Shown piece after piece: positions 1 through 64,000 of a DNA stretch of 64,000 bases; positions within the stretch are counted from its first letter, which is position 1; every line of letters starts with the position of its first letter. Origin of the DNA: Escherichia phage RB16; the sequence record NC_014467.1. One strand, 5' to 3'. Under the pieces are notes generated by a model. That model was not told the DNA's origin. It made no database searches and saw nothing but the letters and a program-made list of their open reading frames with translations. The translations under genes were made by a program, and so were the position numbers.

Positions 1-80
1 TTCCGGTCGGGTGTTCGTGTGGCTATAAACACATAGTCTCTCTGCGTGGCTTAGAGGCGTTTTTAAAGGTGGTTGGATAA

Positions 81-473
81 ATGGCTGTTAACCTTCGCTT
101 ACTATACAGCGATATCGATCCGAACCTTACGAAAGATTGGAATAAAGATGTTGCCGCCTCGAAAGGGGCGGCAGCAGTAAAGAACAGTCTGATCGGTATC
201 GTTACTACCCAGAAAGGCACACGTCCTTTCGATAGCAATTTTGGATGTGAGATCGGGGAACAGATATTCGAAAACATGAACCCGCTAACAGCGGAATCAG
301 TACGAACTTCGATTACCTCCGCAATACGAACCTACGAACCCCGCGTTTATAACCTTAATGTTGAAGTGATCCCGCAGTATGACGAAAACGCGATTACTGT
401 TACGATTTACTACAGCATCATTGATGAACCGGAAGAAGTAGAAAAAATCAAACTCCAGCTTTCATCCTCATAA
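81..473 (+). CDS. 25: baseplate wedge protein gp25 (gpW/gp25 family)
   Basis: 130-aa ORF; MAVNLRLLYSDIDP...KIKLQLSSS is near-colinear with T4 gp25 as I recall it; ATG at 81 with upstream GGTGG; followed by hairpin+T-run. Confidence 0.88.
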   Translation: MAVNLRLLYSDIDPNLTKDWNKDVAASKGAAAVKNSLIGIVTTQKGTRPFDSNFGCEIGEQIFENMNPLTAESVRTSITSAIRTYEPRVYNLNVEVIPQYDENAITVTIYYSIIDEPEEVEKIKLQLSSS

Positions 474-475
474 CA

Positions 476-498
476 AAAAGCCCCTTTCGGGGCTTTTC
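476..498. terminator. intrinsic terminator-like hairpin (AGCCCC-TTTC-GGGGCT + T-run), usable on both strands
   Basis: perfect 6-bp GC stem with T-run on plus strand directly after gp25 stop. Confidence 0.6.
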
Positions 499-996
499 TT
501 ATTCCATCACGATCCAGCCCATTAGCTGTTGATATCGCAATTCGAACGGGGTGATGAAAGAGCGGTTATTGATAACCTTCGTCCCGTTGTAGGACTTAAT
601 CACTTCCTCACCACGAAGCACATATTCGTATACTTCGTCCATAGTGTCGTAACGCACTTCTTCGACTTCGAAGCAGAAGTTGGAATACTCAATCATCCCA
701 ATCTTGTTCGCGTAACGGCGTTCGATACAACCCTGTTTTTCAACCAGAGTGATCGCAGTATCAATGAACTGCGCAAGTGCTTGCATGAAATTACCACATT
801 CGACTTCACGCCCCCCGCTTGAGATAGCCAGGTAAACGCGGCTCAATCCATCATTGCCGATGTAACCGATGCAATCACCACCAATGTTAACAGACCACAC
901 TTTGCCAATCGGCCCCATACCCATTCTGTTTTCACTGCGAGAAACACCTTTCAGTAACAGTGCCATGATGCCGCCGCGAACGTAATTCATTTTCAT
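499..996 (-). CDS. hypothetical protein (165 aa)
   Basis: ORF track; first gene of minus-strand array; no motif recognised. Confidence 0.5.
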   Translation of the reverse strand: MKMNYVRGGIMALLLKGVSRSENRMGMGPIGKVWSVNIGGDCIGYIGNDGLSRVYLAISSGGREVECGNFMQALAQFIDTAITLVEKQGCIERRYANKIGMIEYSNFCFEVEEVRYDTMDEVYEYVLRGEEVIKSYNGTKVINNRSFITPFELRYQQLMGWIVME

Positions 997-1006
997 GATA
1001 AGCCCC

Positions 1007-1237
1007 TTATTTTTTCAGGTTGATTAACCAAGACGGTTGGGTTTCTAAACTAACCTCTTTCCAAGCATATGCAACACTATAACCGGAATACGTCTGACAT
1101 ACAACAGCATTTTCATTTAAATATTTCACTTTGTGATCTGCCTCTTGTTCATTCAGGGCAGCACATACGATATTCTTTTCATACACTCCGCCGTTTGGCT
1201 GGATAATTGTTTCTTCAATCAGATAAACGCTGTTCAT
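1007..1237 (-). CDS. hypothetical protein (76 aa)
   Basis: ORF track; co-directional, stop/start abut neighbours. Confidence 0.4.
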   Translation of the reverse strand: MNSVYLIEETIIQPNGGVYEKNIVCAALNEQEADHKVKYLNENAVVCQTYSGYSVAYAWKEVSLETQPSWLINLKK

Positions 1238-1446
1238 GCTAATTCCTTCTCGATTGCTTCGATGATGTGGAGAACATAACCATTCAATCTTTCGGCTTGT
1301 TCAGCGGCTTCGATCATACCGTAACGAGGAACTTCTAAAACGTCGAAACCTTCGATCGGGTTGCTTTCGATATCAACGATGATATAGCTTTCACCGATTA
1401 CCGCACCTTTTCTCCAGTCTTTTACGAATTTCATTTTAGCGTTCAT
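1234..1446 (-). CDS. hypothetical protein (70 aa)
   Basis: ORF track; preceded by promoter cassette at 1485-1518 and SD. Confidence 0.45.
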   Translation of the reverse strand: MNAKMKFVKDWRKGAVIGESYIIVDIESNPIEGFDVLEVPRYGMIEAAEQAERLNGYVLHIIEAIEKELA

Positions 1447-1484
1447 TTTCTCGTTCCTTTTGTCTGTTCCGTTTCAACACCCCT

Positions 1485-1518
1485 AATATACAAAAACCCC
1501 TCGCGATATGCAAGGGGT
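1485..1518 (-). promoter_or_regulatory. terminator-hairpin/promoter cassette (-35 TTGCAT inside hairpin, 17-nt spacer, -10 TATATT)
   Basis: minus strand reads CCCCTTGCAT ATCGCGAGGGG TTTTTG TATATT; -10 rc of 1485-1490, -35 rc of 1508-1513. Confidence 0.5.
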
Positions 1519-1524
1519 TTTCGA

Positions 1525-2169
1525 TTAATTAAACTTATTGTACAGCATGAAGTTTACACCGATTGAACTTAGGGAGGTACAAGCTCGTTCCAGGTCGTCC
1601 GCTTCAATTTCGATAACGAATTTCGTTCGTATTAAAGCTGGCGCGACTTCTTCGACAGAAGGTGTAGTGACTTCTACGACAGGTTTATATACGTTCTTAT
1701 CATGATCAGGAACATCATCGAGATACTTCAACATTTGATTGATGTATCGTTTATCTGAGTATACAAACCGCTTCGCATTCGTCAGAAGAGAACGCATTTT
1801 AGAGCGGGTTGTAACTTTTGTACTTTCTTTGTATCCGCTACTTTCGGTGTTAAGAAAGTTTGGATTGCTATCCAGCATAATGATAGACGCTAGATTGTTT
1901 TTGTGGAAGTATCCCACGAGTTCATTACGAGACTGAGAGAAAACAAGCACATAAGCCTCTTCACCTACCAGATACATTTGTATATGTACTGGCGCTGTAA
2001 ACATTTTGTTTATGATTTTATGGAATCGAGTGTTTTCCGATAAACTGCGTTGTCTTGTATAACTTTTGAAAATGTTATCTTTGACAATGGTCGCCATCGT
2101 TTCGATGTGGTTTAGCGATTTCCCAAGTAACGGGTTCAGAAAAACTTCTTTTTTCGGTACATAAGCCAT
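1525..2169 (-). CDS. hypothetical protein (214 aa)
   Basis: ORF track; no motif recognised. Confidence 0.5.
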   Translation of the reverse strand: MAYVPKKEVFLNPLLGKSLNHIETMATIVKDNIFKSYTRQRSLSENTRFHKIINKMFTAPVHIQMYLVGEEAYVLVFSQSRNELVGYFHKNNLASIIMLDSNPNFLNTESSGYKESTKVTTRSKMRSLLTNAKRFVYSDKRYINQMLKYLDDVPDHDKNVYKPVVEVTTPSVEEVAPALIRTKFVIEIEADDLERACTSLSSIGVNFMLYNKFN

Positions 2170-2185
2170 ATTTCAAATTCTCTTT

Positions 2186-2476
2186 TTAGTGCATGAAAGA
2201 TTTAACGTACTTCAATATTTCTTCACGACATGTGTCAACGCTTGTGTTTTCGGCAATCATAGCATGACAAAGTATCTCACCGTCAAGCCAAAACGTCAGC
2301 ATGTATTGAATATCACGACCTTCTGTTGCTTCCTGATGATACTTGATTTTCGCGAAAGCAGTTTCGATACTTTCGGTTACTGTCAACATTTCGGAATCAC
2401 CATCTACAGCAGCCATTTCCCCAGCTTCTTCGCTGAATTCGCTTTCCAGTTCTTCCCAGTATACTATCGTTATCAT
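2186..2476 (-). CDS. hypothetical acidic protein (96 aa)
   Basis: ORF track. Confidence 0.45.
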   Translation of the reverse strand: MITIVYWEELESEFSEEAGEMAAVDGDSEMLTVTESIETAFAKIKYHQEATEGRDIQYMLTFWLDGEILCHAMIAENTSVDTCREEILKYVKSFMH

Positions 2477-2479
2477 TGA

Positions 2480-2620
2480 TTACCCCAAACATACTTTACA
2501 TTTGCATAAAGGGCATTCAGCCTCTTTGATGCGTAGACGTTTCGTTGTTGTCTTCTTCTCCGTATTGTGATCATATACATGAAGACAACGGAAGCAGATC
2601 ACCCAACGTTTATCCGTCAT
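2480..2620 (-). CDS. possible small Cys-rich protein (46 aa; CxxC...CPLCKCKVC)
   Basis: hand translation MTDKRWVICFRCLHVYDHNTEKKTTTKRLRIKEAECPLCKCKVCLG; below ORF-track size cutoff; overlaps next gene by 11 nt. Confidence 0.2.
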   Translation of the reverse strand: MTDKRWVICFRCLHVYDHNTEKKTTTKRLRIKEAECPLCKCKVCLG

Positions 2621-3077
2621 AACCGCCACCGCACTTAACCTCACCTTCAATGAACAGTTCGCGGTTGTCTCTCAAAAGATTGTATTTCTTTTCGAGTTCC
2701 GGCCCGAATGCGTCAGCGTCTTCATAATAGCTATAATTATAACAACCGCATTCATCATCCCATTCAGGTTCATCACCGCGTTCGTTGAAGTGTACGACTT
2801 TGAGATCGTCAACTCCAGACTCTTTCATTTTATCCCAGATATACCGGATGTCAACGCTATGGTAACTGAATGCTTCAAGGGTGATGTTATCACCATCGAT
2901 TTGAGGGATACCCCATTTAGGACGTTGGTCATCGGTGATGATATCAAGCAAAGATTCTACGTTTTCGTGTCCGTAAATCTTCGCGACCTCTTCCTCTTTA
3001 CCAGGACGAACAAGCCCGATCCCGATAATAAAGCTACTGCTTGAACTGTTACTTACAAAACCAGAACGGATCTTCAT
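2610..3077 (-). CDS. hypothetical protein, paralog family A (shared N-terminus MKIRSGFVSNSSSSSFI)
   Basis: first 17 aa identical to ORF 6488-7000, nucleotide differences synonymous; Cys motif ECGCYNYSYY. Confidence 0.55.
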   Translation of the reverse strand: MKIRSGFVSNSSSSSFIIGIGLVRPGKEEEVAKIYGHENVESLLDIITDDQRPKWGIPQIDGDNITLEAFSYHSVDIRYIWDKMKESGVDDLKVVHFNERGDEPEWDDECGCYNYSYYEDADAFGPELEKKYNLLRDNRELFIEGEVKCGGGYDG

Positions 3078-3265
3078 CGTCTTGCCTCATATTTCGCGTT
3101 CTCAGCGATTTTTTCTTGATAGATGTTATATGACATTACCAGAGGCGCAACCGCCACGATAAGCCCTATAAAGCACACAGAGAACTCACGTTTATTGAAA
3201 GCCAGGAACGCAATTGCGCTCCCGACCACGAACACACCCAGCGCTAATAAGAAGAATAACGTCAT
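3074..3265 (-). CDS. small membrane protein (63 aa, two hydrophobic segments)
   Basis: MTLFFLLALGVFVVGSAIAFLAF...GLIVAVAPLVM hydrophobic stretches. Confidence 0.45.
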   Translation of the reverse strand: MTLFFLLALGVFVVGSAIAFLAFNKREFSVCFIGLIVAVAPLVMSYNIYQEKIAENAKYEARR

Positions 3266-3879
3266 TTTGTGAGGGTGTCCATTTGTTTTGATTTTTCCAA
3301 CAGGGTTTTGATTACCGTATCCATCGCCTGTTCTGTATCACCATCATGATAGATGATCGCGGTTTGATGCAAACCTTTCACCAGACGATTGATAATGTAC
3401 GCCATTTCGGTCGGTAACAGTTTACCCGTTTTGTTGAATTTTTCAAACAGATTGAACAGTTCTTCGTTATTCCCTTTCTTACGGAAATTGAAGTTGTGCA
3501 TCCCAGACAGAAGACTATCCAGATACAGAACTGTTTTGTTATCAGAGCGGAGGTGTCCACCGATTTTGTAGTAGTTGCTGAAAACGTATGGTGCTTCACG
3601 AACATCATCGATGTCGAAACCAGCATCATCGATATTGCCTACGTGGGAGAAGAAATCCGCATCGTTATCGAACAGATTGATCGCGCCTTTCTTGTATGGG
3701 AATCCAGCCAGGTTAATGACTCCCTTTTCATACGCATCATCGTTATCAACGACAACGTATTCAGGAAGCATAGGGGCATATGGTTTGTTTTTGTCGTGGT
3801 TTTCGCGATACGCTAAAGGTTCAGCCAGATAGAGGATATCGCCTTGTTTGACTTCATCCCAAAAGATATTACGTGACAT
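3262..3879 (-). CDS. hypothetical protein (205 aa; start trimmed to MSRNIFWD to avoid overlap with upstream gene)
   Basis: ORF track 3262-4047 trimmed to the Met at 3879. Confidence 0.45.
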   Translation of the reverse strand: MSRNIFWDEVKQGDILYLAEPLAYRENHDKNKPYAPMLPEYVVVDNDDAYEKGVINLAGFPYKKGAINLFDNDADFFSHVGNIDDAGFDIDDVREAPYVFSNYYKIGGHLRSDNKTVLYLDSLLSGMHNFNFRKKGNNEELFNLFEKFNKTGKLLPTEMAYIINRLVKGLHQTAIIYHDGDTEQAMDTVIKTLLEKSKQMDTLTK

Positions 3880-3919
3880 ATTAAATTCCTCAACATGCCC
3901 CCTTTCGGGGGCTATATCA

Positions 3920-6139
3920 TTACAGTTTAACTTCTTTTTCTTCCAGGACGATTTCGCAATCGAATGTTGCACCTTCCCAGAACTTATGCGGGATAATGTC
4001 AGTCGCTTTAACCGATACTTTGGTTTCTTCAAAATCCATATCCGCAAACCAGGCGTGGCCTACAACGATACCGTACATTACACGGCTCAGGCGCTTGTTC
4101 AGTGCGCGTACTTCGTTGATGGTTGCCTTTGTTTCTTTATCAAGGTACTCGATTACCTTATCCTTGTCAAGCGCTGCGAGTTCAGCTTTAACAGCATCGT
4201 AAGCCCACAGGATGATCAGGTCGCCGTTGTTCAGTTTCTTCTTACCTTCGGCACGTTTCGCAACGGTTGCCGCTACAGCAGGAAGGGAGGAAACACCCTT
4301 GATTTTCAGATTCAGTTCTTTCGACATATAAACATCAGTCGAATCGGTACGGGTTACTTTCGGGGAGAATCCATAATCACGAATACCCTGTTCAGATAAC
4401 CATTCACCAGCGGCTTCACCGTATTTCTGTTTCAGACCTTCGGCATTACGTAAACCGATCGCGTCGTCACGGAAGAACTTCATCACCTTCTGGCGACCTT
4501 TCAGGATTTCCAGACGGATAGAGTCGTTTACATACTCTTTACCGGAGATCCCGCGAGTCATCGCACGGTTAACCAGAGGCAGACTTGTAAAGTCAACCAG
4601 AACCGACATACGGTCTTCACCGATTTTTGCCAGCGGCTTGATGGTCAAACCAGAAGCGCGGAGGTTTTTCAGTGTCGGAATATCAGTTTCCAGAGGCAGA
4701 ACTTTAACGTTTACGATACCGTCTTTAACGATGGTAAAGTTACGCACCTGCTTAGTTTCGATCTGTTCAGGCAGTCCCAGTTCTTTCTGTTTGCTTTCTG
4801 GGATAGTTACGTAACCTTGCAGATCCGTGTTAATGGAAATGTTAGGACGTGAACTGTTGCCGACCAGATGTTTAACCGATACTTTGGTTGTTGTCTGGGT
4901 AAATTTCGGTGTCCAGATTTCGTGCGTTACCATTTGTGCGGCTAATGCTTTGCGTTCTTCCGGTGTTTTCGCATTTGCGATCTGTTCTGACAGTTGATCC
5001 AGAGTATCATCTTCTTTCTGTACTGTCTGACGGCCTGTACGGTTGTACGCCCAGTGTTCAGAAGACAGGTCGATCACTGTGTCAGTTTCTGCCAGCAGTT
5101 CTAGAGCATCAACCAGAGTGAATGCGTTTTCGTCTGGAACCATGTTGTAATCAACACCTTCAATCAGACGTTTACCCGCATCAACTACCGCTTCCGCGAT
5201 CAGGTCTTTGGCGTTGGAATAATCCTGCTTAGTAAAGCAGTTATCGTAAGCCTTAATCAGACGAACGTCACCGACTTTTTTCAGCACTTTCCATGCCAGA
5301 TCAGGGTTCATGGTATGAAGTGCATGATACAGAACCACGTACAGAACCTGTTCACCTTCCATCGTAGCTGGATCAAATCCGTCGATATCGTTGATTGCGT
5401 TATCACCCAGCGCCCAGATGTTTTTGATATGCTCAGGAACCAGCACAACACCGTTTGCAGCGTTCAGGACATACACGCGCCCTTCGTCAATGTAGATCGC
5501 ATGGGTAGCATCACCTACTTTAACTTCAATACGCGCTGATGTTTGAGCGGTAATGATTTCAGCAAATGCTGGCTCGTATGCGTCGAAACCTTCAACGAAT
5601 TTATGCAATGCGTTGGTTGCTTCTGCCATTTTTTCCAGCAGAGGACGGTTAACATAGTAACCATATTCCAGGAACGCAATGCTGTTAAACGTCAGAGGGA
5701 GAACCGCACACGCTTTCAGGATGTCATCGGTACGCCAGCAGTTATCATAACCATCCGTCAGGAAGATCAGGCTGTTCAGGTTGCCGTTTTCGGATTGCAG
5801 GTCAGTTGCAATCTCAGCAGCCAGATTCAGAGGTTCGACGAAACCAGTACAACCAGTAGGTTTCAGATAACGGTCGATCGCGGTGCAGATATTGGTCAGA
5901 TCCGATACGTTGCTAACCTTCTCACCACGGAACACAGTACCGTAATCGCCTTTGCTGGAGAAGTACAGGATCGAAACAGTATCATCCTGTTTAACCAGGC
6001 TTGCCAGATTCGCTTTCAGGTGCTTACGAATTTTCGGCAATTCGCTGTACATTGAACCGGAAACGTCGCAAACGAAAACGTGGTTGGTCGGAGTCGGTTT
6101 AGATACTGCATTTTTGAATTCGATATTTGTAATTGACAT
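3920..6139 (-). CDS. von Willebrand factor A (vWA) domain protein, 739 aa
   Basis: N-terminal MIDAS motif VCDVSGSM (DxSxS) and downstream IFLTDGYDN; long C-terminal region of unknown fold. Confidence 0.7.
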   Translation of the reverse strand: MSITNIEFKNAVSKPTPTNHVFVCDVSGSMYSELPKIRKHLKANLASLVKQDDTVSILYFSSKGDYGTVFRGEKVSNVSDLTNICTAIDRYLKPTGCTGFVEPLNLAAEIATDLQSENGNLNSLIFLTDGYDNCWRTDDILKACAVLPLTFNSIAFLEYGYYVNRPLLEKMAEATNALHKFVEGFDAYEPAFAEIITAQTSARIEVKVGDATHAIYIDEGRVYVLNAANGVVLVPEHIKNIWALGDNAINDIDGFDPATMEGEQVLYVVLYHALHTMNPDLAWKVLKKVGDVRLIKAYDNCFTKQDYSNAKDLIAEAVVDAGKRLIEGVDYNMVPDENAFTLVDALELLAETDTVIDLSSEHWAYNRTGRQTVQKEDDTLDQLSEQIANAKTPEERKALAAQMVTHEIWTPKFTQTTTKVSVKHLVGNSSRPNISINTDLQGYVTIPESKQKELGLPEQIETKQVRNFTIVKDGIVNVKVLPLETDIPTLKNLRASGLTIKPLAKIGEDRMSVLVDFTSLPLVNRAMTRGISGKEYVNDSIRLEILKGRQKVMKFFRDDAIGLRNAEGLKQKYGEAAGEWLSEQGIRDYGFSPKVTRTDSTDVYMSKELNLKIKGVSSLPAVAATVAKRAEGKKKLNNGDLIILWAYDAVKAELAALDKDKVIEYLDKETKATINEVRALNKRLSRVMYGIVVGHAWFADMDFEETKVSVKATDIIPHKFWEGATFDCEIVLEEKEVKL

Positions 6140-6149
6140 TTAAATTTTC

Positions 6150-6488
6150 TCAGTATTTGGTTGTTTTATGTGCGTTTAAAATGCTTTGGATTTTTTCGGA
6201 AATCGTTTGCTGGTCTGGTTCACATCCCAACTTACCGCCAATCGCCTTATAAAAATCTTCAACAGAGTTTACGTTAAAATCCTGCATATTGAAACCTAAA
6301 GAGTACATGTGTGGATTTTTGAATTCGTAAACATCTACATCATACTCGTTAAGGTCGAAACGTTCAATATATTTCTTCAAAGAAAATAAATCGAACGGTA
6401 GCGGGAGGTGCTGTTCAATCGTTACAGGTTCCCCCAGCTTATGCGCTTTTAGCGTTGCCGCTTTCGTGTACATCATTTCTTCTTTCAT
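6150..6488 (-). CDS. hypothetical protein (112 aa)
   Basis: ORF track. Confidence 0.45.
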   Translation of the reverse strand: MKEEMMYTKAATLKAHKLGEPVTIEQHLPLPFDLFSLKKYIERFDLNEYDVDVYEFKNPHMYSLGFNMQDFNVNSVEDFYKAIGGKLGCEPDQQTISEKIQSILNAHKTTKY

Positions 6489-7000
6489 CAGTGGTGACTC
6501 TTTGATGTATGTTCAAGGTTGCGGAAAATGTTACCATGTTCCAGTTGGGTTCCAATCGGGCCGCACTCGTCAGAGTACGTAAACTCGTAGATAAACACGC
6601 CGTTTTGATTCCCGTACTTCGTGTTGTATTCTTCATACAGCCACATCTTGATCAGAGCGTCTTTCTCTTCGGTTTCTAAATCGTACCAATCCCGACCATC
6701 ATATGCAAGTGCAATTTGCGGATTTGAACGATAACGGGTTTCCGCGCTGTCTTCGGTTTCCCAATCATAGCGCTTATCATCGTAATACGATTCAAAACTA
6801 TTACCCATATGACCGCCTAAGTCACGGTGAACGTGTTGAACAACTTCTTCGGATGTCAGCGGGGGATTGTAGTAACCGCAATTAGGGGAACATTCACCCA
6901 TCATTTCACGAAGGTTGTTGATATCAGTCGGATCTTTCGGGAACCGGACGATGAAACTACTTGATGAACTATTGCTTACAAAACCAGAACGAATTTTCAT
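6488..7000 (-). CDS. hypothetical protein, paralog family A (shared N-terminus MKIRSGFVSNSSSSSFI)
   Basis: first 17 aa identical to ORF 2610-3077; Cys motif ECSPNCGYYN. Confidence 0.55.
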   Translation of the reverse strand: MKIRSGFVSNSSSSSFIVRFPKDPTDINNLREMMGECSPNCGYYNPPLTSEEVVQHVHRDLGGHMGNSFESYYDDKRYDWETEDSAETRYRSNPQIALAYDGRDWYDLETEEKDALIKMWLYEEYNTKYGNQNGVFIYEFTYSDECGPIGTQLEHGNIFRNLEHTSKSHH

Positions 7001-7242
7001 TTCAACGCCTCGAATTTGATTTCTTTCAGTGATTGTGTGTGATTATAACAAACCACTCCGCGATGTGTTTTCTTTCCGGTAAATCCGTCGAATATGGTGA
7101 CATAATAATGATAGCAACAATCATCAAGAGGATTGTTTCTGATATAGTCTAACACAACGTCTAACGATACGGTAGAGCATACACAGTCAGATTCATTGTC
7201 ACGACCATCATAGAAATCTTTTTCAATACTATAAATTTTCAC
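6997..7242 (-). CDS. hypothetical protein (81 aa)
   Basis: ORF track; ATGA-type overlap with neighbour. Confidence 0.4.
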   Translation of the reverse strand: MKIYSIEKDFYDGRDNESDCVCSTVSLDVVLDYIRNNPLDDCCYHYYVTIFDGFTGKKTHRGVVCYNHTQSLKEIKFEALK

Positions 7243-7481
7243 GATATTTTGCCTTTTCTTTCAGATTTGAGAACGATGTTACTGTAAGGATCCTTTGCTA
7301 CCAGTTCCCACAGGTCGCCAGGATGTTCCCCGCTACGGTAAACAGATGAACGAATGATTTCGTTAAACTTGATCAATGCTTCGTCGATGTCATCATAGCC
7401 ACGTTTCAGAGGCTTACGGTTGCGACGGATGAAGAACATTTCTTTGGTCTTCTCCCAGCGTTCAGAGTTTTTAACCTTCAT
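7239..7481 (-). CDS. hypothetical protein (80 aa)
   Basis: ORF track. Confidence 0.4.
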   Translation of the reverse strand: MKVKNSERWEKTKEMFFIRRNRKPLKRGYDDIDEALIKFNEIIRSSVYRSGEHPGDLWELVAKDPYSNIVLKSERKGKIS

Positions 7482-7770
7482 TGACCTGCCTCATGTTAGC
7501 CATGATTTCTTCAAAAGTCACGGGAATTTCTTTATACTGTTGTGATTCTTCATCCCATACATCGCGATACCCGTATGTTGAACTTTTTGCAATACGTTTT
7601 TCATTTTCCCAAACATCAATAGTAATGTTGTCACCAAGATAAGGAAAATTGTCAACTTTGTTTAAAGCGTCAATACAATTTTGTAACGATTCAGAAACAT
7701 GAACAATTTCAGTGAATTCATAATCGGCACTATAAGAAGAAACGTAAATCATAAAACCCGCACCCACCAA
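7471..7770 (-). CDS. hypothetical protein (99 aa)
   Basis: ORF track. Confidence 0.4.
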   Translation of the reverse strand: MVGAGFMIYVSSYSADYEFTEIVHVSESLQNCIDALNKVDNFPYLGDNITIDVWENEKRIAKSSTYGYRDVWDEESQQYKEIPVTFEEIMANMRQVNEG

Positions 7771-7940
7771 ATAAGGTCAGTAATTACGTCATAGATCATG
7801 AGTGGGAACACTGTAAGAATAATACCCATAACGAACACGGTTCCCCACAACCCCAAACTTTTACGAATAGATAACGCGTATCCAAAAACAACAATCATTC
7901 CTACTACTGCAATGATCAACATAATGATAGATGCAACCAT
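7749..7940 (-). CDS. small membrane protein (63 aa)
   Basis: two hydrophobic helices MVASIIMLIIAVVGMIVVFGYAL / LWGTVFVMGIILTVFPLMI. Confidence 0.4.
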   Translation of the reverse strand: MVASIIMLIIAVVGMIVVFGYALSIRKSLGLWGTVFVMGIILTVFPLMIYDVITDLIWWVRVL

Positions 7941-7955
7941 AATATAACCCTCACG

Positions 7956-7975
7956 AAAAGCCCCTTTCGGGGCTT
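7956..7975 (-). terminator. intrinsic terminator-like hairpin
   Basis: AGCCCC-GAAA-GGGGCT followed by TTTTCG on minus strand. Confidence 0.5.
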
Positions 7976-7981
7976 GATTAA

Positions 7982-8269
7982 TCAGTGTCCGAAGATGTGT
8001 TTAACAGACTCAGCGAAAGCGTAGAACACTGGATTGTTTTCTTTCAACATCGCTTCCGATTTCAGAAGGTAATCGCTTTTGAACTTAGTACCGAACAGGC
8101 AGTAAGAAAACGATTTGTCCCAGTAAAAGCAGTTATAACCACCATCAACAAATCTCACTTCAACCAACAAATAACCCACATCTTCCGGTTTGGTATTTGA
8201 ATAATCTTTCAGAAGGTTAGCACTTGCTACTTTGTATGCGTTACCAGCAACCAAATCGTTATAAGTCAT
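7982..8269 (-). CDS. hypothetical protein (95 aa)
   Basis: ORF track. Confidence 0.4.
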   Translation of the reverse strand: MTYNDLVAGNAYKVASANLLKDYSNTKPEDVGYLLVEVRFVDGGYNCFYWDKSFSYCLFGTKFKSDYLLKSEAMLKENNPVFYAFAESVKHIFGH

Positions 8270-8319
8270 GATGTGTTCCTTTTCAGTTTCGTTTCGATAA
8301 AGCTAAGGTATCACTGTTC

Positions 8320-8751
8320 TTACGAAGATGCAAACACTTTTTTGAAGAATTTTGTTTCCGGTCTTTCTTTGTATGGACGCATGGTCAATTCTTTACCATC
8401 CAACACAATTGGTTCTCCGTTCAGTTCGATCAGGATAAAGTTGCCTTTGCGATACTTCAACACACCCTGGCTTGCCGACCATTCATCATTATCCCAGTGG
8501 TTATAATGCCACTCAACAACGGTATCGATTGGTATTTCTGGTTGATTTCTCATAGCTTTCCTTCGTTCTGATGCTTCTTTCAATTGTCGTATTTGTGGGA
8601 TCAACTGTTGTGGTGGAACAGTATCTGCTTGTTTCAGTGCCTTTCGAGCTTGTTCAACAAACCATTCATATTTCGGACGGTGTTTAAGTTGTTCACGCAG
8701 TCGGGCATTCTCTTGTTCGGCAATACTTGCACGTTTTCTATAATCAGTCAT
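8320..8751 (-). CDS. hypothetical protein (about 144 aa; start trimmed to MTDYRKRAS)
   Basis: ORF track 8320-8814 trimmed to avoid overlap with 8759-9013. Confidence 0.4.
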   Translation of the reverse strand: MTDYRKRASIAEQENARLREQLKHRPKYEWFVEQARKALKQADTVPPQQLIPQIRQLKEASERRKAMRNQPEIPIDTVVEWHYNHWDNDEWSASQGVLKYRKGNFILIELNGEPIVLDGKELTMRPYKERPETKFFKKVFASS

Positions 8752-8758
8752 ATAAACC

Positions 8759-9013
8759 TCAAAAAATATGCGTAAGGTTTCCGGCGTTGTTCGGGTATTC
8801 CACGTAATCGCCACGGAATATGTTTAGATCGGAATCGAACTTAAATCCTTGACCCCTGACATCCTCATGACGGGAAATATAAGAACATCCGTACTTTTGT
8901 AGATCTTCCATGTACATTTCAGTGATGCGTTTTGCTTTGTCCATTCCCCGACCTTCAAATCGGGAACGGCGATAATGTTCCAGCAAAAACGCATATAACT
9001 TTTCGTATGTCAC
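8759..9013 (-). CDS. hypothetical protein (84 aa)
   Basis: ORF track. Confidence 0.4.
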   Translation of the reverse strand: MTYEKLYAFLLEHYRRSRFEGRGMDKAKRITEMYMEDLQKYGCSYISRHEDVRGQGFKFDSDLNIFRGDYVEYPNNAGNLTHIF

Positions 9014-9918
9014 AGAACTTTCCTTATCTGTTTGGCTATTGCCTCGATAACTGGCACGGAAACGGAGTTACCCGCTTGCTTGTATGCTTGTTTTTTACTC
9101 GATGGAATAATAAACGAATCTGGGAAGCCTTGCAAGCGAAAACATTCACGCGGGGTTAATCGTCGTGGGTTCTTCCCGTCCTGCAACACCAGACATTGAA
9201 CGCCGTCCTTGTAATATTGCGCGGTGATGGTTCCTGTGTGCGTAGAATCGGCTGTGACGGCCTGATAACCAAAGCCCTTACCGTTTGCCTTATTTCGTTC
9301 CTTACGCTCTCTAAAGCCTTTCCACGCGTTATCTGATAGAGTGTACGAATCATCAGCATCTTCGAGGATATCACCTACGCGCGTAGGGGTACGCGGGGGA
9401 ACCGGAAACGAAAAGAATACATCATCCAGGAAGCAGACAATGAACACGCGTTCACGTCGCTGGGGTAGTCCGAAATCTTTTGTATTCAGTCGCTGATAGA
9501 ATACGTTGTATCCTTCGGCCTCAAGAAGCCCGTAAATCGTTTTAAACGTCTTTCCCTTGTCATGGGTTAGCAATTCAGGCACGTTCTCAAAGAACAGCAC
9601 ACGGGGCTTTTTAGCGCGTATGATGCGGAGGATTTCAAAGAACACCGTACCGCGAGCATCATCAAATCCCAGTTTCAATCCGGCTTTACTGAATGCCTGA
9701 CACGGGAACCCAGCCAACAGGATATCGTGATCGGGTACTTTGTTTTCATCAATGGCAAACAGATCACCCTGTAGGTTATCGTCGCCCCAGTTTTCAATAT
9801 AGGTTTGCTGTGCGTGTTTGTCGATCTCAGACGTTAAAAGGCATTCGACCCCGCCGAATGCATTATCAAATCCAAATCGAACTCCACCAACGCCAGCGCA
9901 GAGGTCAATTATTTTCAT
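9010..9918 (-). CDS. DNA (cytosine-5)-methyltransferase, Dcm-like
   Basis: C5-MTase motifs in order: LCAGVGG (I), FPCQAFS (IV, catalytic Cys), ENV (VI), QRRERVF (VIII), GNSV (X). Confidence 0.85.
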   Translation of the reverse strand: MKIIDLCAGVGGVRFGFDNAFGGVECLLTSEIDKHAQQTYIENWGDDNLQGDLFAIDENKVPDHDILLAGFPCQAFSKAGLKLGFDDARGTVFFEILRIIRAKKPRVLFFENVPELLTHDKGKTFKTIYGLLEAEGYNVFYQRLNTKDFGLPQRRERVFIVCFLDDVFFSFPVPPRTPTRVGDILEDADDSYTLSDNAWKGFRERKERNKANGKGFGYQAVTADSTHTGTITAQYYKDGVQCLVLQDGKNPRRLTPRECFRLQGFPDSFIIPSSKKQAYKQAGNSVSVPVIEAIAKQIRKVL

Positions 9919-10178
9919 GCGTCGAAATCTATCTCGTCAATTTTGTAAGACTGTTCATCGATATCAGCCCACAGGGTGACTTTAACCGTTTTGCGGTCTT
10001 CGTACATGTCACGACCATCATAGCCGCCTACGTATTCGCTGTGCGTCTGTTCATCCACTTCCAAACGCAGACTATCGCGCATGATTTGGACAACAGCCTG
10101 TTCCATCGTAACAGAATCTGGGTGTTGTTCTGTGCCACCAACTCGAACATCTTTCAGGTGTAAAATAATATCAGACAT
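9915..10178 (-). CDS. hypothetical protein (87 aa)
   Basis: ORF track. Confidence 0.4.
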   Translation of the reverse strand: MSDIILHLKDVRVGGTEQHPDSVTMEQAVVQIMRDSLRLEVDEQTHSEYVGGYDGRDMYEDRKTVKVTLWADIDEQSYKIDEIDFDA

Positions 10179-10447
10179 CAGTTGCTACCCCACGTATAAA
10201 AATCAAATTTTTCGGTTTGCGCTTCTTCAACACGGATCACGTAATCACTGGTATCGTATTTGTCAGCGGTACGGAATTCAACCGAATACACACGAGCAAA
10301 CACAGCATAAAGCGCTTCGCGGATTTTCTCTGCGATCTCTTCATCGGTCTTATCGATATGCAACGTAAGCATATCGGAAACCACATCTTCAACGCGACGA
10401 ACATCACGCTTATCAATGTAACCAGTGTATAAATTTACTTCTTTCAT
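10178..10447 (-). CDS. hypothetical protein (89 aa)
   Basis: ORF track. Confidence 0.4.
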   Translation of the reverse strand: MKEVNLYTGYIDKRDVRRVEDVVSDMLTLHIDKTDEEIAEKIREALYAVFARVYSVEFRTADKYDTSDYVIRVEEAQTEKFDFYTWGSN

Positions 10448-11430
10448 TTGTAATACCTCATAACATGATCTTTGTACACGAGTTCAATGAAGTTATCCCA
10501 GAACTCGCGATCGACTTCTTTCGGATAGGTAGAGATTGCAGCCAGGCGTTCAACTTCACCCATCACTTCCTCCAGTTTTTCCTGTACTTCGGCAAACGGG
10601 ACATTACCAGCTTTAACCGATTTCAACAGGTCACTCTCAGGAAGAGGATAAACGATATCACCGTGCTTGTAAATCTGTACCAACTGCATACCGCCGCGCA
10701 ATGCGTGACTTAATGCTTTCCAATCGATCCCATTGTTGGCTTCTGCTTGTCGTGCGCGTTCGCCATATTCATCCCAGAGCTTATACACGGATTTCTTCAT
10801 TTCCGCTACGGTGATTGTGAACTGGAATTTACGACCCAGAACTTCGTAGAAATTCTGCATACCACCTTTTTCGCTATAATGCAAAATAGAACGACAGAAT
10901 TCATTGGTCGGTAGTTGGTCTTTGATGTCGCCAACTTTGGTATTAACCAACGATGAAGCGTTTTCATCGTAATGTGCATTATCGGTGTCTTGCAACACGT
11001 CATACACTTCACGCAATGCAGCCAGGCGTGAACCCTTAACGCCATATTTCGCGGCTTGCTTACGAACATAACCGAACAGACCAGTTAACTCCGTGGTGTA
11101 GAAACGCCAGCGGTTAGCGCGGATATACTGCCAGATTTCAGAGTTAGCGATCAGCTTGCTATCATCAGCATGAAGCATATCGAGCGCTACGGTATCACCA
11201 TCACACGCAAGGCTGATGAACTTAGGCAGACTATACAACTGACGGTCTACGTCATCAACGGTGTTTTTAGAGTTCTTATCGCCCGTGCTCGTGTCGATGG
11301 TCTTTGGGGCTTTACCCAGTAAGATATCGCGTGGATGCGGGAGAAAGATCCCTTTATAATCTTTGTCGCTTGTCGGGGTGTTCAGTCCGTACAAAAAACT
11401 TCCAAACACCATTTCAACTACGGTTTTCAT
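10444..11430 (-). CDS. nucleotidyltransferase-fold (Pol-beta superfamily) protein, about 328 aa
   Basis: N-terminal VEMVFGSFLYGLNTPTSDKDYKGIF fits hG[GS]x9-13DhD NTase signature; start placed at MKTVVEMVFGSF. Confidence 0.5.
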   Translation of the reverse strand: MKTVVEMVFGSFLYGLNTPTSDKDYKGIFLPHPRDILLGKAPKTIDTSTGDKNSKNTVDDVDRQLYSLPKFISLACDGDTVALDMLHADDSKLIANSEIWQYIRANRWRFYTTELTGLFGYVRKQAAKYGVKGSRLAALREVYDVLQDTDNAHYDENASSLVNTKVGDIKDQLPTNEFCRSILHYSEKGGMQNFYEVLGRKFQFTITVAEMKKSVYKLWDEYGERARQAEANNGIDWKALSHALRGGMQLVQIYKHGDIVYPLPESDLLKSVKAGNVPFAEVQEKLEEVMGEVERLAAISTYPKEVDREFWDNFIELVYKDHVMRYYK

Positions 11431-11947
11431 AAAATTCTCCAAATAATTCTTTCGCTTTCGCTTCGTATACTACACTAGCTTCTTCTGGCGTGGCAAACCT
11501 ACCCAAAAACATATCTTTGCGGTTATGTTTGATTTTAGCTATCCATTTATCACGAGCATTGTCGAAATAGACCCCCTTATAGCCAGATTTATTGGTTTTC
11601 GGAGTTTTTGCTTTCATCGTGTTCTGCTGTTGCGTTACTTCCTGTAGGTTATCTTTGCCATTACCGTTCCCGACCCCGCGTTTATGGTCAACGATAGCGG
11701 GAAGATACCCGTTAGCAACATAGAAAACAATTCGATGAACATAGTACGACTTGCCGTTATATCCTATTGCAGTGTATCCAAATGAATTCGTACTACCCGC
11801 AATACTTCCTACTGTAGCCCTACTACCCCTGTGAACTTTCCAATAACACAACCCTGTGTCAACATCAACCCGAAGAATTTCTAACAATGAATCTATTTCG
11901 CTGCGTTCATCTTCTAGCGTTCTTTTCCACCGTCCGTGGCATTTCAT
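11414..11947 (-). CDS. HNH homing endonuclease with AP2-type DNA-binding domain
   Basis: YVHRIVFYVANGYLP...VDHKRG...DNLQ (HNH_3-like) followed by SGYKGVYF...KWIAKI...LGRF...EEA (AP2-like). Confidence 0.7.
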   Translation of the reverse strand: MKCHGRWKRTLEDERSEIDSLLEILRVDVDTGLCYWKVHRGSRATVGSIAGSTNSFGYTAIGYNGKSYYVHRIVFYVANGYLPAIVDHKRGVGNGNGKDNLQEVTQQQNTMKAKTPKTNKSGYKGVYFDNARDKWIAKIKHNRKDMFLGRFATPEEASVVYEAKAKELFGEFYENRS

Positions 11948-12336
11948 TCTTCAATTCCCAAGATAGCAGCAATTGCTTTCAGGTTTTCGGTAGTGATTTC
12001 GGGAACATTCACAGTGTATGAATTACCGAACATAGGCTGAATTTTAGCACACAATTCTTTACGATACATCATTTCTTTATAATGTTCTTCACTGCGATAG
12101 ACAGTGTACCCCATCCATCCATCGGTTCGTCCAAATGTGCGGTCAATCTTTTCATTGGTGTACGATTTCGGATCGAAGGTTTCAGAAGTTGACGCATAGA
12201 TGTATTTTCTTGCTACTTTATGCACATACAGTGTGCGCGGTTTTCTGTTCTGTCTTGTATCAGAACGAATACCGCAATCATAAAGGGTATCGCCCACTTT
12301 CACATCAGATAAATTTCTCATTTCATTTTCCAACAC
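11944..12336 (-). CDS. hypothetical protein (130 aa)
   Basis: ORF track. Confidence 0.45.
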   Translation of the reverse strand: MLENEMRNLSDVKVGDTLYDCGIRSDTRQNRKPRTLYVHKVARKYIYASTSETFDPKSYTNEKIDRTFGRTDGWMGYTVYRSEEHYKEMMYRKELCAKIQPMFGNSYTVNVPEITTENLKAIAAILGIEE

Positions 12337-12569
12337 TTTTTCTTTTCACAATAAAACACAGGGAGTTTAGACAATACCGGAGTAATGACATTCTCACCAG
12401 TTTTCGTATTATGCACCAGTTCGATAGTAAGTGATTTACCCATCGCAGATTTGACAATATCCAGTTTCAGGATCTCACGATTACCCTTTGTATTGATTTC
12501 CGCAACATAATAATCATTACCGTTGATGTTAATAACATCACCCATCAAAACGCTTCTGGCATGTTTCAT
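12318..12569 (-). CDS. hypothetical protein (83 aa)
   Basis: ORF track. Confidence 0.4.
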   Translation of the reverse strand: MKHARSVLMGDVININGNDYYVAEINTKGNREILKLDIVKSAMGKSLTIELVHNTKTGENVITPVLSKLPVFYCEKKKCWKMK

Positions 12570-13141
12570 TTAAACGTCACCTTCGTATACAGCGAGGACA
12601 TCAAAGAACGGTCAACACCGTCAATAACAATCATACCCTGGTACGCGTCTTTGTCTTTGCGGGAGTACATACGACACAGCAGCGAACCATCTTTTGCGAT
12701 GTATTCAACCTGGTATGTGCGACGTTCTGTTTTCAGAATATCACCAATAGCAACCGGACGTTCTACCTTTTCCCGTTTGTTCAGTGAAAATGACAACACA
12801 TTATTTCCATCTACATCAACCGTTTTATCTTTTGCCGCACAATCACGGCTATCAATGCTATGGATGTTAACTGAATACACGCTATCAGAAAGCAGCCTAT
12901 GATCATCACCTGAACCAATTGTCGCGATGATGGTCGATCCAGTCGTGCTGCGATTGTCAGACACAAACACATACACAGTGAACGGTACACCGAGTTTAAT
13001 ATCTTTCGCAACAGATTGAACAGTGAACGGTTCTTTGAACCCGCGAGATAGTGAGTGATTAATAAAAACGCCATCACCAGGGATCAGAGCGCGACGAACA
13101 ATTTTGGTTTCTTCGGTTTTGATAAATGCAGTTTTGTTCAT
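12566..13141 (-). CDS. hypothetical protein (191 aa)
   Basis: ORF track. Confidence 0.45.
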   Translation of the reverse strand: MNKTAFIKTEETKIVRRALIPGDGVFINHSLSRGFKEPFTVQSVAKDIKLGVPFTVYVFVSDNRSTTGSTIIATIGSGDDHRLLSDSVYSVNIHSIDSRDCAAKDKTVDVDGNNVLSFSLNKREKVERPVAIGDILKTERRTYQVEYIAKDGSLLCRMYSRKDKDAYQGMIVIDGVDRSLMSSLYTKVTFK

Positions 13142-13410
13142 AATGATTTCCTCTCAAATTCTTCATCAGATTTCCAGTACACGTTAAAGTTACGGCAATC
13201 ATGATCAGAAGTCAATGTATATTTTTCACTTGTTTTTTCATCGGTGATAACCATCGTTTCATTTTCGATAGAGTCAACACCATACACAAACACTTTATCA
13301 CCGCGCGTATTCAGGAACGCGTCACCTTCTTCAATCAACTGCCAACAGTTCACTGGTAAACCGCCCGTGCTTATCGGACGGCTAACAAGACAGTAAGGGT
13401 GTTTAATCAT
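13138..13410 (-). CDS. hypothetical protein (90 aa)
   Basis: ORF track. Confidence 0.4.
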   Translation of the reverse strand: MIKHPYCLVSRPISTGGLPVNCWQLIEEGDAFLNTRGDKVFVYGVDSIENETMVITDEKTSEKYTLTSDHDCRNFNVYWKSDEEFERKSL

Positions 13411-13601
13411 TTAAATTCTTCCATTGCATAGGAAGTAAGATCTTTGAAATACCTTGCGGTGTTGCCTTCTGGGTTGTTTGTAATCTCCATCAGGATAACA
13501 GCACTATCAACTCCTGCTTTCTTAGCCATGAATGAAAGGGCTTCGGTAGCAATAATCGTTGCTTTCATAACATCAGCTTTAGAAACGTTGATTGTATTCA
13601 T
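13407..13601 (-). CDS. hypothetical protein (64 aa)
   Basis: ORF track; preceded by promoter cassette. Confidence 0.4.
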   Translation of the reverse strand: MNTINVSKADVMKATIIATEALSFMAKKAGVDSAVILMEITNNPEGNTARYFKDLTSYAMEEFK

Positions 13602-13637
13602 TTTTCTTCCTTTTCATTAATCACTTGGTATGTGTGT

Positions 13638-13675
13638 ATAATACAAAAGCCCTCACGAGAACGCAAGGGCTTTTT
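13638..13675 (-). promoter_or_regulatory. terminator-hairpin/promoter cassette (-35 TTGCGT in hairpin, 17-nt spacer, -10 TATTAT)
   Basis: minus strand AGCCCTTGCGTTCTCGTGAGGGCTTTTG TATTAT; terminates NatV transcript and can start the next. Confidence 0.5.
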
Positions 13676-13774
13676 ATTAAATTCCGTATAAATCTGGATT
13701 CACAATAACCGCACATAAAAGATCATCTATATGTGCGGCTTCTTGTTCTAAGGTTTGTTTAGATGAATGTGCTT

Positions 13775-14836
13775 TCAAGCAACCCCCGTAAAGGCGTTTA
13801 CTATCTGGAAATGATCATCGAAGAATTCCCCTTGTCGTTGTACGACCTCATGTAAGGGCATCCAGAACGCCTCTGCTGCATCGTCAGCGCCTCCCATAAT
13901 GCGGGGCAGACTTCCATCATTGTTAGGTTCTAACTTGATGTATTGCGCTACAGTCGGTTTTGAGAAGTGTACGGAACGCTTCGGATGATCAAACAACATC
14001 GAATTGCGAATTGAACCACGGATAACCTTTTCAGGAACCTTGATCCGAACCTCTTCGAGCAATTCACGGATCGCACAATCCAGGAATGTTTCGTTTGCGT
14101 TTTTGTGTCCACCTGGCAGGGCCAACGCGCCTTTACCCGGTGCAAACTTACGACGAATTACCAGAAGGTGATTGTTACACACAACCACGCTATCACCCGT
14201 ACAACAGTTTAACGCGTCGGGGTATGGGTACGCTTTGAACTTCTCCAGTTCATCTTCCCATTTCTCGAACTCGTAGTACAAGCGCCAGAACGTATCGGTC
14301 ATCATCCATCCGTTAAGAGAACCCACGACAGCAGCAGGAACATAACGGGCGATCTTCTCGTCCCATCCATTTTTATGTAAAAATATGGTTGGACGCAGGT
14401 CGGTAGCAGATAAATCTTTGCCGTCAACCTTAACCGGATCAACCGGAACATGAGTCCATCCGAACGCTTTAAGCCAGTACGAATCAGCATCTTTTTCGTA
14501 ACCGTAGATCGCGATGTTATCGCCTTTAGTTTCGTCGATTGCTGTACGAACAGAGGTTTTCCATTTTTCTTCATTGTAAAGGTAATCTGGAATCGGTTTG
14601 AATTGCACACGGGACACATCTTCATATTTGAACTCAGACAGTAACCAGCTTGTAATCATACGTTCCCGTTCGGTTGCTGTTAGCGGGTTTAAAACGTTAG
14701 GGTAAGCATAAGCGGAACCCAGGAGGATATAAACGGCCTTCGACTCTTCAAGTGCTTTACGCACCATTGCCGCATGACCATTATGGAAGGGTTGGAATCT
14801 GCCAATTACGACAGCTTTATCAAATTTGTATTTCAT
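13775..14836 (-). CDS. natV: bifunctional NMN adenylyltransferase / Nudix hydrolase (NatV-like)
   Basis: N-terminal GRFQPFHNGH (HxGH nucleotidyltransferase motif) and C-terminal Nudix box GGHKNANETFLDCAIRELLEEVRIKV; start set at MKYKFDKAVVIGRF. Confidence 0.8.
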   Translation of the reverse strand: MKYKFDKAVVIGRFQPFHNGHAAMVRKALEESKAVYILLGSAYAYPNVLNPLTATERERMITSWLLSEFKYEDVSRVQFKPIPDYLYNEEKWKTSVRTAIDETKGDNIAIYGYEKDADSYWLKAFGWTHVPVDPVKVDGKDLSATDLRPTIFLHKNGWDEKIARYVPAAVVGSLNGWMMTDTFWRLYYEFEKWEDELEKFKAYPYPDALNCCTGDSVVVCNNHLLVIRRKFAPGKGALALPGGHKNANETFLDCAIRELLEEVRIKVPEKVIRGSIRNSMLFDHPKRSVHFSKPTVAQYIKLEPNNDGSLPRIMGGADDAAEAFWMPLHEVVQRQGEFFDDHFQIVNAFTGVA

Positions 14837-14861
14837 AACGTGCTCCACGTTTAAAGGGTAA

Positions 14862-14960
14862 TCATAAAACAGACGCAATAATCAATACACCAAGCAAACC
14901 GCCAATAAAGCCGAAGAATAGCGAAATGAAGATAGATAAGATGATCTGTTTTATGTTCAT
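14862..14960 (-). CDS. possible single-pass membrane micropeptide (32 aa)
   Basis: hand translation MNIKQIILSIFISLFFGFIGGLLGVLIIASVL; lies between SPFH gene and natV. Confidence 0.25.
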   Translation of the reverse strand: MNIKQIILSIFISLFFGFIGGLLGVLIIASVL

Positions 14961-14985
14961 TATAGTATTCTCGTTTTAAGAATCA

Positions 14986-15006
14986 AGCCCCCAAGGAAAG
15001 GGGGCT
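14986..15006 (-). terminator. stem-loop after SPFH gene
   Basis: AGCCCCC-TTTCCTT-GGGGGCT. Confidence 0.4.
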
Positions 15007-15014
15007 TTAAAATC

Positions 15015-15941
15015 TTATTTACGAGAATCGAAAATCACTTTACCAGCGTAATCTGAACCCATGACAGTCTGAGGCACATCACCTTTATAACGGGTAGAGT
15101 AGTTCATCTGTACATCCAGTTCTTTCCAGCGGATCATTTCTGGTGTGATGGTACGTTGCAACACGGCGTTCGCTTCTGCTTCTTTCTTCGCTGCATACAG
15201 TTTAGCGTCTGCATCACGTTCGTTGGCGATCGCATCGTTTTCACGCGCCTGACGATTTGCTTCCGCTTGTTTTACCTGTTGCTGTGAAGTCTGTTCGACT
15301 TTTGCCAGTTCCGCACGAGCGGCGTTAACCTGTTCTTCACGAATTTTCGTGTTAGTTACCTGTTCCATGATAACATCCGGCAGGGTGATATCCTGCAAGA
15401 ATACCTGTTTCACGGTGTAACCGTAAGGACGCGCATACTCTTCGACTTCCTGTTGAATTGCGGTCTGCAACTGGTTCTGGATCTTAGCATCAAACAGATC
15501 CTGTGCTTTTGGAACCGATTTGCCGAACTCGCGAACGGTTGACAGCAGTTTTTCGGTTACATACTTATCCAGTGCCTGTTCCTGGTCTCCCGCGTTGATG
15601 CGGTTGATAGGCGCTTTGTTACCGTCAAATTGCAGCATAACGGTCATATCAACAGTGGATTTAAACTTATCCTGTGAAGGAACCTGCAATTTATCGAACT
15701 TCTTCGCAATGTCTTTCGTGCTGAAAGTATCGAAATCAGCCAGCGGGTTTACGATATGGAAACCAGGCAGTACAGGTTTCGGAGAAACCTTACCCATGAA
15801 GGTCTGAGTTTTGACCGTGCCGTCCTGTACTACTGTAAAGGAGTTCGGAACCAGCCACAGTGCGGCTACTACGCCCAGAGCGATCAGAGTGGTTTTCTTC
15901 GGGTTGTTCAGGATAGTATTCATATTCATAGTATGTCTCAT
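15015..15941 (-). CDS. SPFH/band-7 (stomatin/prohibitin-like) membrane protein
   Basis: N-terminal TM helix TLIALGVVAALWLV followed by PHB-like region and C-terminal Ala/Gln/Glu-rich coiled coil typical of band-7 proteins. Confidence 0.6.
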   Translation of the reverse strand: MRHTMNMNTILNNPKKTTLIALGVVAALWLVPNSFTVVQDGTVKTQTFMGKVSPKPVLPGFHIVNPLADFDTFSTKDIAKKFDKLQVPSQDKFKSTVDMTVMLQFDGNKAPINRINAGDQEQALDKYVTEKLLSTVREFGKSVPKAQDLFDAKIQNQLQTAIQQEVEEYARPYGYTVKQVFLQDITLPDVIMEQVTNTKIREEQVNAARAELAKVEQTSQQQVKQAEANRQARENDAIANERDADAKLYAAKKEAEANAVLQRTITPEMIRWKELDVQMNYSTRYKGDVPQTVMGSDYAGKVIFDSRK

Positions 15942-16003
15942 TTAAGTTTATGTTTCAATTCGATAGTTATTCTATCATCACCATTCAGCTTGTCAAATAC
16001 TTT

Positions 16004-16387
16004 TTAAGAAAGTTTTGTCAGCTTGTAAATCGTTTGATAGCACAAGCCTTTTATCTCGTCCATGATGTTCTTCAATGAACTATCAACTGCGTCGTAGATT
16101 TCTTCGGCTTCGGTGGCTATTTTACGGAGATACGCTACCGTGTCAAGCACATTTTCAACTTTTAATACGGGTTTGTACCTTCCGGTAATGCCTATATGGA
16201 TTTCGGTGAACTTATCGACCAGATCCTGCATATCTTCGTAAAACCCTTCATATGCTTTATGCTGTGAGTATGAACCAGTCGCGAAGTGTGCGCTGTGCAT
16301 ATACGTAACAGACATTAGGCAAGTGCCGATAAAGGCATCGATCTTACTTGTGGTATCGCGTTCTGTAATTTCGTTAAACGTCTGCAT
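16004..16387 (-). CDS. hypothetical protein (127 aa)
   Basis: ORF track. Confidence 0.45.
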   Translation of the reverse strand: MQTFNEITERDTTSKIDAFIGTCLMSVTYMHSAHFATGSYSQHKAYEGFYEDMQDLVDKFTEIHIGITGRYKPVLKVENVLDTVAYLRKIATEAEEIYDAVDSSLKNIMDEIKGLCYQTIYKLTKLS

Positions 16388-16397
16388 CTTTCATCCC

Positions 16398-16679
16398 TTA
16401 TGAACGATGAATAGAAGCGAATTCAGTTGCTACCCTAAGCCCTAAGCGTTTGCATTCAGGTTCAGATTTACACTGTTTCTGCTGCCATTTTCGTTCCATA
16501 TAATTATAGAAAAGTTCACTTGTATTTACGCTGGGAGGGATGGTGTCTAGATACACCTGTAGCGCTGCATTGATGTAGTAGTCGAATTCTTTCGGTACGA
16601 CTGAATCATCTGCGTGTGATGCTGGAGACAAGATTAACAAACCAAACATCAGCGCTTTGGATATGCGTTTAATGTTCAT
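16398..16679 (-). CDS. secreted/periplasmic small protein (signal peptide MNIKRISKALMFGLLILSPASHA)
   Basis: predicted cleavable signal peptide; start trimmed to Met preceding the hydrophobic core. Confidence 0.45.
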   Translation of the reverse strand: MNIKRISKALMFGLLILSPASHADDSVVPKEFDYYINAALQVYLDTIPPSVNTSELFYNYMERKWQQKQCKSEPECKRLGLRVATEFASIHRS

Positions 16680-16786
16680 AAGCAATTTCTCTACGTGCTT
16701 ACGGATCACCAATAGACCCGTTCCTGTATATATTTATAGCAAAAAAGGGGCAATAAACCCCTTATGTTAAATCAGTATAAAAATAA

Positions 16787-17179
16787 TCAGGTTATGTCAT
16801 ACCAGCATAAGCTACGCTCATATGCGCGGATCTTGTTGGCGTTTTCGATGTTTTCATCCCACCCAATTACACCAGCTTTCATCCGGCGCAATTCCTGACG
16901 CATCTTTTCACGAACTTTTGAATCTATGCGCTTCTTTGCAATTTCGAGCATAACGGAAATGTCACCATGTGCTTTGTTACCGTCGCGGTTCACGTTCTTA
17001 TCAAACCGGATATATGCGCAACCTGATTTGTGTTTCCAATTGGTTGTATACCAACGTAAACCATCAGGGCTTTCCCCGTGTTGTGCATAATACTGTGAAA
17101 ATGTTTTTGTCTCTTCGATCTGTTCGATAGAGGACTTATCACGGGCTGGAACATATTTGTTACGGTAAGTACGGCTCAT
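16787..17179 (-). CDS. hypothetical protein (130 aa)
   Basis: ORF track. Confidence 0.45.
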   Translation of the reverse strand: MSRTYRNKYVPARDKSSIEQIEETKTFSQYYAQHGESPDGLRWYTTNWKHKSGCAYIRFDKNVNRDGNKAHGDISVMLEIAKKRIDSKVREKMRQELRRMKAGVIGWDENIENANKIRAYERSLCWYDIT

Positions 17180-17209
17180 AATGACTCTCCTTTGTTGTCT
17201 GATTACACC

Positions 17210-17794
17210 TTAACAGTTCACACCGACTTTATCAAGCACTTTTTCATGATAATGTTTCCGGCATAACGAAACATATTTGTCTTCGGCTCCGATTTCGACT
17301 TGCGCCCCTTCTGTTACGAAGTTGCATTGTGCGTCGATACGGGCGACCGTAGTTGCTTTACGTCCACAGTGACACATTCCCCGCAGTTCGCGGATCTCGT
17401 CAGCCCATGCAAGCAACCAGTAAGAACCCTCGAACAGATTCAACTGAAAGTCGGTACGCAACCCGTAGCACATCACAGGAATTTCGAGTTCATCGACAAC
17501 ACGACACAGATCGAAAACGTTTTTCTTCGAGAGGAATTGCGCTTCATCAACGAAGATGCAAGAGATATTATTCTGGCGCTGGATATCCCAGAACAGATCC
17601 ATACTTGGTGCAATCAGTTCGCAATTTGCATTTAGCCCTACACGAGAAGAAACGGTGTGCGACGTGCGAGTGTCAAGCATAGGCTTGTAGATCACAACGT
17701 TCATACCGCGTTCTTTGTAGTTGTATGCGTCTGTTAACAGTCGCGCACTTTTACCAGCGTTCATTGATGCGTAGTGATAATACAGTTTAGCCAT
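17210..17794 (-). CDS. tk: thymidine kinase
   Basis: Walker A NAGKSARL, FVDEAQF, zinc-binding C-terminus CHCGRKA...SLCRKH; near-colinear with T4 Tk as I recall it. Confidence 0.9.
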   Translation of the reverse strand: MAKLYYHYASMNAGKSARLLTDAYNYKERGMNVVIYKPMLDTRTSHTVSSRVGLNANCELIAPSMDLFWDIQRQNNISCIFVDEAQFLSKKNVFDLCRVVDELEIPVMCYGLRTDFQLNLFEGSYWLLAWADEIRELRGMCHCGRKATTVARIDAQCNFVTEGAQVEIGAEDKYVSLCRKHYHEKVLDKVGVNC

Positions 17795-17999
17795 GTTTAG
17801 CCCGTTCCTCTGCTACCGCATCAAACACCGCGTCTTCAACTTCTTTTTCGACGAATGAAATGATTTCATCAACCATGCGATCGATGTATAATTGATTGAC
17901 ATTGCGCGAATCTGGATCATCTTCTGCTGCATAATCCTGGTAAAGTTCTCCCAGTTCTTTCAGCTTGTGCTTTAACACTTTTTCTTCTTGAACTCTCAT
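17787..17999 (-). CDS. hypothetical acidic protein (70 aa)
   Basis: ORF track. Confidence 0.4.
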   Translation of the reverse strand: MRVQEEKVLKHKLKELGELYQDYAAEDDPDSRNVNQLYIDRMVDEIISFVEKEVEDAVFDAVAEERAKHG

Positions 18000-18052
18000 T
18001 CTTTATTACCCATTTTATAGCCGATCCCAATGACCAGCCCCATCAAAATAAC

Positions 18053-18071
18053 CGCGCTTATCAAAAGCGCG
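18053..18071 (-). terminator. stem-loop CGCGCTT-ATCA-AAGCGCG
   Basis: 7-bp inverted repeat in intergenic gap. Confidence 0.35.
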
Positions 18072-18230
18072 AATTGTAGACCTATGCTCATTTAAATTGA
18101 TCGTCCCATAGTTGCCACGCTTCCAGTTCATCATTGTATTCAGGGAGTGAACGTTCCCCTGGTTTCTTGACGTAATACCAGATAATGATAGCAACGGCGA
18201 TAACAGTACCGTAAAAGATAATTAATCCCA

Positions 18231-18557
18231 TTAGTATAATCCTATTCCGGCGTTATATTCATCCACCAGATAGGTACGCAGTTTTTCGCAGCGTTCCTTA
18301 TTCGGTGCGCGGGTACAGAGTTTCATCATTGGTTCAGACTGCAAAAACTCACGCTGTTTAACCAGCTTCTGACGCTTATACAGGTGCGCATTTTCTTCGC
18401 CCCACACATAAGCCGCGTCGAGTTGTTCCGCGATCACCTGGTAACATACCGCAGTATCTTTAATGTCTCGATGGTCGCAGAGTTCAGACAGACGGTTGTC
18501 ATCAACAGCGAACACGGAACCAGAAACCAAAGTCAGCAACAGCGCAAGTTTTTTCAT
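18231..18557 (-). CDS. secreted small protein with 4 Cys (signal peptide MKKLALLLTLVSGSVFA)
   Basis: predicted signal peptide; periplasmic, possible superinfection-exclusion-type protein. Confidence 0.45.
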   Translation of the reverse strand: MKKLALLLTLVSGSVFAVDDNRLSELCDHRDIKDTAVCYQVIAEQLDAAYVWGEENAHLYKRQKLVKQREFLQSEPMMKLCTRAPNKERCEKLRTYLVDEYNAGIGLY

Positions 18558-18559
18558 TA

Positions 18560-18961
18560 TTACTCTCCCAGTACGTAAACAAAGCGGTCTTCGATTGAAT
18601 CGTTAACACATTCGTAAATTCCCCCAGCGCGTACAGCTTTACGAATGCCGGATTTTACGATTTCCATGATCTCTTTGTTGCTTCCCCATACATTCAAATT
18701 GAAGTATAGCGCACATTCGATTGGATAGTCTTCTACGTTGCGATACACATCATCACTTTCACATACAAACAGTATGCGCTTTTCTTCTCCATATTCGAAG
18801 TAAATGCTAAACGCGTTCATACTGTTTTTATCAACAGTGATTTGAGTGATTTTAACGTTCGGTTTGCTTTTGAGTTCAGCAAGAACACTCTGAATAATAG
18901 ATAACGCATTCAGTTTAATAAGTCCGCATTTTCCTACAATAACACGATGTGATGTACTCAT
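18560..18961 (-). CDS. hypothetical protein (133 aa)
   Basis: ORF track; preceded by promoter cassette. Confidence 0.45.
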   Translation of the reverse strand: MSTSHRVIVGKCGLIKLNALSIIQSVLAELKSKPNVKITQITVDKNSMNAFSIYFEYGEEKRILFVCESDDVYRNVEDYPIECALYFNLNVWGSNKEIMEIVKSGIRKAVRAGGIYECVNDSIEDRFVYVLGE

Positions 18962-18989
18962 AATTCAATCCTCAATAGTTGGTACACAC

Positions 18990-19024
18990 ATAATAAAAAA
19001 GCCCCTGCAAAAATGCAAGGGCTT
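18990..19024 (-). promoter_or_regulatory. terminator-hairpin/promoter cassette (-35 TTGCAT, 17-nt spacer, -10 TATTAT)
   Basis: minus strand GCCCTTGCATTTTTGCAGGGGC TTTTTT ATTATG. Confidence 0.45.
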
Positions 19025-19028
19025 TCGA

Positions 19029-19677
19029 TTAAATAATTTGCTTTTCTTCTAACAGTTTCGCGGTATGGTTAACCATGCGAGCATAATCACGGGCTTCTTT
19101 CTTCGTATACTTGAAGCCCGCGTTATAGCTTGCCAGCGCCTTTTTCAAGTCGCCTTTGTGGTAATCAAGCCAGTATTCCAGTTCATGAATGGCAAACTTA
19201 GAACCTCCCCGAAGGGATTCGAGCTTATTGATTACTACGCGTTTGGAATATGATTTATCCATCCGTGCGGAAGCACTGTTTACAGTGACTTGCCAACAGC
19301 CATAAGCATGATGACCTTTTTTGCCCTTTCCGGTGTTCTCACATGCGCGAGATTCGATCCAGGCGATAGCCGCTAAATGATATCCCAAACGTTTCGATTT
19401 TTCTTTTTTCAGCAGGTTTTGCAGTCGTTAGATCATAGTCGTTGCCAACTCTGAAAGCATACTCCAAAACCTTTTTCTGCTTTGGTGTAATTTCGTCCAA
19501 TTCCTTGACATATGCAGGGGCATTGGCTGGTGCTTTCTTGATCACTGTTGCCTGTTGAAGCGGAAGTGTTGACTGAACAGCAGGAAGTTTTTCGATGAAT
19601 TCTCCTAGCGGATCTGTCTTTGCGTGACCAGAAAAAGAGCATAAGAAAATGAAAGGTAGTATCCATTTGAATCTCAT
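19029..19677 (-). CDS. soluble lytic transglycosylase (SLT domain) split over two overlapping frames; frameshift or pseudogene
   Basis: ORF 19339-19677 gives signal peptide MRFKWILPFIFLCSFSGHA; ORF 19029-19388 gives catalytic LAAIAWIESR...AYNAG; overlap contains an A6/T6 run at 19404-19409. Confidence 0.5.
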
Positions 19678-20234
19678 GGGCTTTCCTTATTATAAAAAGT
19701 TCCAAAATTTAACAACGCTGATTTTTTATAAGCGTTGCTTGCTTCTTCAGGATCATCAAAAGATCCCAAGTAGGTTGCTTTACCATTAATGGTTATTTGA
19801 GCAATCCACTTTTCATTTATAGTATTCCAAGTAACACCGATAAAACCAGAAGTATTAGTTTTCATCATACTTTTCTTTTGCTGATTTTGAGTATTAGTCA
19901 CTTCTTGCAAGTTGTCAATACCATCACCAAAAGAAACACCTTTCTTATGATCAATCATAACAGGAAGAGTACCTGTAGATACATAATACACGATGCGGTG
20001 TCTTCTAAACTGCTTTCCTTTGAAGTTTATAACGGTATATCCATCTTTCCGCAAGGTTCCTGCAAAAGAACCAACTTTAATTTTTCGGTTAGTTGATTTT
20101 ATCCATACACACGTACCGGAAACAACGTCAACGCTGATATATTCAAGTAATTCATCAATCAGTTGTTTTTCTTCTGATAGTGTACGCTCTCCCCATCCAT
20201 AAGATTTAGTCATGTTTAATACCTTTTGTAACAA
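19674..20234 (-). CDS. HNH homing endonuclease with AP2-type domain (paralog of 11414-11947)
   Basis: FRRHRIVYYVSTGTLP...IDHKKG...DNLQ and SGFIGVTW...KWIAQI...LGSF...EEA. Confidence 0.7.
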   Translation of the reverse strand: MLQKVLNMTKSYGWGERTLSEEKQLIDELLEYISVDVVSGTCVWIKSTNRKIKVGSFAGTLRKDGYTVINFKGKQFRRHRIVYYVSTGTLPVMIDHKKGVSFGDGIDNLQEVTNTQNQQKKSMMKTNTSGFIGVTWNTINEKWIAQITINGKATYLGSFDDPEEASNAYKKSALLNFGTFYNKESP

Positions 20235-20272
20235 GAGAGGGCAATGATACCTTCACCTTATTATTTACGCAA

Positions 20273-20833
20273 CTAAAATTCTGGTTCTTCCGACTCACCC
20301 AGTTTATTGATGATGAATTCAGCAACGTTATAGTTTGAAATCGACTTATTGGGATCGTACAGGGAAACGAGTTCTTCGAAAGATACTTGTACGACTTTCT
20401 TAAAGTGGACACCCCAGTTAGTAAAAAAGATCTCACTATTATCGAAACAACAAACAGGACTGAATAAAGCGCGATACTTATATCCGCTATAACATTCCAG
20501 TCGGCTACTATGGTGTGCGTTACTGGTGATAAGGAAACGCCCCTGATGTGTTTCAACAACATAAAAGAAACCCAGACGTTCTTTATCATCAAATATACTG
20601 ACAAATTTACGATGTGATTCCTCGCGTTCAACACGGGTTTCAATGGCTTTCCATGTTGGTTCGTATTCAGGCCAATCGTGTTCGACAACAACAGCCTTTA
20701 ACGGTTCTTTACCATCACGGGAACGTTGACGTTCAACCCGTCGCGCAATAGCACGTAAACTCAGTTGATCTTCATATTTCAATTTGTCGAAATCAGACAT
20801 TTTGATCACAATATACTTTTGTTCGCGTTCCAT
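20273..20833 (-). CDS. hypothetical protein (186 aa)
   Basis: ORF track. Confidence 0.45.
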   Translation of the reverse strand: MEREQKYIVIKMSDFDKLKYEDQLSLRAIARRVERQRSRDGKEPLKAVVVEHDWPEYEPTWKAIETRVEREESHRKFVSIFDDKERLGFFYVVETHQGRFLITSNAHHSSRLECYSGYKYRALFSPVCCFDNSEIFFTNWGVHFKKVVQVSFEELVSLYDPNKSISNYNVAEFIINKLGESEEPEF

Positions 20834-21009
20834 TATTTCACCACGATTTTATTATGACAGATAGGACAGGTGATCATTCTGTAGGTATCACGACCACCAG
20901 TGTAATCAGTATGCGTTTCTTCGCGAACGTCAGTTGCCACGTAAGAAAGACGCGAATCACATTTACGACAATTTACTTCTTTCGGTTTCATTTCAACAAC
21001 TTGTACCAT
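20833..21009 (-). CDS. small zinc-ribbon protein (58 aa)
   Basis: hand translation MVQVVEMKPKEVNCRKCDSRLSYVATDVREETHTDYTGGRDTYRMITCPICHNKIVVK; CxxC...CxxC; stop overlaps next start (TAATG). Confidence 0.35.
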   Translation of the reverse strand: MVQVVEMKPKEVNCRKCDSRLSYVATDVREETHTDYTGGRDTYRMITCPICHNKIVVK

Positions 21010-21016
21010 AATAACC

Positions 21017-21214
21017 TCAGTTCAGATTTAAGTTGACTTTACTACCGCACTTAGGGCAGGTAATGAACTTCTTCACGATGTAGTCAGCAGGACTATAAAA
21101 CCCGTTGTAAATGGTTACTGTCTTGCTTTGAATGTCTTCCAGTTCGTATTCTAACCCAGTACGACAGGATTCGCAAACAGTAATTAATTTTGGCGAAACG
21201 ATAATTTTGATCAT
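21017..21214 (-). CDS. small zinc-ribbon protein (65 aa)
   Basis: MIKIIVSPKLITVCESC...ITCPKCGSKV; start trimmed from ORF 21017-21289. Confidence 0.4.
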   Translation of the reverse strand: MIKIIVSPKLITVCESCRTGLEYELEDIQSKTVTIYNGFYSPADYIVKKFITCPKCGSKVNLNLN

Positions 21215-21231
21215 GTATACCTCACGAAAAA

Positions 21232-21247
21232 AGGGGCCGAAGCCCCT
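21232..21247 (-). terminator. intrinsic terminator after phoH
   Basis: AGGGGC-TTCG-GCCCCT + TTTTTCG on minus strand. Confidence 0.55.
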
Positions 21248-21251
21248 TTGA

Positions 21252-22601
21252 TTAAAAGTTGTCTTCGACGAATGCTGCCAGGCGTCCACGATACACAGTA
21301 TTCAGGATTATGTGACTAGCATGGTCATATTCTTTAAGTTTTTCAACAGCATAGACAAAACCGTTGTTTACAGCAGTGTTTCGCGGGTTGTCAATCTGCT
21401 TAATATTCCCGCATAGTATCAGAAGTGTGTTCTCTCCGCAACGGGAAATAATGGATTTTATTTCATGGTTGCTCAAGTTTTGACATTCGTCAACAATCAG
21501 CACTGAACCTTTACCAGGATCTGGGTGTCCGATAGAACGCCCACGGAAGTAATACAGGCTGGGGAACTGTACAACACCTTTCTCTAACAGCCCTTCGACG
21601 TACTTATCAACTTCCGGTTGATCCTTAAACAGAATGTTCAGGCTTGTAATACATGGTTCAATAGACGGTCGTAATTTTTCGCCCAGTGTACCAGGTAAGA
21701 ACCCGATTTCTCCCGACAGCGGGCTATCCGATTTTACATACATCACATTGGCAAAATGACCCGCACTTACCAGGTGCATAGCACCAGCAACCGCCAGCAT
21801 TGTTTTACCGGAACCAGCCGCGCCCATAATGGTCACTGCATCAATGTTTTTATCCAGAATGGAATCAACGAAAGACGCTTGCAACGCATCGCGAGGTTGA
21901 ATGGTTTTCATCAGCTTGCGTTTCATCAGGTGTTCGTGTTTCAACGGCAACACTTCAAGCTGAAACTCTCCAGCATCCACCACACGCCCGACAACCTCAC
22001 CACCAGACAGAATGTATTGGTTAGGGTAGAAATCTACCTTATAGTCGGCAAACGACGCATAGCTAATCAATGCAATGTCACCATTGTACCCGACAACATC
22101 AACGATGTTCCAGAAGTCGGTCAGTTCAATATAACCGGAATACAGAACATCACTATCTTTCAGTGTGTCATCGCCCGTGTACTGTTCAACAGGGCAACCC
22201 TTAGACATTGCGATCAGCAGCATATTGATATCGCGGGTTACTAAGGTCGCTTTCTCCTGCAAACAGGTAGCGATAATGCGAGCATCTTGCTTATCAAGCG
22301 GGAACTCTTCACCACCGACATAATCGACGATACGCAGAGTAACGCTATCGGGTAAAGCTGGGTTTGTTTGACCCAACGAAACCCCAGTTTGGGTAATTGC
22401 TTCATACTTCTGTCCCAGGACAATTTTAGACAGAAGTCGGATCACTAAACGTGCTTCGCGGGAAGTGTGTTCCTTTGATTTCAGGTGATCCAGTTCTTCC
22501 ATTGTTGCAGCGGTAATGATGATCTCAGTACCAGGGGCAACATAAGAATAGATTGAATATGGGTTCGAGATTAAAACGTTGGTATCTAGAACATATTTCA
22601 T
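21252..22601 (-). CDS. phoH: PhoH-like ATPase with N-terminal PIN domain
   Basis: N-terminal VLDTNVLIS (PIN-like) and Walker A GAAGSGKT, Walker B LIVDECQN; start set at MKYVLDTNV. Confidence 0.8.
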   Translation of the reverse strand: MKYVLDTNVLISNPYSIYSYVAPGTEIIITAATMEELDHLKSKEHTSREARLVIRLLSKIVLGQKYEAITQTGVSLGQTNPALPDSVTLRIVDYVGGEEFPLDKQDARIIATCLQEKATLVTRDINMLLIAMSKGCPVEQYTGDDTLKDSDVLYSGYIELTDFWNIVDVVGYNGDIALISYASFADYKVDFYPNQYILSGGEVVGRVVDAGEFQLEVLPLKHEHLMKRKLMKTIQPRDALQASFVDSILDKNIDAVTIMGAAGSGKTMLAVAGAMHLVSAGHFANVMYVKSDSPLSGEIGFLPGTLGEKLRPSIEPCITSLNILFKDQPEVDKYVEGLLEKGVVQFPSLYYFRGRSIGHPDPGKGSVLIVDECQNLSNHEIKSIISRCGENTLLILCGNIKQIDNPRNTAVNNGFVYAVEKLKEYDHASHIILNTVYRGRLAAFVEDNF

Positions 22602-22655
22602 AGAAGTTTTCCTGTTAATTGCGAGGTACGCGGATTCGCACCCCGCGTAATGCAA

Positions 22656-23114
22656 TTACATACCCAAACGGATAATGTGAATGTATGGGAAAGGATGCAG
22701 GTTACTATTTCTCATGCAGATCATGAGTGTTTGAACCAGTTCCCAACGGTCATCAAATTTTGTGTTGCATTCATCAAAAATCAGGTTGATAGCCTGATGC
22801 TCGATACGTCTACCACGAAAGATTGTGGTTAAATCCTGTCTGCTAGACAGCAGCATCAGATTTTCACAGTCGGCTTCAAATCGTTGGGCTTCACCTACTG
22901 CAAGTTGCTTTGTCGGGGCAACATAGATGTTCAGTGTACCTTTCGACTGTCTGATAATTTCAAACGCCGCTTTCGTTTTACCAGATCGACGGCCCATATC
23001 AAGCGCCGTTTCAAACACTGCAACGCCCGTTGTATCTGCTTGTCCTTCCATTACGCGCATCAGGTGCATATTGCGCGATTGCTTAACAGCATCAACGTAA
23101 AATTTTGAAAACAT
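22656..23114 (-). CDS. small P-loop NTPase-like protein (152 aa)
   Basis: Walker A MGRRSGKT and Walker B-like LIFDEC. Confidence 0.45.
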   Translation of the reverse strand: MFSKFYVDAVKQSRNMHLMRVMEGQADTTGVAVFETALDMGRRSGKTKAAFEIIRQSKGTLNIYVAPTKQLAVGEAQRFEADCENLMLLSSRQDLTTIFRGRRIEHQAINLIFDECNTKFDDRWELVQTLMICMRNSNLHPFPYIHIIRLGM

Positions 23115-23123
23115 GTTATCGCC

Positions 23124-23519
23124 TTACGCAAGTTCAATATGCGGCGCGTCGATGAACTTAGTTTCAATAGGAAGACGCGGATCATTCTTCCAGTTGATAC
23201 CGAAACGCAGTTTCACGCCCAGTTCATCACCAGCTTTTTTCATTGCGTCAAGGACAGGCAACCACACTTTCGGGTTTTTCTGCCAACCTTCCGGCAGTAC
23301 ACTAGGATACAGATCCACAGCATCGCCAGTGATGTGCTTTGATGCCATTGTCTGAGATACACCCTGGCGCACGTATTCGCGCTGTTGCTCTACGGTACGC
23401 AGACCTTCACGTACACCGAAATCAACGGTTGAGAGTTCAAGAGCACGGGTTACAACCTTAACCAGTTCAGGCTTAACGCCTTTCAGGTTGTTCAGGCTTT
23501 TCTGACTAAATTTAAACAT
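23124..23519 (-). CDS. peptidase M15-type L-alanyl-D-glutamate endopeptidase (candidate endolysin)
   Basis: zinc-ligand signature SKHITGDAVD (SxHxxGxAxD) and C-terminal DAPHIE. Confidence 0.65.
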   Translation of the reverse strand: MFKFSQKSLNNLKGVKPELVKVVTRALELSTVDFGVREGLRTVEQQREYVRQGVSQTMASKHITGDAVDLYPSVLPEGWQKNPKVWLPVLDAMKKAGDELGVKLRFGINWKNDPRLPIETKFIDAPHIELA

Positions 23520-23585
23520 ACATACCTCTTTATGAAAATACCCTATGGGCTACACAGGGTATTTACGGTTTAAGAGGCGCAACAG

Positions 23586-24008
23586 TTACATTTCCCAGAG
23601 AGCATCATCCGCTCTACGGATGGTCCATTCTCTGTGCATTTTACGACTTTCTTCTCTGATTTCGAGAGGCAGATTATCGTTGTTGATTTGGTCAACATAT
23701 TCCCGTGCATCTTTTTCGCTAAGGAAAAAAGCATGGAAATTATAATGATTGCGCCCCAATACATTTCGATCCATCAATGAACATCGACTATGATTTTCCC
23801 AGTCATTGTAAATGGTAATACACTTAACAAACAACCCGATTCCACGATGATTATACGGGAATCCAGTGATGATATGTTTACGACCCATTTCTGCTTTAAC
23901 ACCAGTGATGCTAAACACTTCATACAGAATAGCACCAGGTTTAATGTCTTTCAGTTGAGCACGTTTTTCAAAAGCATTCATAATATACACCTCACAATTA
24001 GTTTTCAT
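23586..24008 (-). CDS. hypothetical protein (140 aa)
   Basis: ORF track. Confidence 0.45.
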   Translation of the reverse strand: MKTNCEVYIMNAFEKRAQLKDIKPGAILYEVFSITGVKAEMGRKHIITGFPYNHRGIGLFVKCITIYNDWENHSRCSLMDRNVLGRNHYNFHAFFLSEKDAREYVDQINNDNLPLEIREESRKMHREWTIRRADDALWEM

Positions 24009-24036
24009 ATACAGATTACCATAGTCAGGTTATCTG

Positions 24037-24357
24037 TCAACAGGGATTATCGTTTTTTGATGGAAAAGTTAACTGGAACAAACGGTCATGCAACGCGTCG
24101 ATACGTTCACACGCTTGCTTGAGTATCACTTTATCCCCCGCGCTGGTTGTCTCAATGCAGCCCAGTTCGTCCGCATCAATCGCGATCACATCATCAATCA
24201 GGGAAGCAAAAACGTTAACGTCAGGATGCGTCAGTTCCTTTATCTCCGCTTCCATTCCGTCATGCTGGGATAACAGTTCGATGATATCTCTTTGCAGATC
24301 TCCCTGGTACGGGAAACCTGTTTGAAGATGGTTGATTATTCTTTCTGCTTTGGTCAT
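24037..24357 (-). CDS. hypothetical protein (106 aa)
   Basis: ORF track. Confidence 0.4.
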   Translation of the reverse strand: MTKAERIINHLQTGFPYQGDLQRDIIELLSQHDGMEAEIKELTHPDVNVFASLIDDVIAIDADELGCIETTSAGDKVILKQACERIDALHDRLFQLTFPSKNDNPC

Positions 24358-24370
24358 ATTTCACCTACAA

Positions 24371-24390
24371 AAAAGCCCCTTTCGGGGCTT
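24371..24390 (-). terminator. intrinsic terminator
   Basis: AGCCCC-GAAA-GGGGCT + TTTTTTG on minus strand. Confidence 0.55.
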
Positions 24391-24395
24391 CTGGA

Positions 24396-24659
24396 TTAAA
24401 GTTCACAGCAACGGCACACACCGTAATTGCTGAAAGGTTCTTCGCCGCTCAAATAAGCCCAGAAGTCGCAAGCCTGTTCAGCGGTTTCGAAGATTGCAGC
24501 CTCGTAGAAACCACGTTCTTCATTACCTGCTTCGTTGATATAAACCGGAGTCCAGAGGCTCGGTTTGAAGCAGTCAGAAACAACTACCCAACCATCTTTC
24601 GCTTTCATTGCTTCTTTATTCGCTTCAACCATTTCCAGAATTTCGTTCAGTAAGCTCAT
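24396..24659 (-). CDS. hypothetical protein (87 aa)
   Basis: ORF track; preceded by sigma70-like promoter. Confidence 0.45.
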   Translation of the reverse strand: MSLLNEILEMVEANKEAMKAKDGWVVVSDCFKPSLWTPVYINEAGNEERGFYEAAIFETAEQACDFWAYLSGEEPFSNYGVCRCCEL

Positions 24660-24699
24660 TTTGAATCCCCTTTAATCCGTTTCGTTGTCTACGAGAGAG

Positions 24700-24727
24700 A
24701 TATTATCATACTGGGGATTCATGTCAA
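24700..24727 (-). promoter_or_regulatory. sigma70-like promoter (TTGACA, 16-nt spacer, TAATAT)
   Basis: minus strand TTGACATGAATCCCCAGTATGATAATAT about 40 nt upstream of ATG at 24659. Confidence 0.5.
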
Positions 24728-24730
24728 CAC

Positions 24731-24994
24731 TTATTCGAAACGAATCGTGCTATTTTTGAAAAACATTCCAGAGCACACAGCACCAGCGATCGGTTTACCG
24801 TTTACGCCCGTAGCCGTAAATCCGGTTGCGTATGTATCCTTTTCAGAACAGGAAAACCAGCTATATCCTGTGAACTGAATATTCGAATACCCTTGCGCTT
24901 CCAGGATACGCTGTGCTTCTCGTTCGTCGGTACAGCTTGATTGCAATAGAACGAGAACCACAACCAGTAAGACACATCCAATAACTTTAAACAT
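24731..24994 (-). CDS. small lipoprotein-like/secreted protein (87 aa)
   Basis: hydrophobic N-terminus MFKVIGCVLLVVVLVLLQSSC with Cys after it. Confidence 0.4.
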   Translation of the reverse strand: MFKVIGCVLLVVVLVLLQSSCTDEREAQRILEAQGYSNIQFTGYSWFSCSEKDTYATGFTATGVNGKPIAGAVCSGMFFKNSTIRFE

Positions 24995-24996
24995 AA

Positions 24997-25473
24997 TTAC
25001 ACTCTTTTTAAGTTGGTTTTACTTGCTTGAACCCAGCTAACACCTAAAGAACCACAACGGAAACCGCTGATAGCACCGAGACATACAGTTGTATGACTGA
25101 AAGTGTTAGGTAAATCGACCTGGTTATCAGGAGAGATACCCAAATCATGTACGCTTACATCAGTTGCATACAGATAACCACCAGACACATACAGGGAATT
25201 GATCGAACCGAACGCGTCATTAGGCCATTTAAAACGGTATTTGTCGCCCCATAGCTCAACTTCATACACCTGATATTCATCGAACAGAGGATCGTTACCC
25301 TTCGTTGCTGTATAAAGAGCACTACGCCATTCATACAGCTTTGCTTCAATGTCACTAACATTGATTTCTTTACCAGCGCTTAAATCATCAAGCACTTGCT
25401 CAAGTTTGCGGATTGCTCCGCTTAATTCACAAGAAAGATTCATACAATACCCTCTTCTTTGAGCACTTCCCAA
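24997..25473 (-). CDS. hypothetical protein (158 aa)
   Basis: ORF track. Confidence 0.45.
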   Translation of the reverse strand: MGSAQRRGYCMNLSCELSGAIRKLEQVLDDLSAGKEINVSDIEAKLYEWRSALYTATKGNDPLFDEYQVYEVELWGDKYRFKWPNDAFGSINSLYVSGGYLYATDVSVHDLGISPDNQVDLPNTFSHTTVCLGAISGFRCGSLGVSWVQASKTNLKRV

Positions 25474-25799
25474 ATAAGTTTATCCAGGTGCATTAGGTTC
25501 CACATAACAGAGTCATACGAACCCAGCGAGCGGGAGTAAATTACACCCCATGAACGATATGCTTTTTGAAACTCTTCCGCGCTGTTTGTATCGCACGGCA
25601 TATCATCACCAGAAGCGATCAGCAGTTTAAACACCATCAGGCTGTTGAGCAGTTTTGAACTTGCGTCCTGTTCTCTCAGCTTAGACCAATACCGTTCGAT
25701 AATCGCTTTTGCTTTCGGTTCAGTAATACGCCCATTACTACAACGTTCACGATACACATACATCAGTTCATCGAGTATTTCTGTCATAACACACCCCAT
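25440..25799 (-). CDS. hypothetical protein (119 aa)
   Basis: ORF track. Confidence 0.4.
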   Translation of the reverse strand: MGCVMTEILDELMYVYRERCSNGRITEPKAKAIIERYWSKLREQDASSKLLNSLMVFKLLIASGDDMPCDTNSAEEFQKAYRSWGVIYSRSLGSYDSVMWNLMHLDKLIWEVLKEEGIV

Positions 25800-26110
25800 T
25801 TACTTTTGATTCTGTTGCATTCTTCCGCACACTCTTTTTCCGCAAGGATTTTACGAACAACCGCGTTTCTGATTTTCCAGAGATAATCAATCATCTGCAT
25901 ATCTTCGGGAGTGTGATAACCTTTCATATCGCATTCAAATACGATAGCATCGCGTTCTGACATTGCCATTATCGCGGTAGCCGAACAAATGGTCATCCCA
26001 CTATATTTTTCAATCAACGATTCCAGTGTACGCGTTTCTGCCGGAATGTCAATAGTTATCGGAACAGGACGGATTCTTGTAGTCGAATCGTCGAAGGATT
26101 GATAAATCAT
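25784..26110 (-). CDS. hypothetical protein (108 aa)
   Basis: ORF track. Confidence 0.4.
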   Translation of the reverse strand: MIYQSFDDSTTRIRPVPITIDIPAETRTLESLIEKYSGMTICSATAIMAMSERDAIVFECDMKGYHTPEDMQMIDYLWKIRNAVVRKILAEKECAEECNRIKSKWGVL

Positions 26111-26406
26111 ATCATCTTACCATATTTGAGAGTATTCATATAACCGATGATGTATTCAACAACAGCATCGCGTTCTTCTTCACATTCATATCCAGCCCAC
26201 GTTATCGACTGATTATGTGCTAAATGAAACTTAATCGCAGGTTTCCATGTTTTGTTAAGACAAGGAATTTTAGCATCAGTCTCAATCCATGAAACGTGCT
26301 CTACGTTAACAGGATAGTTAATACATTCCACCTCTGCATTACTATTGTATACAAAATGGTCTGCATATAAACGTTTATACGATTTAATTTCTGGTACAAT
26401 AATCAT
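26107..26406 (-). CDS. hypothetical protein (99 aa)
   Basis: ORF track. Confidence 0.4.
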   Translation of the reverse strand: MIIVPEIKSYKRLYADHFVYNSNAEVECINYPVNVEHVSWIETDAKIPCLNKTWKPAIKFHLAHNQSITWAGYECEEERDAVVEYIIGYMNTLKYGKMI

Positions 26407-27557
26407 TTTAACTCCACTGCATAAACATCGGTTTCAGTGGCTTTGTGTACGCGCATATCTTTACCGCATACTGCATAAGCCGGACAGTTACGACAACCGT
26501 TATGATCCTTATTACCGATCAGTTCATTACGGAACTGTTTGGTTTTCGGATGTTCCCAGATATCCTTAATGAAATCGTTCGCTTCCAGGACGTTCAAGCC
26601 TTCTTCCCAACCACCTTCAACCCAGCGTTCGGTAAACGAACAAGGGAAGAACTCGCCTTTCTCGTTGATGTACGAGCTAAACATGGTTGCTTCACAATCT
26701 TCGGCATACTGTTTGTACTGTTCGAAGTTTGGGTGTCCTTCCATCGCTTCAACGAAAGCGGGGGCTGAACAGCTATCGAAACCAAATCCTACACCAGAAT
26801 CAAGGCAATATTCAACAAGTTTTTTGTATTGTTCGCGGGTAACAGTATCCCAGTTCTTACCGCGTCCCTTTTGTTTCAGCCCCAGGAACACAATCGCATT
26901 GACTTGTTTCAGTCGCGGATCATTGCGCACAGCATCAACAACGTTAAACGCATCATCATAGGTTTTAGAGCTAACCATGAAGTGAAGGTTAATTTGCTGT
27001 TGTCCTGCTTCTGCCAGGTTCGCTACCGAGTCGAAAGCGACATCGAAGCCAGCATGTTTATAAACCGATACCGCAACAGCCCCAGCAACAGCCGCTAAAC
27101 GCGCTGCAACGTCTTTTGATACATCGGCAATGGTAAGGTTCGGCACAATGCCTTTAGAACGCGCATAGGCCATCATATCGAACATATCAGGGTTTGTTTG
27201 TCCCTGTGCATCAGCACCGAGGGCGCATTGAGTCAACCAGGGCATTTTATCAATGATAGATTTGAATGATTCCAGATCCATATTGTAGCCGTTAGGGTTG
27301 TTGGACTTGTAACAGAAACCGCACAGCTTACCAGCGGGGCCATTACATTTCGTGGTGATCTCGATATCGAGAATTTCAGGGAAAGGCGCGTATGTCGGAT
27401 CGCTTGCAAAGGTTGTACCCCAACGAGAGAATTCGCCAGTGTCAACATTGAAATTGTAGTTGTACCACTTAGAGCGAGCAAAGCGCATATTACCCTGCTG
27501 GTAAATCATCAGCGAAGGGGCTTTCATTACAGTTTGTGCGCGGTCAATAATATCCAT
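26403..27557 (-). CDS. putative Fe-S / radical-SAM-like enzyme with atypical Cys cluster (about 384 aa)
   Basis: LDIEITTKCNGPAGKLCGFCY (Cx7Cx2C preceded by TxxCN as in radical SAM cores) plus C-terminal CRNCPAYAVCG cluster; start set at MDIIDRAQ. Confidence 0.4.
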   Translation of the reverse strand: MDIIDRAQTVMKAPSLMIYQQGNMRFARSKWYNYNFNVDTGEFSRWGTTFASDPTYAPFPEILDIEITTKCNGPAGKLCGFCYKSNNPNGYNMDLESFKSIIDKMPWLTQCALGADAQGQTNPDMFDMMAYARSKGIVPNLTIADVSKDVAARLAAVAGAVAVSVYKHAGFDVAFDSVANLAEAGQQQINLHFMVSSKTYDDAFNVVDAVRNDPRLKQVNAIVFLGLKQKGRGKNWDTVTREQYKKLVEYCLDSGVGFGFDSCSAPAFVEAMEGHPNFEQYKQYAEDCEATMFSSYINEKGEFFPCSFTERWVEGGWEEGLNVLEANDFIKDIWEHPKTKQFRNELIGNKDHNGCRNCPAYAVCGKDMRVHKATETDVYAVELK

Positions 27558-27567
27558 GATATAGTTC

Positions 27568-27774
27568 TCAAAATTTAACGTGGGATTGGAAAACAGCACG
27601 AGCAAGGTTTTCGCTATCGAACGGGATTGATGTTCCCTGGTCTTTGCTGTCAATGTTAACGCGCCAGAACTCACTAGACCCGTTTTTGGTGGAGTAATGC
27701 ATCAGCGTTACCGTCTTATTCTTTTCCAGGAAGATGCGTTTATCAATCTCTGTTTTTATTTCGTGCTGCATCAT
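27568..27774 (-). CDS. hypothetical protein (68 aa)
   Basis: ORF track. Confidence 0.4.
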   Translation of the reverse strand: MMQHEIKTEIDKRIFLEKNKTVTLMHYSTKNGSSEFWRVNIDSKDQGTSIPFDSENLARAVFQSHVKF

Positions 27775-28049
27775 TTTACACTCCGTTTCAGTTTACGTTC
27801 GTCAGCCAGTTCTTTTTTGTACAGTTTAATGTACTTCCCGTTAAGGATGCGAAGCTGTTGGAAAACTTTGTTGCATAAAGCACGTTTCGCTTTGTATTCC
27901 GGCGTATTGCGGATTGATTCGATCGTCATACCCATTTCATTTTTAGGGTAAGCGCTCAATTCCCTGCCGATCTCCCTGTGCCAGTTGCTTAACTGGTCAC
28001 GCTTTGCTTTGTACTCTTCAAAAGTTAACATAACAATCTCCGGTTTCAT
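27771..28049 (-). CDS. hypothetical basic protein (92 aa)
   Basis: ORF track. Confidence 0.4.
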   Translation of the reverse strand: MKPEIVMLTFEEYKAKRDQLSNWHREIGRELSAYPKNEMGMTIESIRNTPEYKAKRALCNKVFQQLRILNGKYIKLYKKELADERKLKRSVK

Positions 28050-28096
28050 TTCTATGGGTGTAAGATAACATCATCCCACACCCAGCGCAAGCGATT

Positions 28097-28297
28097 TTAT
28101 TTTCCGTAAAGAACACAATATTCTTTATATTTTTCACGGGCTTTTTCTTCATTACTAAAGGAAACTCCCATTCCAAAATCAGAACCTTCGAACGTAACAT
28201 CCCACGATTCACACCCATCTTCCGAATAATAGGAAAGTGTTATTTTACGATCTTCAAGAACAAGTTGTTCAACAACAATATCAATTTCAGTAGTCAT
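28097..28297 (-). CDS. hypothetical protein (66 aa)
   Basis: ORF track. Confidence 0.4.
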   Translation of the reverse strand: MTTEIDIVVEQLVLEDRKITLSYYSEDGCESWDVTFEGSDFGMGVSFSNEEKAREKYKEYCVLYGK

Positions 28298-28440
28298 AGT
28301 TCATTTCCATAATCTTTTGCTGCATCTTCGGGGGTTGCGTCCAGTCGATAAAGCTCAACGGCTAACGGACTGGGTTTAATTTCGCGGTTCAGGATCTCAC
28401 TGATACCGCGAAGGAATTCGATATAAGGACGGAATCTCAT
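28294..28440 (-). CDS. possible small protein (48 aa)
   Basis: hand translation MRFRPYIEFLRGISEILNREIKPSPLAVELYRLDATPEDAAKDYGNEL; ATGA coupling to next gene. Confidence 0.25.
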   Translation of the reverse strand: MRFRPYIEFLRGISEILNREIKPSPLAVELYRLDATPEDAAKDYGNEL

Positions 28441-28688
28441 TTGATACGTACCGCGTTAAAAGCCTGGTTGCGCAGTTCATAAGCCTGTTCAAGCTGTTCA
28501 GTAGTGAACAGAGGACTATCGGTGTTAGTGGTGAAACTGCAAATGGTTTTGTTGTCGGCGTTTACTTCTTCAACAACGATTTCGTAACCCCAGATCCCGC
28601 TATACTCACATTTCACGTTCCGGTACTTGATGTAAACTGCTGCAACATCTTCTTTTTTGTAGTTCCGGCTTTTGTAGATGATTTCCAT
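28437..28688 (-). CDS. hypothetical protein (83 aa)
   Basis: ORF track; conserved leader motif upstream. Confidence 0.45.
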   Translation of the reverse strand: MEIIYKSRNYKKEDVAAVYIKYRNVKCEYSGIWGYEIVVEEVNADNKTICSFTTNTDSPLFTTEQLEQAYELRNQAFNAVRIK

Positions 28689-28742
28689 GATATCCTCCTT
28701 CGTTTCGATGTGTGTACAATAACAGATCAGGGTTATCGAGTT

Positions 28743-28916
28743 TTAGCAATTCGTGCTAATTACAGAAGCATTTCCATTTTTAAGCGAACGTTCCAGGGAT
28801 TCGGCGGTAACAGTGAATTCAGGGAACCACTGACCGATATTGTTTGACCACCACCAGACATTTACGCCGTCAGTTTTGAATTTGATGTTCAGGTAGTTAC
28901 TGAAAATGTGTTTCAT
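28743..28916 (-). CDS. hypothetical protein (57 aa; start trimmed)
   Basis: ORF 28743-29012 trimmed at MKHIFSNY to avoid overlap. Confidence 0.35.
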   Translation of the reverse strand: MKHIFSNYLNIKFKTDGVNVWWWSNNIGQWFPEFTVTAESLERSLKNGNASVISTNC

Positions 28917-28926
28917 GTTATTCCCC

Positions 28927-29205
28927 TTATGCCATTTTCTTAGCGATTTTCCACGCGGCTTTGAACTCAGGAACATCTTCAATCTCAACCCAGAAACCAG
29001 ATCCGAAACCATCGTTGTAGCAAGGACAACCGTCGCAGTAGTTTTCCCAGGTCATCACTTCACCACCAACAGAAGCACCAGTTTCCATCGCACGTAATGC
29101 ATCTTCAACCTTTTCCAGTTTTTCGGCGTTGTCGTCGTAAATGATGAAATACCATTTGCCGTTGTATTCGTTACCCAGTTTGATTGCTTCGCGAACAAGT
29201 TTCAT
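28927..29205 (-). CDS. hypothetical Cys-containing protein (92 aa)
   Basis: CDGCPCYNDG motif; start set at MKLVREAIK. Confidence 0.4.
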   Translation of the reverse strand: MKLVREAIKLGNEYNGKWYFIIYDDNAEKLEKVEDALRAMETGASVGGEVMTWENYCDGCPCYNDGFGSGFWVEIEDVPEFKAAWKIAKKMA

Positions 29206-29243
29206 GATGATTTCCTTTTTGTCTGTTTCGTTTCGATGTGTGT

Positions 29244-29272
29244 AATATAACAAAACCACTCACCATAGGCAA
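29244..29272 (-). promoter_or_regulatory. promoter cassette (-35 TTGCCT, 17-nt spacer, -10 TATATT) plus conserved leader
   Basis: minus strand TTGCCTATGGTGAGTGGTTTTGT TATATT ACACACATCGAAACGAAAC. Confidence 0.45.
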
Positions 29273-29298
29273 GGGGTTTCTTTAACAAAAAGTGCTAT

Positions 29299-29901
29299 TT
29301 AATAGTATCCCGGATCTTTGAAGTGTGCTTTCACATATCGCAGAATTTCATGAAGCATCTGAGTTTGCTCATGTCCACGTTGTGAAGCCATATCGATCAT
29401 GACGCGAGTCATTTCGACGTTCTCCAGGCTCGCTATACGCTGTTTTAAGGCTTCGTTTTCCTTTTCCAACTCAACCATACGGTTGTATGCGTTGACTCGC
29501 TCCAGAGGCATATCAGGGCGCTCTTTGAGGACACGGGCGCGGGAAACTTCACATTCATGGTTTGCTTTCCAGTGATCACGTTCACCAGCAAGTTTATCGT
29601 TCTCCTGATGTAGACGCACAATCTCTTTAAGGAGGCGTTCAGTGGTATCAGGATCAAACGAAACCATATACTGCATCAACGATTCCAGCCACATATTCTC
29701 TTGAACTGACTGCACCGCTTTAGGCCCGATAATGGTAAACGCGCGTTTCTTCATGTTGCTACCGCAACCGTAGTTAACGTTACCCGTAATCGAACCTGGT
29801 TGATTCGTACCATCCCACTTGTCACCGATAACAGGTTTTACTTGCTGAATAGCACGATTCAGCATTTCGAATTCTTCATCTAAAATCATTTCATATCCCA
29901 T
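29299..29901 (-). CDS. hypothetical coiled-coil protein (200 aa)
   Basis: long heptad-rich stretch ...LKEIVRLHQENDKLAGERDHWKANHE...LEKENEALKQRIASLE. Confidence 0.45.
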   Translation of the reverse strand: MGYEMILDEEFEMLNRAIQQVKPVIGDKWDGTNQPGSITGNVNYGCGSNMKKRAFTIIGPKAVQSVQENMWLESLMQYMVSFDPDTTERLLKEIVRLHQENDKLAGERDHWKANHECEVSRARVLKERPDMPLERVNAYNRMVELEKENEALKQRIASLENVEMTRVMIDMASQRGHEQTQMLHEILRYVKAHFKDPGYY

Positions 29902-30290
29902 AATTCATATTGTGAGCGAAGGATAGCGTAAAGGCTACCGATATGGATTGTGTCTACCGGACACTGGAAAAGATCCCCGCGCATCATGTTAAACTCGATA
30001 TCGTTACGTTCAACATAGTTACCGATCATTGATGTCCAACCCATCACCAGGTTGTAACCATCTTCTGATAACCCATAAGCCAGCCTAACCATGATACAAC
30101 GCTTATCAGCCAGTTCTACGCGCATATGGGTACTGGTATGAGTGACCTTGTTCGGGAATCTGCGAAACATTTTAGTAAGGAGTTTGGCGGTTTCAATATT
30201 GAACGCCAGTTCTTGATCCTTACTGGTCTGGTTATCATGACGACGATCCAGATATTTCTTCATTTTCGGATTCAGATTCACATGTTGCAT
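29886..30290 (-). CDS. hypothetical protein (134 aa)
   Basis: ORF track. Confidence 0.45.
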   Translation of the reverse strand: MQHVNLNPKMKKYLDRRHDNQTSKDQELAFNIETAKLLTKMFRRFPNKVTHTSTHMRVELADKRCIMVRLAYGLSEDGYNLVMGWTSMIGNYVERNDIEFNMMRGDLFQCPVDTIHIGSLYAILRSQYELWDMK

Positions 30291-30472
30291 AATATATCCC
30301 TCACAGGTTTATAACGTTCTTTTCCAGTGCCGTTGCATGAACTGCATTTTGGCGATCCGTAGTTATCATATCGCCCAGACCCATTACATGCAACACATTT
30401 CCGTAATTTACAGCCATACACGAACCGATTATTACATGCGGTTCGTGCTGCCTTGCGCTCATGGAAGTTCAT
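30278..30472 (-). CDS. small zinc-finger protein (CxxCxGxG repeats)
   Basis: CVACNGSG and CSSCNGTG repeats; ATGA overlap with next gene. Confidence 0.4.
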   Translation of the reverse strand: MNFHERKAARTACNNRFVYGCKLRKCVACNGSGRYDNYGSPKCSSCNGTGKERYKPVRDILCNM

Positions 30473-30672
30473 ACTTTGTTGTACACCTGAACAACCCACA
30501 TTTCGATATTTGGTGAGTAAGTAACGTTCACCATCGGCATAGTGCGGTATTTGTAAGCGGCTTTGTACGCGTCAAGTTCAGTCGGAACACAGAAAGAGAA
30601 ACCGTCGTCATAACGTTCTGCGTTAGAAACTTCACAACCAACTACAGCAGCAATATTTTTGTTCATGTTCAT
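30469..30672 (-). CDS. hypothetical protein (67 aa)
   Basis: ORF track; preceded by promoter cassette. Confidence 0.45.
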   Translation of the reverse strand: MNMNKNIAAVVGCEVSNAERYDDGFSFCVPTELDAYKAAYKYRTMPMVNVTYSPNIEMWVVQVYNKV

Positions 30673-30708
30673 GATGTTTTCCTTTCTGTGTTTCGTTTCG
30701 ATGTGTGT

Positions 30709-30745
30709 AATATAACAAAGCCCTTACAGTAATACAAGGGCTTTT
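30709..30745 (-). promoter_or_regulatory. terminator-hairpin/promoter cassette (-35 TTGTAT, 17-nt spacer, -10 TATATT)
   Basis: minus strand AAAAAGCCCTTGTATTACTGTAAGGGCTTTG TTATATT ACACACATCGAAACGAAAC. Confidence 0.5.
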
Positions 30746-30750
30746 TCAAT

Positions 30751-31059
30751 TTATTCGAATTTTTTTGGCAACTGGTCTACAAGTGTTTGAGTTTGATGAA
30801 GTTCTTCACTCAATTTATCACGATATTGAACCAGTTCGCGGGTTCGTGATGCGGAATAGCTAATGATTTTATCCGCGTTAGCCATGTAACCGTAACCAGC
30901 ACACGCGATTTCCAGTTTTGCGTTATCGCCGTTAGGTACGCGGATATGAGCATACGCCAGCAAGTTTTTAACCGCTTGTAACAGTTCATGATCTTCTTTA
31001 CCGATGATAAACTGGTTTGGTTCTACTGAATCAACATTCAGTTCTTCGTCTTTGTTCAT
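30751..31059 (-). CDS. hypothetical protein (102 aa)
   Basis: ORF track. Confidence 0.45.
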   Translation of the reverse strand: MNKDEELNVDSVEPNQFIIGKEDHELLQAVKNLLAYAHIRVPNGDNAKLEIACAGYGYMANADKIISYSASRTRELVQYRDKLSEELHQTQTLVDQLPKKFE

Positions 31060-31589
31060 TTTGCAGCCTTATACATTTCAATTACGCGTTTCATGTGCTC
31101 TTGTGATTGAGGCACACCAGCGAAATTCAATTTAATGAAGAATTCAAGACGATCCTTTTTATTACATTCATCCAACCCCAGGGCAGGTAATGACAGGTTT
31201 TCAAAGGCGCGTTGTTCGTGTCGCTGCATATCGTCCCAGAACAGACGGGAACCATCCGACATAGGAATCCCTATCTCACCTTCATAAACTTTGATAATCG
31301 TCGTCAGGCGTTGCTTGCCGTCGATTACTTCGACCCAGTGAGATTCGTTAAACTCGCTATCAACAGCGATCGCGATAATACCGCAAGGGAAACCCGTGAT
31401 CAACGTGGTCAGGAATTCATCTTGTTCTTTCTGCGTCCACACATAGGGGCGCTGATATGATGGATTCAGATCCAGATCCTTATTTTTCCACCAGTGGATA
31501 TAACTTCCAACCATGATCGCATGTTCACGACTTCTGAAAGTTATCCGTTCACGAATTCGGTTACGGGCTGGGATATCATCTTTAGACAT
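31056..31589 (-). CDS. DUF262 / ParB-like nuclease-domain protein
   Basis: PSYQRPYVW...VIDGKQRLTT matches the YQRxxxW / DGQQR signature of the ParB/Srx-fold DUF262 domain. Confidence 0.5.
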   Translation of the reverse strand: MSKDDIPARNRIRERITFRSREHAIMVGSYIHWWKNKDLDLNPSYQRPYVWTQKEQDEFLTTLITGFPCGIIAIAVDSEFNESHWVEVIDGKQRLTTIIKVYEGEIGIPMSDGSRLFWDDMQRHEQRAFENLSLPALGLDECNKKDRLEFFIKLNFAGVPQSQEHMKRVIEMYKAAK

Positions 31590-31911
31590 TATGGATCACC
31601 CACAGCAATAAACAAGAATTGATAACCGCGAAAGTGGTACAAATTGCAGCAAAAACACGCGCATTATGAACATCAGTTTTCAGTTCTGCGATCTCTTGAT
31701 CCTTTTCGCTTTCGAATTCGTCGCGGGTTCCGTAATAGCCAGGATCAGCAGGGGTAGAGATACGCACCGCATCTTTTTCTACAATAGTCGCATAACCATT
31801 GTTTACATTTGTTGCACCGTACCAATCACCACGGTCATTGTTAATGATCAGGTGTTGCCCCTTTTCATTGTGCTTTGCTTCACCAGTGACAACTACACGT
31901 TTACCGTTCAT
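31582..31911 (-). CDS. hypothetical protein with C-terminal TM helix (109 aa)
   Basis: C-terminal VFAAICTTFAVINSCLLLWVI. Confidence 0.4.
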   Translation of the reverse strand: MNGKRVVVTGEAKHNEKGQHLIINNDRGDWYGATNVNNGYATIVEKDAVRISTPADPGYYGTRDEFESEKDQEIAELKTDVHNARVFAAICTTFAVINSCLLLWVIHNV

Positions 31912-31914
31912 AAT

Positions 31915-32175
31915 TTATTCCTTCACATGTTGTAACAGGAAGTCTAACAGATTTCCTTCCGCTTGCATAGCATAAACTTTATTAAGTTTTGCGATGTTTT
32001 GAAAATCAGAGGTTTCTGGGTATTCCCAATTACCATCATCAGAAACAATAGCACCCACTGATAAACCAGTTTCGGGGTTGCGAGTCAACGCCAGCCCCAG
32101 CGGGTGCAATATTTCTTTGTTGATTTTCCAGATCAGCCCCATATCGGACAGGGTGTTGAAATCAACAATTTTCAT
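31915..32175 (-). CDS. hypothetical protein (about 86 aa)
   Basis: ORF 31915-32262 trimmed to MKIVDFNT. Confidence 0.4.
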   Translation of the reverse strand: MKIVDFNTLSDMGLIWKINKEILHPLGLALTRNPETGLSVGAIVSDDGNWEYPETSDFQNIAKLNKVYAMQAEGNLLDFLLQHVKE

Positions 32176-32176
32176 G

Positions 32177-32563
32177 TTATGCCTTTGGGACAACACCGAA
32201 TGCCAGAAGACCCATACGATGATCGTTATCTGCCTCTTCACGGAAGAAATAGTATTGTTCATCGGAAATATCGATTACGGTGATACCCTCTTTCAGATAC
32301 GGCAACAGATATAACGGGATCAGCATCAAATCAGATTCACTGCTCCATTTACGGAAACCCAGATTTTCCATTTCTTCCCGCGTCAAATCATTAGGATCTA
32401 CCGGAAAGAAATTAGGCGATTTCATCAGGCGACCAGGAAGGTCACGAATATTGCTGATTGCGAATTCCGTTCCCCATGAAGTGTATTCAATAGGTTCGGC
32501 GGCACGGGTTGCGGTAGCAACGAGAATCATTTGGCACAGTTGAAAAGTATTTGGATTGCTCAT
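32177..32563 (-). CDS. hypothetical protein (128 aa)
   Basis: ORF track. Confidence 0.45.
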   Translation of the reverse strand: MSNPNTFQLCQMILVATATRAAEPIEYTSWGTEFAISNIRDLPGRLMKSPNFFPVDPNDLTREEMENLGFRKWSSESDLMLIPLYLLPYLKEGITVIDISDEQYYFFREEADNDHRMGLLAFGVVPKA

Positions 32564-32973
32564 GATATAGATCCCACAAGTTTAGTCAGAAGGTGTCCCA
32601 TAGTCTTACGCGCATGATCGCGGATCTGGCTATACGGAACATATTTGAAGTCATCCATTTCAGTAATGGTTCGACCGTTTTTAACGAAGGTTGAAGCGCA
32701 AACACATTTTTCTGCTTCGGGGTAATTATTACCCACATATACGAATAACACAAGCTCTTTTTTACTCGTATAATCAATCAGACCCAGGCTCAACAGTTCG
32801 TGTTGTTCAACTACAACGCCCGTTTCCTCGAAGCATTCACGGATAGCAGCATTGATCGGGGATTCGCCTTTTTCGATATGCCCCTTTGGGATGTCCCAAT
32901 GAGGCGTTTCGGTTGCGTGACCCATTAAAACGCTGCCGTTATTCAGAAAGAGAATACCAGCAGACCGTTCCAT
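32560..32973 (-). CDS. nudE: Nudix hydrolase (NudE-like)
   Basis: Nudix box GHIEKGESPINAAIRECFEETGV (Gx5Ex7REUxEExGU). Confidence 0.8.
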   Translation of the reverse strand: MERSAGILFLNNGSVLMGHATETPHWDIPKGHIEKGESPINAAIRECFEETGVVVEQHELLSLGLIDYTSKKELVLFVYVGNNYPEAEKCVCASTFVKNGRTITEMDDFKYVPYSQIRDHARKTMGHLLTKLVGSIS

Positions 32974-33212
32974 TACTGTGCTCCGAACTTGCGATCGTAT
33001 GCTGCCAGCGCTTTATCTGCTGCATCAACAGCCTGTGTGTGCTTGTTGTTTGAACGCTCAGTAAACACTTCGCGGTAAATCGCAGTCCAGAGATTGCGGC
33101 GGGTATGTTCACTTTCTTCGTTGACACGAGAAGCCGCAAAAGCATTATGCTCTTTGATTAGTTGCGCCAGTTGCACATCATGATTGTTTTGTTGAATAGC
33201 TGTAGAAGTCAT
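32973..33212 (-). CDS. hypothetical protein (79 aa)
   Basis: ORF track. Confidence 0.4.
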   Translation of the reverse strand: MTSTAIQQNNHDVQLAQLIKEHNAFAASRVNEESEHTRRNLWTAIYREVFTERSNNKHTQAVDAADKALAAYDRKFGAQ

Positions 33213-33475
33213 AATTCACCTATTTCTTTCAGTTCAGTTTTCAGTTTTTCGAGAGTTGATTGGTACTGAATGCCGTTTTCTGGGTTTGGCAGACGGGCAT
33301 AATACAGCGTACCAGTTTTGTTTATGTCGGACAACACCTCTTGATCGAGGGTAGCCGGATCAATACCGAAAGCCATTTTAAACATGGTTTCCGCGTCTGG
33401 GGCGAATCCGTGAGAGAATGCAAACCCCAGCTTTTTATCAAACTGCATCAGGGATACTTTATTCACTTTTTCCAT
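33209..33475 (-). CDS. hypothetical protein (start uncertain)
   Basis: ORF 33209-33595 trimmed; several candidate starts. Confidence 0.35.
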   Translation of the reverse strand: MEKVNKVSLMQFDKKLGFAFSHGFAPDAETMFKMAFGIDPATLDQEVLSDINKTGTLYYARLPNPENGIQYQSTLEKLKTELKEIGEL

Positions 33476-33761
33476 AATGTTCTTCGTAGTCATCGCATTC
33501 AGGGAGATAAGTTTCGCAGAACATGCACAGCGTGAAGAAAGTAGGCTGGCGAATCCCGATATTATCAGGTAAGTACATCCAGAACGTGTTAGCAAACACG
33601 ATGAACGTTTTCAGGTTTTCAACGGTTACGGTACTGACACCATCATAACCGGATTGAGCAATTGCGCGTTCCAGGGGAACGGGGTATTGTTCGCAGTAAT
33701 CGACGTAATGATCGCTTGTTACAAGCGCATTAGCCGCCTTTACGAGATCGATAATTTTCAT
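33459..33761 (-). CDS. hypothetical protein (100 aa)
   Basis: ORF track. Confidence 0.4.
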   Translation of the reverse strand: MKIIDLVKAANALVTSDHYVDYCEQYPVPLERAIAQSGYDGVSTVTVENLKTFIVFANTFWMYLPDNIGIRQPTFFTLCMFCETYLPECDDYEEHYGKSE

Positions 33762-34096
33762 GCTTTTACATATTCCACTTTAACAGGTTTGGCGATAAGG
33801 TGATCTTTGGTGTAACCTTGTCCGTCGCAAACATCACAAACGATTTTGAAATCTTCCATTTGGTCGACCCATCCAGAATCAGGCAATCCAGAAGGGTACG
33901 TGTTGAAGGTTTTAACACTGTATCCTTTCCCATCACACTTAGGGCATTTATACGGGTATTTCGATTTGATCGCACTATACAATTGACCCAGTGTGGTCGA
34001 ATGATCAAAGTGTATAACAAATGCTTCAATGTCAGCAATACGCAGTTCGTTTGGCTTGATCACAGTAAACACATTTGAAGGTATGTTTGAGCGCAT
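33758..34096 (-). CDS. small zinc-finger protein (CPKCDGKGY ... CDVCDGQGY)
   Basis: two CxxCxGxG motifs; start trimmed to MRSNIPSN. Confidence 0.4.
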   Translation of the reverse strand: MRSNIPSNVFTVIKPNELRIADIEAFVIHFDHSTTLGQLYSAIKSKYPYKCPKCDGKGYSVKTFNTYPSGLPDSGWVDQMEDFKIVCDVCDGQGYTKDHLIAKPVKVEYVKA

Positions 34097-34106
34097 AATA
34101 TATTTC

Positions 34107-34247
34107 TCACTTAAAGAATTTTTTGATGAAAGAGAGGAACAATCCACCACCGAACATGATCCAGTATCCCGCGCCGTCACCGTGAAACAGGACGTAAACC
34201 GCGACACCATAACAAAAGATTTCTGCAATATTCAGTAAGTTTCTCAT
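34107..34247 (-). CDS. possible small membrane protein (46 aa)
   Basis: hand translation MRNLLNIAEIFCYGVAVYVLFHGDGAGYWIMFGGGLFLSFIKKFFK. Confidence 0.25.
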   Translation of the reverse strand: MRNLLNIAEIFCYGVAVYVLFHGDGAGYWIMFGGGLFLSFIKKFFK

Positions 34248-34336
34248 AACTCCCTCCTTTGTCTACACCAGGTATTTTACCAGAAAATAGACTACTGTCA
34301 ACAACAAAGTTTTATCAACCCACTTATCACCAGTCA

Positions 34337-34477
34337 TCAGTAGTCACCCATAGGTTGAGAAGAAGCAACGCTCAATACGCGGAAAGAACATTTGTTCCAT
34401 TCACAATATGCTTTCGCACAGTGAACACTACCTTTCATCACAAACCCGTTTGAGAACACCAACCAGTAAAGTTTCAT
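34337..34477 (-). CDS. small Cys-containing protein (46 aa)
   Basis: MKLYWLVFSNGFVMKGSVHCAKAYCEWNKC...; start follows promoter cassette and SD AGGAGG. Confidence 0.35.
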   Translation of the reverse strand: MKLYWLVFSNGFVMKGSVHCAKAYCEWNKCSFRVLSVASSQPMGDY

Positions 34478-34504
34478 GATTACCTCCTTTGTTTCGACAC
34501 CCCT

Positions 34505-34545
34505 AATATAACAAAAGCCCTTGCACGAATGCAAGGGCTTTTTCA
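34505..34545 (-). promoter_or_regulatory. terminator-hairpin/promoter cassette (-35 TTGCAT in 9-bp stem, 18-nt spacer, -10 TATATT)
   Basis: minus strand AAAAAGCCCTTGCATTCGTGCAAGGGCTTTTGT TATATT. Confidence 0.5.
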
Positions 34546-34712
34546 AATATTTTTCAACATGCGTAGTTGAGGTGGACAATCTGGAGAAGCAATCAAACAA
34601 TCCAGGCGAGACATAACGCGACGGTATCCGTCATACTCAAACTTGATTTTAGGCGGTACGTAGTTCACGTTAATTGCGTTGCGCGTGTTAATGTTCGCTT
34701 CGTACTCAGGGA

Positions 34713-35234
34713 TCACGAACTCTCGCCGCGATGTTCGATGTGCTCCGTGATATCCTCAACAGTCTTATCAAGGTCCAGAGATTCAGCATCTTCCTTGATA
34801 ATAGTCAAATCTACAGGCAGTGTCAACAGTCTTTTCACTCCGCTGATATCTTCGATACGAGAATCATACGCAAGGGTAACATGCGGTTTGTAGTTGTCAA
34901 AATCGTAAGTCGCTCCGGCATCCATCGCATCATTGAAACGGCTATGCAGATAATCAGACTCCAGAACACCGACGATAGTGTTACCGTATTTTGTGTCCCA
35001 CTTCTCTACGTCAACCAGTCGGGCAGGTTCAGAGATACCAGAGGCAGGGAACAAATCAACCGTCTTACGGCTATACACAATCGTTGTATGAAGTTTTTCA
35101 GCAGACACCGGATTCTCTACACCCAGAAGTTTTTGCACTTGTGCAAGCGCTTCACAGGAAGCCTGATCGAACTTCGCACACATATAGATCCCCGAATCAA
35201 CTACGGGTTTCGCAACTTCAATAAAACTTTTCAT
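34713..35234 (-). CDS. acb1: 2H phosphoesterase, Acb1/57B-like (anti-CBASS cyclic-oligonucleotide phosphodiesterase candidate)
   Basis: two HxT motifs (KLHTTIVYS and KPHVTLAYD) about 80 aa apart; sits in the T4 57B position next to 57A-1-3. Confidence 0.65.
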   Translation of the reverse strand: MKSFIEVAKPVVDSGIYMCAKFDQASCEALAQVQKLLGVENPVSAEKLHTTIVYSRKTVDLFPASGISEPARLVDVEKWDTKYGNTIVGVLESDYLHSRFNDAMDAGATYDFDNYKPHVTLAYDSRIEDISGVKRLLTLPVDLTIIKEDAESLDLDKTVEDITEHIEHRGESS

Positions 35235-35252
35235 GTGTACTCCAAATGAAAA

Positions 35253-35268
35253 AGGGGCCGAAGCCCCT
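35253..35268 (-). terminator. intrinsic terminator
   Basis: AGGGGC-TTCG-GCCCCT + TTTTT on minus strand. Confidence 0.5.
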
Positions 35269-35288
35269 AGTGGTTAAACGCCTAAGCG

Positions 35289-35549
35289 TTAAGCATCTTT
35301 TGTTTCTGCGTCATCGGTTTCATCGGCTTCCGGCAGAAGTGCTTTGATAGCACCCAGCAGAGCATCAGGGGTTACACCCTGGGAACCGTCGATTTCCAGC
35401 AGACCGCAAATTTGACCGACGAGTTGGCGATGGCTTTGCAGTTCCTGATCTTTACCCTGAATGATTTCATTCAGATCGAATACACGGGCTTTCAGGATCA
35501 GTACATCGTTTTGCAGTTGCTGGGTTTGGTTTTGGGTTTGTTCAGTCAT
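35289..35549 (-). CDS. 57A: tail fibre assembly chaperone gp57A
   Basis: 86-aa coiled-coil protein with acidic C-terminus, resembling T4 gp57A as I recall it; synteny. Confidence 0.7.
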   Translation of the reverse strand: MTEQTQNQTQQLQNDVLILKARVFDLNEIIQGKDQELQSHRQLVGQICGLLEIDGSQGVTPDALLGAIKALLPEADETDDAETKDA

Positions 35550-35560
35550 TGTTTACACTC

Positions 35561-36220
35561 TTAAAAGTTAAATACATTCAGTACGTTAGTTTTCAATTCA
35601 CCAAGCGTACCATTATTTAGGATGATAATATCAGTGGGTTGCGGTTTCAAGCCTTTCTCAGTTGAATGACTATCATCTTCCCCCGTATCACGTTCGATGA
35701 ATACAAATTTAGTCCCGAACTTGCTCAGGTATTTATATTCATGTTTTTGTCGAACGTCTGTAATGATAAAGTGATCTTTATCGGATTTCAAGATTTTCTT
35801 CAATACAATGTCAGTCCATACAGAATCGTTCTCATTGCAAACGATGTCAGTACCGAAAACCTGCATCAAACGGCGTATTGTCCAGGGATGTTTGTTTGTT
35901 TGGCAAATTTCATACGCGATGATATCAGCATTATTAAGCCAGTACCCGCGTTTAGTCAACGATTCAATGCCATTAGCAAACACCATACGCGCACATTCGT
36001 TAGACATCAACAGGGGTGCTTCCCGATCCCCTGAATAGAATGGGTTTGTTTTAGAGAGTTCTCGCAGATAGCGATTCCCTGATGCAGACATTCCATTTCT
36101 CAGGATACTCTTTATTTCATCAGCAAGCGCGATTGCTTCAACGTTCTGATAGTTATCCAAAACGAATTGAGAAACGGTGTCTTTACCTGTTCTCTTTTTT
36201 CCGCAAATACCATAAATCAT
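35561..36220 (-). CDS. 1: deoxynucleoside monophosphate kinase gp1
   Basis: P-loop GKKRTGKDT at N-terminus; T4 gene 1 synteny. Confidence 0.85.
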   Translation of the reverse strand: MIYGICGKKRTGKDTVSQFVLDNYQNVEAIALADEIKSILRNGMSASGNRYLRELSKTNPFYSGDREAPLLMSNECARMVFANGIESLTKRGYWLNNADIIAYEICQTNKHPWTIRRLMQVFGTDIVCNENDSVWTDIVLKKILKSDKDHFIITDVRQKHEYKYLSKFGTKFVFIERDTGEDDSHSTEKGLKPQPTDIIILNNGTLGELKTNVLNVFNF

Positions 36221-36756
36221 GATTCTTTTTTCCGTGGAGTCGGCACGAGTACCTTTCCGTCTATCTCAATTTCCATATGTGCGAAGTTGAACATAGCCAT
36301 ACAGGAAACGGCTTCATCCGAGTCATTAGTGTACATAAGCTCAAGCTCTCCCAGGTTGGAGGGCCAAGCACCATAAAAGCGAAATGTCGCCACAGTTTTT
36401 GATTGCGAGTTATCCAGGATGTGTAAAGCCATTGCCTGTTGTGGTTCACTCCATCGAATTGAATCGAAGGTGTTAAAATCACAGGTTCCAAGCATCCACA
36501 GGTAAACACCCAGATACGAACGCAATTCTTCATCAACAGCAAAACGGATAGTCAACGGATCGAACTCCATTGCAGATCCAGGGATTTTCCCACGGATCAT
36601 AGGGTTCAATGGTACTTCCGTAATTGGAATGTTGACAGAAGGTAGTGTAACACCCTGAATTTGTAGTTTCAACCCTTTCATATAATCATTATCAGGAATA
36701 TCTAACATAAAGTTAGTTGGTGAAATCTGGTTCAGGATCATAGCAGTAGTGTTCAT
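36217..36756 (-). CDS. 3: tail completion / sheath stabiliser protein gp3
   Basis: 179 aa, position and size match T4 gp3; late-promoter-like box upstream. Confidence 0.7.
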   Translation of the reverse strand: MNTTAMILNQISPTNFMLDIPDNDYMKGLKLQIQGVTLPSVNIPITEVPLNPMIRGKIPGSAMEFDPLTIRFAVDEELRSYLGVYLWMLGTCDFNTFDSIRWSEPQQAMALHILDNSQSKTVATFRFYGAWPSNLGELELMYTNDSDEAVSCMAMFNFAHMEIEIDGKVLVPTPRKKES

Positions 36757-36777
36757 TAATGATCTCCATTTTGTAGA

Positions 36778-36785
36778 TATTTATG
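36778..36785 (-). promoter_or_regulatory. late-promoter-like box CATAAATA
   Basis: minus strand CATAAATA 22 nt upstream of gp3 ATG (T4 late consensus TATAAATA). Confidence 0.4.
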
Positions 36786-36790
36786 TAGAC

Positions 36791-36958
36791 CGTGAGCGAA
36801 GCGAACACACGAACGAAGTGAGTGTTTTTTAACTCAACTACATAATTATATATTTATATTTTATATATAGAGAAAAATGTAGTTTTTGGTATAGTTTTTA
36901 ACCAACTGTAAACTATCCGTCTTCGCTTCGCTTGACGGAACTCGCTTCGCTCGTGATC
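36791..36958. repeat. inverted repeat (GAGCGAAGCGA / TCGCTTCGCTC) flanking an approximately 100-nt AT-rich core
   Basis: 11-bp arms at 36794-36804 and 36941-36951 plus additional CGAAG/CTTCG matches; central A+T tract TATATATTTATATTTTATATATAG. Confidence 0.6.
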
Positions 36959-36970
36959 TTGAAAAACTAT

Positions 36971-36999
36971 TTGACCCTTTCAATAAATAGGTATATCAT
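36971..36999 (+). promoter_or_regulatory. possible early (TTGACC...TATCAT) and late-like (AATAAATA) promoter elements upstream of the CTS-protein gene
   Basis: TTGACC at 36971-36976; AATAAATA at 36982-36989; ATG at 37028. Confidence 0.35.
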
Positions 37000-37027
37000 A
37001 CCTATACTTTCAAAAGAGATTGAAAAC

Positions 37028-37813
37028 ATGAAATCATTCAAAGAACTACTGTCTGAATCTGTTCAGACCAAAAAATTTGCTAAAACTGTTGATCTGGTTG
37101 ACCGTGGTAATGCTTCAAAAGGTCAGATCGGTTTCCTGCACTTTGCACACGGTGCTGATTACGATGTGTATGCGCCGGACTCTCACGATCTCGCCTACTT
37201 CGGTAAAGGTGTTGTTCGCCTGAAAGGTAAAACCACTGGTAAAACTCAGGCTGCATATGTTGACTGGGCGAAAGGTACGGTTTCTTTCTATAGCGGCGAT
37301 CCGGCAGATGACCTGAAATTCGACAAGCCAGCGAAATTCAAAGGCGCTTCCCTGTACAAAGAAGCCGAAGAAAATCTGGATCTGTATAATCAGTTAGCGG
37401 AAGACTTCGAAATTGATGTACCGATGGATGAAGCACTGGTGAAAGGTAAGGTGTACAAGCTCCCAAGCAACGATATGCGCTTGCTGTATACCGGACGTAC
37501 CAAAAACAAGCCTACAGGTGAATACGCTGTGTTTACGGTTGTAGATGCCTCCGGTAAGCCTCGTCTGGTATCGGGTAAACGATTTACCCAGGAATACAAA
37601 GGCGATATGCTGTCTAAACTGGTTCTCGCTGAATCGGAAGATCTGAACGAGGCCGCTAAAGGCATTCGCGAAAAAGTTATTGCGGTGTTGGTGAAGCGCG
37701 GGTTTAACGAAAAAGATGCAGAAAAGATGGTTGATAAAAACCTAAAAGATGCGATGAAAGTTCGCCCTGGTGCAACTCCAGGAAAACTAGCGGAAATCGT
37801 GAGCACCTTGTAA
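37028..37813 (+). CDS. internal head protein-like, with T4-type capsid targeting sequence
   Basis: N-terminus MKSFKELLSE parallels T4 IP CTS MKTYQEFIAE with LxE protease site; Lys-rich 261-aa protein; start reset from ORF-track 36932. Confidence 0.55.
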   Translation: MKSFKELLSESVQTKKFAKTVDLVDRGNASKGQIGFLHFAHGADYDVYAPDSHDLAYFGKGVVRLKGKTTGKTQAAYVDWAKGTVSFYSGDPADDLKFDKPAKFKGASLYKEAEENLDLYNQLAEDFEIDVPMDEALVKGKVYKLPSNDMRLLYTGRTKNKPTGEYAVFTVVDASGKPRLVSGKRFTQEYKGDMLSKLVLAESEDLNEAAKGIREKVIAVLVKRGFNEKDAEKMVDKNLKDAMKVRPGATPGKLAEIVSTL

Positions 37814-37818
37814 AAATA

Positions 37819-37849
37819 AAGCCCCTTCCTTTCGGTTGGGGCTTTTTTT
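37819..37849. terminator. bidirectional intrinsic terminator
   Basis: AGCCCC-TTCCTTTCGGTT-GGGGCT + T7; between convergent genes. Confidence 0.65.
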
Positions 37850-38702
37850 AATATCGGTTCCAAACTTTTTTCGCGCTGTATGGTTTTCCTTTCGACTGGA
37901 AAGCCTGTGTAGGCAACCAAACTGCTTTCGCCCAGTCTTTTGGGGCTATCTCTGCAAGAGGTGATCGCAGGTGCGCAGGTAAGTATGCTTTGATCATTTG
38001 ATCTGCACCGCGCATCCCTTTCACGTTGTTCCAGTTGATTTTCAATCTGGTTTTGTTTGAAAGGCGATCTGTTGATCCGTATCCACGTTTCAAAAGTTCT
38101 TCTAAAAACTCTTGACGGGCTTTAGGTGGCGCATAGTGCAAGTTCAAACCGTACAGAACTAAATTACCCGCTTTAGAACGTCCTGAACCCAGGAAGATGA
38201 TTAGCGGGAACCGATCCCAGTATGGTAGGGTATCTTTGTATTTCGCGTCATACACGAACGTATACAATCGCCCTGTTGCTGGTTTCGCTACCCTGTGCGT
38301 TTTGATGCTGGTTTTGATGAAGTCACCAAACCAATCGGTTGAATCCTTTTGACGTTTCGCAGCAGAAACACCCACTGTAATTTTCCGTAAACTATTTCGG
38401 AAGTCGTTGATGATGTCAACTGTATGTTTTTTGCGATAGTCATTGCGTTTTCGTCGGGCTTCGGTTTCTGCTGTACGTCGCGAGATTTCATCATCAATCT
38501 GCTGTTTATAGCGGTGCATAGACTTTGTGAACGTTGCGTATGCAATCCCGTTTTCGTCCGCGAATTTTTTGGCTGTCATGCCTTTTAATTTTGCGCGTCT
38601 GAATTTAACACCCAGTTCAACCCATTCACCAAGTTTTCGCTTCGGTGGCGGTTTCGGCTTATCTTCTTCTGCGATGATCTCAAACTCAAATATAAAACTC
38701 AT
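37848..38702 (-). CDS. 2: DNA end protector protein gp2
   Basis: 284 aa basic protein in T4 gene 2 position between 3 and 4. Confidence 0.7.
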   Translation of the reverse strand: MSFIFEFEIIAEEDKPKPPPKRKLGEWVELGVKFRRAKLKGMTAKKFADENGIAYATFTKSMHRYKQQIDDEISRRTAETEARRKRNDYRKKHTVDIINDFRNSLRKITVGVSAAKRQKDSTDWFGDFIKTSIKTHRVAKPATGRLYTFVYDAKYKDTLPYWDRFPLIIFLGSGRSKAGNLVLYGLNLHYAPPKARQEFLEELLKRGYGSTDRLSNKTRLKINWNNVKGMRGADQMIKAYLPAHLRSPLAEIAPKDWAKAVWLPTQAFQSKGKPYSAKKVWNRY

Positions 38703-39388
38703 AATTCCCTCCGTTTACACTTATCACCATGCCAACGTTTAAACATACCCGGCCTGAAACTATTACCGCAGTATTGGCATTCCATTTTCTCTATATTTGA
38801 AACTGCTTCCCTTATGCGTATCTTTTGTTCTTCTGTTCGGGGTTTCCCCTTTCTAGCATCTGCTGATTTTTTTACTGCATCAGGGGGCATAGTTTTTCCT
38901 GAACATGAGATAGAAATTTTTTGTTTATGTTCTTCTGATAGAGATCTCCCTACCTTAGCGTTTCTCATCTTTTCTATAGACTGTTCGTTGAATAGCCCTG
39001 GTCGAGTTTTACCTTTCAATGGATTGACCCACCCATCTTTCATTTTGCGAGATTTACCTATTTTTGCTTTACTCATTTTCTCTCGCGTTTCGCTGGATGC
39101 TGTTGTGTATGATACCCCACCCTCCCCACCAATTTTTAAATTGTATGTGTGTTCCGATAGCACGAACTCGCGATTGACAAGTTCCTTTTCTTTATCATAC
39201 ATTTCAGAAGGGGTGTCAAACACATACAATATACTTTTTGTGAAGTTGTGTATGCCATATTTGGTTTGTGCTTTCAATAAAAGTTTACCAGACCCCATAT
39301 ACGAATCATTCACATCTGTGGTTGCATGTGCGCCGATATAAATTTTATCGTTGATATTGTTTTTAATCTGATAGACTAAATATTTCAT
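38699..39388 (-). CDS. GIY-YIG homing endonuclease (Seg-like)
   Basis: MKYLVYQIKNNINDKIYIGAH (GIY...YIG), conserved R/E/N downstream, NUMOD3-like EKMSKAKIGK / EKMRNAKVGR repeats; inserted between genes 2 and 4. Confidence 0.75.
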   Translation of the reverse strand: MKYLVYQIKNNINDKIYIGAHATTDVNDSYMGSGKLLLKAQTKYGIHNFTKSILYVFDTPSEMYDKEKELVNREFVLSEHTYNLKIGGEGGVSYTTASSETREKMSKAKIGKSRKMKDGWVNPLKGKTRPGLFNEQSIEKMRNAKVGRSLSEEHKQKISISCSGKTMPPDAVKKSADARKGKPRTEEQKIRIREAVSNIEKMECQYCGNSFRPGMFKRWHGDKCKRREL

Positions 39389-39858
39389 TTCTCGTACCCT
39401 TTCCATCCAAAAACACGTTTGAGGGTGTCTTCGGTTATGATCTTGAACTCCCATCCTTTTGCTTTACATGCAGCATTGGCGGCTTTCCATTTGTCTATAT
39501 TTATGGAGTAAACATAGAGAGCATCAACAAATTTCTTTTTGTTGTGAACGTTGTTGTTCGCTGGCTTAGGTGGGGGCAATGTTTCTTTCATCGGTTTGAC
39601 TTCCCATAGGTAGGTCACACCGTTATCCATCTCAACATAAAAATCCATGAAGTAACGCCGTCTTTTACCGTCTGCGTTGCTGAAATAAGGTATCACAACC
39701 TCTTCACTGTTCCAGCGTTTCACATGCGGATTCCTGTCAAGCCAGTTCATTATATATTTTTCCCAGCTTGACCGATACGTTATCTTTCGAGGATCGCCTT
39801 TATATTTTGTTATGTTCTGGGGCATAAAAGACCCCTTGTACGTCTGTCTTCCAGCCAT
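39385..39858 (-). CDS. 4: head completion protein gp4
   Basis: 157 aa, T4 gene 4 position. Confidence 0.7.
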   Translation of the reverse strand: MAGRQTYKGSFMPQNITKYKGDPRKITYRSSWEKYIMNWLDRNPHVKRWNSEEVVIPYFSNADGKRRRYFMDFYVEMDNGVTYLWEVKPMKETLPPPKPANNNVHNKKKFVDALYVYSINIDKWKAANAACKAKGWEFKIITEDTLKRVFGWKGYEK

Positions 39859-39902
39859 TATAGATCCTAAATATAGTAAACATTAGATAGGGGAAATTAC
39901 AA

Positions 39903-40457
39903 ATGTTATTCTCGTTCTTTCCACCAGTTGATTACAAAGGCACACCGACTACTGATATTTTTCGGGATTATCGTTTTTACTTTAATCGCGTTATCAGAAA
40001 TTATAAGCCACGTACTTATCAACTGACCGGATCACTAAGACCCGAACAATTAGCTGAAACGCTATACGGAAACCAACAATATTATTGGGTTATCCTGATG
40101 CTCAATGATAACTATGACCCGTTTTACGGATGGATTACAGATCAGGAAACCGCTTATCAATGCGCGGTGCAGCGTTATTCAAAAGTAGGTGGTGAACAGG
40201 TTCTTTATCATATGGATGGGAAAAACAACCGATATTACAATCTGGTTGAAGATCCTAACAACCCTGGTCATTGGTATGACAAAGGTGATAAAGATATGCG
40301 GTATTTGCAATATCAAGGAACATTAGTCCCTATTGATATTTATGAAGATGCAGTGTTGAAAAATGAATCAATGCGAACCATCAAAATTATTAACCCTTCG
40401 GATATTCAATCGTTTGTAAGCGATTATATCAAGGAAATGGAAAAGGCGAATCTATGA
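39903..40457 (+). CDS. 53: baseplate wedge protein gp53
   Basis: MLFSFFPPVDY...NDNYDPFYGWIT...WYDKGDK near-colinear with T4 gp53 as I recall it. Confidence 0.9.
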   Translation: MLFSFFPPVDYKGTPTTDIFRDYRFYFNRVIRNYKPRTYQLTGSLRPEQLAETLYGNQQYYWVILMLNDNYDPFYGWITDQETAYQCAVQRYSKVGGEQVLYHMDGKNNRYYNLVEDPNNPGHWYDKGDKDMRYLQYQGTLVPIDIYEDAVLKNESMRTIKIINPSDIQSFVSDYIKEMEKANL

Positions 40458-42220
40458 AATTCGGTGGAAATATGCATTCCCCTTTCTTTGAGGGGGTGGT
40501 CGAAAACGTTGATGATCCTCGTCTACTGGGGCGTGTTCAGGTGCGTGTATTTGGTGAGCATCCGGCACAGAAACAAAAATCTGAAACTATCGGTATTCCG
40601 GTTGAGGAATTGCCGTGGATGATGCCTATTCAGGATATTCGCAGCGCCGCTATTTCCGGTGTTGGTTTTTCTCCGACTGGTATTACGCGCGGTAGTTTCG
40701 TTATCGGTTACTGGCGCGATAAATGGCACCAGGACGGCGTTATACTGGGAACCTTTGCTGGTGAGTACCGAGAGAAACCGGACACCCAGAAAGGCTTCTG
40801 TGACCCGTTTGGTGAGTATCCTCGTTATGTAGGTAACGATGTCAACGTACTGGCTCGCGGTGGTGCAGAAGGACGCGGTTCTTCAAGCGTGATTATTCGT
40901 GATGCTAACAGTTCGTTAGCTGTCAATCCAGATGATCGCCCACTTGATGAGATTCCAGAAGATAACCGACCTGATACTGGTGGGTTTACGATAGAAAAAA
41001 TGATCCGTGGTGATGAAGGTATTAGATTGACGTGGTATTATGATGTTAAAGGTTATACCATCGGGATCGGACACTTTTTCTTAACCGCACCACAAGGAAC
41101 AGACCCAGCAGTTGTTAACGCGGCGTTATCTAGACAAATTGGCAGAACGGTTACTGGTGTTCCTGGATCAATCACTGCTGATGAAGCGAGTGTTTTATTT
41201 CAGCAGGATTTAGCTAAAGTTCATAACGATATTCAGAATAATAGCAAAGTTCGGGAAGTGTATGTGACGTTAAACCGTCCTCGTCAAATGGCTATTGAAA
41301 ATATGTGCTTCCAAATGGGCGTTGGCGGTGTCGCCAAATTTACTAATGCTCTGGCTGCTATGAAGCGTCAGGACTGGAAAACCGCTTACAACGAACTGCG
41401 AAACTCTACATGGGCTAACCAGACGCCAGGACGTTCTTCACGCGTATCTAAAATCGTGCTGACGGGCAACCTTGAATCATACGGTGTTCAGGTTCCAGAT
41501 CCAGAAGGACGTTCATTGAGTGCTGCTTATAATGCGGTGGTTCTGCAAACAAGCAACCCAGAAGATCCTTTTGTTCCTGGTGATACCCGCGTAATGTTCG
41601 AGGAACCTAAATCGGCATACGCTGCTGAATATCCATACAACATGGTATTCGAATCCCGTTCTGGACACATTCAGGAATTCGACGACACCCCAGGCTTTGA
41701 GCGTTACAACCGCGTTCACCCAGCAGGATCATACGAAGAAATTCGTCCTGATGGAACCCGTGTTGTTAAAATCGTTGGTGATGATTATCTGATTGTTCAA
41801 CAGGGAAGAAAGGTAAACATCAAAGGTAATTTACAAGTAGTGATCGAAGGTGATGCGTTCATTTACAATATGGGTAACGTTCAACAGACTGTCGATGGAA
41901 ACGTAACTGAGTTCGTGCGCGGTAACGTAAACCAGACTGTCGAGGGTGAATATGTTGGGCGTATCAAAGGTAACGCAGAATTAACCGTCGAAAAAGATGC
42001 TACTGTAAACGTGGATCAGAATTTAATGGCTAACGTTAAACAGAATGCAACTGTTAACGTAACCGAAGATGCAACTGTTACCGCAAAAAATGCGATGATG
42101 GATATTGAACAAGACTTCGATTTAAACGCGAACAATATCACAATGGTTGCCCGACAAAATACACTAATCGATTCCGGTTCTCTGACTAAGATTACTGGCG
42201 GGACAGTCCAGGTAGGTTAA
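40454..42220 (+). CDS. 5: baseplate hub / tail-associated lysozyme gp5
   Basis: OB-fold N-terminus, lysozyme domain GYTIGIGHFF, C-terminal beta-helix VxGxxxxxV repeats; high similarity to T4 gp5 as I recall it. Confidence 0.95.
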   Translation: MKFGGNMHSPFFEGVVENVDDPRLLGRVQVRVFGEHPAQKQKSETIGIPVEELPWMMPIQDIRSAAISGVGFSPTGITRGSFVIGYWRDKWHQDGVILGTFAGEYREKPDTQKGFCDPFGEYPRYVGNDVNVLARGGAEGRGSSSVIIRDANSSLAVNPDDRPLDEIPEDNRPDTGGFTIEKMIRGDEGIRLTWYYDVKGYTIGIGHFFLTAPQGTDPAVVNAALSRQIGRTVTGVPGSITADEASVLFQQDLAKVHNDIQNNSKVREVYVTLNRPRQMAIENMCFQMGVGGVAKFTNALAAMKRQDWKTAYNELRNSTWANQTPGRSSRVSKIVLTGNLESYGVQVPDPEGRSLSAAYNAVVLQTSNPEDPFVPGDTRVMFEEPKSAYAAEYPYNMVFESRSGHIQEFDDTPGFERYNRVHPAGSYEEIRPDGTRVVKIVGDDYLIVQQGRKVNIKGNLQVVIEGDAFIYNMGNVQQTVDGNVTEFVRGNVNQTVEGEYVGRIKGNAELTVEKDATVNVDQNLMANVKQNATVNVTEDATVTAKNAMMDIEQDFDLNANNITMVARQNTLIDSGSLTKITGGTVQVG

Positions 42221-42222
42221 TC

Positions 42223-44295
42223 ATGATCATGGATTATGAATCCATCATTGATGGAATTATGCAAGATTTTCAGCATCCATGTGATGCTGAAATACCTGCT
42301 GGATCGTACAGACGTATTATCTGGCAGGGACATACAGAAGACTACCCCGCTGTCGGGGTAGAATGGGATACTGAAATAATTCCGATCGGGGCGCATCTTT
42401 ACACACAATCCCCTTTCGGACAGAAAAGCGATCCGCTTCCGGTAGTTAACTCCCCTGGAACCGATCCAGGAACTGGGGAAGCAACTGGGATTCTTGTAGA
42501 AAAGATAGGTTATTATTTCGCCACACAACAGGAGATTGATGACTATATCACTTCTATCGGGGCAACAAAACTAACTGGTAATGATTGGTACGGCGCGGAT
42601 CTGACAAAAGCAAACCTGTATAAAAACCCTGGGGAACTCGCGATGTATAAGGTCGAGAACTCTGGAGGTTATTTGCTTACTTCTGGCCCACGTTGCGATC
42701 AACGCATCAGACAGGCATATAATGAGGACACAGGCGCGTTTACAAGCATTGATTACTATTGGAATGGTAATCGTATTGCCTACATGAAACACGACGACAC
42801 AGGGGCGCACAATTGCAAATACGTGGGTATGGTGGTTAACACCAACGCCGACACAAGCATTCCCCCTGTACCTCCGGCTATGCCGTCAATTTACGGGGCA
42901 TTGCCTAGCGAAATTTCAATGATGCGCTCCGGTTTGGGTTGTCTTCCTGCAACGGTAGGTTTTGCGTACACGAATATCAGTGATGCAATGCTATCCGCAT
43001 GGAACGAAACGCGCAAGTCGTTTAAGCTCGTGTTTGATATGCTTACGGGTATCACTAAAACGGGTTCCGGTGGTATCTCCACGATGTACGATGGTTTGTC
43101 TATCGCAATGGAGGAAATCACAGCAGGTGCTCTTGCGTTGTCACAGCAAGCATGGCAAGCCGCAATTAAGGTGTTCAAAGATATTATGTCTTCTGCGTTA
43201 AACATCGTAGGTGGTGCGTGGAACATGATAAAGAGTTTTTTACCGACTGTTACGATTCTGGGTGTTTCAATAAACATCTATGATTTGATTTTTGGTGATA
43301 ACTCAGTACAGACACTGAAAGATTCATTCCAAGCGATCATTGATGCTGGTACAGAAACCTATGAGAACGTCATAAACGCAATATACAGCGCTATAGGCAG
43401 TGCATACAATTATACCGTTGAATATGTCAAGGCTGGCGCTCGCGACCTCGTGGATGCTTGCAGTACGCTTTTTGACTGGTGTATTACCATGTTTCAGAAT
43501 GGTTGTGTTGCTCTGGTGGATCTGTACGGACGAATAATGCAAATCTGGGCTATGCCTCCAACGGTTCCAAACCCTTTATGGGCTGCTGTTCTGGCTATCC
43601 GTAACATTATGATGCAAATCAAACCGCTTGATGTGATCCTGGGTGGAAACTTCCCTGGGTTTACGGCAATGGATTTGTACCAAATGGCACAGGAGAAGGT
43701 GAAAGAGTTTATCGATCAGTCGTATGCGCAAATACGCGTGTATTATGATCAGGTTAAGGATCTGTATAACACACTGACTACACAGACACAAGAAAGGGAT
43801 GCGATTAAACGCAAGTTCGATCAATACCTAAACTGGATGTGGGAACCTGTAAAGGAAGCAACGACTGCTGCTTATCAGGCTGCACTTGATGCCGCTAACG
43901 CTGCTGTGAATGCGACTAAGGCCGCATATGAGGGAATCAAAGCACAGATTGCTAATCTGCAAAATGGGATGAAAGACACCTACAGCATGGCAATGGCTGA
44001 ACTCAAGAAACTGCCTGTAATGGCTCAGATTAACCAGTTCTTAGGTTACTGTGGGGTTGCATTCGATGACCTGTTAAAAACGTATGAGAACGCGCTGACG
44101 GGCGCACAATCGCTATATAAAAACTTTGTTGACAGTTCCCGCTCGTTTAAGGACACATGCAAGGTGATTTATAACCAGATTTGTACGCTTGCTCTAAGTA
44201 AGGTAACTCAATACGTAAACAAATTATTGTCATTAATCGGACTCGCGATCACATTCGGTTCAATTAGTGTTTGCGTCCCTATGGTTCAATACTAA
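42223..44295 (+). CDS. large hypothetical protein (690 aa) in the gp5-gp6 interval
   Basis: uninterrupted 2073-nt ORF starting 2 nt after gp5 stop; Pro-rich linker PPVPPAMPS; long Ala/Ile/Leu-rich C-terminal region; hydrophobic C-terminus. Confidence 0.7.
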   Translation: MIMDYESIIDGIMQDFQHPCDAEIPAGSYRRIIWQGHTEDYPAVGVEWDTEIIPIGAHLYTQSPFGQKSDPLPVVNSPGTDPGTGEATGILVEKIGYYFATQQEIDDYITSIGATKLTGNDWYGADLTKANLYKNPGELAMYKVENSGGYLLTSGPRCDQRIRQAYNEDTGAFTSIDYYWNGNRIAYMKHDDTGAHNCKYVGMVVNTNADTSIPPVPPAMPSIYGALPSEISMMRSGLGCLPATVGFAYTNISDAMLSAWNETRKSFKLVFDMLTGITKTGSGGISTMYDGLSIAMEEITAGALALSQQAWQAAIKVFKDIMSSALNIVGGAWNMIKSFLPTVTILGVSINIYDLIFGDNSVQTLKDSFQAIIDAGTETYENVINAIYSAIGSAYNYTVEYVKAGARDLVDACSTLFDWCITMFQNGCVALVDLYGRIMQIWAMPPTVPNPLWAAVLAIRNIMMQIKPLDVILGGNFPGFTAMDLYQMAQEKVKEFIDQSYAQIRVYYDQVKDLYNTLTTQTQERDAIKRKFDQYLNWMWEPVKEATTAAYQAALDAANAAVNATKAAYEGIKAQIANLQNGMKDTYSMAMAELKKLPVMAQINQFLGYCGVAFDDLLKTYENALTGAQSLYKNFVDSSRSFKDTCKVIYNQICTLALSKVTQYVNKLLSLIGLAITFGSISVCVPMVQY

Positions 44296-44318
44296 ATACC
44301 CGATAACGAGGGGTAATA

Positions 44319-44996
44319 ATGAATTACGATAGGATATATAAAGCTCTTATAGATAAGCGGAGGAAAACTCCGCTTAAAGACGGATATAAGGAACATCATC
44401 ACATCATTCCTAAATCTATGGGCGGTAGTGATGATTTTGATAATATGGTGTATTTGACAGCGAGAGAACATTTCGTTGCGCATCTTTTACTCGCTCGTAT
44501 ACATGGTGGTAAGATGTGGTTTGCTGTTGCTATGATGTGTGGGCGTGGATCAAGTAGCGCGAAAGGCGTTGTCCCTACTTCTCGAATATATGAGTTAGCC
44601 AAAAAACGGGTAGCCAATGAAAGAAGTATATTGTTTTCTGGGAAATTACATCCATTATACGGAAAGCCTTGTACAGAACAACGAAGAAAACGCATAGCTG
44701 AAGGACGTAAAGGGAAAACGCATACTCAGGAAACGAAACAGAAAATGTCTGAATCGAAGAAAGGATATAAACATACTCAGGAGACGAAACAGAAAATGTC
44801 TGAGTCACGGAAGAGACAAACACCTCCTACTCTGGGTAAAAAGTTACCTTCTCCATCAATCGAAAAAAGAAAGAAACTTAGTGAGGCTATTAAAAATCAG
44901 CCAATCATCAAATGTCCATATTGCGGGTTAGAAAGTAACAGCAAAGGAAATATGGTGAGGTTTCATTTCGACAACTGCAAATATAGGAAACCATGA
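44319..44996 (+). CDS. HNH homing endonuclease (Mob-like)
   Basis: HNH core EHHHIIPKSMGGSDDFDNMVYLTAREHFVAH; internal duplicated HTQETKQKMSES motif. Confidence 0.8.
   Translation: MNYDRIYKALIDKRRKTPLKDGYKEHHHIIPKSMGGSDDFDNMVYLTAREHFVAHLLLARIHGGKMWFAVAMMCGRGSSSAKGVVPTSRIYELAKKRVANERSILFSGKLHPLYGKPCTEQRRKRIAEGRKGKTHTQETKQKMSESKKGYKHTQETKQKMSESRKRQTPPTLGKKLPSPSIEKRKKLSEAIKNQPIIKCPYCGLESNSKGNMVRFHFDNCKYRKP
44721..44807 (+). repeat. 35-nt near-perfect tandem duplication inside HNH gene
   Basis: CATACTCAGGA(A/G)ACGAAACAGAAAATGTCTGA(A/G)TC at 44721-44755 and 44773-44807. Confidence 0.8.
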
Positions 44997-46909
44997 TGGC
45001 TACAACTCGTAAGCAAATTAATCAGATCCCCGATATCTTTGTCGGGGCTACTTTTGACGAAATCAAATCTGACTTAATCAACTGGCTCCGAGGTCAGGAC
45101 GAATTCAAGGATTATGATTTCTCCGGCTCGCGCATGAACGTACTTGTGGATCTGTTATCATACTGTACACTGTACATTCAGCAAATGAGTAACACCGCAC
45201 TGTTCGAATCGTTTATTCGTACCGCTGCATTGCGTAGTTCTGTTGTCCAACAGGCTCAGGATTTGGGCTATATGCCGGACTCCCGTACCGCTGCAAATAC
45301 TGCGATCCTGATCACTGCGAAGAACCCACTGAACCCGACATCGATCCGTATTCCACGCGGTACGAAATTCATTGGTACAGTGAAAGAAACAAACAGTTTC
45401 CCGTTCGTCGTATCCGATGACGTGGTGATTGTTCGTGATAAAGACAATAACTATGTTTCGATGTTGAACATCGTACAGGGGCGTTTAGTCCGTACCGAAG
45501 TCATCTTTGATGGTTCTACGATCCTGATTCGAGATCCTAACATCGACCGTAGTCAGGTTCGCGTTACTGTCAACGGCGCTCAATGGGATGACTGGACAAA
45601 CGAAAGTATCGTAAACGCAACGGGCGCATCAACAATTTTCTACATGCGTGAAACTGTGGATGGACATACCGAAGTTTACTTTGGTGAAGGTGAAACCAGC
45701 CAACAGGTCGCAGGTGGTGCTCTGACTGCGGATTACATCGGTGGCTTGAAACCTGCAAACGGTTCAACCGTTGTTATTGAATATATTTCAACCAACGGCG
45801 AAGAAGCAAACGGTGCTGAAAACTTTGTCTACGTGGATACGTTGACAAACATTAGCATTACGAATATTGTTGAGAACCCGACTGATTCAGCGGACTATGT
45901 AGGCGCTGATGGTGGTGGTGAACCGGAAGATATCGAACGTATTCGTGAACTCGCGCCTATTATGCGTGAGACACAGCGCCGTTGTGTTACTGCATCGGAT
46001 TATGAATCGTTCCTGTCTCACCGTTTCGGTTCTGTTATTCAGGCGGTTCAGTGCTTTACTGATAAAGAAAAACCTGGCTATGCGTTCATCGCTGTTAAAC
46101 CGAAATCAGGGTTGCGCTTAACCTCTGTTCAAAAAGAGGACATGCAAAACTATCTGGCGAAGTATAACCTGGCGACTATTACGCCGTCTATCCTTGACCC
46201 GAACTACCTGTATATTGTACAAAGCGTTAAAGTAACGTATGATATCAGTAAGTTGATCGAGTCTGAGGAATGGTTGCGTGGTCAAGTAATCAATGAAATT
46301 GACAGATACTACACAGATAACGTTGAAATTTTCAACAAATCTTTCAGTAAATCCAAGATGTTGACTTATGTTGATAACGCGGACGTGTCGATCATTGGTT
46401 CTTCTGCGACTATTCAGCTATTGCGTGAACTGGATAACTATTACAGCGCCCCGATGTCTGGTATTCACTTCTTAAACCAGGTGAAATCACGTTCTGTTGT
46501 TTCGAATGGGTTCAAGTACACAAATGCTGCTGGTGATTCGTATGATGTGCGCTATGCGTCAACAGATATGAACACCACGACCGGACTCGCGAAAATGGTT
46601 ATCGGGCCATTCAAAAACGGTGATATCGGTATCGCAGCCTATACAGGAAACGATTTTGATAAATATCCTGGAGTAACCGATCGTGATAAATATTACGAAG
46701 TCGGCTATGTGGAACATTTTAATGATTTCATTAGTTTCGATCTTGGTGTCCTGAACGTTCCATCCGAGCGATTCAGCGCTGCTTACATCGAACTGACTGG
46801 TACACCTCTGGAAGAGAACATTTTCACCCGTGATGGTTCTCTGATTGTATTTGAAAACGATCTACGTCCTCAATATACAACGTTGACGATGAATCCAATC
46901 AGTCAATAA
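44993..46909 (+). CDS. 6: baseplate wedge protein gp6
   Basis: near-colinear with T4 gp6 as I recall it (IFVGATFDEIK...TRDGSLIVFENDLRPQY...PISQ). Confidence 0.95.
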   Translation: MMATTRKQINQIPDIFVGATFDEIKSDLINWLRGQDEFKDYDFSGSRMNVLVDLLSYCTLYIQQMSNTALFESFIRTAALRSSVVQQAQDLGYMPDSRTAANTAILITAKNPLNPTSIRIPRGTKFIGTVKETNSFPFVVSDDVVIVRDKDNNYVSMLNIVQGRLVRTEVIFDGSTILIRDPNIDRSQVRVTVNGAQWDDWTNESIVNATGASTIFYMRETVDGHTEVYFGEGETSQQVAGGALTADYIGGLKPANGSTVVIEYISTNGEEANGAENFVYVDTLTNISITNIVENPTDSADYVGADGGGEPEDIERIRELAPIMRETQRRCVTASDYESFLSHRFGSVIQAVQCFTDKEKPGYAFIAVKPKSGLRLTSVQKEDMQNYLAKYNLATITPSILDPNYLYIVQSVKVTYDISKLIESEEWLRGQVINEIDRYYTDNVEIFNKSFSKSKMLTYVDNADVSIIGSSATIQLLRELDNYYSAPMSGIHFLNQVKSRSVVSNGFKYTNAAGDSYDVRYASTDMNTTTGLAKMVIGPFKNGDIGIAAYTGNDFDKYPGVTDRDKYYEVGYVEHFNDFISFDLGVLNVPSERFSAAYIELTGTPLEENIFTRDGSLIVFENDLRPQYTTLTMNPISQ

Positions 46910-46916
46910 TTTACAA

Positions 46917-46942
46917 CCCCTGTCATTTGGCAGGGGTTTTTT
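46917..46942 (+). terminator. intrinsic terminator between genes 6 and 7
   Basis: CCCCTG-TCATTTGG-CAGGGG + T6. Confidence 0.6.
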
Positions 46943-46989
46943 GTTTGCTAAATATGGGATATAAGTAAAACGCAAATTTGGAGAAACAT

Positions 46990-49900
46990 ATGATTAAAGC
47001 GCCGTCAATTACCAGTTTGCGCGTTGATAAACTGGCTGCTAACTTCGTTTATTTGAAGTGGGATAGCGTCGGCATGGATTTTTACTATGTCGTGGAAATG
47101 GCTGAAACTCGCGGTGCGGGTGGTGCTGTGATTCCAGATGCGGATCTAACATGGTTCCAGTTGGGCTATGCGTATGTGAACGAATGGTTCTCTACTGCTG
47201 TGCAACCGGATAGCTTTTACAAATTCCGTATTAAGGTTACACATCAGGGATTTGAACCGTCTGATTGGGTTTACAGTGATGAACTCTGGACATTCACCCT
47301 TAACGCCTACGCATATTCAACCATGCGCGAATTTACACCAAGTGACGCATTTATAAACGAAAAATTCGCAAAGAACAATCAGAATTACGTGAATTTTAAT
47401 ACAGATGTGGTAATGGCAGCGTTGATGAAAGAAGACTTTGTGTTTTCTCCACTGTACACTGACGTATCCCAGATTAGTGATAAGATTCTTACACAGGAAA
47501 ACTATCACGAGATCCAGGATCACATTGAACACGTTTGTAATGACATTAACAGAACTTTTCTGGTAGCGTCAAACGGTTTGTTATATCTGTTTGAACGTTT
47601 TCAGAACATGGCTAAGGTATCCAATGACAAGGGGCAAACATGGCATTACTACAAGGCGTTTAACGACCGCGTAGGAAACCCCGTATCGCGTTCTGTCGCG
47701 TACCAAAGCACAAACACAACATATGTACTGGGTTACGACCGGATCTTCTACGGGCGCACCTCAACGGATATTCGCTGGTCTGCTGACGATGTGCGATTCT
47801 CTGCTGACGATATCATCTTTGCAAAACTGGGGAACCAGACAGGGTTAGATTTTGATGTTGACTCATACAATACCTTTGCAAAACTTCCTGGTGATGTATC
47901 GAAATATGCAGAAGCAATGGCATGTTCCGACGATTGGCTTTATGTTGCAGCGAAAAACATAGTTCGTCGTATTGCTCTGAAACAAACACCGATCGACACC
48001 GATCCGAGTTCTCCAACTTTTGGGGAAAAGATTTTCGACGAAACAAGCTATACCATTGTTCCAGGCAATGATAAAATTGTTGTTAAGAAAATGGATGTGA
48101 TGGACAGCAAACTTTACGTGCTCGTTACAGGCGAAGTTAAAGTTGCTCTGCAAGATCCAACAAAACCGGAAAACGTAGTTCCTTCTGTTGATTCTGGTGT
48201 GTATCAGTGGCAAGAAGACACTAAAACCTTTGTGCGCCTGTATGGGAACACTGAGGAAGAACGTTTCTTCATTGAACATGAATACACCAATATGTCAACA
48301 AACGGAAAAGAAATTTATATTTCTGTTGCCAACTACAAATACCCAGGAACTTTGCCAGATCCTGAACTGCTGATAACTAATCCTGAATTGGTTGCTGCTG
48401 TTAAGTATGATTTGCGTCCTGGCTATACTGCTAGTCTGTCTATCAACTTTGCTACTATTCGAGCAAATATTGATGATCCGACCGTGTGGAAATTCGGCGC
48501 ACAGGAATACTACAACGAGGCAAATTATAGCTGGTTCTTCCGTGATTCTGTTCGTACATGGATCACGAATGATAACCGTCCGTTGGTTGTGTATCCGAAA
48601 ATTGTATATGAAATGGTAACTGATACCGCTGGACCTTCTTCTACGTTGCGCGTCAACAAAGAGGTGTGGGATCGTGGACATGTTACAATTTACATTAACA
48701 ACATTAAATTTACCGGATTTACCAAATACACTAACGGTGTGTTGTTGTATAAAAGTTCTGGTGAAATTATCGGGTTCTTTGAACTGAGTTACCGCGCTCG
48801 TGATAGCCTTACGATTTTCTGGAAACCAGATAACACATTACTGATTGCGGATCTTATTCAGCAGGAAAGGGAACAACCTTATGTACCGGATTTGTCGCCC
48901 GGTTTGATTGATCCTGATTTAAGCCATATGATTACTCGCTTTGCACCACAAAGCTATCTGGATCAGGAATATTTCGAGAAGTTTGGTGAATATTATTTGC
49001 AGTTCGTTTCGTTGGGTGAAAACACCTACTATAACAAATTGCTGAACCTTATCAGGAACAAATATCCACGCGAGAAGAACTGTGTTGAATATTTGTGGTC
49101 GGAAGTAAACCGACGCAATATCTATCTGGATAAAACGAAGCGTGATCAAGTTGTGCGATTCTTTGAATCCCGTGCGAGTGATTTTTACTCCACGAAAGGT
49201 ATCGAGGCAAGTTATAAATTCCTGTTCAAACTGCTGTACAACGAAGACGTATCCGTAGAAATCGAGAGTTCAAACACTCTGGAATATGATATACTGGTTT
49301 CTTCGACTAACATCAGTCAGGACATTGTAGGGCGCACGATTTATACACCAACAGCAAGAGCAAACGTGACATATATCGAACGTGATTATGAAGACGGGCA
49401 ATTGCGATGGTCTATGACTCTGCATAACGTGATCGGTAACTTCCTTGAAGGACAGGTTGTTAAGTCAGAAAAGACTAATTTCACGGGTAGTATTCTGCGT
49501 GGTGTTCGTGGTAAGCAAATGGCGAACAACTCGATCGACTATTTCAACCGTGGGCGTTCATACTACGTGATGAAAATCCGTTCAAACCTTCCGGCTTCTC
49601 GTTATAAAGATGACGTGTTGCGGTTTGTGCATCCGGTAGGTTTTGGCTTTATCGGGATCACTATGCTGACGGTGTTCATTAACTCCGGTTTGTCGATGAC
49701 CCATAGTGAAACAATCATTGATATCCTCCGAAACTATCGCTTTGATAGCGGATATCCTAAGTATTGGCCCGATCGTGTTGCACGTCTTGACGGTAACGGA
49801 AACCAGACATTTGACCTTGTAACAGGTGAAGCATTATATGAACCACACCCTAAAGCGGGGCAACCGTTCGATGTTCCACCACAATATGACATTGATGAAC

Positions 49901-50073
49901 AACCGTTAAACGGTGTTTTGCCGTCTGCGCGTCGATTCGATCAAAGTCCTCTGTTCGATAGTTCAGCGGTTAAATACTCTCAGTTCCGTAACTTAGTGGA
50001 AAAACGATTGAAAGACGATGCGGGTAATCCTCGTGATCCGAATCCACCGACTCAGAGAAAGGTAGGAAAATAA
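46990..50073 (+). CDS. 7: baseplate wedge protein gp7
   Basis: 1027 aa (T4 gp7 1032 aa), synteny; ATG at 46990 with GGAGA SD. Confidence 0.9.
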   Translation: MIKAPSITSLRVDKLAANFVYLKWDSVGMDFYYVVEMAETRGAGGAVIPDADLTWFQLGYAYVNEWFSTAVQPDSFYKFRIKVTHQGFEPSDWVYSDELWTFTLNAYAYSTMREFTPSDAFINEKFAKNNQNYVNFNTDVVMAALMKEDFVFSPLYTDVSQISDKILTQENYHEIQDHIEHVCNDINRTFLVASNGLLYLFERFQNMAKVSNDKGQTWHYYKAFNDRVGNPVSRSVAYQSTNTTYVLGYDRIFYGRTSTDIRWSADDVRFSADDIIFAKLGNQTGLDFDVDSYNTFAKLPGDVSKYAEAMACSDDWLYVAAKNIVRRIALKQTPIDTDPSSPTFGEKIFDETSYTIVPGNDKIVVKKMDVMDSKLYVLVTGEVKVALQDPTKPENVVPSVDSGVYQWQEDTKTFVRLYGNTEEERFFIEHEYTNMSTNGKEIYISVANYKYPGTLPDPELLITNPELVAAVKYDLRPGYTASLSINFATIRANIDDPTVWKFGAQEYYNEANYSWFFRDSVRTWITNDNRPLVVYPKIVYEMVTDTAGPSSTLRVNKEVWDRGHVTIYINNIKFTGFTKYTNGVLLYKSSGEIIGFFELSYRARDSLTIFWKPDNTLLIADLIQQEREQPYVPDLSPGLIDPDLSHMITRFAPQSYLDQEYFEKFGEYYLQFVSLGENTYYNKLLNLIRNKYPREKNCVEYLWSEVNRRNIYLDKTKRDQVVRFFESRASDFYSTKGIEASYKFLFKLLYNEDVSVEIESSNTLEYDILVSSTNISQDIVGRTIYTPTARANVTYIERDYEDGQLRWSMTLHNVIGNFLEGQVVKSEKTNFTGSILRGVRGKQMANNSIDYFNRGRSYYVMKIRSNLPASRYKDDVLRFVHPVGFGFIGITMLTVFINSGLSMTHSETIIDILRNYRFDSGYPKYWPDRVARLDGNGNQTFDLVTGEALYEPHPKAGQPFDVPPQYDIDEQPLNGVLPSARRFDQSPLFDSSAVKYSQFRNLVEKRLKDDAGNPRDPNPPTQRKVGK

Positions 50074-51065
50074 TGGCTCAACAAAACATCTACCGTGCGG
50101 TTGTAACAGGAAAATTCCGCACGGAAAACATGATGAACTTTCGTGATATGATCGGGGATGACCCCGATCACAACTCGATTTATATGTCAATAGGGAGAAC
50201 TGAACAATGGGCTGATAACGAATCAGATCCTGAATTCGCTCCCCCGTATCCAAACGATGATACAGATGGTATTGTTGATATGTGGACGCATATGATCGGG
50301 GCGACAAAAGTTCCTGGCGAAATGATTGATGCAATCGTTCCGCGTAAAGATTGGGGCGACACTCGCTATCCAAACCCTAAAATATTCTATGTGAATGATA
50401 TCGTGGTTGTCAACTCCGCACCTTACAACCGTACTGACTACGGGAAAGGATGGATGATTTACCGCGTTGTAGACGTTCCTGATATTGGTTCTTGTTCTAT
50501 TTCCAGTATCACAGGTAAAGTCGAATGTGTGCGCATTGGTGGTATCTGGACACCGACCCATGAATCTGTTGAACCTCCACGCGGAGAAGCAAACGGAATT
50601 GATATGGGCGACGGGTACAAGTGGGAATATCTTTATACGATCCCGCCTGATGTCGTTATCAACCGATGCACAAACGAACATATCGTTGTTCCGTTCCCTG
50701 ATGAACTGGAAGAAGATCCGGTACGCTGGGGTTATGACAACGTGATCAAATGGTATCCAGATATGTATGATCTGGTGTTCCGTATGAAAGTTCATTCAAT
50801 GCGATTCCGTGCGTATATGGATTCTCTATTTTTCCCACAAGCCTCGCTACCTGGCAACCGTGGATTCCGTCAAATCAGCGTGATTGTTAACCCGCTGTTG
50901 AAAAAGGCGCAACCAACAGACCCAGAAGTGAAAGCAACCGGACAATTCTATACAAAGGATCAATTCGAACTGGATTCTGGACAGATGATCTATATGGAAA
51001 ACAGACAACCGATTATTCGATCCCCAGATCAGACCGAAGAAGTCAGTATTATTTTCGAATTCTAA
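50073..51065 (+). CDS. 8: baseplate wedge protein gp8
   Basis: 330 aa; start overlaps gp7 stop (TAATG); T4 synteny. Confidence 0.85.
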   Translation: MAQQNIYRAVVTGKFRTENMMNFRDMIGDDPDHNSIYMSIGRTEQWADNESDPEFAPPYPNDDTDGIVDMWTHMIGATKVPGEMIDAIVPRKDWGDTRYPNPKIFYVNDIVVVNSAPYNRTDYGKGWMIYRVVDVPDIGSCSISSITGKVECVRIGGIWTPTHESVEPPRGEANGIDMGDGYKWEYLYTIPPDVVINRCTNEHIVVPFPDELEEDPVRWGYDNVIKWYPDMYDLVFRMKVHSMRFRAYMDSLFFPQASLPGNRGFRQISVIVNPLLKKAQPTDPEVKATGQFYTKDQFELDSGQMIYMENRQPIIRSPDQTEEVSIIFEF

Positions 51066-51075
51066 GGAAACCATA

Positions 51076-51939
51076 ATGGCATATCAAACAGGTAAAAAAT
51101 TAATTGACGTGGGGCAGATCGGCAACCCGTCAACTGGTGACCCGCTGTATGACGGCGGTGTTAAACTTAACGAAATCATCACCAACGTGTATAATGCGTT
51201 CGGTGATGTGCGTTTGCTGACTGCAAATGATGGTGTTGGTACAATGCTGCTTCATGCAACTGGATATTTCCAGAAGTTGCCAAGAACGTATTATTCAGCA
51301 AACCCGATCGAACTGGGTTCATTGCATGATATGGATACAGCAACAGGGCCAATTACGGTTGTTCTTCCGTCTGGTAAGGCTGGCGAAGGGTGCTATTTCA
51401 TAAATAGTAACGGTAGTATTTCTGTTGATCGTCCTGTTGTATTTCGTCCTCAAGTTGGCGATAACATCAAAGGGGTTCAGGATCAGCTTTATATCACTTC
51501 TCCTTACACCCAGATTAAATTATGGTGTGTGAAGAAAGAAGGTTCAGTAACCACATGGGATTATTCAGTCGAATCTATGTTCGGATCTAAAACAATGCCC
51601 GTGGATACTACCAAACTAATTTTGAAAGCATCACCGACCGCAATTCCTTTATTCGGTTACAGTGAATTCAGCGGGGCTAAGTTGCTCGTATATGCTGAAA
51701 ATATGACAGGTACAGTCAACAAAATGGCTGAACTTCTCCTGTCTGTGGATCGTATCGCAAGGGGCGTATATTCTACGGAATATGCTGTACTGAAAAATAG
51801 CGATGATGACATGTATTCACTTACTTTCACTGTCGGTGCTGGTGACATTGTATATGCAAACGTCCAATCGGTACTCGAAGATCGAATTAAGTTCTCGATT
51901 AAAGCGGTTGACACCATTAAATCAGGGATCGCAGCATGA
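51076..51939 (+). CDS. 9: baseplate wedge / long tail fibre attachment protein gp9
   Basis: 287 aa; T4 synteny. Confidence 0.85.
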   Translation: MAYQTGKKLIDVGQIGNPSTGDPLYDGGVKLNEIITNVYNAFGDVRLLTANDGVGTMLLHATGYFQKLPRTYYSANPIELGSLHDMDTATGPITVVLPSGKAGEGCYFINSNGSISVDRPVVFRPQVGDNIKGVQDQLYITSPYTQIKLWCVKKEGSVTTWDYSVESMFGSKTMPVDTTKLILKASPTAIPLFGYSEFSGAKLLVYAENMTGTVNKMAELLLSVDRIARGVYSTEYAVLKNSDDDMYSLTFTVGAGDIVYANVQSVLEDRIKFSIKAVDTIKSGIAA

Positions 51940-53753
51940 AACAAGAAATTATTATTGGTAACGTGGTTGATGATGGCGCTGGCGATTACTTACGCCGTGG
52001 TGGTCAGAAAACAAACGCTAACTTTACCGAACTATACGAAAAGCTGGGTGATGGGGAGATCCCACACCCAGCGGGTGCATGGAAAACACATTCAGCACCG
52101 ACTCTGAACCCGATTTTCGGTGATTCATGGGCGCTGAATACCAGCAACAACCGTATTACTGTAAACCTCCCTAAAGGCGGCGTAGGCGATTATAACAAGG
52201 TTATTCGTCTGCGTGACGTATGGAGTAAATGGGCTGTAAACAACGTCCGTATTGTTCCTGCAACTGGTGATACCATCAAAGGATCACCAACTTACAAAGA
52301 ACTGTACAAAGATTTCATGGATGTTGAGTTAGTTTATTGTGCGCCTGGTCGTTGGGAATATGTCGAAAACAAACAGGTTGACAAAATCACAACTTCCGAT
52401 CTGGCTACTGTAGCAAAAGAAACATATATTGCTACACAAGGACAGACAGATTTCCCGAATGTGTTTGGCCCTGGTAACTCGTACAACGTCCGTGCTCTGG
52501 AAGTTTACTATCGTGGTAACTTGCTGTACATCGACGACAAAAACGGATTTGTTGAAGCAAACAGCGATTATGGTTCACCTGGTACAAACCCTGGAGAATT
52601 GATTGACCTTGATGGTACTAACATACGCCTTAAACGTCCGTGTAACGCTGGAGACACGCTTCAATTCGTAACCTATATGGATGGTATAGCGACATGGCGA
52701 TCGACGTATGAGGCGCATACTATGCGCGTATACAACACGGGTGATACTGAACTGGTAAGCGTACCTGGTGAAATCTGGGTTGGCAACCTTGCAACCAAAA
52801 AAGAATTTACCACTGCTGAATTCGGGATCAGTTCTCGTGTATTGATTAATCCGAACTCTTTCGAACTGCTGTTGAACGGTCGCCAACTTGTTAAAGCAGG
52901 TGACGCGGATCTTCCTACATTCGTGTGTGAAGGGGCAGAAGGTTATGATGAAGATAGCTGTTTAGCTAACTCCGGTGCGTGGGTTCCTTCTGGACAGGAC
53001 TACAGTTTGATCTTTGTTGATTCCATTGTAACAGGTATCAAATTCAGTCAACCTCTTGAAAGTCGCGATGTTGTTACGATCCGTTGGTTCAATAACGATA
53101 TCGGAACTGTAATGGAATGGGAAGGTGTTGGCGGTATTAAAGAGCATACCGATAAAATCTATCTGAACAACGAAGAAGAGTTAACCCTAGTTGGACGGAT
53201 TGAATATACCGACTATAACAACCCGTCGCAGAAAACGATGCGTAAAATTACGGAACCTTTCAGCGGTCGATTGCTGGATCTGCAAGCGTTTTTTGATGTG
53301 ATTCATCCGATCGGGACGATCTACGAAAACGCGCATAACGACGCAAACCCAGGCGAATACATGGGCTTCGGTATCTGGAAACGGTACGCAGAAGGTCAAT
53401 TTATCGCTGGTTGGACAACTGATGCAGCAGATAGCGATTTTGGTTTAAACAACAACGATTTGGATGGTTCTGGACAGCCTACACACACAGCAGGTGGTTC
53501 TGGTGGTGAACGTGGTTATGAAATTCATCCGATCAACGTTCCACAAATTGAATCAACCGATAAAGTTCTGATTAAGGACGACAACGGGATCATTATCATT
53601 GGTGGCTGTCAGGTTGACCCAGATGCAACAGGGCCAGGATACACTAAATACCGTGAGGATGTATTGAAAGTAAATCAGGGTAACACTACCCCAGATAAAC
53701 TTAAAACGCTCCCTCCGTATATTACTGCACATCGCTGGATAAGGGTAGCATAA
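51936..53753 (+). CDS. 10: baseplate wedge protein gp10
   Basis: 605 aa; T4 synteny. Confidence 0.85.
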   Translation: MKQEIIIGNVVDDGAGDYLRRGGQKTNANFTELYEKLGDGEIPHPAGAWKTHSAPTLNPIFGDSWALNTSNNRITVNLPKGGVGDYNKVIRLRDVWSKWAVNNVRIVPATGDTIKGSPTYKELYKDFMDVELVYCAPGRWEYVENKQVDKITTSDLATVAKETYIATQGQTDFPNVFGPGNSYNVRALEVYYRGNLLYIDDKNGFVEANSDYGSPGTNPGELIDLDGTNIRLKRPCNAGDTLQFVTYMDGIATWRSTYEAHTMRVYNTGDTELVSVPGEIWVGNLATKKEFTTAEFGISSRVLINPNSFELLLNGRQLVKAGDADLPTFVCEGAEGYDEDSCLANSGAWVPSGQDYSLIFVDSIVTGIKFSQPLESRDVVTIRWFNNDIGTVMEWEGVGGIKEHTDKIYLNNEEELTLVGRIEYTDYNNPSQKTMRKITEPFSGRLLDLQAFFDVIHPIGTIYENAHNDANPGEYMGFGIWKRYAEGQFIAGWTTDAADSDFGLNNNDLDGSGQPTHTAGGSGGERGYEIHPINVPQIESTDKVLIKDDNGIIIIGGCQVDPDATGPGYTKYREDVLKVNQGNTTPDKLKTLPPYITAHRWIRVA

Positions 53754-54415
53754 TGACACAATTTATTTCAAAGACAAGGGAGGGGGCGAAAGTCCCTTCC
53801 CGTGAAGCAGACTTTTTGCAATATGAAATGGGTACTAAAGACCCTCTTATCGGTGGTAAACGTACTATCGGTGGTGCAAACGTCGATCAGCTTCGTAAAG
53901 GGGTAGATTATCCCAACGTGCAATCAGCAATCGATGACCTGTATACTCTGTCTCAACAGATCCCGATCAACGGGGTTATCATGATGACAGAAGACAGTCC
54001 TCCGACCGCTGTTCAGCAGGTAGAGACTATAACTTTTGATGGTACTGTACAAAACACAGATCCAGACCAGACAAAAGCAACAATTCATGTTTATGGATTC
54101 CCGTTCGTGTTCGATAACACAACGAACGCATCAACCGTATGCGAAACAGTCTACAACAAGTTTACTGAATTTGTCAATGACGAAAAATATTTCGATCTGG
54201 TAACTCGCAAGGGCTTGAACGGTGAAATTCTGGAAGTTCGGTTTATTGATTGTGTTCCGCATCCGGTAACAAATACTACTGAAAACGGAATATCTATGGT
54301 AGGAACAATCGATGTACAGGCACGATCTGGTTACGGTACGTGGTCGAAACTGGGTGAGGTGGATCTTGCTGTAACTCCGGCAGTTCCAATTTTCTACTTT
54401 AAACGTATTGCGTAA
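53753..54415 (+). CDS. 11: baseplate wedge / short tail fibre attachment protein gp11
   Basis: 220 aa; T4 synteny. Confidence 0.85.
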   Translation: MTQFISKTREGAKVPSREADFLQYEMGTKDPLIGGKRTIGGANVDQLRKGVDYPNVQSAIDDLYTLSQQIPINGVIMMTEDSPPTAVQQVETITFDGTVQNTDPDQTKATIHVYGFPFVFDNTTNASTVCETVYNKFTEFVNDEKYFDLVTRKGLNGEILEVRFIDCVPHPVTNTTENGISMVGTIDVQARSGYGTWSKLGEVDLAVTPAVPIFYFKRIA

Positions 54416-54424
54416 GGATAACCA

Positions 54425-55816
54425 ATGAGTAACAACACAATTAACCACGTAAGCGATGCGTCCGTTTACGTGACTTTTGATCCGGCAGGTACGCAATGGC
54501 CCTCGACTTTCGTCAACGTACAGCAAGCATTAGCCTCTATAGGCCCGTGGGCGCGTACTGATGTTGGTTTGCCTAACGCGGCTCCTGGTATGCGTGGTAT
54601 TGCTGCTATTGCTACCGAGGCGATGATTGACGCAGGGACAGACAACGAAACGATCGTTACTCCTGCATTGCTGGCATATCGTTTACAAAATCCTCATGCG
54701 TCACAAACCGTTTGGGGATATACCAAATACGCAACTGATGCGGAAGCGGTTGATGTCGCAAACGATCTGGTTTCATTAACTCCGCGTTCGATCAATGTGG
54801 TTTTCAATACCAGACACGCATCAGAAACCGTGTGGGGTTCTTCTAAACTGTCAACGACAGCACAGGCAACAGCGGGTACTGATGATACAACCTCAATGAC
54901 ACCATTGAAGGTAAAACAAGCAATCTCTGCTCTGGTTCCGGTACAATCCAACGCAACAGAAAGCGCGTTCGGTTTGGTTCAGTTGGCTACGGTTTCAGAA
55001 GTCCGCGCGGGTACTATTCGCGACGGTTTCGCAATTTCACCGTATACGTTTATTCGTCTGAATGCAACAGAAAGCGATCTGGGTATTGTTCGCCTAGCAA
55101 GTCAGGCAGAAGTAAACGCAGGAACTGATGATACCAAAGCCGTTACCCCGTTAAAACTGGCTAACCTTAAAGGCTCCGGTGGTTCTTTCGGTTTGGTTAA
55201 ATTATCAACAGAAGTAAACGCAGGGCTGGCTAACACTGCTCTTTCTGCGGGTGCTAACGTAGTACCGAGCAACCGTGACAGCGCTATCACTGGTGGTGCA
55301 TTGTATCAGGGTTCAGTTGCTGCTGCTAATAAATACCAGACACATAGCGATATCGAAGCATCGTTACCGATTGGCTGTATGATGATGGCTGCATTTAACT
55401 CCGATTACGGAAACCTGTGTATTGCCAACGGTCGCGGGATGTATACATACGAATACCCAGAACTGTTTGCACGTATAGGCTATACGTATGGCGGTAGTGG
55501 TAACATCTTTAATCTTCCTGATATGCGCGGCGTAGTTGCTCGCGGATTTGATGCGGGACGTGGTTTAGACCCAGGTCGTGGATTTGGTACATACCAGCAT
55601 CACGAAGTACAGTCTCATGAGCATCCATTGCAGATGATCTATCAGTCTGGTGGTAACTTACCATCATGGCAGTGTGTTTATGAACTGCGTACTGCTGAGA
55701 AGAATGACCAGAAATTATACTGGCCTGATCCATCACTCAGTAAAGCAATGGCTGTAGGCGGTAACGAAACGCGAATGAAGAACCTTGCGGTCAACTATGT
55801 AATTCGAGTACGATAA
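54425..55816 (+). CDS. 12: short tail fibre protein gp12
   Basis: N-terminus MSNNTINHVSDASVYVTFDP... parallels T4 gp12; repeated TDDT..MTPLK motifs. Confidence 0.9.
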   Translation: MSNNTINHVSDASVYVTFDPAGTQWPSTFVNVQQALASIGPWARTDVGLPNAAPGMRGIAAIATEAMIDAGTDNETIVTPALLAYRLQNPHASQTVWGYTKYATDAEAVDVANDLVSLTPRSINVVFNTRHASETVWGSSKLSTTAQATAGTDDTTSMTPLKVKQAISALVPVQSNATESAFGLVQLATVSEVRAGTIRDGFAISPYTFIRLNATESDLGIVRLASQAEVNAGTDDTKAVTPLKLANLKGSGGSFGLVKLSTEVNAGLANTALSAGANVVPSNRDSAITGGALYQGSVAAANKYQTHSDIEASLPIGCMMMAAFNSDYGNLCIANGRGMYTYEYPELFARIGYTYGGSGNIFNLPDMRGVVARGFDAGRGLDPGRGFGTYQHHEVQSHEHPLQMIYQSGGNLPSWQCVYELRTAEKNDQKLYWPDPSLSKAMAVGGNETRMKNLAVNYVIRVR

Positions 55817-55828
55817 AGGGGTTAATCC

Positions 55829-58117
55829 ATGATTTCAAAACTTAACCCGTTACCAAAGATCCCGTTTGTTGATGGTGTCCCTTCGGACACCACACAAACC
55901 CCGATCAACTGGATAATTAACGGCGAAACTCTCGATGGTGCTAAAACCAAAGTCACTAACGAGGGTTCTTTAAACAGGTGCGGTGTTCTGGTACAAAAGA
56001 ACGCGGTGCAATTAGAAACCAACACCATTACACAGACTGCAAAAATCAACGAAGTTATCGATCAGGTTAACCTCATTAGTGAAAACCTCGCGGCTATTTC
56101 TGATGAAAGCGTGATTGACAAACTGGATCAGGTTGTTGCTGATGTAGAAGTGTTGAAAGTTGATATGACTGCGGTTCAAGGTTCTACTGCAAGCAATACC
56201 CTGAAAATCCAGGATCTCGATAAAGAGATCGGGACGTGGGACGCTTCAACAGATCCTAAACACCGTACCATTCGAAAAGATATTATTTTCCTGAAAGGGG
56301 AAATGGGTGCGTACCCTGGGTTTAACGAAAACGGCGACGTAGATCCGACATCAACGGGTTCCGGCATGAAATACAAAATCATGACGAACGCGCAAGCGAT
56401 TTCGATTCATGAAGGACGTATTACGCGCCTTGAAGATGATTGGGCTAACTCAGACGTAGGTCATTTAACTGATGAAGTAACCGATCTGCGTAACGAAATG
56501 GGGCCAAAACATTTAGCGACGTTTGAATCTGTATATGTTCGTCTAAACATTATCGGTACTGAGATCACTGGTATCAATTCCGAACTAACCAGCATCAACC
56601 AATATATCGGTCGTACTGGCACGGGTGGAACTGGTAGTATTTCTGCGCGTATGACTACAGCAGAATCGAATATCGCAACCCTGCAAACACAGATGAATGA
56701 TTCTGCTACTGGTGTATTACCTCGCGTAATTTCTTTGGAAAATGCTGTCGGTAACTCTCAGATCCCTGGTAGTATTCGTTACGACATCAGCGCAATCAAA
56801 CGTGACATCGGTGATATCAACATGATCGTCGGTGAATCAAGCGATGATGGTCTTCGTGGGGAAATGGCTCAGGTTATGACCGATATCGGTACTGATTCAC
56901 AGCCTACGAGCATCAAAGGCCGTTTGCTGAACGTTGAGAACACCCAACGTGACGATCACCAGAAACTGATTGACGTTGAATCTGTTGTTGGTAATACTTC
57001 AAGTGGACTCGTTGCGGCTAATATCGCGATGGGTAAAGCTGTTTACGGTGATGCAACGAGTTCTGATCCATTCCTGAAAGACGGTATTCAGAAAACAGCG
57101 CGTGACAGTAAAGCGGCTATCGGTGTAAACACAACCGGATCGGAAACAGGGATCTATAAACTGATTTCAGATTTGACTGCTCGTGTTGCTGCACTTGAAA
57201 GCGGTACTGGTGGCGAACTTGAACAACGTGTTTCTGATTTGGAAACCAATAAAGCATCGCATCAGGACGTTGCAAACGCATTGGTTCCGTATATTACCGA
57301 AGCGGAAGCAGATGTTAAGTACGAACCGAAGAAAATTCCGTTATCGTTTACGCAAAACCTTGTTAGGCGTGGCGATTATATCGAAGGTGATGACATTTCT
57401 TTCATGGTTACGGTAACAGGTGGTAAACTGCCTTATGTCTACCAGTGGAAGAAAGGAACCGCTGATGTAGGTACTAACGCATCGAGCATTCTGATCCAAA
57501 GCATTACCTCTGCCGACGCTGGCGTGTATAAAGTTGTTGTTACCGATGCAGACAACACCGTAATTACTTCTGACGAAGTGACGGTTGCTGTTTATCCGGT
57601 TCCTCAGTTTGATACTAACCTGGCTGACAAATCGGTGGTTGACGGTGATCCTCTGACTCTGGAAGTTGTATACAGCGGTGGTAAACCTCCGTACACTTAC
57701 GAATGGTTCAAAGATAACTCTGTTATCTCTGGGGAAACATCAGCAACATTTACCAAATCTGCTGTTACAAGCGCTGATGCTGGTGAATACTATGTTTCTG
57801 TAACTGACGCAATGAACAACCAAAACGATTCAGTGAAAGCAACCGTGACTGTAACACCTCGTCCGGCTCTTGCATTCACTACGGATCTGAGTGCTACTAA
57901 ATCATACAGCACAGGTGCTAACATGGATCTTGCTGTTGTCGTGACTGGTGGTAAAACACCATATACGTATAAATGGTTTAAAGACACTGCGGAAATTTCC
58001 GGTCAGACAGGCGCAAGCCTTACCACTGTAGCAGAAGATGGGGTGTATAAAGTCGAAGTGACGGATGCACTAACGACTAAAATAACATCAACTGAATGCA
58101 CGGTAACTGTGGCATAA
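55829..58117 (+). CDS. wac: fibritin (whisker/neck fibre, wac) with three C-terminal Ig-like repeats
   Basis: N-terminal LPKIPFVDGVP and coiled-coil segments as in T4 fibritin; C-terminus has three about 90-aa repeats. Confidence 0.85.
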   Translation: MISKLNPLPKIPFVDGVPSDTTQTPINWIINGETLDGAKTKVTNEGSLNRCGVLVQKNAVQLETNTITQTAKINEVIDQVNLISENLAAISDESVIDKLDQVVADVEVLKVDMTAVQGSTASNTLKIQDLDKEIGTWDASTDPKHRTIRKDIIFLKGEMGAYPGFNENGDVDPTSTGSGMKYKIMTNAQAISIHEGRITRLEDDWANSDVGHLTDEVTDLRNEMGPKHLATFESVYVRLNIIGTEITGINSELTSINQYIGRTGTGGTGSISARMTTAESNIATLQTQMNDSATGVLPRVISLENAVGNSQIPGSIRYDISAIKRDIGDINMIVGESSDDGLRGEMAQVMTDIGTDSQPTSIKGRLLNVENTQRDDHQKLIDVESVVGNTSSGLVAANIAMGKAVYGDATSSDPFLKDGIQKTARDSKAAIGVNTTGSETGIYKLISDLTARVAALESGTGGELEQRVSDLETNKASHQDVANALVPYITEAEADVKYEPKKIPLSFTQNLVRRGDYIEGDDISFMVTVTGGKLPYVYQWKKGTADVGTNASSILIQSITSADAGVYKVVVTDADNTVITSDEVTVAVYPVPQFDTNLADKSVVDGDPLTLEVVYSGGKPPYTYEWFKDNSVISGETSATFTKSAVTSADAGEYYVSVTDAMNNQNDSVKATVTVTPRPALAFTTDLSATKSYSTGANMDLAVVVTGGKTPYTYKWFKDTAEISGQTGASLTTVAEDGVYKVEVTDALTTKITSTECTVTVA

Positions 58118-58123
58118 TTTAAC

Positions 58124-58143
58124 AAGGGGCGCAAGCCCCTTTT
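58124..58143 (+). terminator. intrinsic terminator after wac
   Basis: AGGGGC-GCAA-GCCCCT + TTT. Confidence 0.6.
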
Positions 58144-58152
58144 GAGGATCAT

Positions 58153-59076
58153 ATGATTACGAACAATCCTGAACAATTGAAGGATGAAATTCTTCGTCGT
58201 CTGGGCGCACCAATCATCAAAATCGAAATCACACAAGACCAGATTTACGATTGCATTCAACGCGCACTGGATCTGTATGCGGAATATCACTACAACGGAA
58301 CAAACAAAAGTTACATTATCCTTACGTTAGGCGAAGACAACCCGCGAAACGTATTTGATTTGAGTAAAGAACATATTTTCGCGGTTACAAAAGTATTGCG
58401 TACAAATATCGGTTCATTGGTTTCTATGGACGGTACAGCGGTTTATCCGTGGTTTACTGATTTCCTGATGGGGCTTACTGGTGGTTCTCTGGGCGGTCGC
58501 TGTGCATCAAGCGTGTACGGTATGAATGCATATGGCGCGGATCTGGGGTATTTTACACAGATGATGTCATATCAACGTTCAATGCAAGAGTTGCTGGCTC
58601 CATTACCTGATTACTGGTACAACGACGACACTGGTCAGTTTTGTGTATGGGGTAAAGTCAACAACGGTGATATTATTGTCATTGAAGTGATGGTAAGATC
58701 CTTTGTCGATGTTCCTAGTGCCGTAGGAAGCGTTGCAGGATACGCTACAGCGGGTTCTAACGCAGTAGAAGACCAATCCATAGCCGACATCTACGATAAC
58801 CCGTATAACGCGGTTGTGGGCGGTGTACGAGCGGGACAGGGTACAACTGTTACTGGTGGAACCTCTGCATATAACAACCGTTGGGTAAAAGACTACTCAA
58901 CCGCGCTGGTAAAAGAAATCAACGGGCAAATTCTGGCTAAGTTTCAGGGTATGCAATTGCCTGGTGGTGTTGCTCCAGATGGAACACGACTGATTCAGGA
59001 AGCGGAAACCAAATTACAAGGATTGCGCGACGAACTGATTTCTATGTCTGACGCAGTTCCTATTATTATGGTGTAG
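58153..59076 (+). CDS. 13: neck protein gp13
   Basis: 307 aa; T4 synteny. Confidence 0.85.
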   Translation: MITNNPEQLKDEILRRLGAPIIKIEITQDQIYDCIQRALDLYAEYHYNGTNKSYIILTLGEDNPRNVFDLSKEHIFAVTKVLRTNIGSLVSMDGTAVYPWFTDFLMGLTGGSLGGRCASSVYGMNAYGADLGYFTQMMSYQRSMQELLAPLPDYWYNDDTGQFCVWGKVNNGDIIVIEVMVRSFVDVPSAVGSVAGYATAGSNAVEDQSIADIYDNPYNAVVGGVRAGQGTTVTGGTSAYNNRWVKDYSTALVKEINGQILAKFQGMQLPGGVAPDGTRLIQEAETKLQGLRDELISMSDAVPIIMV

Positions 59077-59084
59077 GGGGAATA

Positions 59085-59831
59085 ATGCAAAACTGGGATG
59101 AAAGTTTATTCGCTCAGTTGTCAACGGGGGAGGGAGTCGATCGCAACTTAAAGGATCAAGTCACTAACCCGTATGTAAACTGGTACAAATATAACCCAAC
59201 ACAACAGCTACATGATTCACTTACAGCAGAATCAATCCAGATGAAATCACCTGATATGTATTATGTCAGACGTGAATTTGTGAATATAGATAAAATTCTG
59301 GGTGAAGACCGAGAGTCTAAATTCACGAAATCGTGGAAGATCGCTGCATATATTGAATCATATGCTAACTATGAAGGACAGCGGGACTTCTTTAGAAAAT
59401 TCGGGTTGAGTTCTAACGACGAAATGACGCTGGTACTAAATCCGCGTTTATTTGCACATCAAACTGATGGTGGTATTCCGGTGCTGGGGGATTTGGTTTA
59501 TTTCCCAATGGATAACAGCTTGTTTGAAATTACATGGGTGGAAGCAGATCCGTTCTATCAGTTCGGTGATCGTCCTCAACGTAAAATCAACCTGGCTAAA
59601 TTCATCTACACGGGCGAAGAATTGGCTCCTGAATTGCAGCGAAACGAAGGAATCCATATCGAACCTGATGCAGAACTGGATCTTGAACCTATTCGAAATC
59701 TTGACGGGCTGGCAGATATTAACATTGAACAGTACGAAGAAGACAAAGAATTTGAAAGAGAAGGTGACGAGTTTATCGAATCTTTTGATGTTGTCAACGG
59801 TCGCGGTTCTCCGTTTGCAAGTCTACCATAA
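59085..59831 (+). CDS. 14: neck protein gp14
   Basis: 248 aa; T4 synteny. Confidence 0.85.
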   Translation: MQNWDESLFAQLSTGEGVDRNLKDQVTNPYVNWYKYNPTQQLHDSLTAESIQMKSPDMYYVRREFVNIDKILGEDRESKFTKSWKIAAYIESYANYEGQRDFFRKFGLSSNDEMTLVLNPRLFAHQTDGGIPVLGDLVYFPMDNSLFEITWVEADPFYQFGDRPQRKINLAKFIYTGEELAPELQRNEGIHIEPDAELDLEPIRNLDGLADINIEQYEEDKEFEREGDEFIESFDVVNGRGSPFASLP

Positions 59832-59835
59832 ATAA
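59828..59835 (+). promoter_or_regulatory. late-promoter-like box CATAAATAA
   Basis: ATAAATAA overlapping gp14 stop, upstream of hairpin pair. Confidence 0.35.
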
Positions 59836-59842
59836 GTTAAAT

Positions 59843-59880
59843 GGGTATAGGCGGAAGTCTATACCCTCTTCAAAGAGGGG
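59843..59880 (+). promoter_or_regulatory. two alternative hairpins, the second sequestering the SD of the downstream T5orf172-like gene
   Basis: GGGTATAG-GCGGAAGT-CTATACCC (59843-59866) and CCCTCTT-CAA-AGAGGG (59864-59880); SD AGAGGGG lies in the 3' arm. Confidence 0.5.
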
Positions 59881-59888
59881 TTTATGAT

Positions 59889-60614
59889 ATGGTTGCAAAA
59901 ATCTCTATAGAACAACGAGAACATCAATTAAAAGAACGTTGTGCGGAATTAGAACTATCTTTTGATGGATGGGTAGACCAATCAGCGATCACAAAATATT
60001 CAAAGTTTTATGTTGTTTGCAGTAAAGGACATAGAACAGAAAAACAGATCAAACCATTTGTCAACAAAAGTCGTCCAAACGGATGTTATTTGTGTTCTCC
60101 TAAGATGAAAATATCAAAGGAAAACAGAATCGAGGAAATCAAAACTCTTGCAGATTCAATTGGATATACATTCATAGATTTCGTTGGGGTGTATAAAGAT
60201 GCTCACACAAAAATATCAATGGTTTGCGATAAAGGCCATAATTGGGATGTAAGTATAGTTGCTTTTCTCAATCAAGGTCATCGCTGTAAAAAATGCGCAA
60301 CGTCTGGGTTCAATACGAACAAACCAGCATACGTATACGTACAATCACTATCTGGAAAATTTCTGAAATTTGGGATAACCAACAGAACACCAAAGAAAAG
60401 AATGTGTGCGCAATCAAATAAATCCGTTTATAAACACGAACTGGTTTATCAAAAATTATTCGATAAAGGTATTGATGCAATGAGTATTGAACAGAAGATC
60501 AAACAATCTCTTGTTTGTGGCGTAGTTGATAAATCAGATATGATGGATGGATATACAGAAACAACAGATATATCCAATTACGATAAACTGTTGAATATTA
60601 TAGAAGGAGTATAA
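59889..60614 (+). CDS. T5orf172/GIY-YIG-like domain protein with duplicated zinc-finger modules (free-standing homing-endonuclease-like)
   Basis: two CxKGH...CxxC modules then YVYVQSLSGKFLKFGITNRTPKKR (T5orf172-type GxxKxGxT...R); inserted between genes 14 and 15. Confidence 0.5.
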   Translation: MVAKISIEQREHQLKERCAELELSFDGWVDQSAITKYSKFYVVCSKGHRTEKQIKPFVNKSRPNGCYLCSPKMKISKENRIEEIKTLADSIGYTFIDFVGVYKDAHTKISMVCDKGHNWDVSIVAFLNQGHRCKKCATSGFNTNKPAYVYVQSLSGKFLKFGITNRTPKKRMCAQSNKSVYKHELVYQKLFDKGIDAMSIEQKIKQSLVCGVVDKSDMMDGYTETTDISNYDKLLNIIEGV

Positions 60615-60616
60615 AA

Positions 60617-61434
60617 TTGTTTGGATACTGGTATAATAGTTCGCTGCGTAACTACATTGTTCTTATGGGACAATTGTTTAACCATGTTCAGGTTAAAAGA
60701 GTACGCGGCGATCAAGAAAAATTTATTAAGGTTCCAATTACCTACGCATCGAAAGAGAAATTTCTTGCTTCCATGAATAAACTCAACTATGCGTATAGTC
60801 AGGAAAACGTAGCAAAGACGGAAACCATTTTACCGCGAATGAACCTATCACTGGTCGATCTGCAATATAACGCAATTCGTAAAACCAGCATAGCGGTCAA
60901 CCAAAAAATGACGCAATTGCAATCACCCCGCAAGACGATCACACAGTTTAACCCTGTGCCTTATCGTTTAATTTTTGAACTGGGTGTGTATACGCGATAT
61001 GAAGACGACATGTTTCAGATCGCAGAACAGATTTTACCGTATTTTCAACCACATTTCAACTGCAAGATTACCGAACTGCATAAGAACGAAATCACAGTTG
61101 ACCGAGACATCAAAATCAGTCTCCAGTCGGTTGCACCAGATACAACGTTTGAGGGCGAAGCATCACAGCGCCGACATGTTGAATGGTCTTTCATGTTCGA
61201 ATTGCAGGGTTATCTGTACCCGCCTGTTACTGACGTTAAGGGCGAAATCAGAACAGTATACACGGATTTCTTTGCCAATATGAACCCATTGGATAAAGAT
61301 AACTTTGAATCCGTTGATAGTCAAGCCGATCCGGTAGATCTGCCTTTGCAGGATTACACGGGCGAAGAATATATTCAGACGTATTCGCACGATAAGCCGA
61401 TCCCGTCTGGTGATGAACCTCCTAAGCCGAGGGA

Positions 61435-61438
<4 letters not shown>
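60617..61438 (+). CDS. 15: tail sheath stabiliser / connector protein gp15
   Basis: MFGYWYNSSLRNY... parallels T4 gp15 MFGYFYNSSFRRY...; apparent TTG start at 60617 after AGGAGT. Confidence 0.9.
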
Positions 61439-63781
<2,343 letters not shown>

Positions 63782-63796
63782 AGAGGAAATTCTATA

Positions 63797-64000
63797 ATGG
63801 CTTTACAATCTCCAGGTATTGAAACAAAAGAAACATCGGTACAATCTACCGTTGTTCGAAATTCAACTGGTCGCGCTGCCATTGTTGGTAAATTTTCATG
63901 GGGGCCAGCTTATCAGATCCGTCAGATTTCTAACGAAGTCGAACTGGTAAACTATTTTGGTTCCCCAGACAACCTAACCGCTGATTATTTCATGAGTGCT
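63797..64000 (+). CDS. 18: tail sheath protein gp18 (5' partial, runs off window)
   Basis: MALQSPGIETKETSVQSTVV... parallels T4 gp18 N-terminus. Confidence 0.9.
   Translation, partial: MALQSPGIETKETSVQSTVVRNSTGRAAIVGKFSWGPAYQIRQISNEVELVNYFGSPDNLTADYFMSA

What the first reader, a model, noticed from the sequence alone, without database searches (positions are those of the whole stretch)
36791..36958. Inverted-repeat-flanked AT-rich element in the divergent gap between gene 3 and the CTS-protein gene
11-bp perfect inverted arms (GAGCGAAGCGA at 36794-36804 and TCGCTTCGCTC at 36941-36951) with additional CGAAGCG half-sites enclose about 130 nt of extreme A+T (TATATATTTATATTTTATATATAG). Candidate roles are a replication origin or DNA unwinding element, a regulatory protein binding site for the divergent promoters, or the footprint of a mobile insertion that delivered the adjacent gene.
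Basis: seen in the sequence. Interest (0 to 1): 0.5.

Follow-up and report, generated by a model that had tools for sequence, protein, structure and literature searches.

The report
Three-copy hairpin-clamped unwinding cassette
The inverted repeat is real and belongs to a conserved ~165-bp DNA cassette that RB43-like T4-type phages carry at the same three genome positions; it is the easiest-to-melt DNA in the genome and most likely marks replication origins, which is inferred here, not demonstrated.

Summary
The window is a 99.8% relative of Escherichia phage Lw1 (Pseudotevenvirus, RB43 group). Alone it is not statistically unusual. It is part of a ~165-bp cassette with three copies per genome: gp3/gp190 (this one), rnh/gene 55, and gp24/uvsY. 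The same three loci hold it in every Pseudotevenvirus genome examined and in Pantoea phage Phynn.

Anatomy: two xC-GNA-Gx' mini-hairpin sites on the + strand, an AT-rich palindrome with an invariant loop, then two such sites on the - strand. The GC blocks are invariant across relatives. Their few changes hit the loop N or swap the closing pair compensatorily. The central stem has at least five variants, always complementary, and identical in all three copies of a genome.

The three centres are the three least stable duplex segments of the 176-kb genome. Two sit at the cumulative GC-skew minima. One lies where T4 has oriF. The other two copies are bracketed by outward-facing sigma-70 promoters.

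Best reading: a transcription-activated unwinding element or origin (0.45). Main rival: an operator for a phage DNA-binding protein (0.3). "Just late promoters" and "footprint of a mobile insertion" are rejected. I found no description in the literature.

The parts
36790..36954 (.). The whole cassette (copy 1 of 3 in the genome): left GC block, AT-rich palindrome, conserved T-rich segment, right GC block.
   Evidence: BLAST of the gap against the complete Lw1 genome finds two further copies, at 135685-135849 and 31672-31826. The three-copy alignment is and the 21-copy alignment.
36794..36804 (+). Site A, GAGCGAAGCGA. It contains the mini-hairpin 7-mer GCGAAGC (36796-36802).
   Evidence: Invariant in 7 orthologues. 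Present in all 22 copies examined; the only changes fall on the loop N (GCGTAGC).
36811..36821 (+). Site B, GAACGAAGTGA. It contains the mini-hairpin 7-mer ACGAAGT (36813-36819).
   Evidence: Orthologous variants are ACGTAGT, CCGAAGG and GCGAAGC, so the outer pair A-T changes to C-G or G-C compensatorily.
36836..36884 (.). Central palindrome: arms AACTACAT (36836-36843) and ATGTAGTT (36877-36884) around a 33-nt loop of 6% G+C.
   Evidence: (I2). All 22 copies keep a stem of at least 8 bp, with at least 5 arm variants. Citrobacter phage Margaery has deleted exactly this palindrome.
36854..36876 (.). Core TTATATTTTATATATAGAGAAAA inside the loop; TTATATATAGAGAAAA is invariant in 20 of the 21 aligned copies.
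   Evidence: The exact 20-mer TATTTTATATATAGAGAAAA is found in 14 cassette copies of 5 IMG/VR genomes.
36885..36916 (.). Conserved T-rich segment TTTGGTATAGTTTTTAACCAACTGTAAACTAT on the right of the palindrome only. It makes the cassette asymmetric.
   Evidence: The sequence is genome-specific but shared by the three copies of a genome.
36923..36933 (-). Inner right site, AAGCGAAGCGA on the - strand (GCGAAGC = 36925-36931). It lies in the loop of a CCGTC/GACGG stem (36917-36921 / 36934-36938).
36942..36952 (-). Outer right site, GAGCGAAGCGA on the - strand (GCGAAGC = 36944-36950).
   Evidence: EcRAM01 has GCGTAGC here.
36778..36785 (-). Late-promoter-like CATAAATA (TATAAATA in RB43) for gene 3, between the cassette and the gene 3 start. 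It lies outside the cassette.
   Evidence: Read. The match to the T4 late -10 element TATAAATA rests on established knowledge. Function not tested.
36971..36999 (+). Rightward sigma-70-like promoter TTGACC-17-TATCAT for the downstream ORF. It overlaps the late-like AATAAATA (36982-36989; TATAAATA in EcRAM01) and a short stem-loop AGGTAT-ATC-ATACCT (36989-37003).
   Evidence: 10 of 12 matches; conserved.
36217..36756 (-). Gene 3 (tail completion protein), the left neighbour.
37028..37813 (+). Conserved hypothetical gene (Lw1_gp190 orthologue, PHROG 7322), the right neighbour.
   Evidence: No Pfam hit, no solved relative and no fold match.

Best explanation
The finding is one of three paralogous copies of a conserved cis-acting cassette of RB43-like T4-type phages. 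It most likely works as a DNA unwinding element and replication origin. Proposed mechanism: the central ~65 bp (14% G+C) is the least stable duplex in the genome and is clamped by GC-rich blocks. Outward-facing promoters on both sides put negative supercoils into the segment between them (twin-domain effect). The AT-rich centre then melts and its palindrome extrudes. As the bubble spreads, the strand that runs 5'->3' towards the centre on each side folds into two very stable xC-GNA-Gx' mini-hairpins. These would hold the bubble open, exclude single-strand binding protein, or mark entry and priming sites for outward leading-strand synthesis. This resembles the paired ssiA/ssiB signals of RSF1010 oriV and the hairpins of the phage G4 origin. 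SHOWN: three copies at fixed loci, invariance of the sites, hairpin-preserving substitutions, lowest duplex stability, flanking outward promoters, and position at skew minima and at the oriF-equivalent site. INFERRED: unwinding in vivo, hairpin formation in vivo, any role in initiation, and what primes synthesis.
For: (1) There are three copies per genome and no more. They sit at the same three loci in Lw1, RB43, a leE-like genome, EcRAM01 and Phynn, which is unclassified within Straboviridae and only 68% identical over the stretch of the element that aligned. About 61 phage records carry the gp3 copy and the uvsY copy. (2) In a nearest-neighbour stability scan of the 176-kb Lw1 genome, the three cassette centres rank 1-3 at windows of 30, 50 and 80 bp. 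At W30 they score -25.1, -25.6 and -27.5 kcal/mol against -29.4 for the next; the genome mean is -40.4 with sd 2.9. (3) All 22 copies have exactly two xC-GNA-Gx' 7-mers on the + strand left of centre and two on the - strand right of centre, with almost none on the opposite strands. Variation is confined to the loop N (GAA, GTA, GGA) or swaps the outer pair compensatorily (G-C, A-T, C-G). Six of the nine same-strand pairs of such 7-mers in the whole genome are these cassettes. GCGNAGC and CCGAAGG are documented as extraordinarily stable DNA mini-hairpins found at the G4 origin and in RSF1010 ssiA (PMC13037366). (4) The central stem is kept in 22 of 22 copies with at least 5 arm sequences, including a clean double change between ATGTCTACT/AGTAGACAT and ATGTCCACT/AGTGGACAT. 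Margaery has lost exactly the palindrome, as expected for a hairpin that forms during replication. (5) The other two copies are bracketed by outward-facing 11/12 sigma-70 promoters. One of these is an orphan promoter firing antisense into the 3' end of gene 24; T4 oriE and oriG also use antisense primer transcripts (notes). (6) The cumulative GC-skew minima at ~31 and ~100 kb coincide with two cassettes and with the two major transcription divergence points. T4 oriE, oriF and oriG are likewise near divergence and skew shifts (PMC3016281). (7) The uvsY copy ends 56 bp upstream of the uvsY start codon, and T4 oriF is annotated at the uvsY 5' end. (8) Both single strands fold far better than shuffles, z = -4.4.
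Against: There is no experimental evidence of initiation for any RB43-like phage. GC skew and gene orientation are confounded, so point 6 is not independent. The geometry differs from T4 oriF/oriG, where the DUE lies downstream of the origin promoter; here the flanking promoters fire away from the AT-rich centre. The window's own copy has no leftward sigma-70 promoter, only a late-type one. T4 oriG and oriE lie 2.2 and 3.4 kb from the syntenic reference genes, not at the equivalent gaps. Conservation extends beyond what hairpin stability needs (full 11-mers and 17-mers are invariant). The central arms are genome-specific yet identical in all three copies. Both features also fit recognition by a protein, which could be a transcription regulator rather than an initiator. 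Margaery is viable without the centre of this copy, so this copy at least is dispensable.
Confidence: 0.45

Rival explanations
1. Operator or regulatory cassette. A phage-encoded (or host) DNA-binding protein binds the four GARCGAAGYGA sites and/or the genome-specific central palindrome as duplex DNA. It thereby co-regulates the flanking promoters of gene 55, uvsY, rnh, gp190 and gene 3, for example by looping or by shutting off early promoters.
For: The cassette always sits between outward-facing promoters. Four copies of an 11-mer lie in a symmetric 2+2 arrangement. Invariance extends beyond the 7-mer hairpins. The central arms differ between genomes but are the same in all three copies of a genome, as expected if they co-evolve with one trans-acting dimer. 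Centre identity is 0.88 between paralogues against 0.76 between orthologues.
Against: The site-to-promoter distance is not fixed: site centres lie at about -47/-68, -59/-78 and -75/-92 at the three loci. Spacing between the two sites of a side varies from 17 to 21 nt. The order of site types on the right can be A'B' or B'A'. Substitutions leave the loop N free and change the outer pair compensatorily, which a duplex-reading protein would not require. The three downstream genes have no obvious common regulation. No candidate regulator was identified. Concerted evolution of the centre can also come from gene conversion.
Confidence: 0.3
2. Recombination-initiating or genome-architecture element. 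The extruded cruciform or hairpins are cut or bound by phage recombination enzymes (endonuclease VII, gp46/47, gp59) and seed recombination-dependent replication or gene conversion, without acting as a primary origin.
For: Palindrome and hairpin potential are high. The centres show concerted evolution, which implies frequent exchange between copies. Margaery has a precise palindrome deletion. The first T4 plasmid origins were described as coinciding with recombination hot spots (title of Kreuzer and Alberts 1985, from my own knowledge; that work is cited in PMC3016281).
Against: Three direct repeats 35-70 kb apart are a liability for a recombination-proficient phage. Their retention, and the invariant non-palindromic core, suggest a more specific role. 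Nothing here tests cleavage.
Confidence: 0.12
3. Structured RNA. The + strand is transcribed and the hairpins act in RNA, for example in mRNA stability, processing or an sRNA.
For: G-T (G-U) wobble positions in the central stem of JC221, the EcRAM01 uvsY copy and contig NODE_247 are pairs only on the + strand. At the uvsY locus, gene 24 late transcripts could read through.
Against: No Rfam match at E <= 1. At two of three loci no + strand gene or recognisable + strand promoter lies upstream of the cassette. GNA triloops on 2-bp stems are a DNA-stable motif, not an RNA-stable one (PMC13037366). The GNA strand switches from + to - across the centre, which makes no sense for a single transcript.
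Confidence: 0.05
4. Relic of a mobile element: a MITE-like element with terminal inverted repeats, a PeSL-type shuffling cassette, or the footprint of the insertion that brought the adjacent gene.
For: It has terminal inverted repeats and three dispersed copies. The gp190 gene is absent between genes 3 and 2 in T4.
Against: The same three loci hold it in every genome examined, including Phynn, so no presence/absence polymorphism of whole copies was seen. KP15 has gp190 without this cassette. Two copies have no gp190-like neighbour. No transposase or recombinase is adjacent. PeSLs are dozens of promoter plus GGGG/CCCC stem cassettes in hyperplastic regions (PMC2839356).
Confidence: 0.04
5. Nothing special: divergent late promoters plus a chance inverted repeat.
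For: 11-mer inverted repeats within 200 nt are not rare by chance. Late-promoter-like octamers are present in the gap.
Against: The repeats are invariant in relatives while the flanks vary. The element has three copies. The only TATAAATA inside the cassette is not conserved: it is absent in RB43 and deleted in Margaery.
Confidence: 0.02

Closest known systems
Phage T4 origins oriF (ori uvsY) and oriG (ori34)
   Same: An A+T-rich unwinding element is coupled to a promoter. One cassette lies at the uvsY 5' side, where T4 oriF is annotated. Location near transcription divergence and skew shifts is shared. There are several origins per genome, each individually dispensable (PMC3016281).
   Different: The T4 origins share no sequence motif with each other, use MotA-dependent middle promoters, and have the DUE downstream of the promoter. 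Here the three elements are paralogous. Their flanking promoters are sigma-70 -35/-10 types that fire away from the AT-rich centre. GC-rich hairpin sites clamp the centre. Function is unproven here.
RSF1010 oriV with ssiA/ssiB single-strand initiation signals; phage G4 complementary-strand origin
   Same: GNA-triloop mini-hairpins (CCGAAGG in ssiA, GCGAAAGC in G4) occur in ssDNA at priming sites. In RSF1010 the two signals lie on opposite strands (PMC13037366), and by my recollection of the RSF1010 literature they lie in an inverted repeat next to an A+T-rich region opened by an initiator.
   Different: Those signals are longer hairpins read by dedicated or host primases (RepB', DnaG). Here there are two minimal 7-mers per side, no RepB'-like primase is annotated in the Lw1 record, and priming is purely inferred.
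T4 oriE iterons / plasmid iteron origins
   Same: Short repeated motifs cluster at a putative origin. Syntenic repeats in related phages are taken as a sign of function (PMC3016281).
   Different: Iterons are evenly spaced direct repeats. Here the repeats are 2+2 in inverted orientation with variable spacing. T4 oriE lies inside gene 5.
PeSL (promoter-early stem-loop) cassettes of RB49/phi1
   Same: Repeated intergenic regulatory cassettes of T4-type phages that combine promoters and stem-loops. Recombination occurs between copies (PMC2839356).
   Different: PeSLs are numerous, about 100 bp, built of a sigma-70 promoter plus a GGGG/CCCC terminator stem. They lie in hyperplastic regions next to ORFans and vary between close relatives. 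This cassette has three fixed copies at core-genome loci and a different anatomy.
Phage N4 virion-RNAP hairpin promoters
   Same: A short stem with a GAA/GGA triloop is extruded from supercoiled DNA (PMC13037366).
   Different: They require the N4 virion RNA polymerase, which T4-type phages lack. They are single hairpins, not 2+2 arrays.
Slopekvirus (KP15) element at the same loci
   Same: The same gp3/gp190 gap holds an 11-bp perfect GC-rich inverted repeat (TGACGGGGTAA/TTACCCCGTCA). Together with its 42-nt imperfect extensions it spans about 250 nt of very A+T-rich DNA carrying promoters on both strands. The gp24/uvsY gap is similarly A+T-rich.
   Different: The sequence is unrelated. There are no GNA mini-hairpin sites and no central palindrome with the invariant core. 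It is GATC-dense (10 GATC in 369 bp).

Membership tests
T4 oriF/oriG-type origin (middle promoter + DUE) | MotA-dependent middle promoter (MotA box TGCTT near -30 plus a -10 element). | tested here: not met
   The flanking promoters have canonical -35 hexamers (TTGACT, TTGACC, TTGAAA) at 16-17 bp from TATAAT. I saw no TGCTT box at -30 on reading the sequence. Presence of a MotA gene in Lw1 was not established: Pfam gave no hit on 5 candidate ORFs.
T4 oriF/oriG-type origin (middle promoter + DUE) | A+T-rich unwinding element immediately downstream of the origin promoter. | tested here: not met
   A very strong unwinding-prone segment exists, but it lies upstream of (behind) the flanking promoters.
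T4 oriF/oriG-type origin (middle promoter + DUE) | Drives autonomous plasmid replication, forms an R-loop, or gives bubble arcs during infection. | not testable with these tools
   Needs a wet experiment.
T4 oriF/oriG-type origin (middle promoter + DUE) | Position at the uvsY 5' end (oriF). | tested here: met
   Lw1 copy 2 ends at 135849 and uvsY starts at 135905. T4 oriF is annotated at 115321 and the uvsY start at 115327.
Iteron origin (T4 oriE, plasmids) | Cluster of evenly spaced direct repeats. | tested here: not met
   The repeats are arranged 2 (+) and 2 (-) with 17-21 nt spacing that varies by locus.
Paired ssi signals (RSF1010 oriV type) | Hairpin-forming signals on opposite strands, inverted, beside an A+T-rich region. 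| tested here: met
   This holds at the level of sequence and predicted structure only.
Paired ssi signals (RSF1010 oriV type) | Recognition by a cognate primase and primer synthesis at the hairpin. | not testable with these tools
   No biochemical data exist. The Lw1 record lists gp61 as its only primase.
PeSL cassettes | Sigma-70 promoter plus G/C stem-loop terminator; many copies in hyperplastic regions flanking ORFans. | tested here: not met
   There are exactly three copies at conserved core loci and the anatomy differs (compared with PMC2839356).
MITE-like mobile element | Variable insertion sites between related genomes and target-site duplications. | tested here: not met
   The same three loci are occupied in all genomes examined. 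No flanking direct repeat was noticed on reading, but this was not searched exhaustively.
Invertible promoter switch | Segment found in both orientations; recombinase nearby. | tested here: not met
   The core orientation is the same in all 22 copies. No recombinase is adjacent.
Any Rfam RNA family | Covariance-model match. | tested here: not met
   No match at E <= 1 in 36500-37200 on either strand.

The most novel reading that the evidence does not exclude
RB43-like T4-type phages specify their replication origins by a shared, sequence-defined module: GNA mini-hairpin clamps plus a genome-specific palindrome read by a dedicated, co-evolving initiator protein. T4 differs, because its origins share no motif and need no known sequence-specific initiator. 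The three cassettes would then be the three primary origins, placed so that replication runs co-directionally with almost all transcription.
Probability: 0.2. Interest if true: 0.8.

Novelty: new variant of a known kind. Interest (0 to 1): 0.6.

Why it matters
How T4-type phages choose where to start replication is still open. The standard review states that T4 origins share no local sequence motif and lists the rules of origin use as unanswered (PMC3016281). Here a whole genus, plus at least one phage outside it, carries three paralogous, precisely delimited elements at origin-like positions. That turns the question into simple experiments: marker-frequency sequencing, plasmid origin assays, and swapping the central arms between phages. 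The element would also be a natural example of GNA mini-hairpins arrayed symmetrically around an unwinding region in a dsDNA phage. A practical point is that the three ~150-bp repeats break metagenomic assemblies of these phages, so annotators should expect contig ends there.

Tried and rejected
(1) Looked for further copies inside the 64-kb window: none. The paralogues lie outside it and were found only after fetching the whole Lw1 genome.

(2) Rfam scan: nothing.

(3) Function of the adjacent gene gp190: no result.
- No Pfam hit.
- PHROG 7322, function unknown.
- No relative of solved structure.
- AlphaFold model of mean pLDDT 70.6.
- No fold match: all TM < 0.2 and E > 0.03.

(4) Metagenome scan with the 16-mer core: 120 hits, all chance matches in A+T-rich contigs; none carries the GC sites.

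(5) Sigma-70 promoter inside the cassette: the only scan hit, TAGAGA-16-TATAGT, is not conserved as such (TATGGT, TATACT, GATTAC in relatives). It was not adopted.

(6) Host-factor sites (DnaA, IHF, CRP, LexA) checked by eye: no convincing conserved match.

(7) MotA/AsiA identification by Pfam on five candidate ORFs: no hits, inconclusive.

(8) Invertible-switch, MITE and PeSL readings: rejected (see the membership tests).

(9) Literature searches for RB43, Lw1, Pseudotevenvirus, origins and repeats: no description of this element. The library lacks most subscription journals, so this is absence of evidence only.

Full report
IDENTITY OF THE WINDOW AND THE LOCUS. A 1.9-kb stretch around the finding is 99.8% identical to Escherichia phage Lw1 (Straboviridae, Pseudotevenvirus, the RB43 group) and 89% identical to dozens of Cronobacter, Enterobacter, Klebsiella and Citrobacter phages of that genus. 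The finding lies in the 271-nt gap between gene 3 (tail completion protein, 36217-36756, - strand) and a conserved hypothetical gene (37028-37813, + strand; Lw1_gp190). Gene 2 follows on the - strand. In T4, genes 3 and 2 are adjacent and gp190 is absent.

THE OBSERVATION. GAGCGAAGCGA is at 36794-36804. A one-mismatch copy is at 36923-36933 on the - strand, and a two-mismatch copy (GAACGAAGTGA) is at 36811-36821. The 137 nt between the arms are 30% G+C, the inner 65 nt are 14%, and the 33-nt loop is 6%, against 43% for the window. Taken alone, the repeat is not remarkable. The window holds 8 perfect 11-mer inverted pairs within 200 nt, against 3.8 expected.

CONSERVATION. In an alignment of the gap from seven Pseudotevenvirus genomes, the two GC-rich blocks are invariant or nearly so, while the surrounding non-coding DNA varies. 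The left block is AGACCGTGAGCGAAGCGAACACACGAACGAAGTGAGTG. The right block is ATCCGTCTTCGCTTCGCTTGACGGAACTCGCTTCGCTCG.

THREE COPIES.
- BLAST of the gap against the complete Lw1 genome (fetched) finds exactly two more copies, both outside the 64-kb window. One is at 135685-135849, between gene 24 and uvsY. The other is at 31672-31826, between rnh and gene 55.
- An exact 20-mer of the core recovers three copies each in four IMG/VR genomes (RB43, Lw1, two uncultivated) and two in CfP1.
- EcRAM01 and Pantoea phage Phynn carry the cassette at the same three loci. Phynn is unclassified within Straboviridae and only 68% identical over the stretch of the element that aligned.
- Yersinia phage JC221 has it upstream of uvsY.
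- A distant metagenomic phage has it in the gp3 gap.
- About 61 phage records carry the gp3 copy and the uvsY copy.
- Two metagenomic contigs begin inside the cassette core, and the HK6 record begins inside the uvsY copy. This is what a three-copy repeat does to assemblies.

ANATOMY, from left to right:
- two sites on the + strand (GAGCGAAGCGA, then GAACGAAGTGA);
- a palindrome whose arms enclose a loop ending in TTATATATAGAGAAAA (invariant in 20 of the 21 aligned copies);
- a conserved T-rich segment on the right side only;
- two sites on the - strand.
All copies have the same orientation in the genome.

THE SITES ARE MINI-HAIRPINS.
- Each site contains a 7-mer of the form x-C-GNA-G-x'. All 22 copies examined have exactly two on the + strand left of centre and two on the - strand right of centre, with almost none on the opposite strands.
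- The observed variants are GCGAAGC, ACGAAGT, CCGAAGG, GCGTAGC, ACGTAGT and GCGGAGC. Change therefore falls on the loop N (A, T, G), or replaces the outer pair by another Watson-Crick pair (G-C, A-T, C-G).
- Some copies extend the stem: TCGGC-GAA-GCCGA in Phynn and TTCGC-GAA-GCGAA in JC221.
- In the whole Lw1 genome only nine same-strand pairs of such 7-mers lie within 30 nt of each other, and six of them are the cassettes. Simulated genomes average 4.3 such pairs.
- GCGNAGC and CCGAAGG are the 'extraordinarily stable' DNA mini-hairpins described by Hirao and colleagues. They occur at the phage G4 origin, in RSF1010 ssiA and in N4 promoters (PMC13037366).
- The GNA strand is the one that runs 5'->3' towards the centre on both sides. 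By inference, this is the template for leading strands leaving the centre.

THE CENTRAL PALINDROME.
- All 22 copies keep a stem of at least 8 bp around a 16-44 nt A+T loop.
- At least five arm sequences occur: AACTACAT/ATGTAGTT (Lw1, RB43, Miller, CfP1), ATGTACTG/CAGTACAT (leE, Olmo), ATGTCTACT/AGTAGACAT (EcRAM01), ATGTCCACT/AGTGGACAT (Phynn), and imperfect versions in JC221 and NODE_247.
- Within a genome, all three copies carry the same arms.
- The centre is 88% identical between paralogues but 76% between orthologues. The outer parts show the reverse, 67-68% against 79-80%. The centre therefore evolves in concert, either by gene conversion or by tracking one trans-acting factor.
- Margaery has deleted exactly the palindrome from the gp3 copy and kept the sites. 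That is typical of hairpin-stimulated deletion, and it shows this copy's centre is dispensable.

PHYSICAL PROPERTY. A nearest-neighbour stability scan of the 176-kb Lw1 genome ranks the three cassette centres first, second and third at windows of 30, 50 and 80 bp, by a clear margin. Both single strands fold with z = -4.4 against shuffles.

CONTEXT.
- The rnh/55 copy sits between a leftward TTGACT-16-TATAAT promoter (for rnh) and a rightward TTGAAA-17-TATAAT promoter (for gene 55).
- The uvsY copy sits between a leftward TTGACC-17-TATAAT and a rightward TTGACT-16-TATAAT promoter. The leftward one is an orphan that fires antisense into the end of gene 24. It is conserved in RB43, EcRAM01, JC221 and Phynn.
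- The window's copy has a rightward TTGACC-17-TATCAT promoter overlapping a late-like AATAAATA. On its left it has only a late-type CATAAATA, outside the cassette.
- The distances from the sites to the promoters differ between the three loci.

GENOME POSITION.
- The cumulative GC skew of Lw1 has its two minima at ~31 and ~100 kb and its maxima at 64 and 172 kb.
- The minima are two of the cassettes and are also the two major points of transcriptional divergence. The two signals are confounded.
- The T4 record annotates oriF at the 5' end of uvsY, oriG in gene 34 (2.2 kb from rnh), and oriE in gene 5 (3.4 kb from gene 3).
- The T4 review notes that oriE, oriF and oriG lie near transcription divergence and skew shifts, and that T4 origins share no motif (PMC3016281).

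A PARALLEL IN ANOTHER GENUS. Klebsiella phage KP15 (Slopekvirus) has the gp190 orthologue (82% identity) in the same place, but an unrelated element fills the gap. An 11-bp perfect GC-rich inverted repeat (TGACGGGGTAA/TTACCCCGTCA) heads a 42-nt imperfect repeat. Together the arms and the DNA between them make up about 250 nt of very A+T-rich sequence, in a 369-bp gap that holds ten GATC sites and sigma-70-like promoters on both strands. Its gp24/uvsY gap is 18% G+C with five GATC sites. The architecture at these loci is thus conserved beyond the sequence family.

INTERPRETATION.
- Well supported: a conserved, three-copy cis-acting element whose selected features are an extremely unstable duplex core, a palindrome, and strand-specific GNA mini-hairpins.
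- Best inferred function (0.45): an unwinding element or origin activated by divergent transcription, with the hairpins stabilising or marking the opened strands.
- Main rival (0.3): an operator array for a DNA-binding protein. The two are not exclusive, since an initiator protein would satisfy both.
- Unlikely or rejected: RNA, mobile-element, invertible-switch and 'only late promoters' readings, for the reasons given in the rival and membership sections.
- I found no description of the element in the searchable literature.

Noticed in passing
window 38699-39454 (- strand): A 251-aa ORF with GIY-YIG, SegE_GIY-YIG (just under Pfam's cut-off) and NUMOD3 matches, that is a seg-type homing endonuclease, sits between gene 2 and gene 4. 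In Lw1 those two genes are only 21 bp apart, so this is an insertion relative to the closest sequenced relative.
   Followed up: partly
L038 3347-3622 and L033 587-891 (Klebsiella phage KP15): At the same two loci (gp3/gp190 and gp24/uvsY), Slopekvirus has unrelated, very A+T-rich, GATC-dense gaps with 10 and 5 GATC sites and several sigma-70-like promoters on both strands. The gp3 gap is bounded by an 11-bp perfect GC-rich inverted repeat. This is origin-like in its own way.
   Followed up: partly
L010 35654-35682 (Lw1 135654-135682, - strand): An orphan 11/12 sigma-70 promoter points leftward, antisense into the 3' end of gene 24, with no ORF to serve. It is an inverted copy of the uvsY promoter on the other side of the cassette and is conserved in RB43, EcRAM01, JC221 and Phynn.
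   Followed up: partly
L005 about 1585-1600 (Citrobacter phage Margaery, gp3 gap): A natural ~52-nt deletion removes exactly the central palindrome of this cassette copy and leaves the four GC sites intact. It is a ready-made mutant for testing function.
   Followed up: no
L034 position 1, L037 position 1, and the start of record PP337149.1 (phage HK6): Two metagenomic contigs and one deposited genome record begin inside a cassette core, which indicates that the three-copy repeat breaks assemblies of these phages.
   Followed up: no
window 37028-37813 (gp190 family, alignment A2): The family has a conserved ~205-aa N-terminal domain with invariant H38, H41 and D51-S-H-D54 and an invariant VRLKG-x-TTG motif. 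It is joined to at least three unrelated, swappable C-terminal modules. It has no Pfam hit, no solved relative and no fold match. The family is confined to these phages.
   Followed up: partly
window 36989-37003: A short stem-loop AGGTAT-ATC-ATACCT overlaps the -10 element of the gp190 promoter. Relatives have GGTATACTATACC or GCTATATCATACC. This promoter-plus-stem arrangement recalls PeSL cassettes.
   Followed up: no
flanks of all three cassettes (e.g. window 36761-36764 and 36955-36958; Lw1 31606-31609, 31656-31659, 135670-135673, 135864-135867): GATC (Dam) sites recur in or next to the flanking promoters, several of them inside the -35/-10 spacer. Lw1 encodes a Dam methyltransferase plus three other annotated DNA methyltransferases.
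   Followed up: no

Follow-up and report, generated by a model that had tools for sequence, protein, structure and literature searches.

Injected internal proteins (IPs) are the first countermeasure of a phage against host defences. More than 30 IP variants occur in T-even phages, and the presence of one leader on unrelated bodies is the defining pattern of the T4 capsid targeting sequence (CTS). Among the other T4 head proteins, Alt is an injected protein that is trimmed at its two ends, and cleavage reduces the core proteins to fragments. To our knowledge, almost nothing is known about internal proteins outside the T-even genus. In the T4 CTS, residues 4 and 7 mainly govern targeting, and residues 8 and 10 govern cleavage (PMC9026906, a review of Black's work). 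T4 Ip1, Ip2, and Ip3 are injected inhibitors, all blocking the GmrSD Type IV restriction enzymes that attack glucosyl-hmC DNA (PMC12373910), and promoter/stem-loop (PeSL-like) elements are typical of T-even IP loci (Arbiol et al., PMC2839356).

The window, i.e., the whole 64,000-nucleotide stretch analysed here, belongs to a Pseudotevenvirus genome. Between gene 3 and gene 2, and on the strand opposite to both, it contains an intact ORF whose translation opens with MKSFKELLSE (Table 1). The surroundings of the gene are head-completion and tail genes. The locus is about 97 to 99% identical to that of Escherichia phage Lw1, and the 3-kb stretch around the ORF shows 99.3 to 99.6% identity to Lw1 and Citrobacter phage KKP_3664; the remainder of the window is mosaic, with 81 to 99% identity to Lw1. 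An earlier note on this DNA had described the ORF as a new internal protein gene inserted at a position where T4 has none. The insertion relative to T4 is borne out, since in the T4 record genes 3 and 2 are just 106 nt apart with no annotated ORF between them, but the gene itself is not new: at least 177 phage records already carry it, annotated as "hypothetical protein" (Lw1_gp190, KP15_152, and RB43ORF200w among them).

Table 1. Features of the gene 3/gene 2 locus, in window coordinates (arrow, predicted cleavage point)
Feature	Position	Strand	Details
Gene 3, head-proximal tail tube terminator, divergent neighbour	36217..36756	-	phrog_45 tail tube, E 4.6e-41
Sigma70-like early-type promoter	36971..36999	+	-35 TTGACC 36971-36976, 17-nt spacer, -10 TATCAT 36994-36999; consensus match 10/12
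Late-promoter-like AATAAATA in early-promoter spacer	36982..36989	+	39-46 nt upstream of ATG
8-bp hairpin ATAGGTAT-ATC-ATACCTAT, PeSL-like, centred on -10 hexamer	36987..37005	+	DNA fold -5.7 kcal/mol, z -2.7
Shine-Dalgarno-like AAGAGA	37014..37019	+	8 nt before ATG; annotated RBS in phage Miller
Candidate internal-protein CDS	37028..37813	+	ATG 37028, TAA 37811-37813; 261 codons (261 aa) + stop; phrog_7322; 100% identical to Lw1_gp190
CTS-like leader MKSFKELLSE, ends in LSE↓S protease-type site	37028..37057 (aa 1-10)	+	T4-leader match, conservation
Variable low-confidence linker	37058..37123 (aa 11-32)	+	Mean entropy 1.65 bits; pLDDT <50 at aa 6-14
Conserved beta-rich domain + helix	37124..37408 (aa 33-127; model aa ~20-127)	+	pLDDT 84-90
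Middle beta domain	37409..37633 (aa 128-202)	+	MDE↓A site aa 133-136 before; LAE↓S site aa 200-203 at end
Disordered junction SEDLNE	37634..37651 (aa 203-208)	+	pLDDT <50 at aa 203-210; second of tandem sites LAE↓S, LNE↓A
Swappable C-terminal three-helix module, phrog_9411	37652..37810 (aa 209-261; model bundle aa 213-260)	+	5.7 kDa, pI 9.9
Predicted bidirectional intrinsic terminator, common to convergent gene 2	37812..37849	.	AGCCCC...GGGGCT, A-run before, T-run after
Gene 2, DNA end protector, convergent neighbour	37848..38702	-	phrog_429, E 1.2e-72

Carriers of the gene include Pseudotevenvirus, Slopekvirus, Pantoea phage Phynn, and Yersinia phage JC221. The gene order, with the ORF converging on gene 2 and gene 4, followed by gene 53 in the direction of the ORF, is constant in the family, including its most distant homologue (P0020), and the gene is a fixed and well-conserved resident of this position in Pseudotevenvirus, Slopekvirus, and their relatives. 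The family is small: when 1.84 billion representative proteins were searched with a profile, 12 matched. Two remote relatives were found, both uncharacterised and both from other T4-like phages: Vibrio phage nt-1 protein R9TJK7, which resembles the domain of aa 33 to 127 (Foldseek E value, 7.5e-5), and a 305-aa protein of Aeromonas phage avDM6/CC2, related through its C-terminal part. The HMM search suggested earlier was run and yielded no Pfam or NCBIfam match, and the sole PHROG is phrog_7322, of "unknown function." With no T4 IP among BFVD folds either, the body is indeed unlike the T4 IPs, as the earlier note had said. More broadly, the mature part has no match to known IP families in Pfam, PHROGs, NCBIfam, or BFVD; since IPs are mutually unrelated, this does not bar membership in the class.

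The records of phages vB_EkoM5VN and PF-CE2 label the family "tail completion protein." Taken together with the position between genes 3 and 2, this label would make the product a structural protein of the neck or of tail completion, a reading that we regard as highly implausible. The protein resembles no tail or neck protein in sequence or fold, and no homology to gp3, gp15, gp13, or gp14 was found for it in PHROGs, Pfam, PDB, or BFVD. Its gene runs on the other strand and has a promoter and a terminator to itself, T4 needs no such protein for its tail and neck, and the swapping of C-terminal modules described below is atypical of a structural joint. Neither the "tail completion protein" label nor a second database label, "ribonuclease," is supported by comparisons with PHROGs, Pfam/NCBIfam, PDB, or BFVD.

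How specific is the leader? According to the T4 record, the leader of IPII and IPIII is MKTYQEFIAE, and that of IPI is MKTFKEFTST. The nine residues after Met were scored with BLOSUM for all 1,766 Met-initiated ORF starts (at least 50 aa) in the Lw1 genome. Against the IPII/IPIII leader, the start of the ORF ranks first with a score of 23 (background mean, -7.2; standard deviation, 6.4; z about 4.7), and against the IPI leader it ranks second among the same starts. The resemblance to the T4 CTS reported in the earlier note is thus beyond chance, as judged from this top rank. Across 17 homologues, F4, K5, and E10 never vary, and the residues at positions 7 and 8 are hydrophobic throughout, with L, F, M, or Y at position 7. 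The leader ends in [LIM]xE followed by S or G in 13 homologues and in LNE↓V in the other 4. Mean entropy is 0.69 bits over aa 1 to 10 and 0.55 bits over aa 33 to 110, so the leader is a conserved island ahead of a freely varying linker (Table 1), which is then followed by a conserved fold. The replacements at position 7, together with synonymous changes, indicate that selection on the leader acts on the protein rather than on the RNA.

The leader motif is not fully specific. Lw1 gp223, an acidic 76-aa homologue of UvsW.1 that is probably not a head protein, starts with MKSFTKFVNE↓A, which means that the motif alone is not proof. This similar start is one point in favour of the alternative that the ORF encodes an ordinary cytoplasmic protein that is never packaged, in which case the leader would be a common amphipathic start or a translation initiation preference (MK, then Ser/Thr, then an aromatic residue) of highly expressed T4-like genes, and the LxE sites would be incidental. 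Speaking against such an explanation, the leader is conserved at the amino acid level, exactly at the positions defined in T4, ahead of a linker that varies freely. The same leader also recurs elsewhere in the genome. Lw1_gp231, encoded outside the window near inh and hoc, is a 277-aa protein with an unrelated body that starts with MKSFKDFVSLDE↓A. It is a Zeta-toxin-like P-loop kinase (PF06414; E value, 6e-8; 32.8 bits, above the cutoff), and it was found by way of the codon adaptation list, a loose leader scan, and the BLOSUM ranking of Lw1 starts. Aeromonas phage 65, in which the gene adjoins hoc, retains the leader (MKKFSEFIKLEE), and a Vibrio homologue reads ...FLSE↓N. The motif CAATAAATA, also present ahead of the ORF, lies about 35 nt upstream of the gp231 gene. 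A leader and an upstream motif common to two unrelated proteins are hard to reconcile with incidental resemblance; because a leader common to two unrelated bodies is the hallmark of the CTS, gp231 supports the capsid-targeting reading. No further CTS-like proteins or annotated IPs were found in Lw1 besides gp231 and gp223.

A CTS is expected to work together with a prohead protease and a scaffolding core. Judged from Lw1, where this machinery was looked up (the window ends at gene 17, before the genes in question), the lineage has the cognate gp21 protease and the gp22 scaffolding core: Lw1 encodes gp20, gp67, gp68, gp21, gp22, gp23, and gp24, and T4-like processing sites are recognizable in its gp22 (MLKEQLLAE↓A), gp23 (...FLAE↓AE at residue 65), gp67, and gp68. 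The motif [LIM]xE[ASG] was used as a marker for such sites, validated by gp23 as a positive control, in which all four sites fall within the propeptide. It occurs at 0.217 per 100 aa over Lw1 ORFs. The 261-aa ORF has 4 sites compared to 0.57 expected (Poisson P = 0.003) and ranks 5th of 385 ORFs in site density among those with at least 3 sites, the denser ones being one small ORF, gp22, gp68, and gp21. The positions of the sites are constant in every homologue: LSE↓S closes the leader, MDE↓A lies ahead of the middle domain, LAE↓S or LVE↓A follows that domain, and LNE↓A or IDE↓A directly precedes the last module. An [LI]xE[AS] site precedes the last module in all homologues that have such a module, and in two-module variants (P0009 and P0010) the site pair is repeated ahead of the last one. 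In the AlphaFold model, the sites fall in segments with pLDDT below 50 (aa 6 to 14 and aa 203 to 210) or in coil. Such enrichment, with sites placed at domain boundaries, is unlikely to arise by chance (P = 0.003), which argues against incidental LxE motifs in a protein that stays in the cytoplasm.

Transcription signals upstream of the ORF bear on the same alternative, since its sigma70-like promoter suggests early expression. Both hexamers and their 16- to 17-nt spacing are kept in Miller, RB43, KP15 (TTTACC-17-TACTAT), and Phynn despite diverged flanks. The T4 ip genes have early-type promoters as well: ipI, ipII, and ipIII all show GTTTAC-17-TAnnAT with a hairpin over the -10 box (folding at -8.1, -13.0, and -5.8 kcal/mol, respectively) and no TATAAATA within 130 nt. 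Because the T4 ip genes have the same design, the early-type promoter supports rather than opposes the IP reading. T-even IP loci themselves are not recognizable in Lw1. Within the spacer of the early-type promoter, a TAAATA core (36984-36989) begins 44 nt upstream of the ATG and is invariant in 5 phages. The canonical T4 late promoter TATAAATA is absent from the plus strand of the whole window; gene 3 has its own copy at 36858 on the minus strand. Late genes in the window have (C)TAAATA 26 to 41 nt upstream of their starts (gene 53 at 39868, an ORF at 44319, and gene 7 at 46949). Given the lack of TATAAATA on the plus strand and the presence of CTAAATA 35 to 41 nt before late genes 53 and 7, the TAAATA at 36984-36989 is a plausible candidate for a late promoter. 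At the other end of the gene, the corresponding site in Miller and KP15 carries terminator annotations on both strands, and a simple terminator scanner gave no call here; both promoter and terminator are assigned by consensus match alone. In codon adaptation to the major structural genes, the ORF ranks 23rd of 249 (0.685, compared to a median of 0.589).

Two further observations could be accommodated by an unpackaged protein. The C-terminal domain also occurs as a free early protein, and in Aeromonas phages a homologous domain forms the C terminus of a protein within an early-looking gene block. Weighing these points, together with the early-type promoter and the start of gp223, against the conserved leader, the placement of the sites, and the gp231 parallel, we consider an ordinary cytoplasmic protein unlikely.

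The body of the protein is Lys rich, as claimed in the earlier note: Lys makes up 13.0% of the 261 residues compared to a median of 6.7% among Lw1 ORFs of at least 100 aa, which places the ORF in the top 2.2%. The predicted mature protein has a mass of 27.7 kDa, a net charge of +4, and a pI of 8.9, and it resembles IPI in pI and Lys content; the predicted fragment of aa 11 to 135 would be acidic (pI 5.2). The AlphaFold model (mean pLDDT, 73) consists of a beta-rich domain with a helix, a second beta domain covering aa 128 to 172 and beyond, and a C-terminal three-helix bundle (Table 1). The middle beta domain is missing from the short homologues P0014 to P0016, and no structural relatives of either beta domain were found in the PDB. 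An enzymatic N-terminal domain was considered and set aside: H38, H41, D51, H53, and D54 are invariant in close homologues and replaced in the distant P0017 and P0020, and with these His and Asp residues lost in distant members an enzyme is unlikely.

The C-terminal end is organized differently. Homologues end in one of three unrelated modules, in two of them in tandem, or in none, as in RB43. The module of the source phage, module A (phrog_9411), has a stand-alone 53-aa paralogue, Lw1_gp017, in the early region (52% identity; E value, 6.5e-12). Module B shows 50 to 55% identity to free-standing ORFs of about 59 aa in T1-like phages, Webervirus, and Pantoea siphophages, and module C is seen in three Klebsiella phages only. 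A word-indexed protein search with a 58-aa module matched 2 proteins. A resemblance of module A to RuvA domain III turned up in four independent searches, each of which is nonsignificant (phmmer E value, 0.48; TIGR00084 E value, 0.078), and a profile built from 10 family members gave no match between module A and RuvA residues ~155 to 203. Homology to RuvA domain III was never significant and disappeared with the family profile, leaving at most a weak resemblance in fold; small three-helix bundles arise repeatedly by convergence. Matches of the C-terminal module to Pfam DUF7421, Nmad5, ankyrin, and a Francisella virulence factor were likewise discarded as below threshold or short and of low complexity.

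What could a conserved body with an exchangeable end be for? The body is highly conserved (0.55 bits over aa 33 to 110), the position is fixed, and at least 177 records carry the gene. The high conservation suggests that the body probably serves packaging or DNA association, and it is no less compatible with a role in head assembly or DNA packing than with an anti-restriction effector. The protein could accordingly be an accessory of the prohead core or scaffold, one that is brought to the assembling core by its leader, aids assembly or DNA condensation there, as T4 IPIII does in part, and is then degraded at its LxE sites and for the most part lost, or persists as inert DNA-associated filler with no effector role after injection. 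The density of LxE sites, which resembles that of the core proteins gp21, gp68, and gp22 that are cut up, agrees with such an accessory, as does the slower head assembly of T4 IPIII mutants (PMC9026906). Yet at least three unrelated C-terminal modules are swapped, two of which also occur free-standing (one among the early genes of the same phage, the other in unrelated siphophages), and module swapping with free-standing copies is expected of adaptive host-directed functions, not of scaffold parts. T4 Ip1, Ip2, and Ip3, moreover, are all injected inhibitors (PMC12373910). An accessory confined to assembly thus seems to us quite unlikely, and it is the exchangeable C-terminal mini-domains that have the look of an adaptive part directed at the host.

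Taken together, the leader and its conservation, the protease and scaffold of Lw1, the LxE sites, the Lys content, the ip-like promoter with its hairpin, and gp231 all point to capsid targeting, further backed by the modular C terminus, the codon adaptation rank, and the fixed context among virion genes. Counting against it are the incomplete specificity of the leader motif, a mature protein that is larger and less basic than the T4 IPs and would have an acidic N-terminal fragment, and a conserved body at a fixed position, in contrast to the hypervariable T-even IPs. On these sequence-level grounds, we consider it reasonably likely that the product is an internal head protein of the RB43/KP15 lineage, targeted to the capsid as in T4, trimmed by the prohead protease, and carried into the host along with the DNA; it would probably be the first recognizable internal protein of the RB43/KP15 group. 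The sequence-level tests that we ran all agree with a capsid-targeted, protease-processed protein and so lend this reading partial support.

For such an internal protein, we infer docking to the core, cleavage, retention, and injection along the following lines. The early-type promoter would drive expression of the gene, probably joined by the late TAAATA motif. During prohead assembly, the leader would dock the protein on the gp22 scaffolding core, and the gp21 prohead protease would then cut after LSE10 and probably also at MDE135↓A, LAE202↓S, and LNE208↓A. The predicted products are basic fragments of ~21 kDa (or 13.8 plus 7.5 kDa) and the 5.7-kDa three-helix domain, which would be kept with the packaged DNA and enter the host together with it. 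The adaptive role would fall to the C-terminal mini-domain, directed at a host target ahead of phage gene expression, and the stand-alone early paralogue Lw1_gp017 would share that target.

A bolder version of this proposal treats the protein as a natural "delivery cassette," in which a conserved leader and carrier bring along interchangeable mini-effectors that are freed at tandem LxE sites. The mini-effectors would be small proteins otherwise expressed early, here predelivered with the DNA, and with gp231 included, pseudo-T-even phages would inject enzymes and inhibitors unrelated to the T-even IPs; module A could then mimic RuvA domain III toward a host partner such as RuvB. We offer this extended scheme tentatively and regard it as doubtful.

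As for the host target, the earlier note had drawn an analogy to the action of IPI against GmrSD. This part of the note fares poorly: no hydroxymethylase or glucosyltransferase genes (hmC, glucosylation) are annotated in Lw1, which makes GmrSD enzymes unlikely as the target. The target of the present protein probably differs from that of the T4 IPs.

CTS-bearing internal proteins as a kind were already known, and what is probably new is the assignment of this RB43/KP15-type family to them. No link between the phrog_7322 family, or any Pseudotevenvirus or Slopekvirus gene, and CTS-bearing internal proteins was found in papers or annotations. Searches of the literature on KP15/KP27, Slopekvirus, Pseudotevenvirus, and RB43 turned up neither a virion proteome nor N-terminal sequencing or an injection assay for carrier phages; the single T4-like Klebsiella virion proteome found is that of a Jiaodavirus, which lacks the phrog_7322 family. 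RB43/KP15-type phages are widely isolated therapeutic candidates against Klebsiella, Enterobacter, Cronobacter, and Citrobacter. Their packaged proteins, once identified, would help to explain host range and would also yield new anti-defence or host takeover factors. The swappable C-terminal modules single out a few small domains that probably act within seconds of the start of infection, and a working leader, if true, would open a route to loading foreign proteins into RB43/KP15-type capsids, as in T4.

Compared to the T4 IPs, the ORF has the same type of leader, MK(T/S)(Y/F)(Q/K)E(F/L), ending in (L/I)xE followed by Ala or Ser, a Lys content (13.0%) close to their 12.6 to 15%, an early-type promoter with a hairpin over the -10 box, and a noncore position beside virion genes; its body is unrelated to other IPs, just as IPs are unrelated among themselves. 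Several differences stand beside these likenesses. The ORF belongs to another genus and occupies the gene 3/gene 2 locus, whereas T-even IPs are found at 57B-ipI or e-ipIII-ipII. It encodes 261 aa in three domains, compared to 95 to 193 aa in a single domain, with extra internal protease-type sites and a swappable C-terminal module, and its mature protein is larger and less basic. Its body is strongly conserved and its position fixed, unlike the hypervariable T-even IPs.

Alt and the core proteins gp67, gp68, and gp22, which are substrates of gp21, resemble the ORF product in its larger size and in its several (L/I)xE sites. The ORF has no sequence or fold similarity to them and no ADP-ribosyltransferase motifs, and the T4 core proteins, unlike it, are acidic and encoded within the gene 20-24 cluster. 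RuvA domain III and UBA-like three-helix domains differ from module A in that there is no significant sequence match (E values of 0.078 to 0.48). A further parallel comes from engineered CTS fusions, in which the IPIII/CTS was joined to GFP, a nuclease, or beta-galactosidase (Mullaney and Black, reviewed in PMC9026906). They would share with the ORF a leader, a carrier, an unrelated C-terminal cargo, and protease sites that free the cargo inside the head; the difference is that the ORF would be a natural version of this arrangement.

Leaders like that of ORF 37028-37813, the leader-bearing ORF between genes 3 and 2, are found elsewhere in Lw1, a close relative of RB16. Lw1_gp231, a Zeta-toxin-like kinase (PF06414, E 6e-8), starts with MKSFKDFVSLDE followed, across the protease-type cut position, by A, and is preceded by the late-promoter-like motif CAATAAATA, as is ORF 37028-37813. 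Aeromonas phage 65, whose copy of the gene adjoins hoc, retains this leader, and Lw1_gp231 is a candidate packaged enzyme. Lw1_gp223, with the N-terminus MKSFTKFVNE followed by A at the putative cut position, is either a third protein with the leader or a sign of incomplete specificity of the motif. In the Lw1 genome, [LIM]xE[ASG] sites, the prohead-protease type, are densest in Lw1_gp107 (4 in 91 aa, counted with an upstream extension included), and the copy in the window is 84% identical to it.

The conserved N-domain of the ORF 37028-37813 product has a homologue at the C-terminus of a 305-aa protein of Aeromonas phage avDM6, where it is preceded by LxE-rich linkers (ALMESLLES and KLMEEVMINE). 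The N-terminal 180 aa of this protein are common to many Aeromonas T4-like phages but are joined there to other C-termini, indicating that module shuffling of the same kind as in ORF 37028-37813 occurs in another subfamily.

Coordinates of the features in the window and in related phages
Feature	Location	Strand	Remarks
Lw1_gp107 homologue, small ORF	window 1237-1473	minus	adjoins gene 25
Intergenic region, gene 3 to ORF 37028-37813	window 36757-37027		
Inverted decamer copy AGCGAAGCGA	window 36795-36804		
AT-rich palindrome	window 36836-36884		flanked by the decamers and the inverted copy
TATAAATA of gene 3	window 36858	minus	within the palindrome
GC-rich decamers TCGCTTCGCT	window 36923, 36942		
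Gene 2	window 37848-38702	minus	
GIY-YIG/NUMOD3 seg-like homing endonuclease	window 38699-39454	minus	phrog_314, E 2.7e-52
CTAAATA-type sites	window 39868, 44293, 46949	plus	
690-aa ORF	window 42223-44295	plus	after gene 5; counterpart of RB43 orf205w
Lw1_gp223, UvsW.1 homologue	Lw1 137018-137248	minus	outside window; 76 aa, acidic
Lw1_gp231, P-loop kinase	KC801932.2 142105-142938	minus	outside window; 277 aa
avDM6 305-aa protein	OP380601.1 3297-4214 (= L012 2458-3375)		

The AT-rich palindrome between gene 3 and ORF 37028-37813 contains the gene 3 copy of TATAAATA, the canonical T4 late promoter motif. On the plus strand this motif was not found in the entire window, although late genes span 24 kb, and CTAAATA lies 26 to 41 nt upstream of gene 53, gene 7, and the ORF at 44319, suggesting that the late-promoter consensus has shifted in this phage lineage.

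Gene 2 is separated from gene 4 by an inserted seg-like homing endonuclease; this stretch of ~680 bp is missing in Lw1, Miller, and RB43 and is annotated in Cronobacter phage GAP161. For the 690-aa ORF after gene 5, the counterpart of RB43 orf205w, a 2025-26 preprint proposed the role of an unusual large spike-tip protein in place of T4 gp5.4. The gp2 of the window has a hydrophobic leader ending in IAE, which resembles a protease site, and the region that follows matches the HTH family phrog_32288. This N-terminus, MSFIFEFEIIAE and then EDKPKPPPKRK after the putative cut position, differs from that of T4 gp2, which starts with MAIFQIINES.

Follow-up and report, generated by a model that had tools for sequence, protein, structure and literature searches.

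A putative spike-tip protein gene adjoining gene 5 of Escherichia phage RB16 and its exchange as a cassette within Tevenvirinae

Results

A conserved 690-aa ORF next to gene 5

Comparative analysis of the spike locus of Escherichia phage RB16 indicated that the spike tip of this RB43-like phage is probably formed by the product of the 690-aa ORF immediately downstream of gene 5, which stands in place of gp5.4. The spike-tip identity has already been proposed by others in 2025–26, and the present result is to this extent a re-discovery; what is new here is the comparative evidence for a cassette swap, provided by phages Bp7 and SP18 versus VR5. All coordinates (Table 1) refer to the window, the 64,000-nt stretch of NC_014467.1 that was analyzed.

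Table 1 Features of the gene 53–gene 6 region in the RB16 window
Feature	Coordinates	Strand	Basis or remark
CTAAATA, candidate late promoter of 53-5-ORF-(HNH)-6, 36 nt 5′ of gene 53	39867..39873	+	Position
Gene 53, baseplate wedge, first gene of the unit	39903..40457	+	Pfam Phage_gp53, 5.9e-63
Gene 5, cell-puncturing spike/tail lysozyme, 588 aa	40454..42220	+	Pfam, PHROG 430
Last ~76 codons of gene 5, distal β-helix, ending KITGGTVQVG	41990..42217	+	Putative cassette part; boundaries transferred by analogy from the Bp7/SP18 versus VR5 homology break
AGGTAGG, Shine-Dalgarno-like, within the final gp5 codons, 6 nt 5′ of the ORF ATG	42210..42216	+	Sequence
Putative spike-tip protein gene, RB43 orf205w orthologue (690 aa)	42223..44295	+	PHROG 5296, conservation, AF2
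N-terminal α/β domain, aa 1–214, confident core aa ~20–205	42223..42864	+	AF2, conservation
Pro-rich segment, aa 213–221	42859..42885	+	P214 and P217 invariant
Helical region, aa 295–670	43105..44232	+	AF2 secondary structure
Long helical hairpin, aa 482–536 and 545–582	43666..43968	+	AF2
Aromatic hairpin loop, aa 531–550, KFDQYLNWMWEPVKEATTAA	43813..43872	+	Conserved versus flanks
Hydrophobic C-terminus, aa 668–690	44224..44292	+	Helix end and β-strand 681–689 (AF2)
CTAAATA(CCC), candidate late promoter, overlapping the ORF stop codon, 21 nt 5′ of the HNH start	44292..44298	+	Motif
HNH + NUMOD3 homing endonuclease gene	44319..44996	+	Pfam NUMOD3 3e-15, HNH 2.7e-5; PHROG 655
Gene 6, baseplate wedge	44993..46909	+	Five Gp6 Pfam domains
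Strong terminator-like hairpin, 10-bp stem and T-run, directly 3′ of gene 6	46915..46938	+	Likely end of the transcription unit

The ORF has an ATG start and an unbroken reading frame that begins 2 nt after the TAA stop codon of gp5 (42218–42220), as a preliminary description of this DNA had stated. Its product aligned over aa 3–690 with positions 1–685 of the 685-position PHROG 5296 profile (E = 0, 1300 bits); this is the family of RB43 orf205w, a putative spike tip since 2025, which supersedes the earlier statement that no family could be named. RB43 ORF205w is of equal length and 94% identical. Between the two genes, 141 of the 195 nucleotide differences were located at third codon positions, and 115 codon changes were synonymous versus 42 non-synonymous; the ORF evolves under purifying selection. 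Homologues of 670–760 aa, conserved over the full length, were found in 52 protein clusters and in 214 phage records that stem from independent sequencing projects. This conservation, together with the purifying selection, indicates that the ORF is neither a chance reading frame nor a fusion artefact, and full-length homologues from independent projects contradict the idea that a sequencing error joined two genes. Since most homologues start with MNY or MDY, the second ATG of the ORF (42229) could be the true start. An exhaustive HMMER search over 1.84 billion representatives revealed eight full-length family members, five fragments and five weak matches to the helical region; three of these five, those scanned fully, were tape measure proteins. 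The sequence features listed beforehand, including QHPCD (aa 17–21), PPVPPAMPS (aa 214–222) and the hydrophobic C-terminus, were all recovered, and no toxin or enzyme domain was detected in the product by Pfam, NCBIfam or PDB sequence search.

Linkage to gp5 and the transcription unit

The gp5 protein of RB16 contains the Pfam domains Gp5_OB (1e-61), Phage_lysozyme, Gp5_C and Gp5_trimer_C. In all 12 family loci, with relatives down to 30% identity, the gp5 C-terminus lay directly 5′ of the ORF, the distance from gp5 stop to ORF start ranging from −4 to +6 nt, and the C-terminal motif K(I/V)(T/S)G(G/A)(T/N)VQVG was present in each of them. The order 53-5-ORF was found in every one of these loci that reached far enough upstream, and an equivalent of the CAGGTNGG-TAA-ATG junction was kept across the family. 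The placement of AGGTAGG in the end of gp5 is consistent with translational coupling from gp5 to the ORF. Comparison of divergence showed that the ORF evolves about as fast as gp5 (42–46%, versus 55–64% for gp53, gp6 and gp7).

On the 3′ side, Pfam confirmed the HNH gene and then gp6, the arrangement described earlier. The gap between the ORF and gene 6 in RB43 and 11 IMG/VR loci was about 10–55 nt, with two exceptions: L012, with about 850 nt unaccounted for between the two genes, and L015, from which the downstream gene 6 has moved away and yet gene 5 and the ORF still adjoin. No HNH match was found between the ORF and gene 6 in RB43 or the 11 IMG/VR loci, and the HNH gene is an insertion peculiar to RB16, outside the spike module. 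CTAAATA is the late promoter of RB49-type phages, and two copies are candidates here, of which the one overlapping the ORF stop codon would serve gene 6 in relatives lacking the HNH gene; since the motif count was not above chance, both are assigned from position. The T4 late promoter consensus TATAAATA was not found near the operon, and neither a terminator between gene 5 and the ORF nor a sigma-70-like promoter of note 5′ of the ORF was found.

Predicted structure of the ORF product

The AF2 model of the ORF product (pLDDT 88.9, pTM 0.80) predicted a compact folded protein, unlike an extended fibre. Its architecture agrees with the description published for the RB43 protein, an α/β N-part of ~220 aa followed by an α-helical remainder (PMC12407873), and its three core helices correspond to those of the “triple coiled-coil” that AF3 gave for Klebsiella phage Helios gp203 (core helices 287–327, 398–440 and 631–670), docked on the gp5 trimer (Viruses 2026; PMC13611949). 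In the N-terminal domain, WYGADL(S/T)K (aa 122–129) was the most conserved motif, and the cysteines C20 and C198 were invariant (C240, beyond the domain, is conserved as well); no structural neighbour of this domain was found in the PDB (best Foldseek E 1.6). Foldseek with the full model likewise gave no PDB entry at E ≤ 0.001, 9VZK included.

The long hairpin (aa 482–582) was the most variable and the most tape-measure-like part of the protein. Within the aromatic loop at its turn, Q534, Y535, M539 and T548 were nearly invariant, and this loop is a candidate for a membrane- or LPS-contacting apex, the apex position being taken from the Helios model (PMC13611949). The preliminary description had pointed to the hydrophobic C-terminus and to a possibly membrane-active protein. 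The mean Kyte–Doolittle score of this C-terminus reached 2.04 (19-aa window, aa 668–686), and F678, C684 and P686 were nearly invariant; however, AF2 folds aa 668–690 into the end of a helix and a β-strand, not into a transmembrane helix, with pLDDT 86–94 over the hydrophobic segment. An internal three-fold sequence repeat, which might have explained how one chain caps a trimer, was not detected by hhalign between sub-alignments (≤4%).

Comparison with gp5.4 and PAAR proteins

The preliminary description had found no separate PAAR-like ORF, and the searches bore this out. With T4 gp5.4 as query, the best tblastn E was 9.2 for the 64-kb window and 1.1 for the complete RB43 genome; PAAR_motif, DUF4150 and DUF4280 had no Pfam match among 159 RB43 ORFs of 70–190 aa, and no gp5.4 match was located within ±6 kb in the 12 family loci. 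RB43 was the one genome covered whole by this search, RB16 was covered within the window, and Bp7 and SP18 lay outside it. Nor did the ORF product itself resemble a PAAR protein: Pfam PAAR (PF05488) had no match at E ≤ 0.1, alignment of the family profile by hhalign gave a probability of 0.1% with T4 gp5.4 and 0.4% with T4 gp5.1, and comparison of the model by Foldseek revealed no PAAR. The predicted structure lacks the conical β-structure fold of PAAR proteins, and the analogy with extended PAAR or T6SS-type effectors is not supported, neither a PAAR domain nor a toxin or enzyme domain having been detected. The earlier proposal of a spike-tip-associated protein analogous to PAAR effectors is accordingly supported in its first part, for which the gp5.4 slot, the linkage and the RB43 tip density speak, and not in its second.

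The likeness to T4 gp5.4 and PAAR tips (PDB 4KU0) is one of genomic slot, swapped one-for-one in sister phages, and of presumed job, in which one chain caps the trimeric β-helix and sharpens the spike. The ORF product is seven times larger than gp5.4 and mostly α-helical, whereas gp5.4 and PAAR tips form a β cone, and a PAAR-type Zn/His motif was not recognized in it. T4 gp5.1 also shows no detectable similarity to the ORF product, although the cassette swap replaces gp5.1 too.

Exchange of the gene 5 end together with the ORF

To the ORF carriers belong Dhakavirus Bp7 and Gaprivervirus SP18, and the same site in Dhakavirus VR5 holds 5.1 and 5.4. DNA homology between Bp7 and VR5 (88–91%) broke off 76 codons ahead of the gene 5 stop and began again with the first nucleotide of gene 6. 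Similarly, aa 1–480 of gp5 were 95–100% identical between SP18 and VR5, versus 14–28% for the last 75 aa, and the last 80 aa of gp5 grouped by tip type, not by taxonomy. Nucleotide identity between Bp7 and SP18 was 99.3% in a segment made up of the final ~95 gene 5 codons, the ORF and ~25 gene 6 codons, whereas the flanks of this segment were 70–89% identical. These patterns of identity show that, within Tevenvirinae, the ORF and the final ~76–95 codons of gene 5 constitute one exchangeable cassette, which has moved between genera recently and takes the place of the gp5 end, 5.1 and 5.4 at the identical site. Since the swapped cassette of VR5 holds only 5.1 and 5.4 besides the gp5 end, the ORF replaces both. 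It has been speculated that the family is the structural counterpart of gp5.1 and gp5.4 in complex, and gp5.1 has never been observed in T4 maps (PMC13611949).

Published evidence from related phages

RB43 orf205w was proposed as the spike-tip protein by Mattenberger et al. (bioRxiv 2025; PMC12407873). In the cryo-EM map of RB43, at 17.7 Å and C6-averaged, the tip density was larger than that of T4, and the AlphaFold model of orf205w reportedly fits it; the density was assigned without a mutant or labelling and worded as “possibly encoded by orf205w”, and attempts to produce a complex of orf205w with a gp5 β-helix fragment were unsuccessful (PMC12407873). RB43 orf205w and Helios gp203 are of the same family as the RB16 ORF and agree with it in lying between genes 5 and 6, in architecture and in the core helices. 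What sets the RB16 locus apart is the HNH gene that has been inserted 5′ of gene 6; otherwise it is alike in kind.

Literature searches yielded no virion mass spectrometry on members of the family. The ValerieMcCarty proteomics dataset concerns a Jiaodavirus, taken as gp5.4-type because its gene numbering places two genes between gp5 and gp6, and the ECLFM1 proteomics study reports gel bands only.

Alternative roles of the ORF product

A different, though improbable, role is that of a non-virion chaperone, which would cap or template the end of the RB43-type gp5 β-helix and then be discarded; the RB43 tip density would in that case come from elsewhere, e.g., from a gp5 helix one strand longer plus an unidentified protein. 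Such a protein would fit the gene 5 coupling, the junction conservation and the co-inheritance equally well, since a folding or assembly factor of gp5 would also travel with the gp5 tip, and the gap in the virion proteomics leaves room for it. T4-type phages do possess non-structural tail and fibre chaperones (gp51, gp57A and gp38). However, RB43 has no other candidate tip gene and nevertheless shows the larger tip density (PMC12407873), and a confidently folded, three-part protein of 690 aa with a fast-evolving exposed hairpin is unlike the known small phage chaperones. The divergence of the ORF, near that of gp5, is moreover what would be expected of a host-contacting part.

We regard it as quite unlikely that the product is a tape-measure-like ejection protein, carried within the lumen of the hub or tube and expelled together with the spike to act on the periplasm or inner membrane. 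The profile-level likeness to tail tape measure proteins extends over the helical two-thirds of the ORF product: 17 tape-measure PHROGs (1272, 4200, 1535 and others) matched aa ~250–660, the best at 2.5e-14, hhalign gave 90% for aa 473–571 with one tape measure protein and 9% with a second, the reciprocal weak matches of the HMMER search were tape measure proteins only, and some GenBank records title family members “tail length tape measure protein”. On the other hand, this similarity (~16% identity) is restricted to helices and may reflect composition, no Pfam tape-measure family matched the ORF product, its AF2 model is compact, and the ORF lies beside gene 5, away from the tube and hub-lumen genes. 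RB43 has its own gp29-type gene in the 27-28-29-48-54 cluster (ORF103w/104w, PHROG 7361/1283), whose product gave 1% in hhalign with the ORF product; this separate, unrelated gene speaks against a role of the ORF as the phage's tail-length determinant.

An early or non-structural protein of replication-origin-like function, or a sequencing-error fusion, is hardly credible: the T4 gene 5 region does carry oriE and repEA/repEB, but in the T4 RefSeq record repEB and repEA lie within gene 5 as short antisense ORFs and not, as had been assumed, in the 5-to-6 interval (which holds 5.1, segC, 5.3 and 5.4), and the RB16 ORF is co-oriented with a late structural gene 2 nt away, has no notable sigma-70-like promoter, and is kept at full length across the independently sequenced records.

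Discussion

According to the spike-tip reading, the ORF product would be made late from a 53-5-ORF-6 transcript, its translation coupled to that of gp5, and one copy would cap the gp5 β-helix trimer on its blunt C-terminal end, at the position held in T4 by gp5.4, perhaps with gp5.1. The tip would then be a ~76-kDa three-part module instead of a small PAAR cone, comprising a novel α/β N-domain, three long helices, and a long variable hairpin with the conserved aromatic loop; in the AF3 model, a within-chain three-helix bundle prolongs the spike axis (PMC13611949). Upon sheath contraction, this tip would be the first virion part to touch LPS and the outer membrane, and after puncture it would be freed into the periplasm, as other spike tips are. 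The stoichiometry, the orientation, the gp5-binding surface and any post-puncture role we infer; tight translational coupling would favour comparable rather than 1:3 synthesis of the two proteins, which counts against the spike-tip reading.

Helical extensions of spike tips have a parallel in phage P1, in which UpfB forms a helical tripod on the PAAR protein UpfC (PDB 9VZK; PMC13611949). Both UpfB and the ORF product are α-helical extensions past the spike tip with a loop at the end, but in P1 three copies of a separate protein sit on a PAAR protein, whereas in the RB16 family one PAAR-less chain would supply all three helices. In function, the ORF product would belong with P2 gpV and phi92 gp138 to the tips that attack the membrane and are delivered into the periplasm (PMC12407873); those tips are fused to the spike and contain an Fe-binding HxH motif, in contrast to the separate, large helical protein considered here.

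Envelope passage of contractile tails after the first puncture is poorly understood. Following its release, the tape-measure-like helical region might, as a tentative suggestion that we rate well below the spike-tip assignment itself, open, insert into the inner or outer membrane and help to form or seed a DNA conduit, or the protein might be a delivered effector. On this reading, the parts that may be involved in membrane insertion are the variable hairpin with its NWMWEP loop and the hydrophobic helices at aa 328–357 and 441–473. The job of a DNA conduit is normally ascribed to tape-measure or ejection proteins. If this suggestion is true, the gp5 end and the tip would be a penetration-strategy cassette swapped among T4-like phages for different envelopes.

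T4 gp5.4 was recently shown to be important for fitness and for infecting deep-rough LPS hosts. The putative RB43-type tip is that of a widespread clade of therapeutic-candidate phages of Klebsiella, Enterobacter, Cronobacter, Citrobacter, Proteus and E. coli. The value of the present analysis lies in independent support for the published hypothesis and in the test pairs: Bp7 and SP18 versus VR5 are near-isogenic natural experiments on tip type, and the effect of tip type on host range, LPS dependence and injection efficiency is therefore testable.

Gene 5 and the reading frame behind it

The reading frame between gene 5 (cell-puncturing spike) and gene 6 proved to have the position, length and frame given in the preliminary description, and every sequence feature listed there was found in its product. 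The gene 5 TAA is followed by a 2-nt spacer and the uninterrupted ORF's ATG, with AGGTAGG lying within the final gp5 codons 6 nt ahead of it; the real start may be the second ATG, at 42229. The ORF differs from its published RB43 orthologue, orf205w, at 195 nucleotides, 141 of them in third codon positions; codon changes are synonymous in 115 cases and non-synonymous in 42. Judged by this pattern, it is a real gene kept by purifying selection, neither a chance ORF nor an artefact of two genes joined by a sequencing error. One earlier statement needs correction: repEB–repEA had been placed in the T4 interval between genes 5 and 6, whereas in T4 both are antisense ORFs within gene 5, and the interval consists of 5.1, segC, 5.3 and 5.4.

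Features of the ORF, its product and neighbouring genes in the window
Feature	Position (nt)	Strand	Residues (aa)	Remarks
GIY-YIG + NUMOD3 (seg-like) endonuclease ORF	38699-39454	-		between genes 2 and 4
Gene 4 (head completion) homologue	39385-39858	-		Pfam Tn7_TnsA-like_N, 6.8e-23
Gene 5	40454–42220	+		Gp5_OB 1e-61, lysozyme, Gp5_C
ORF	42223–44295	+		ATG start, 690 codons, stop-free
HNH+NUMOD3 homing endonuclease	44319–44996	+		between ORF and gene 6
Gene 6	44993–46909	+		downstream of HNH gene
Conserved cysteines of the product	42280-42282, 42814-42816, 42940-42942, 44272-44274		20, 198, 240, 684	
Long helices (AF2)			295–329, 405–442, 482–536, 545–582, 638–670	
C-terminal strand (AF2)			681–689	

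The stretch between gene 5 and the ORF has no terminator-like site; gene 6 is followed by a strong one. On the + strand CTAAATA occurs at 39867, 44292 and 46948; each site lies 21–36 nt 5' of a start codon, that of gene 53, the HNH gene or gene 7, respectively, and their number shows no excess over chance. RB49-type phages use this motif in late promoters, and by that analogy the three sites are candidate late promoters. The T4 consensus TATAAATA does not occur anywhere on the window's + strand. A CTAAATACCC motif precedes the HNH gene and overlaps the ORF stop codon. The HNH gene itself overlaps the start of gene 6 by 4 nt, and no HNH gene occurs at this site in RB43 or in 11 IMG/VR relatives. 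The GIY-YIG ORF and gene 4 share ~70 nt at the latter's 3' end. This ORF counts as another insertion of a mobile endonuclease close to the spike module, since genes 2 and 4 adjoin in RB43 with a 21-nt gap. Through its Pfam match, the head-completion protein encoded by gene 4 is linked to an endonuclease-like fold.

A family found in phages with and without close relationship to RB43

The window phage is RB43-like (Pseudotevenvirus), and the ORF product shares 94–95% identity with proteins annotated as 'hypothetical' in Citrobacter phage Miller, CfP1 and RB43 (ORF205w). Full-length homologues occur in 214 phage records and in 52 protein clusters, whose lengths run from 664 to 717 aa with the exception of one 580-aa entry. 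PHROG 5296 (function unknown) matches the product end to end, and searches of Pfam and NCBIfam gave no match. HMMER, run exhaustively against 1.84 billion protein representatives, returned 18 matches, comprising 8 full-length family representatives (two of them distant members of 743 and 764 aa), 5 fragments and 5 weak matches confined to the helical region. The family extends beyond the pseudo-T-evens to Tevenvirinae, including Dhakavirus Bp7, Gaprivervirus SP18 (taxonomy per records), vB_EcoM_G8 and SG1.

Searches agreed with the reported absence of a separate PAAR-like ORF. With T4 gp5.4, the small PAAR-type spike-tip protein, as query, nothing was found: the best E values were 9.2 for the window and 1.1 for the complete RB43 genome. 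Among 159 non-overlapping RB43 ORFs (70–190 aa) scanned with Pfam, expected T4 families (gp25, gp53, gp19, UvsY and others) were picked up, and PAAR_motif, DUF4150 and DUF4280 were not. Elsewhere gp5.4 is common (1471 phage records).

The gene 5 end and the ORF as an exchangeable cassette

In every locus sampled (11 from IMG/VR, plus a metagenomic one with a 30%-identical relative), the gp5 C-terminus lies directly 5' of the ORF homologue, with a gap of −4 to +6 nt between gp5 stop and ORF start, and gene 53 lies upstream of gene 5 in all loci reaching that far. The gp5 end is constant, …K(I/V)(T/S)G(G/A)(T/N)VQVG, despite a divergent preceding helix. In L015 (8065-14031), a 183-kb IMG/VR contig with a 46%-identical relative, gene 5 and the ORF are kept together and gene 6 is not adjacent; in its place the 53-5-ORF module has a run of small ORFs on the reverse strand behind it, and no gene 6 turned up within 6 kb. 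In L009, the metagenomic contig with the most distant relative, the ORF homologue and gene 6 are separated by a gp25-like gene (GPW_gp25; 2542-2967).

Closely related phages differ at this locus: the order is 53–5–[687-aa homologue]–6–7 in Bp7 and SP18, and 53–5–[5.1, 5.4]–6–7 in Dhakavirus VR5. Bp7 and VR5 DNA are 88% identical until 76 codons short of the gene 5 end, and 91% identity resumes at the first base of gene 6, the intervening DNA being unrelated. Between SP18 and VR5, gp5 identity is 95–100% over residues 1–480, 28% at 521–560 and 14% over the last 35. The last 80 gp5 residues group by tip type (gp5.4 or ORF family), not by taxonomy, with identities of 100% for Bp7/SP18, 24% for Bp7/VR5, 41% for Bp7/window and 74% for VR5/T4. 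Moreover, Bp7 (L023) and SP18 (L021) share a 2.4-kb tract of 99.3% identity (18 mismatches; locus 4713-7139), spanning from ~95 codons before the gene 5 stop to ~25 codons into gene 6, within flanks that are 70–89% identical. This indicates, at the level of sequence, a recent horizontal transfer of the gp5-end and tip cassette between a Gaprivervirus and a Dhakavirus. By these comparisons the distal gp5 beta-helix and the ORF behave as a single unit in inheritance, replacement and horizontal transfer, an alternative to that of gp5 end, 5.1 and 5.4.

Predicted structure and published models

Association of this family with the spike tip has already been proposed in print. The ~690-aa orf205w sits in the RB43 5.1–5.4 locus, with residues 1–220 alpha/beta and the remainder helical; RB43 cryo-EM at 17.7 Å revealed a larger protein at the spike tip, which the AlphaFold model 'can fit' and to which orf205w was 'possibly' assigned, and production of the complex was attempted unsuccessfully (Mattenberger et al., bioRxiv 2025, PMC12407873). 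Its homologue in Klebsiella phage Helios, gp203, was modelled by AF3 on the gp5 trimer; the model shows a triple coiled-coil within the chain (287–327, 398–440, 631–670) and a terminal loop, and the protein was speculated to be an analogue of a gp5.1/gp5.4 complex (Viruses 2026, PMC13611949). No virion proteomics for any family member was found in the literature.

Our AF2 monomer, built with a 49-sequence alignment, was confident (pLDDT 88.9, pTM 0.80), with an alpha/beta N-part and three helices coinciding with the published coiled-coil. When the N-part was modelled alone, residues 20–205 remained confident and 210–292 dropped, so the latter are predicted to pack on the helical part. Foldseek searches of PDB gave no match at E≤0.001 for the full model and no neighbour for the N-domain (best E=1.6), and in BFVD matched only family members. 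Conservation peaks at WYGADL(S/T)K (aa 122–129), 321–350, 391–420, 441–480 and 651–670, and is lowest in the 482–582 hairpin, its loop YLNWMWEPV excepted. The hydrophobic C-terminus (KD 2.04) is modelled by AF2 as part of the fold rather than as a transmembrane helix, and no internal repeat was detectable. Across the 49 members C20 and C198 are invariant and C240 and C684 at least 90% conserved; lying far apart in sequence, these four cysteines might bind a metal, as in other spike tips, or pair as disulfides.

Interpretation

We consider it probable that the product is, as published, the spike-tip protein of T4-like phages lacking gp5.4. A single chain would cap the gp5 trimer, extending it as a long helical tip that bears a conserved aromatic loop. 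The preliminary description was confirmed in its observations and supported in part in its interpretation; its analogy to extended PAAR effectors fails on the features tested, because those combine PAAR with a toxin domain and the ORF product has neither. A membrane role after puncture seems rather unlikely.

A gp5 assembly factor that is later discarded would fit the cassette evidence equally well, and we give it a slim chance. Slimmer still is that of an internal, tape-measure-like ejection protein, a reading prompted by resemblance in the helical part: 17 tape-measure PHROGs match aa ~250–660 (best 2.5e-14), three weak non-family HMMER matches are tape measure proteins by PHROG, and hhalign gave 90% against one tape measure protein (aa 473–571, 16% identity), which accounts for some GenBank records being labelled 'tape measure'. 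This resemblance may reflect either homology or shared helical composition. As the phage's tail ruler the product was rejected: RB43 has a gp29-type hub/tape-measure gene, unrelated to the ORF, in its 27–28–29–48–54 cluster. That gene, just upstream of the window-covered region, is annotated as two ORFs of 457 and 105 aa (L007 10894-12625 = RB43 60894-62625) that align with one PHROG profile of 579 positions, at 1-459 and 476-579, respectively; behind the annotation may lie a frameshift, an error in sequencing or a genuine split. That the ORF product is unrelated to the tail or early, or that the ORF is an artefact of sequencing, is very improbable.

The spike-tip identity is already known as a hypothesis; the new part is the cassette-swap pairs, which provide supporting evidence and a ready experimental handle. 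Such co-inheritance is what a physical partnership between the spike end and the ORF protein would predict.
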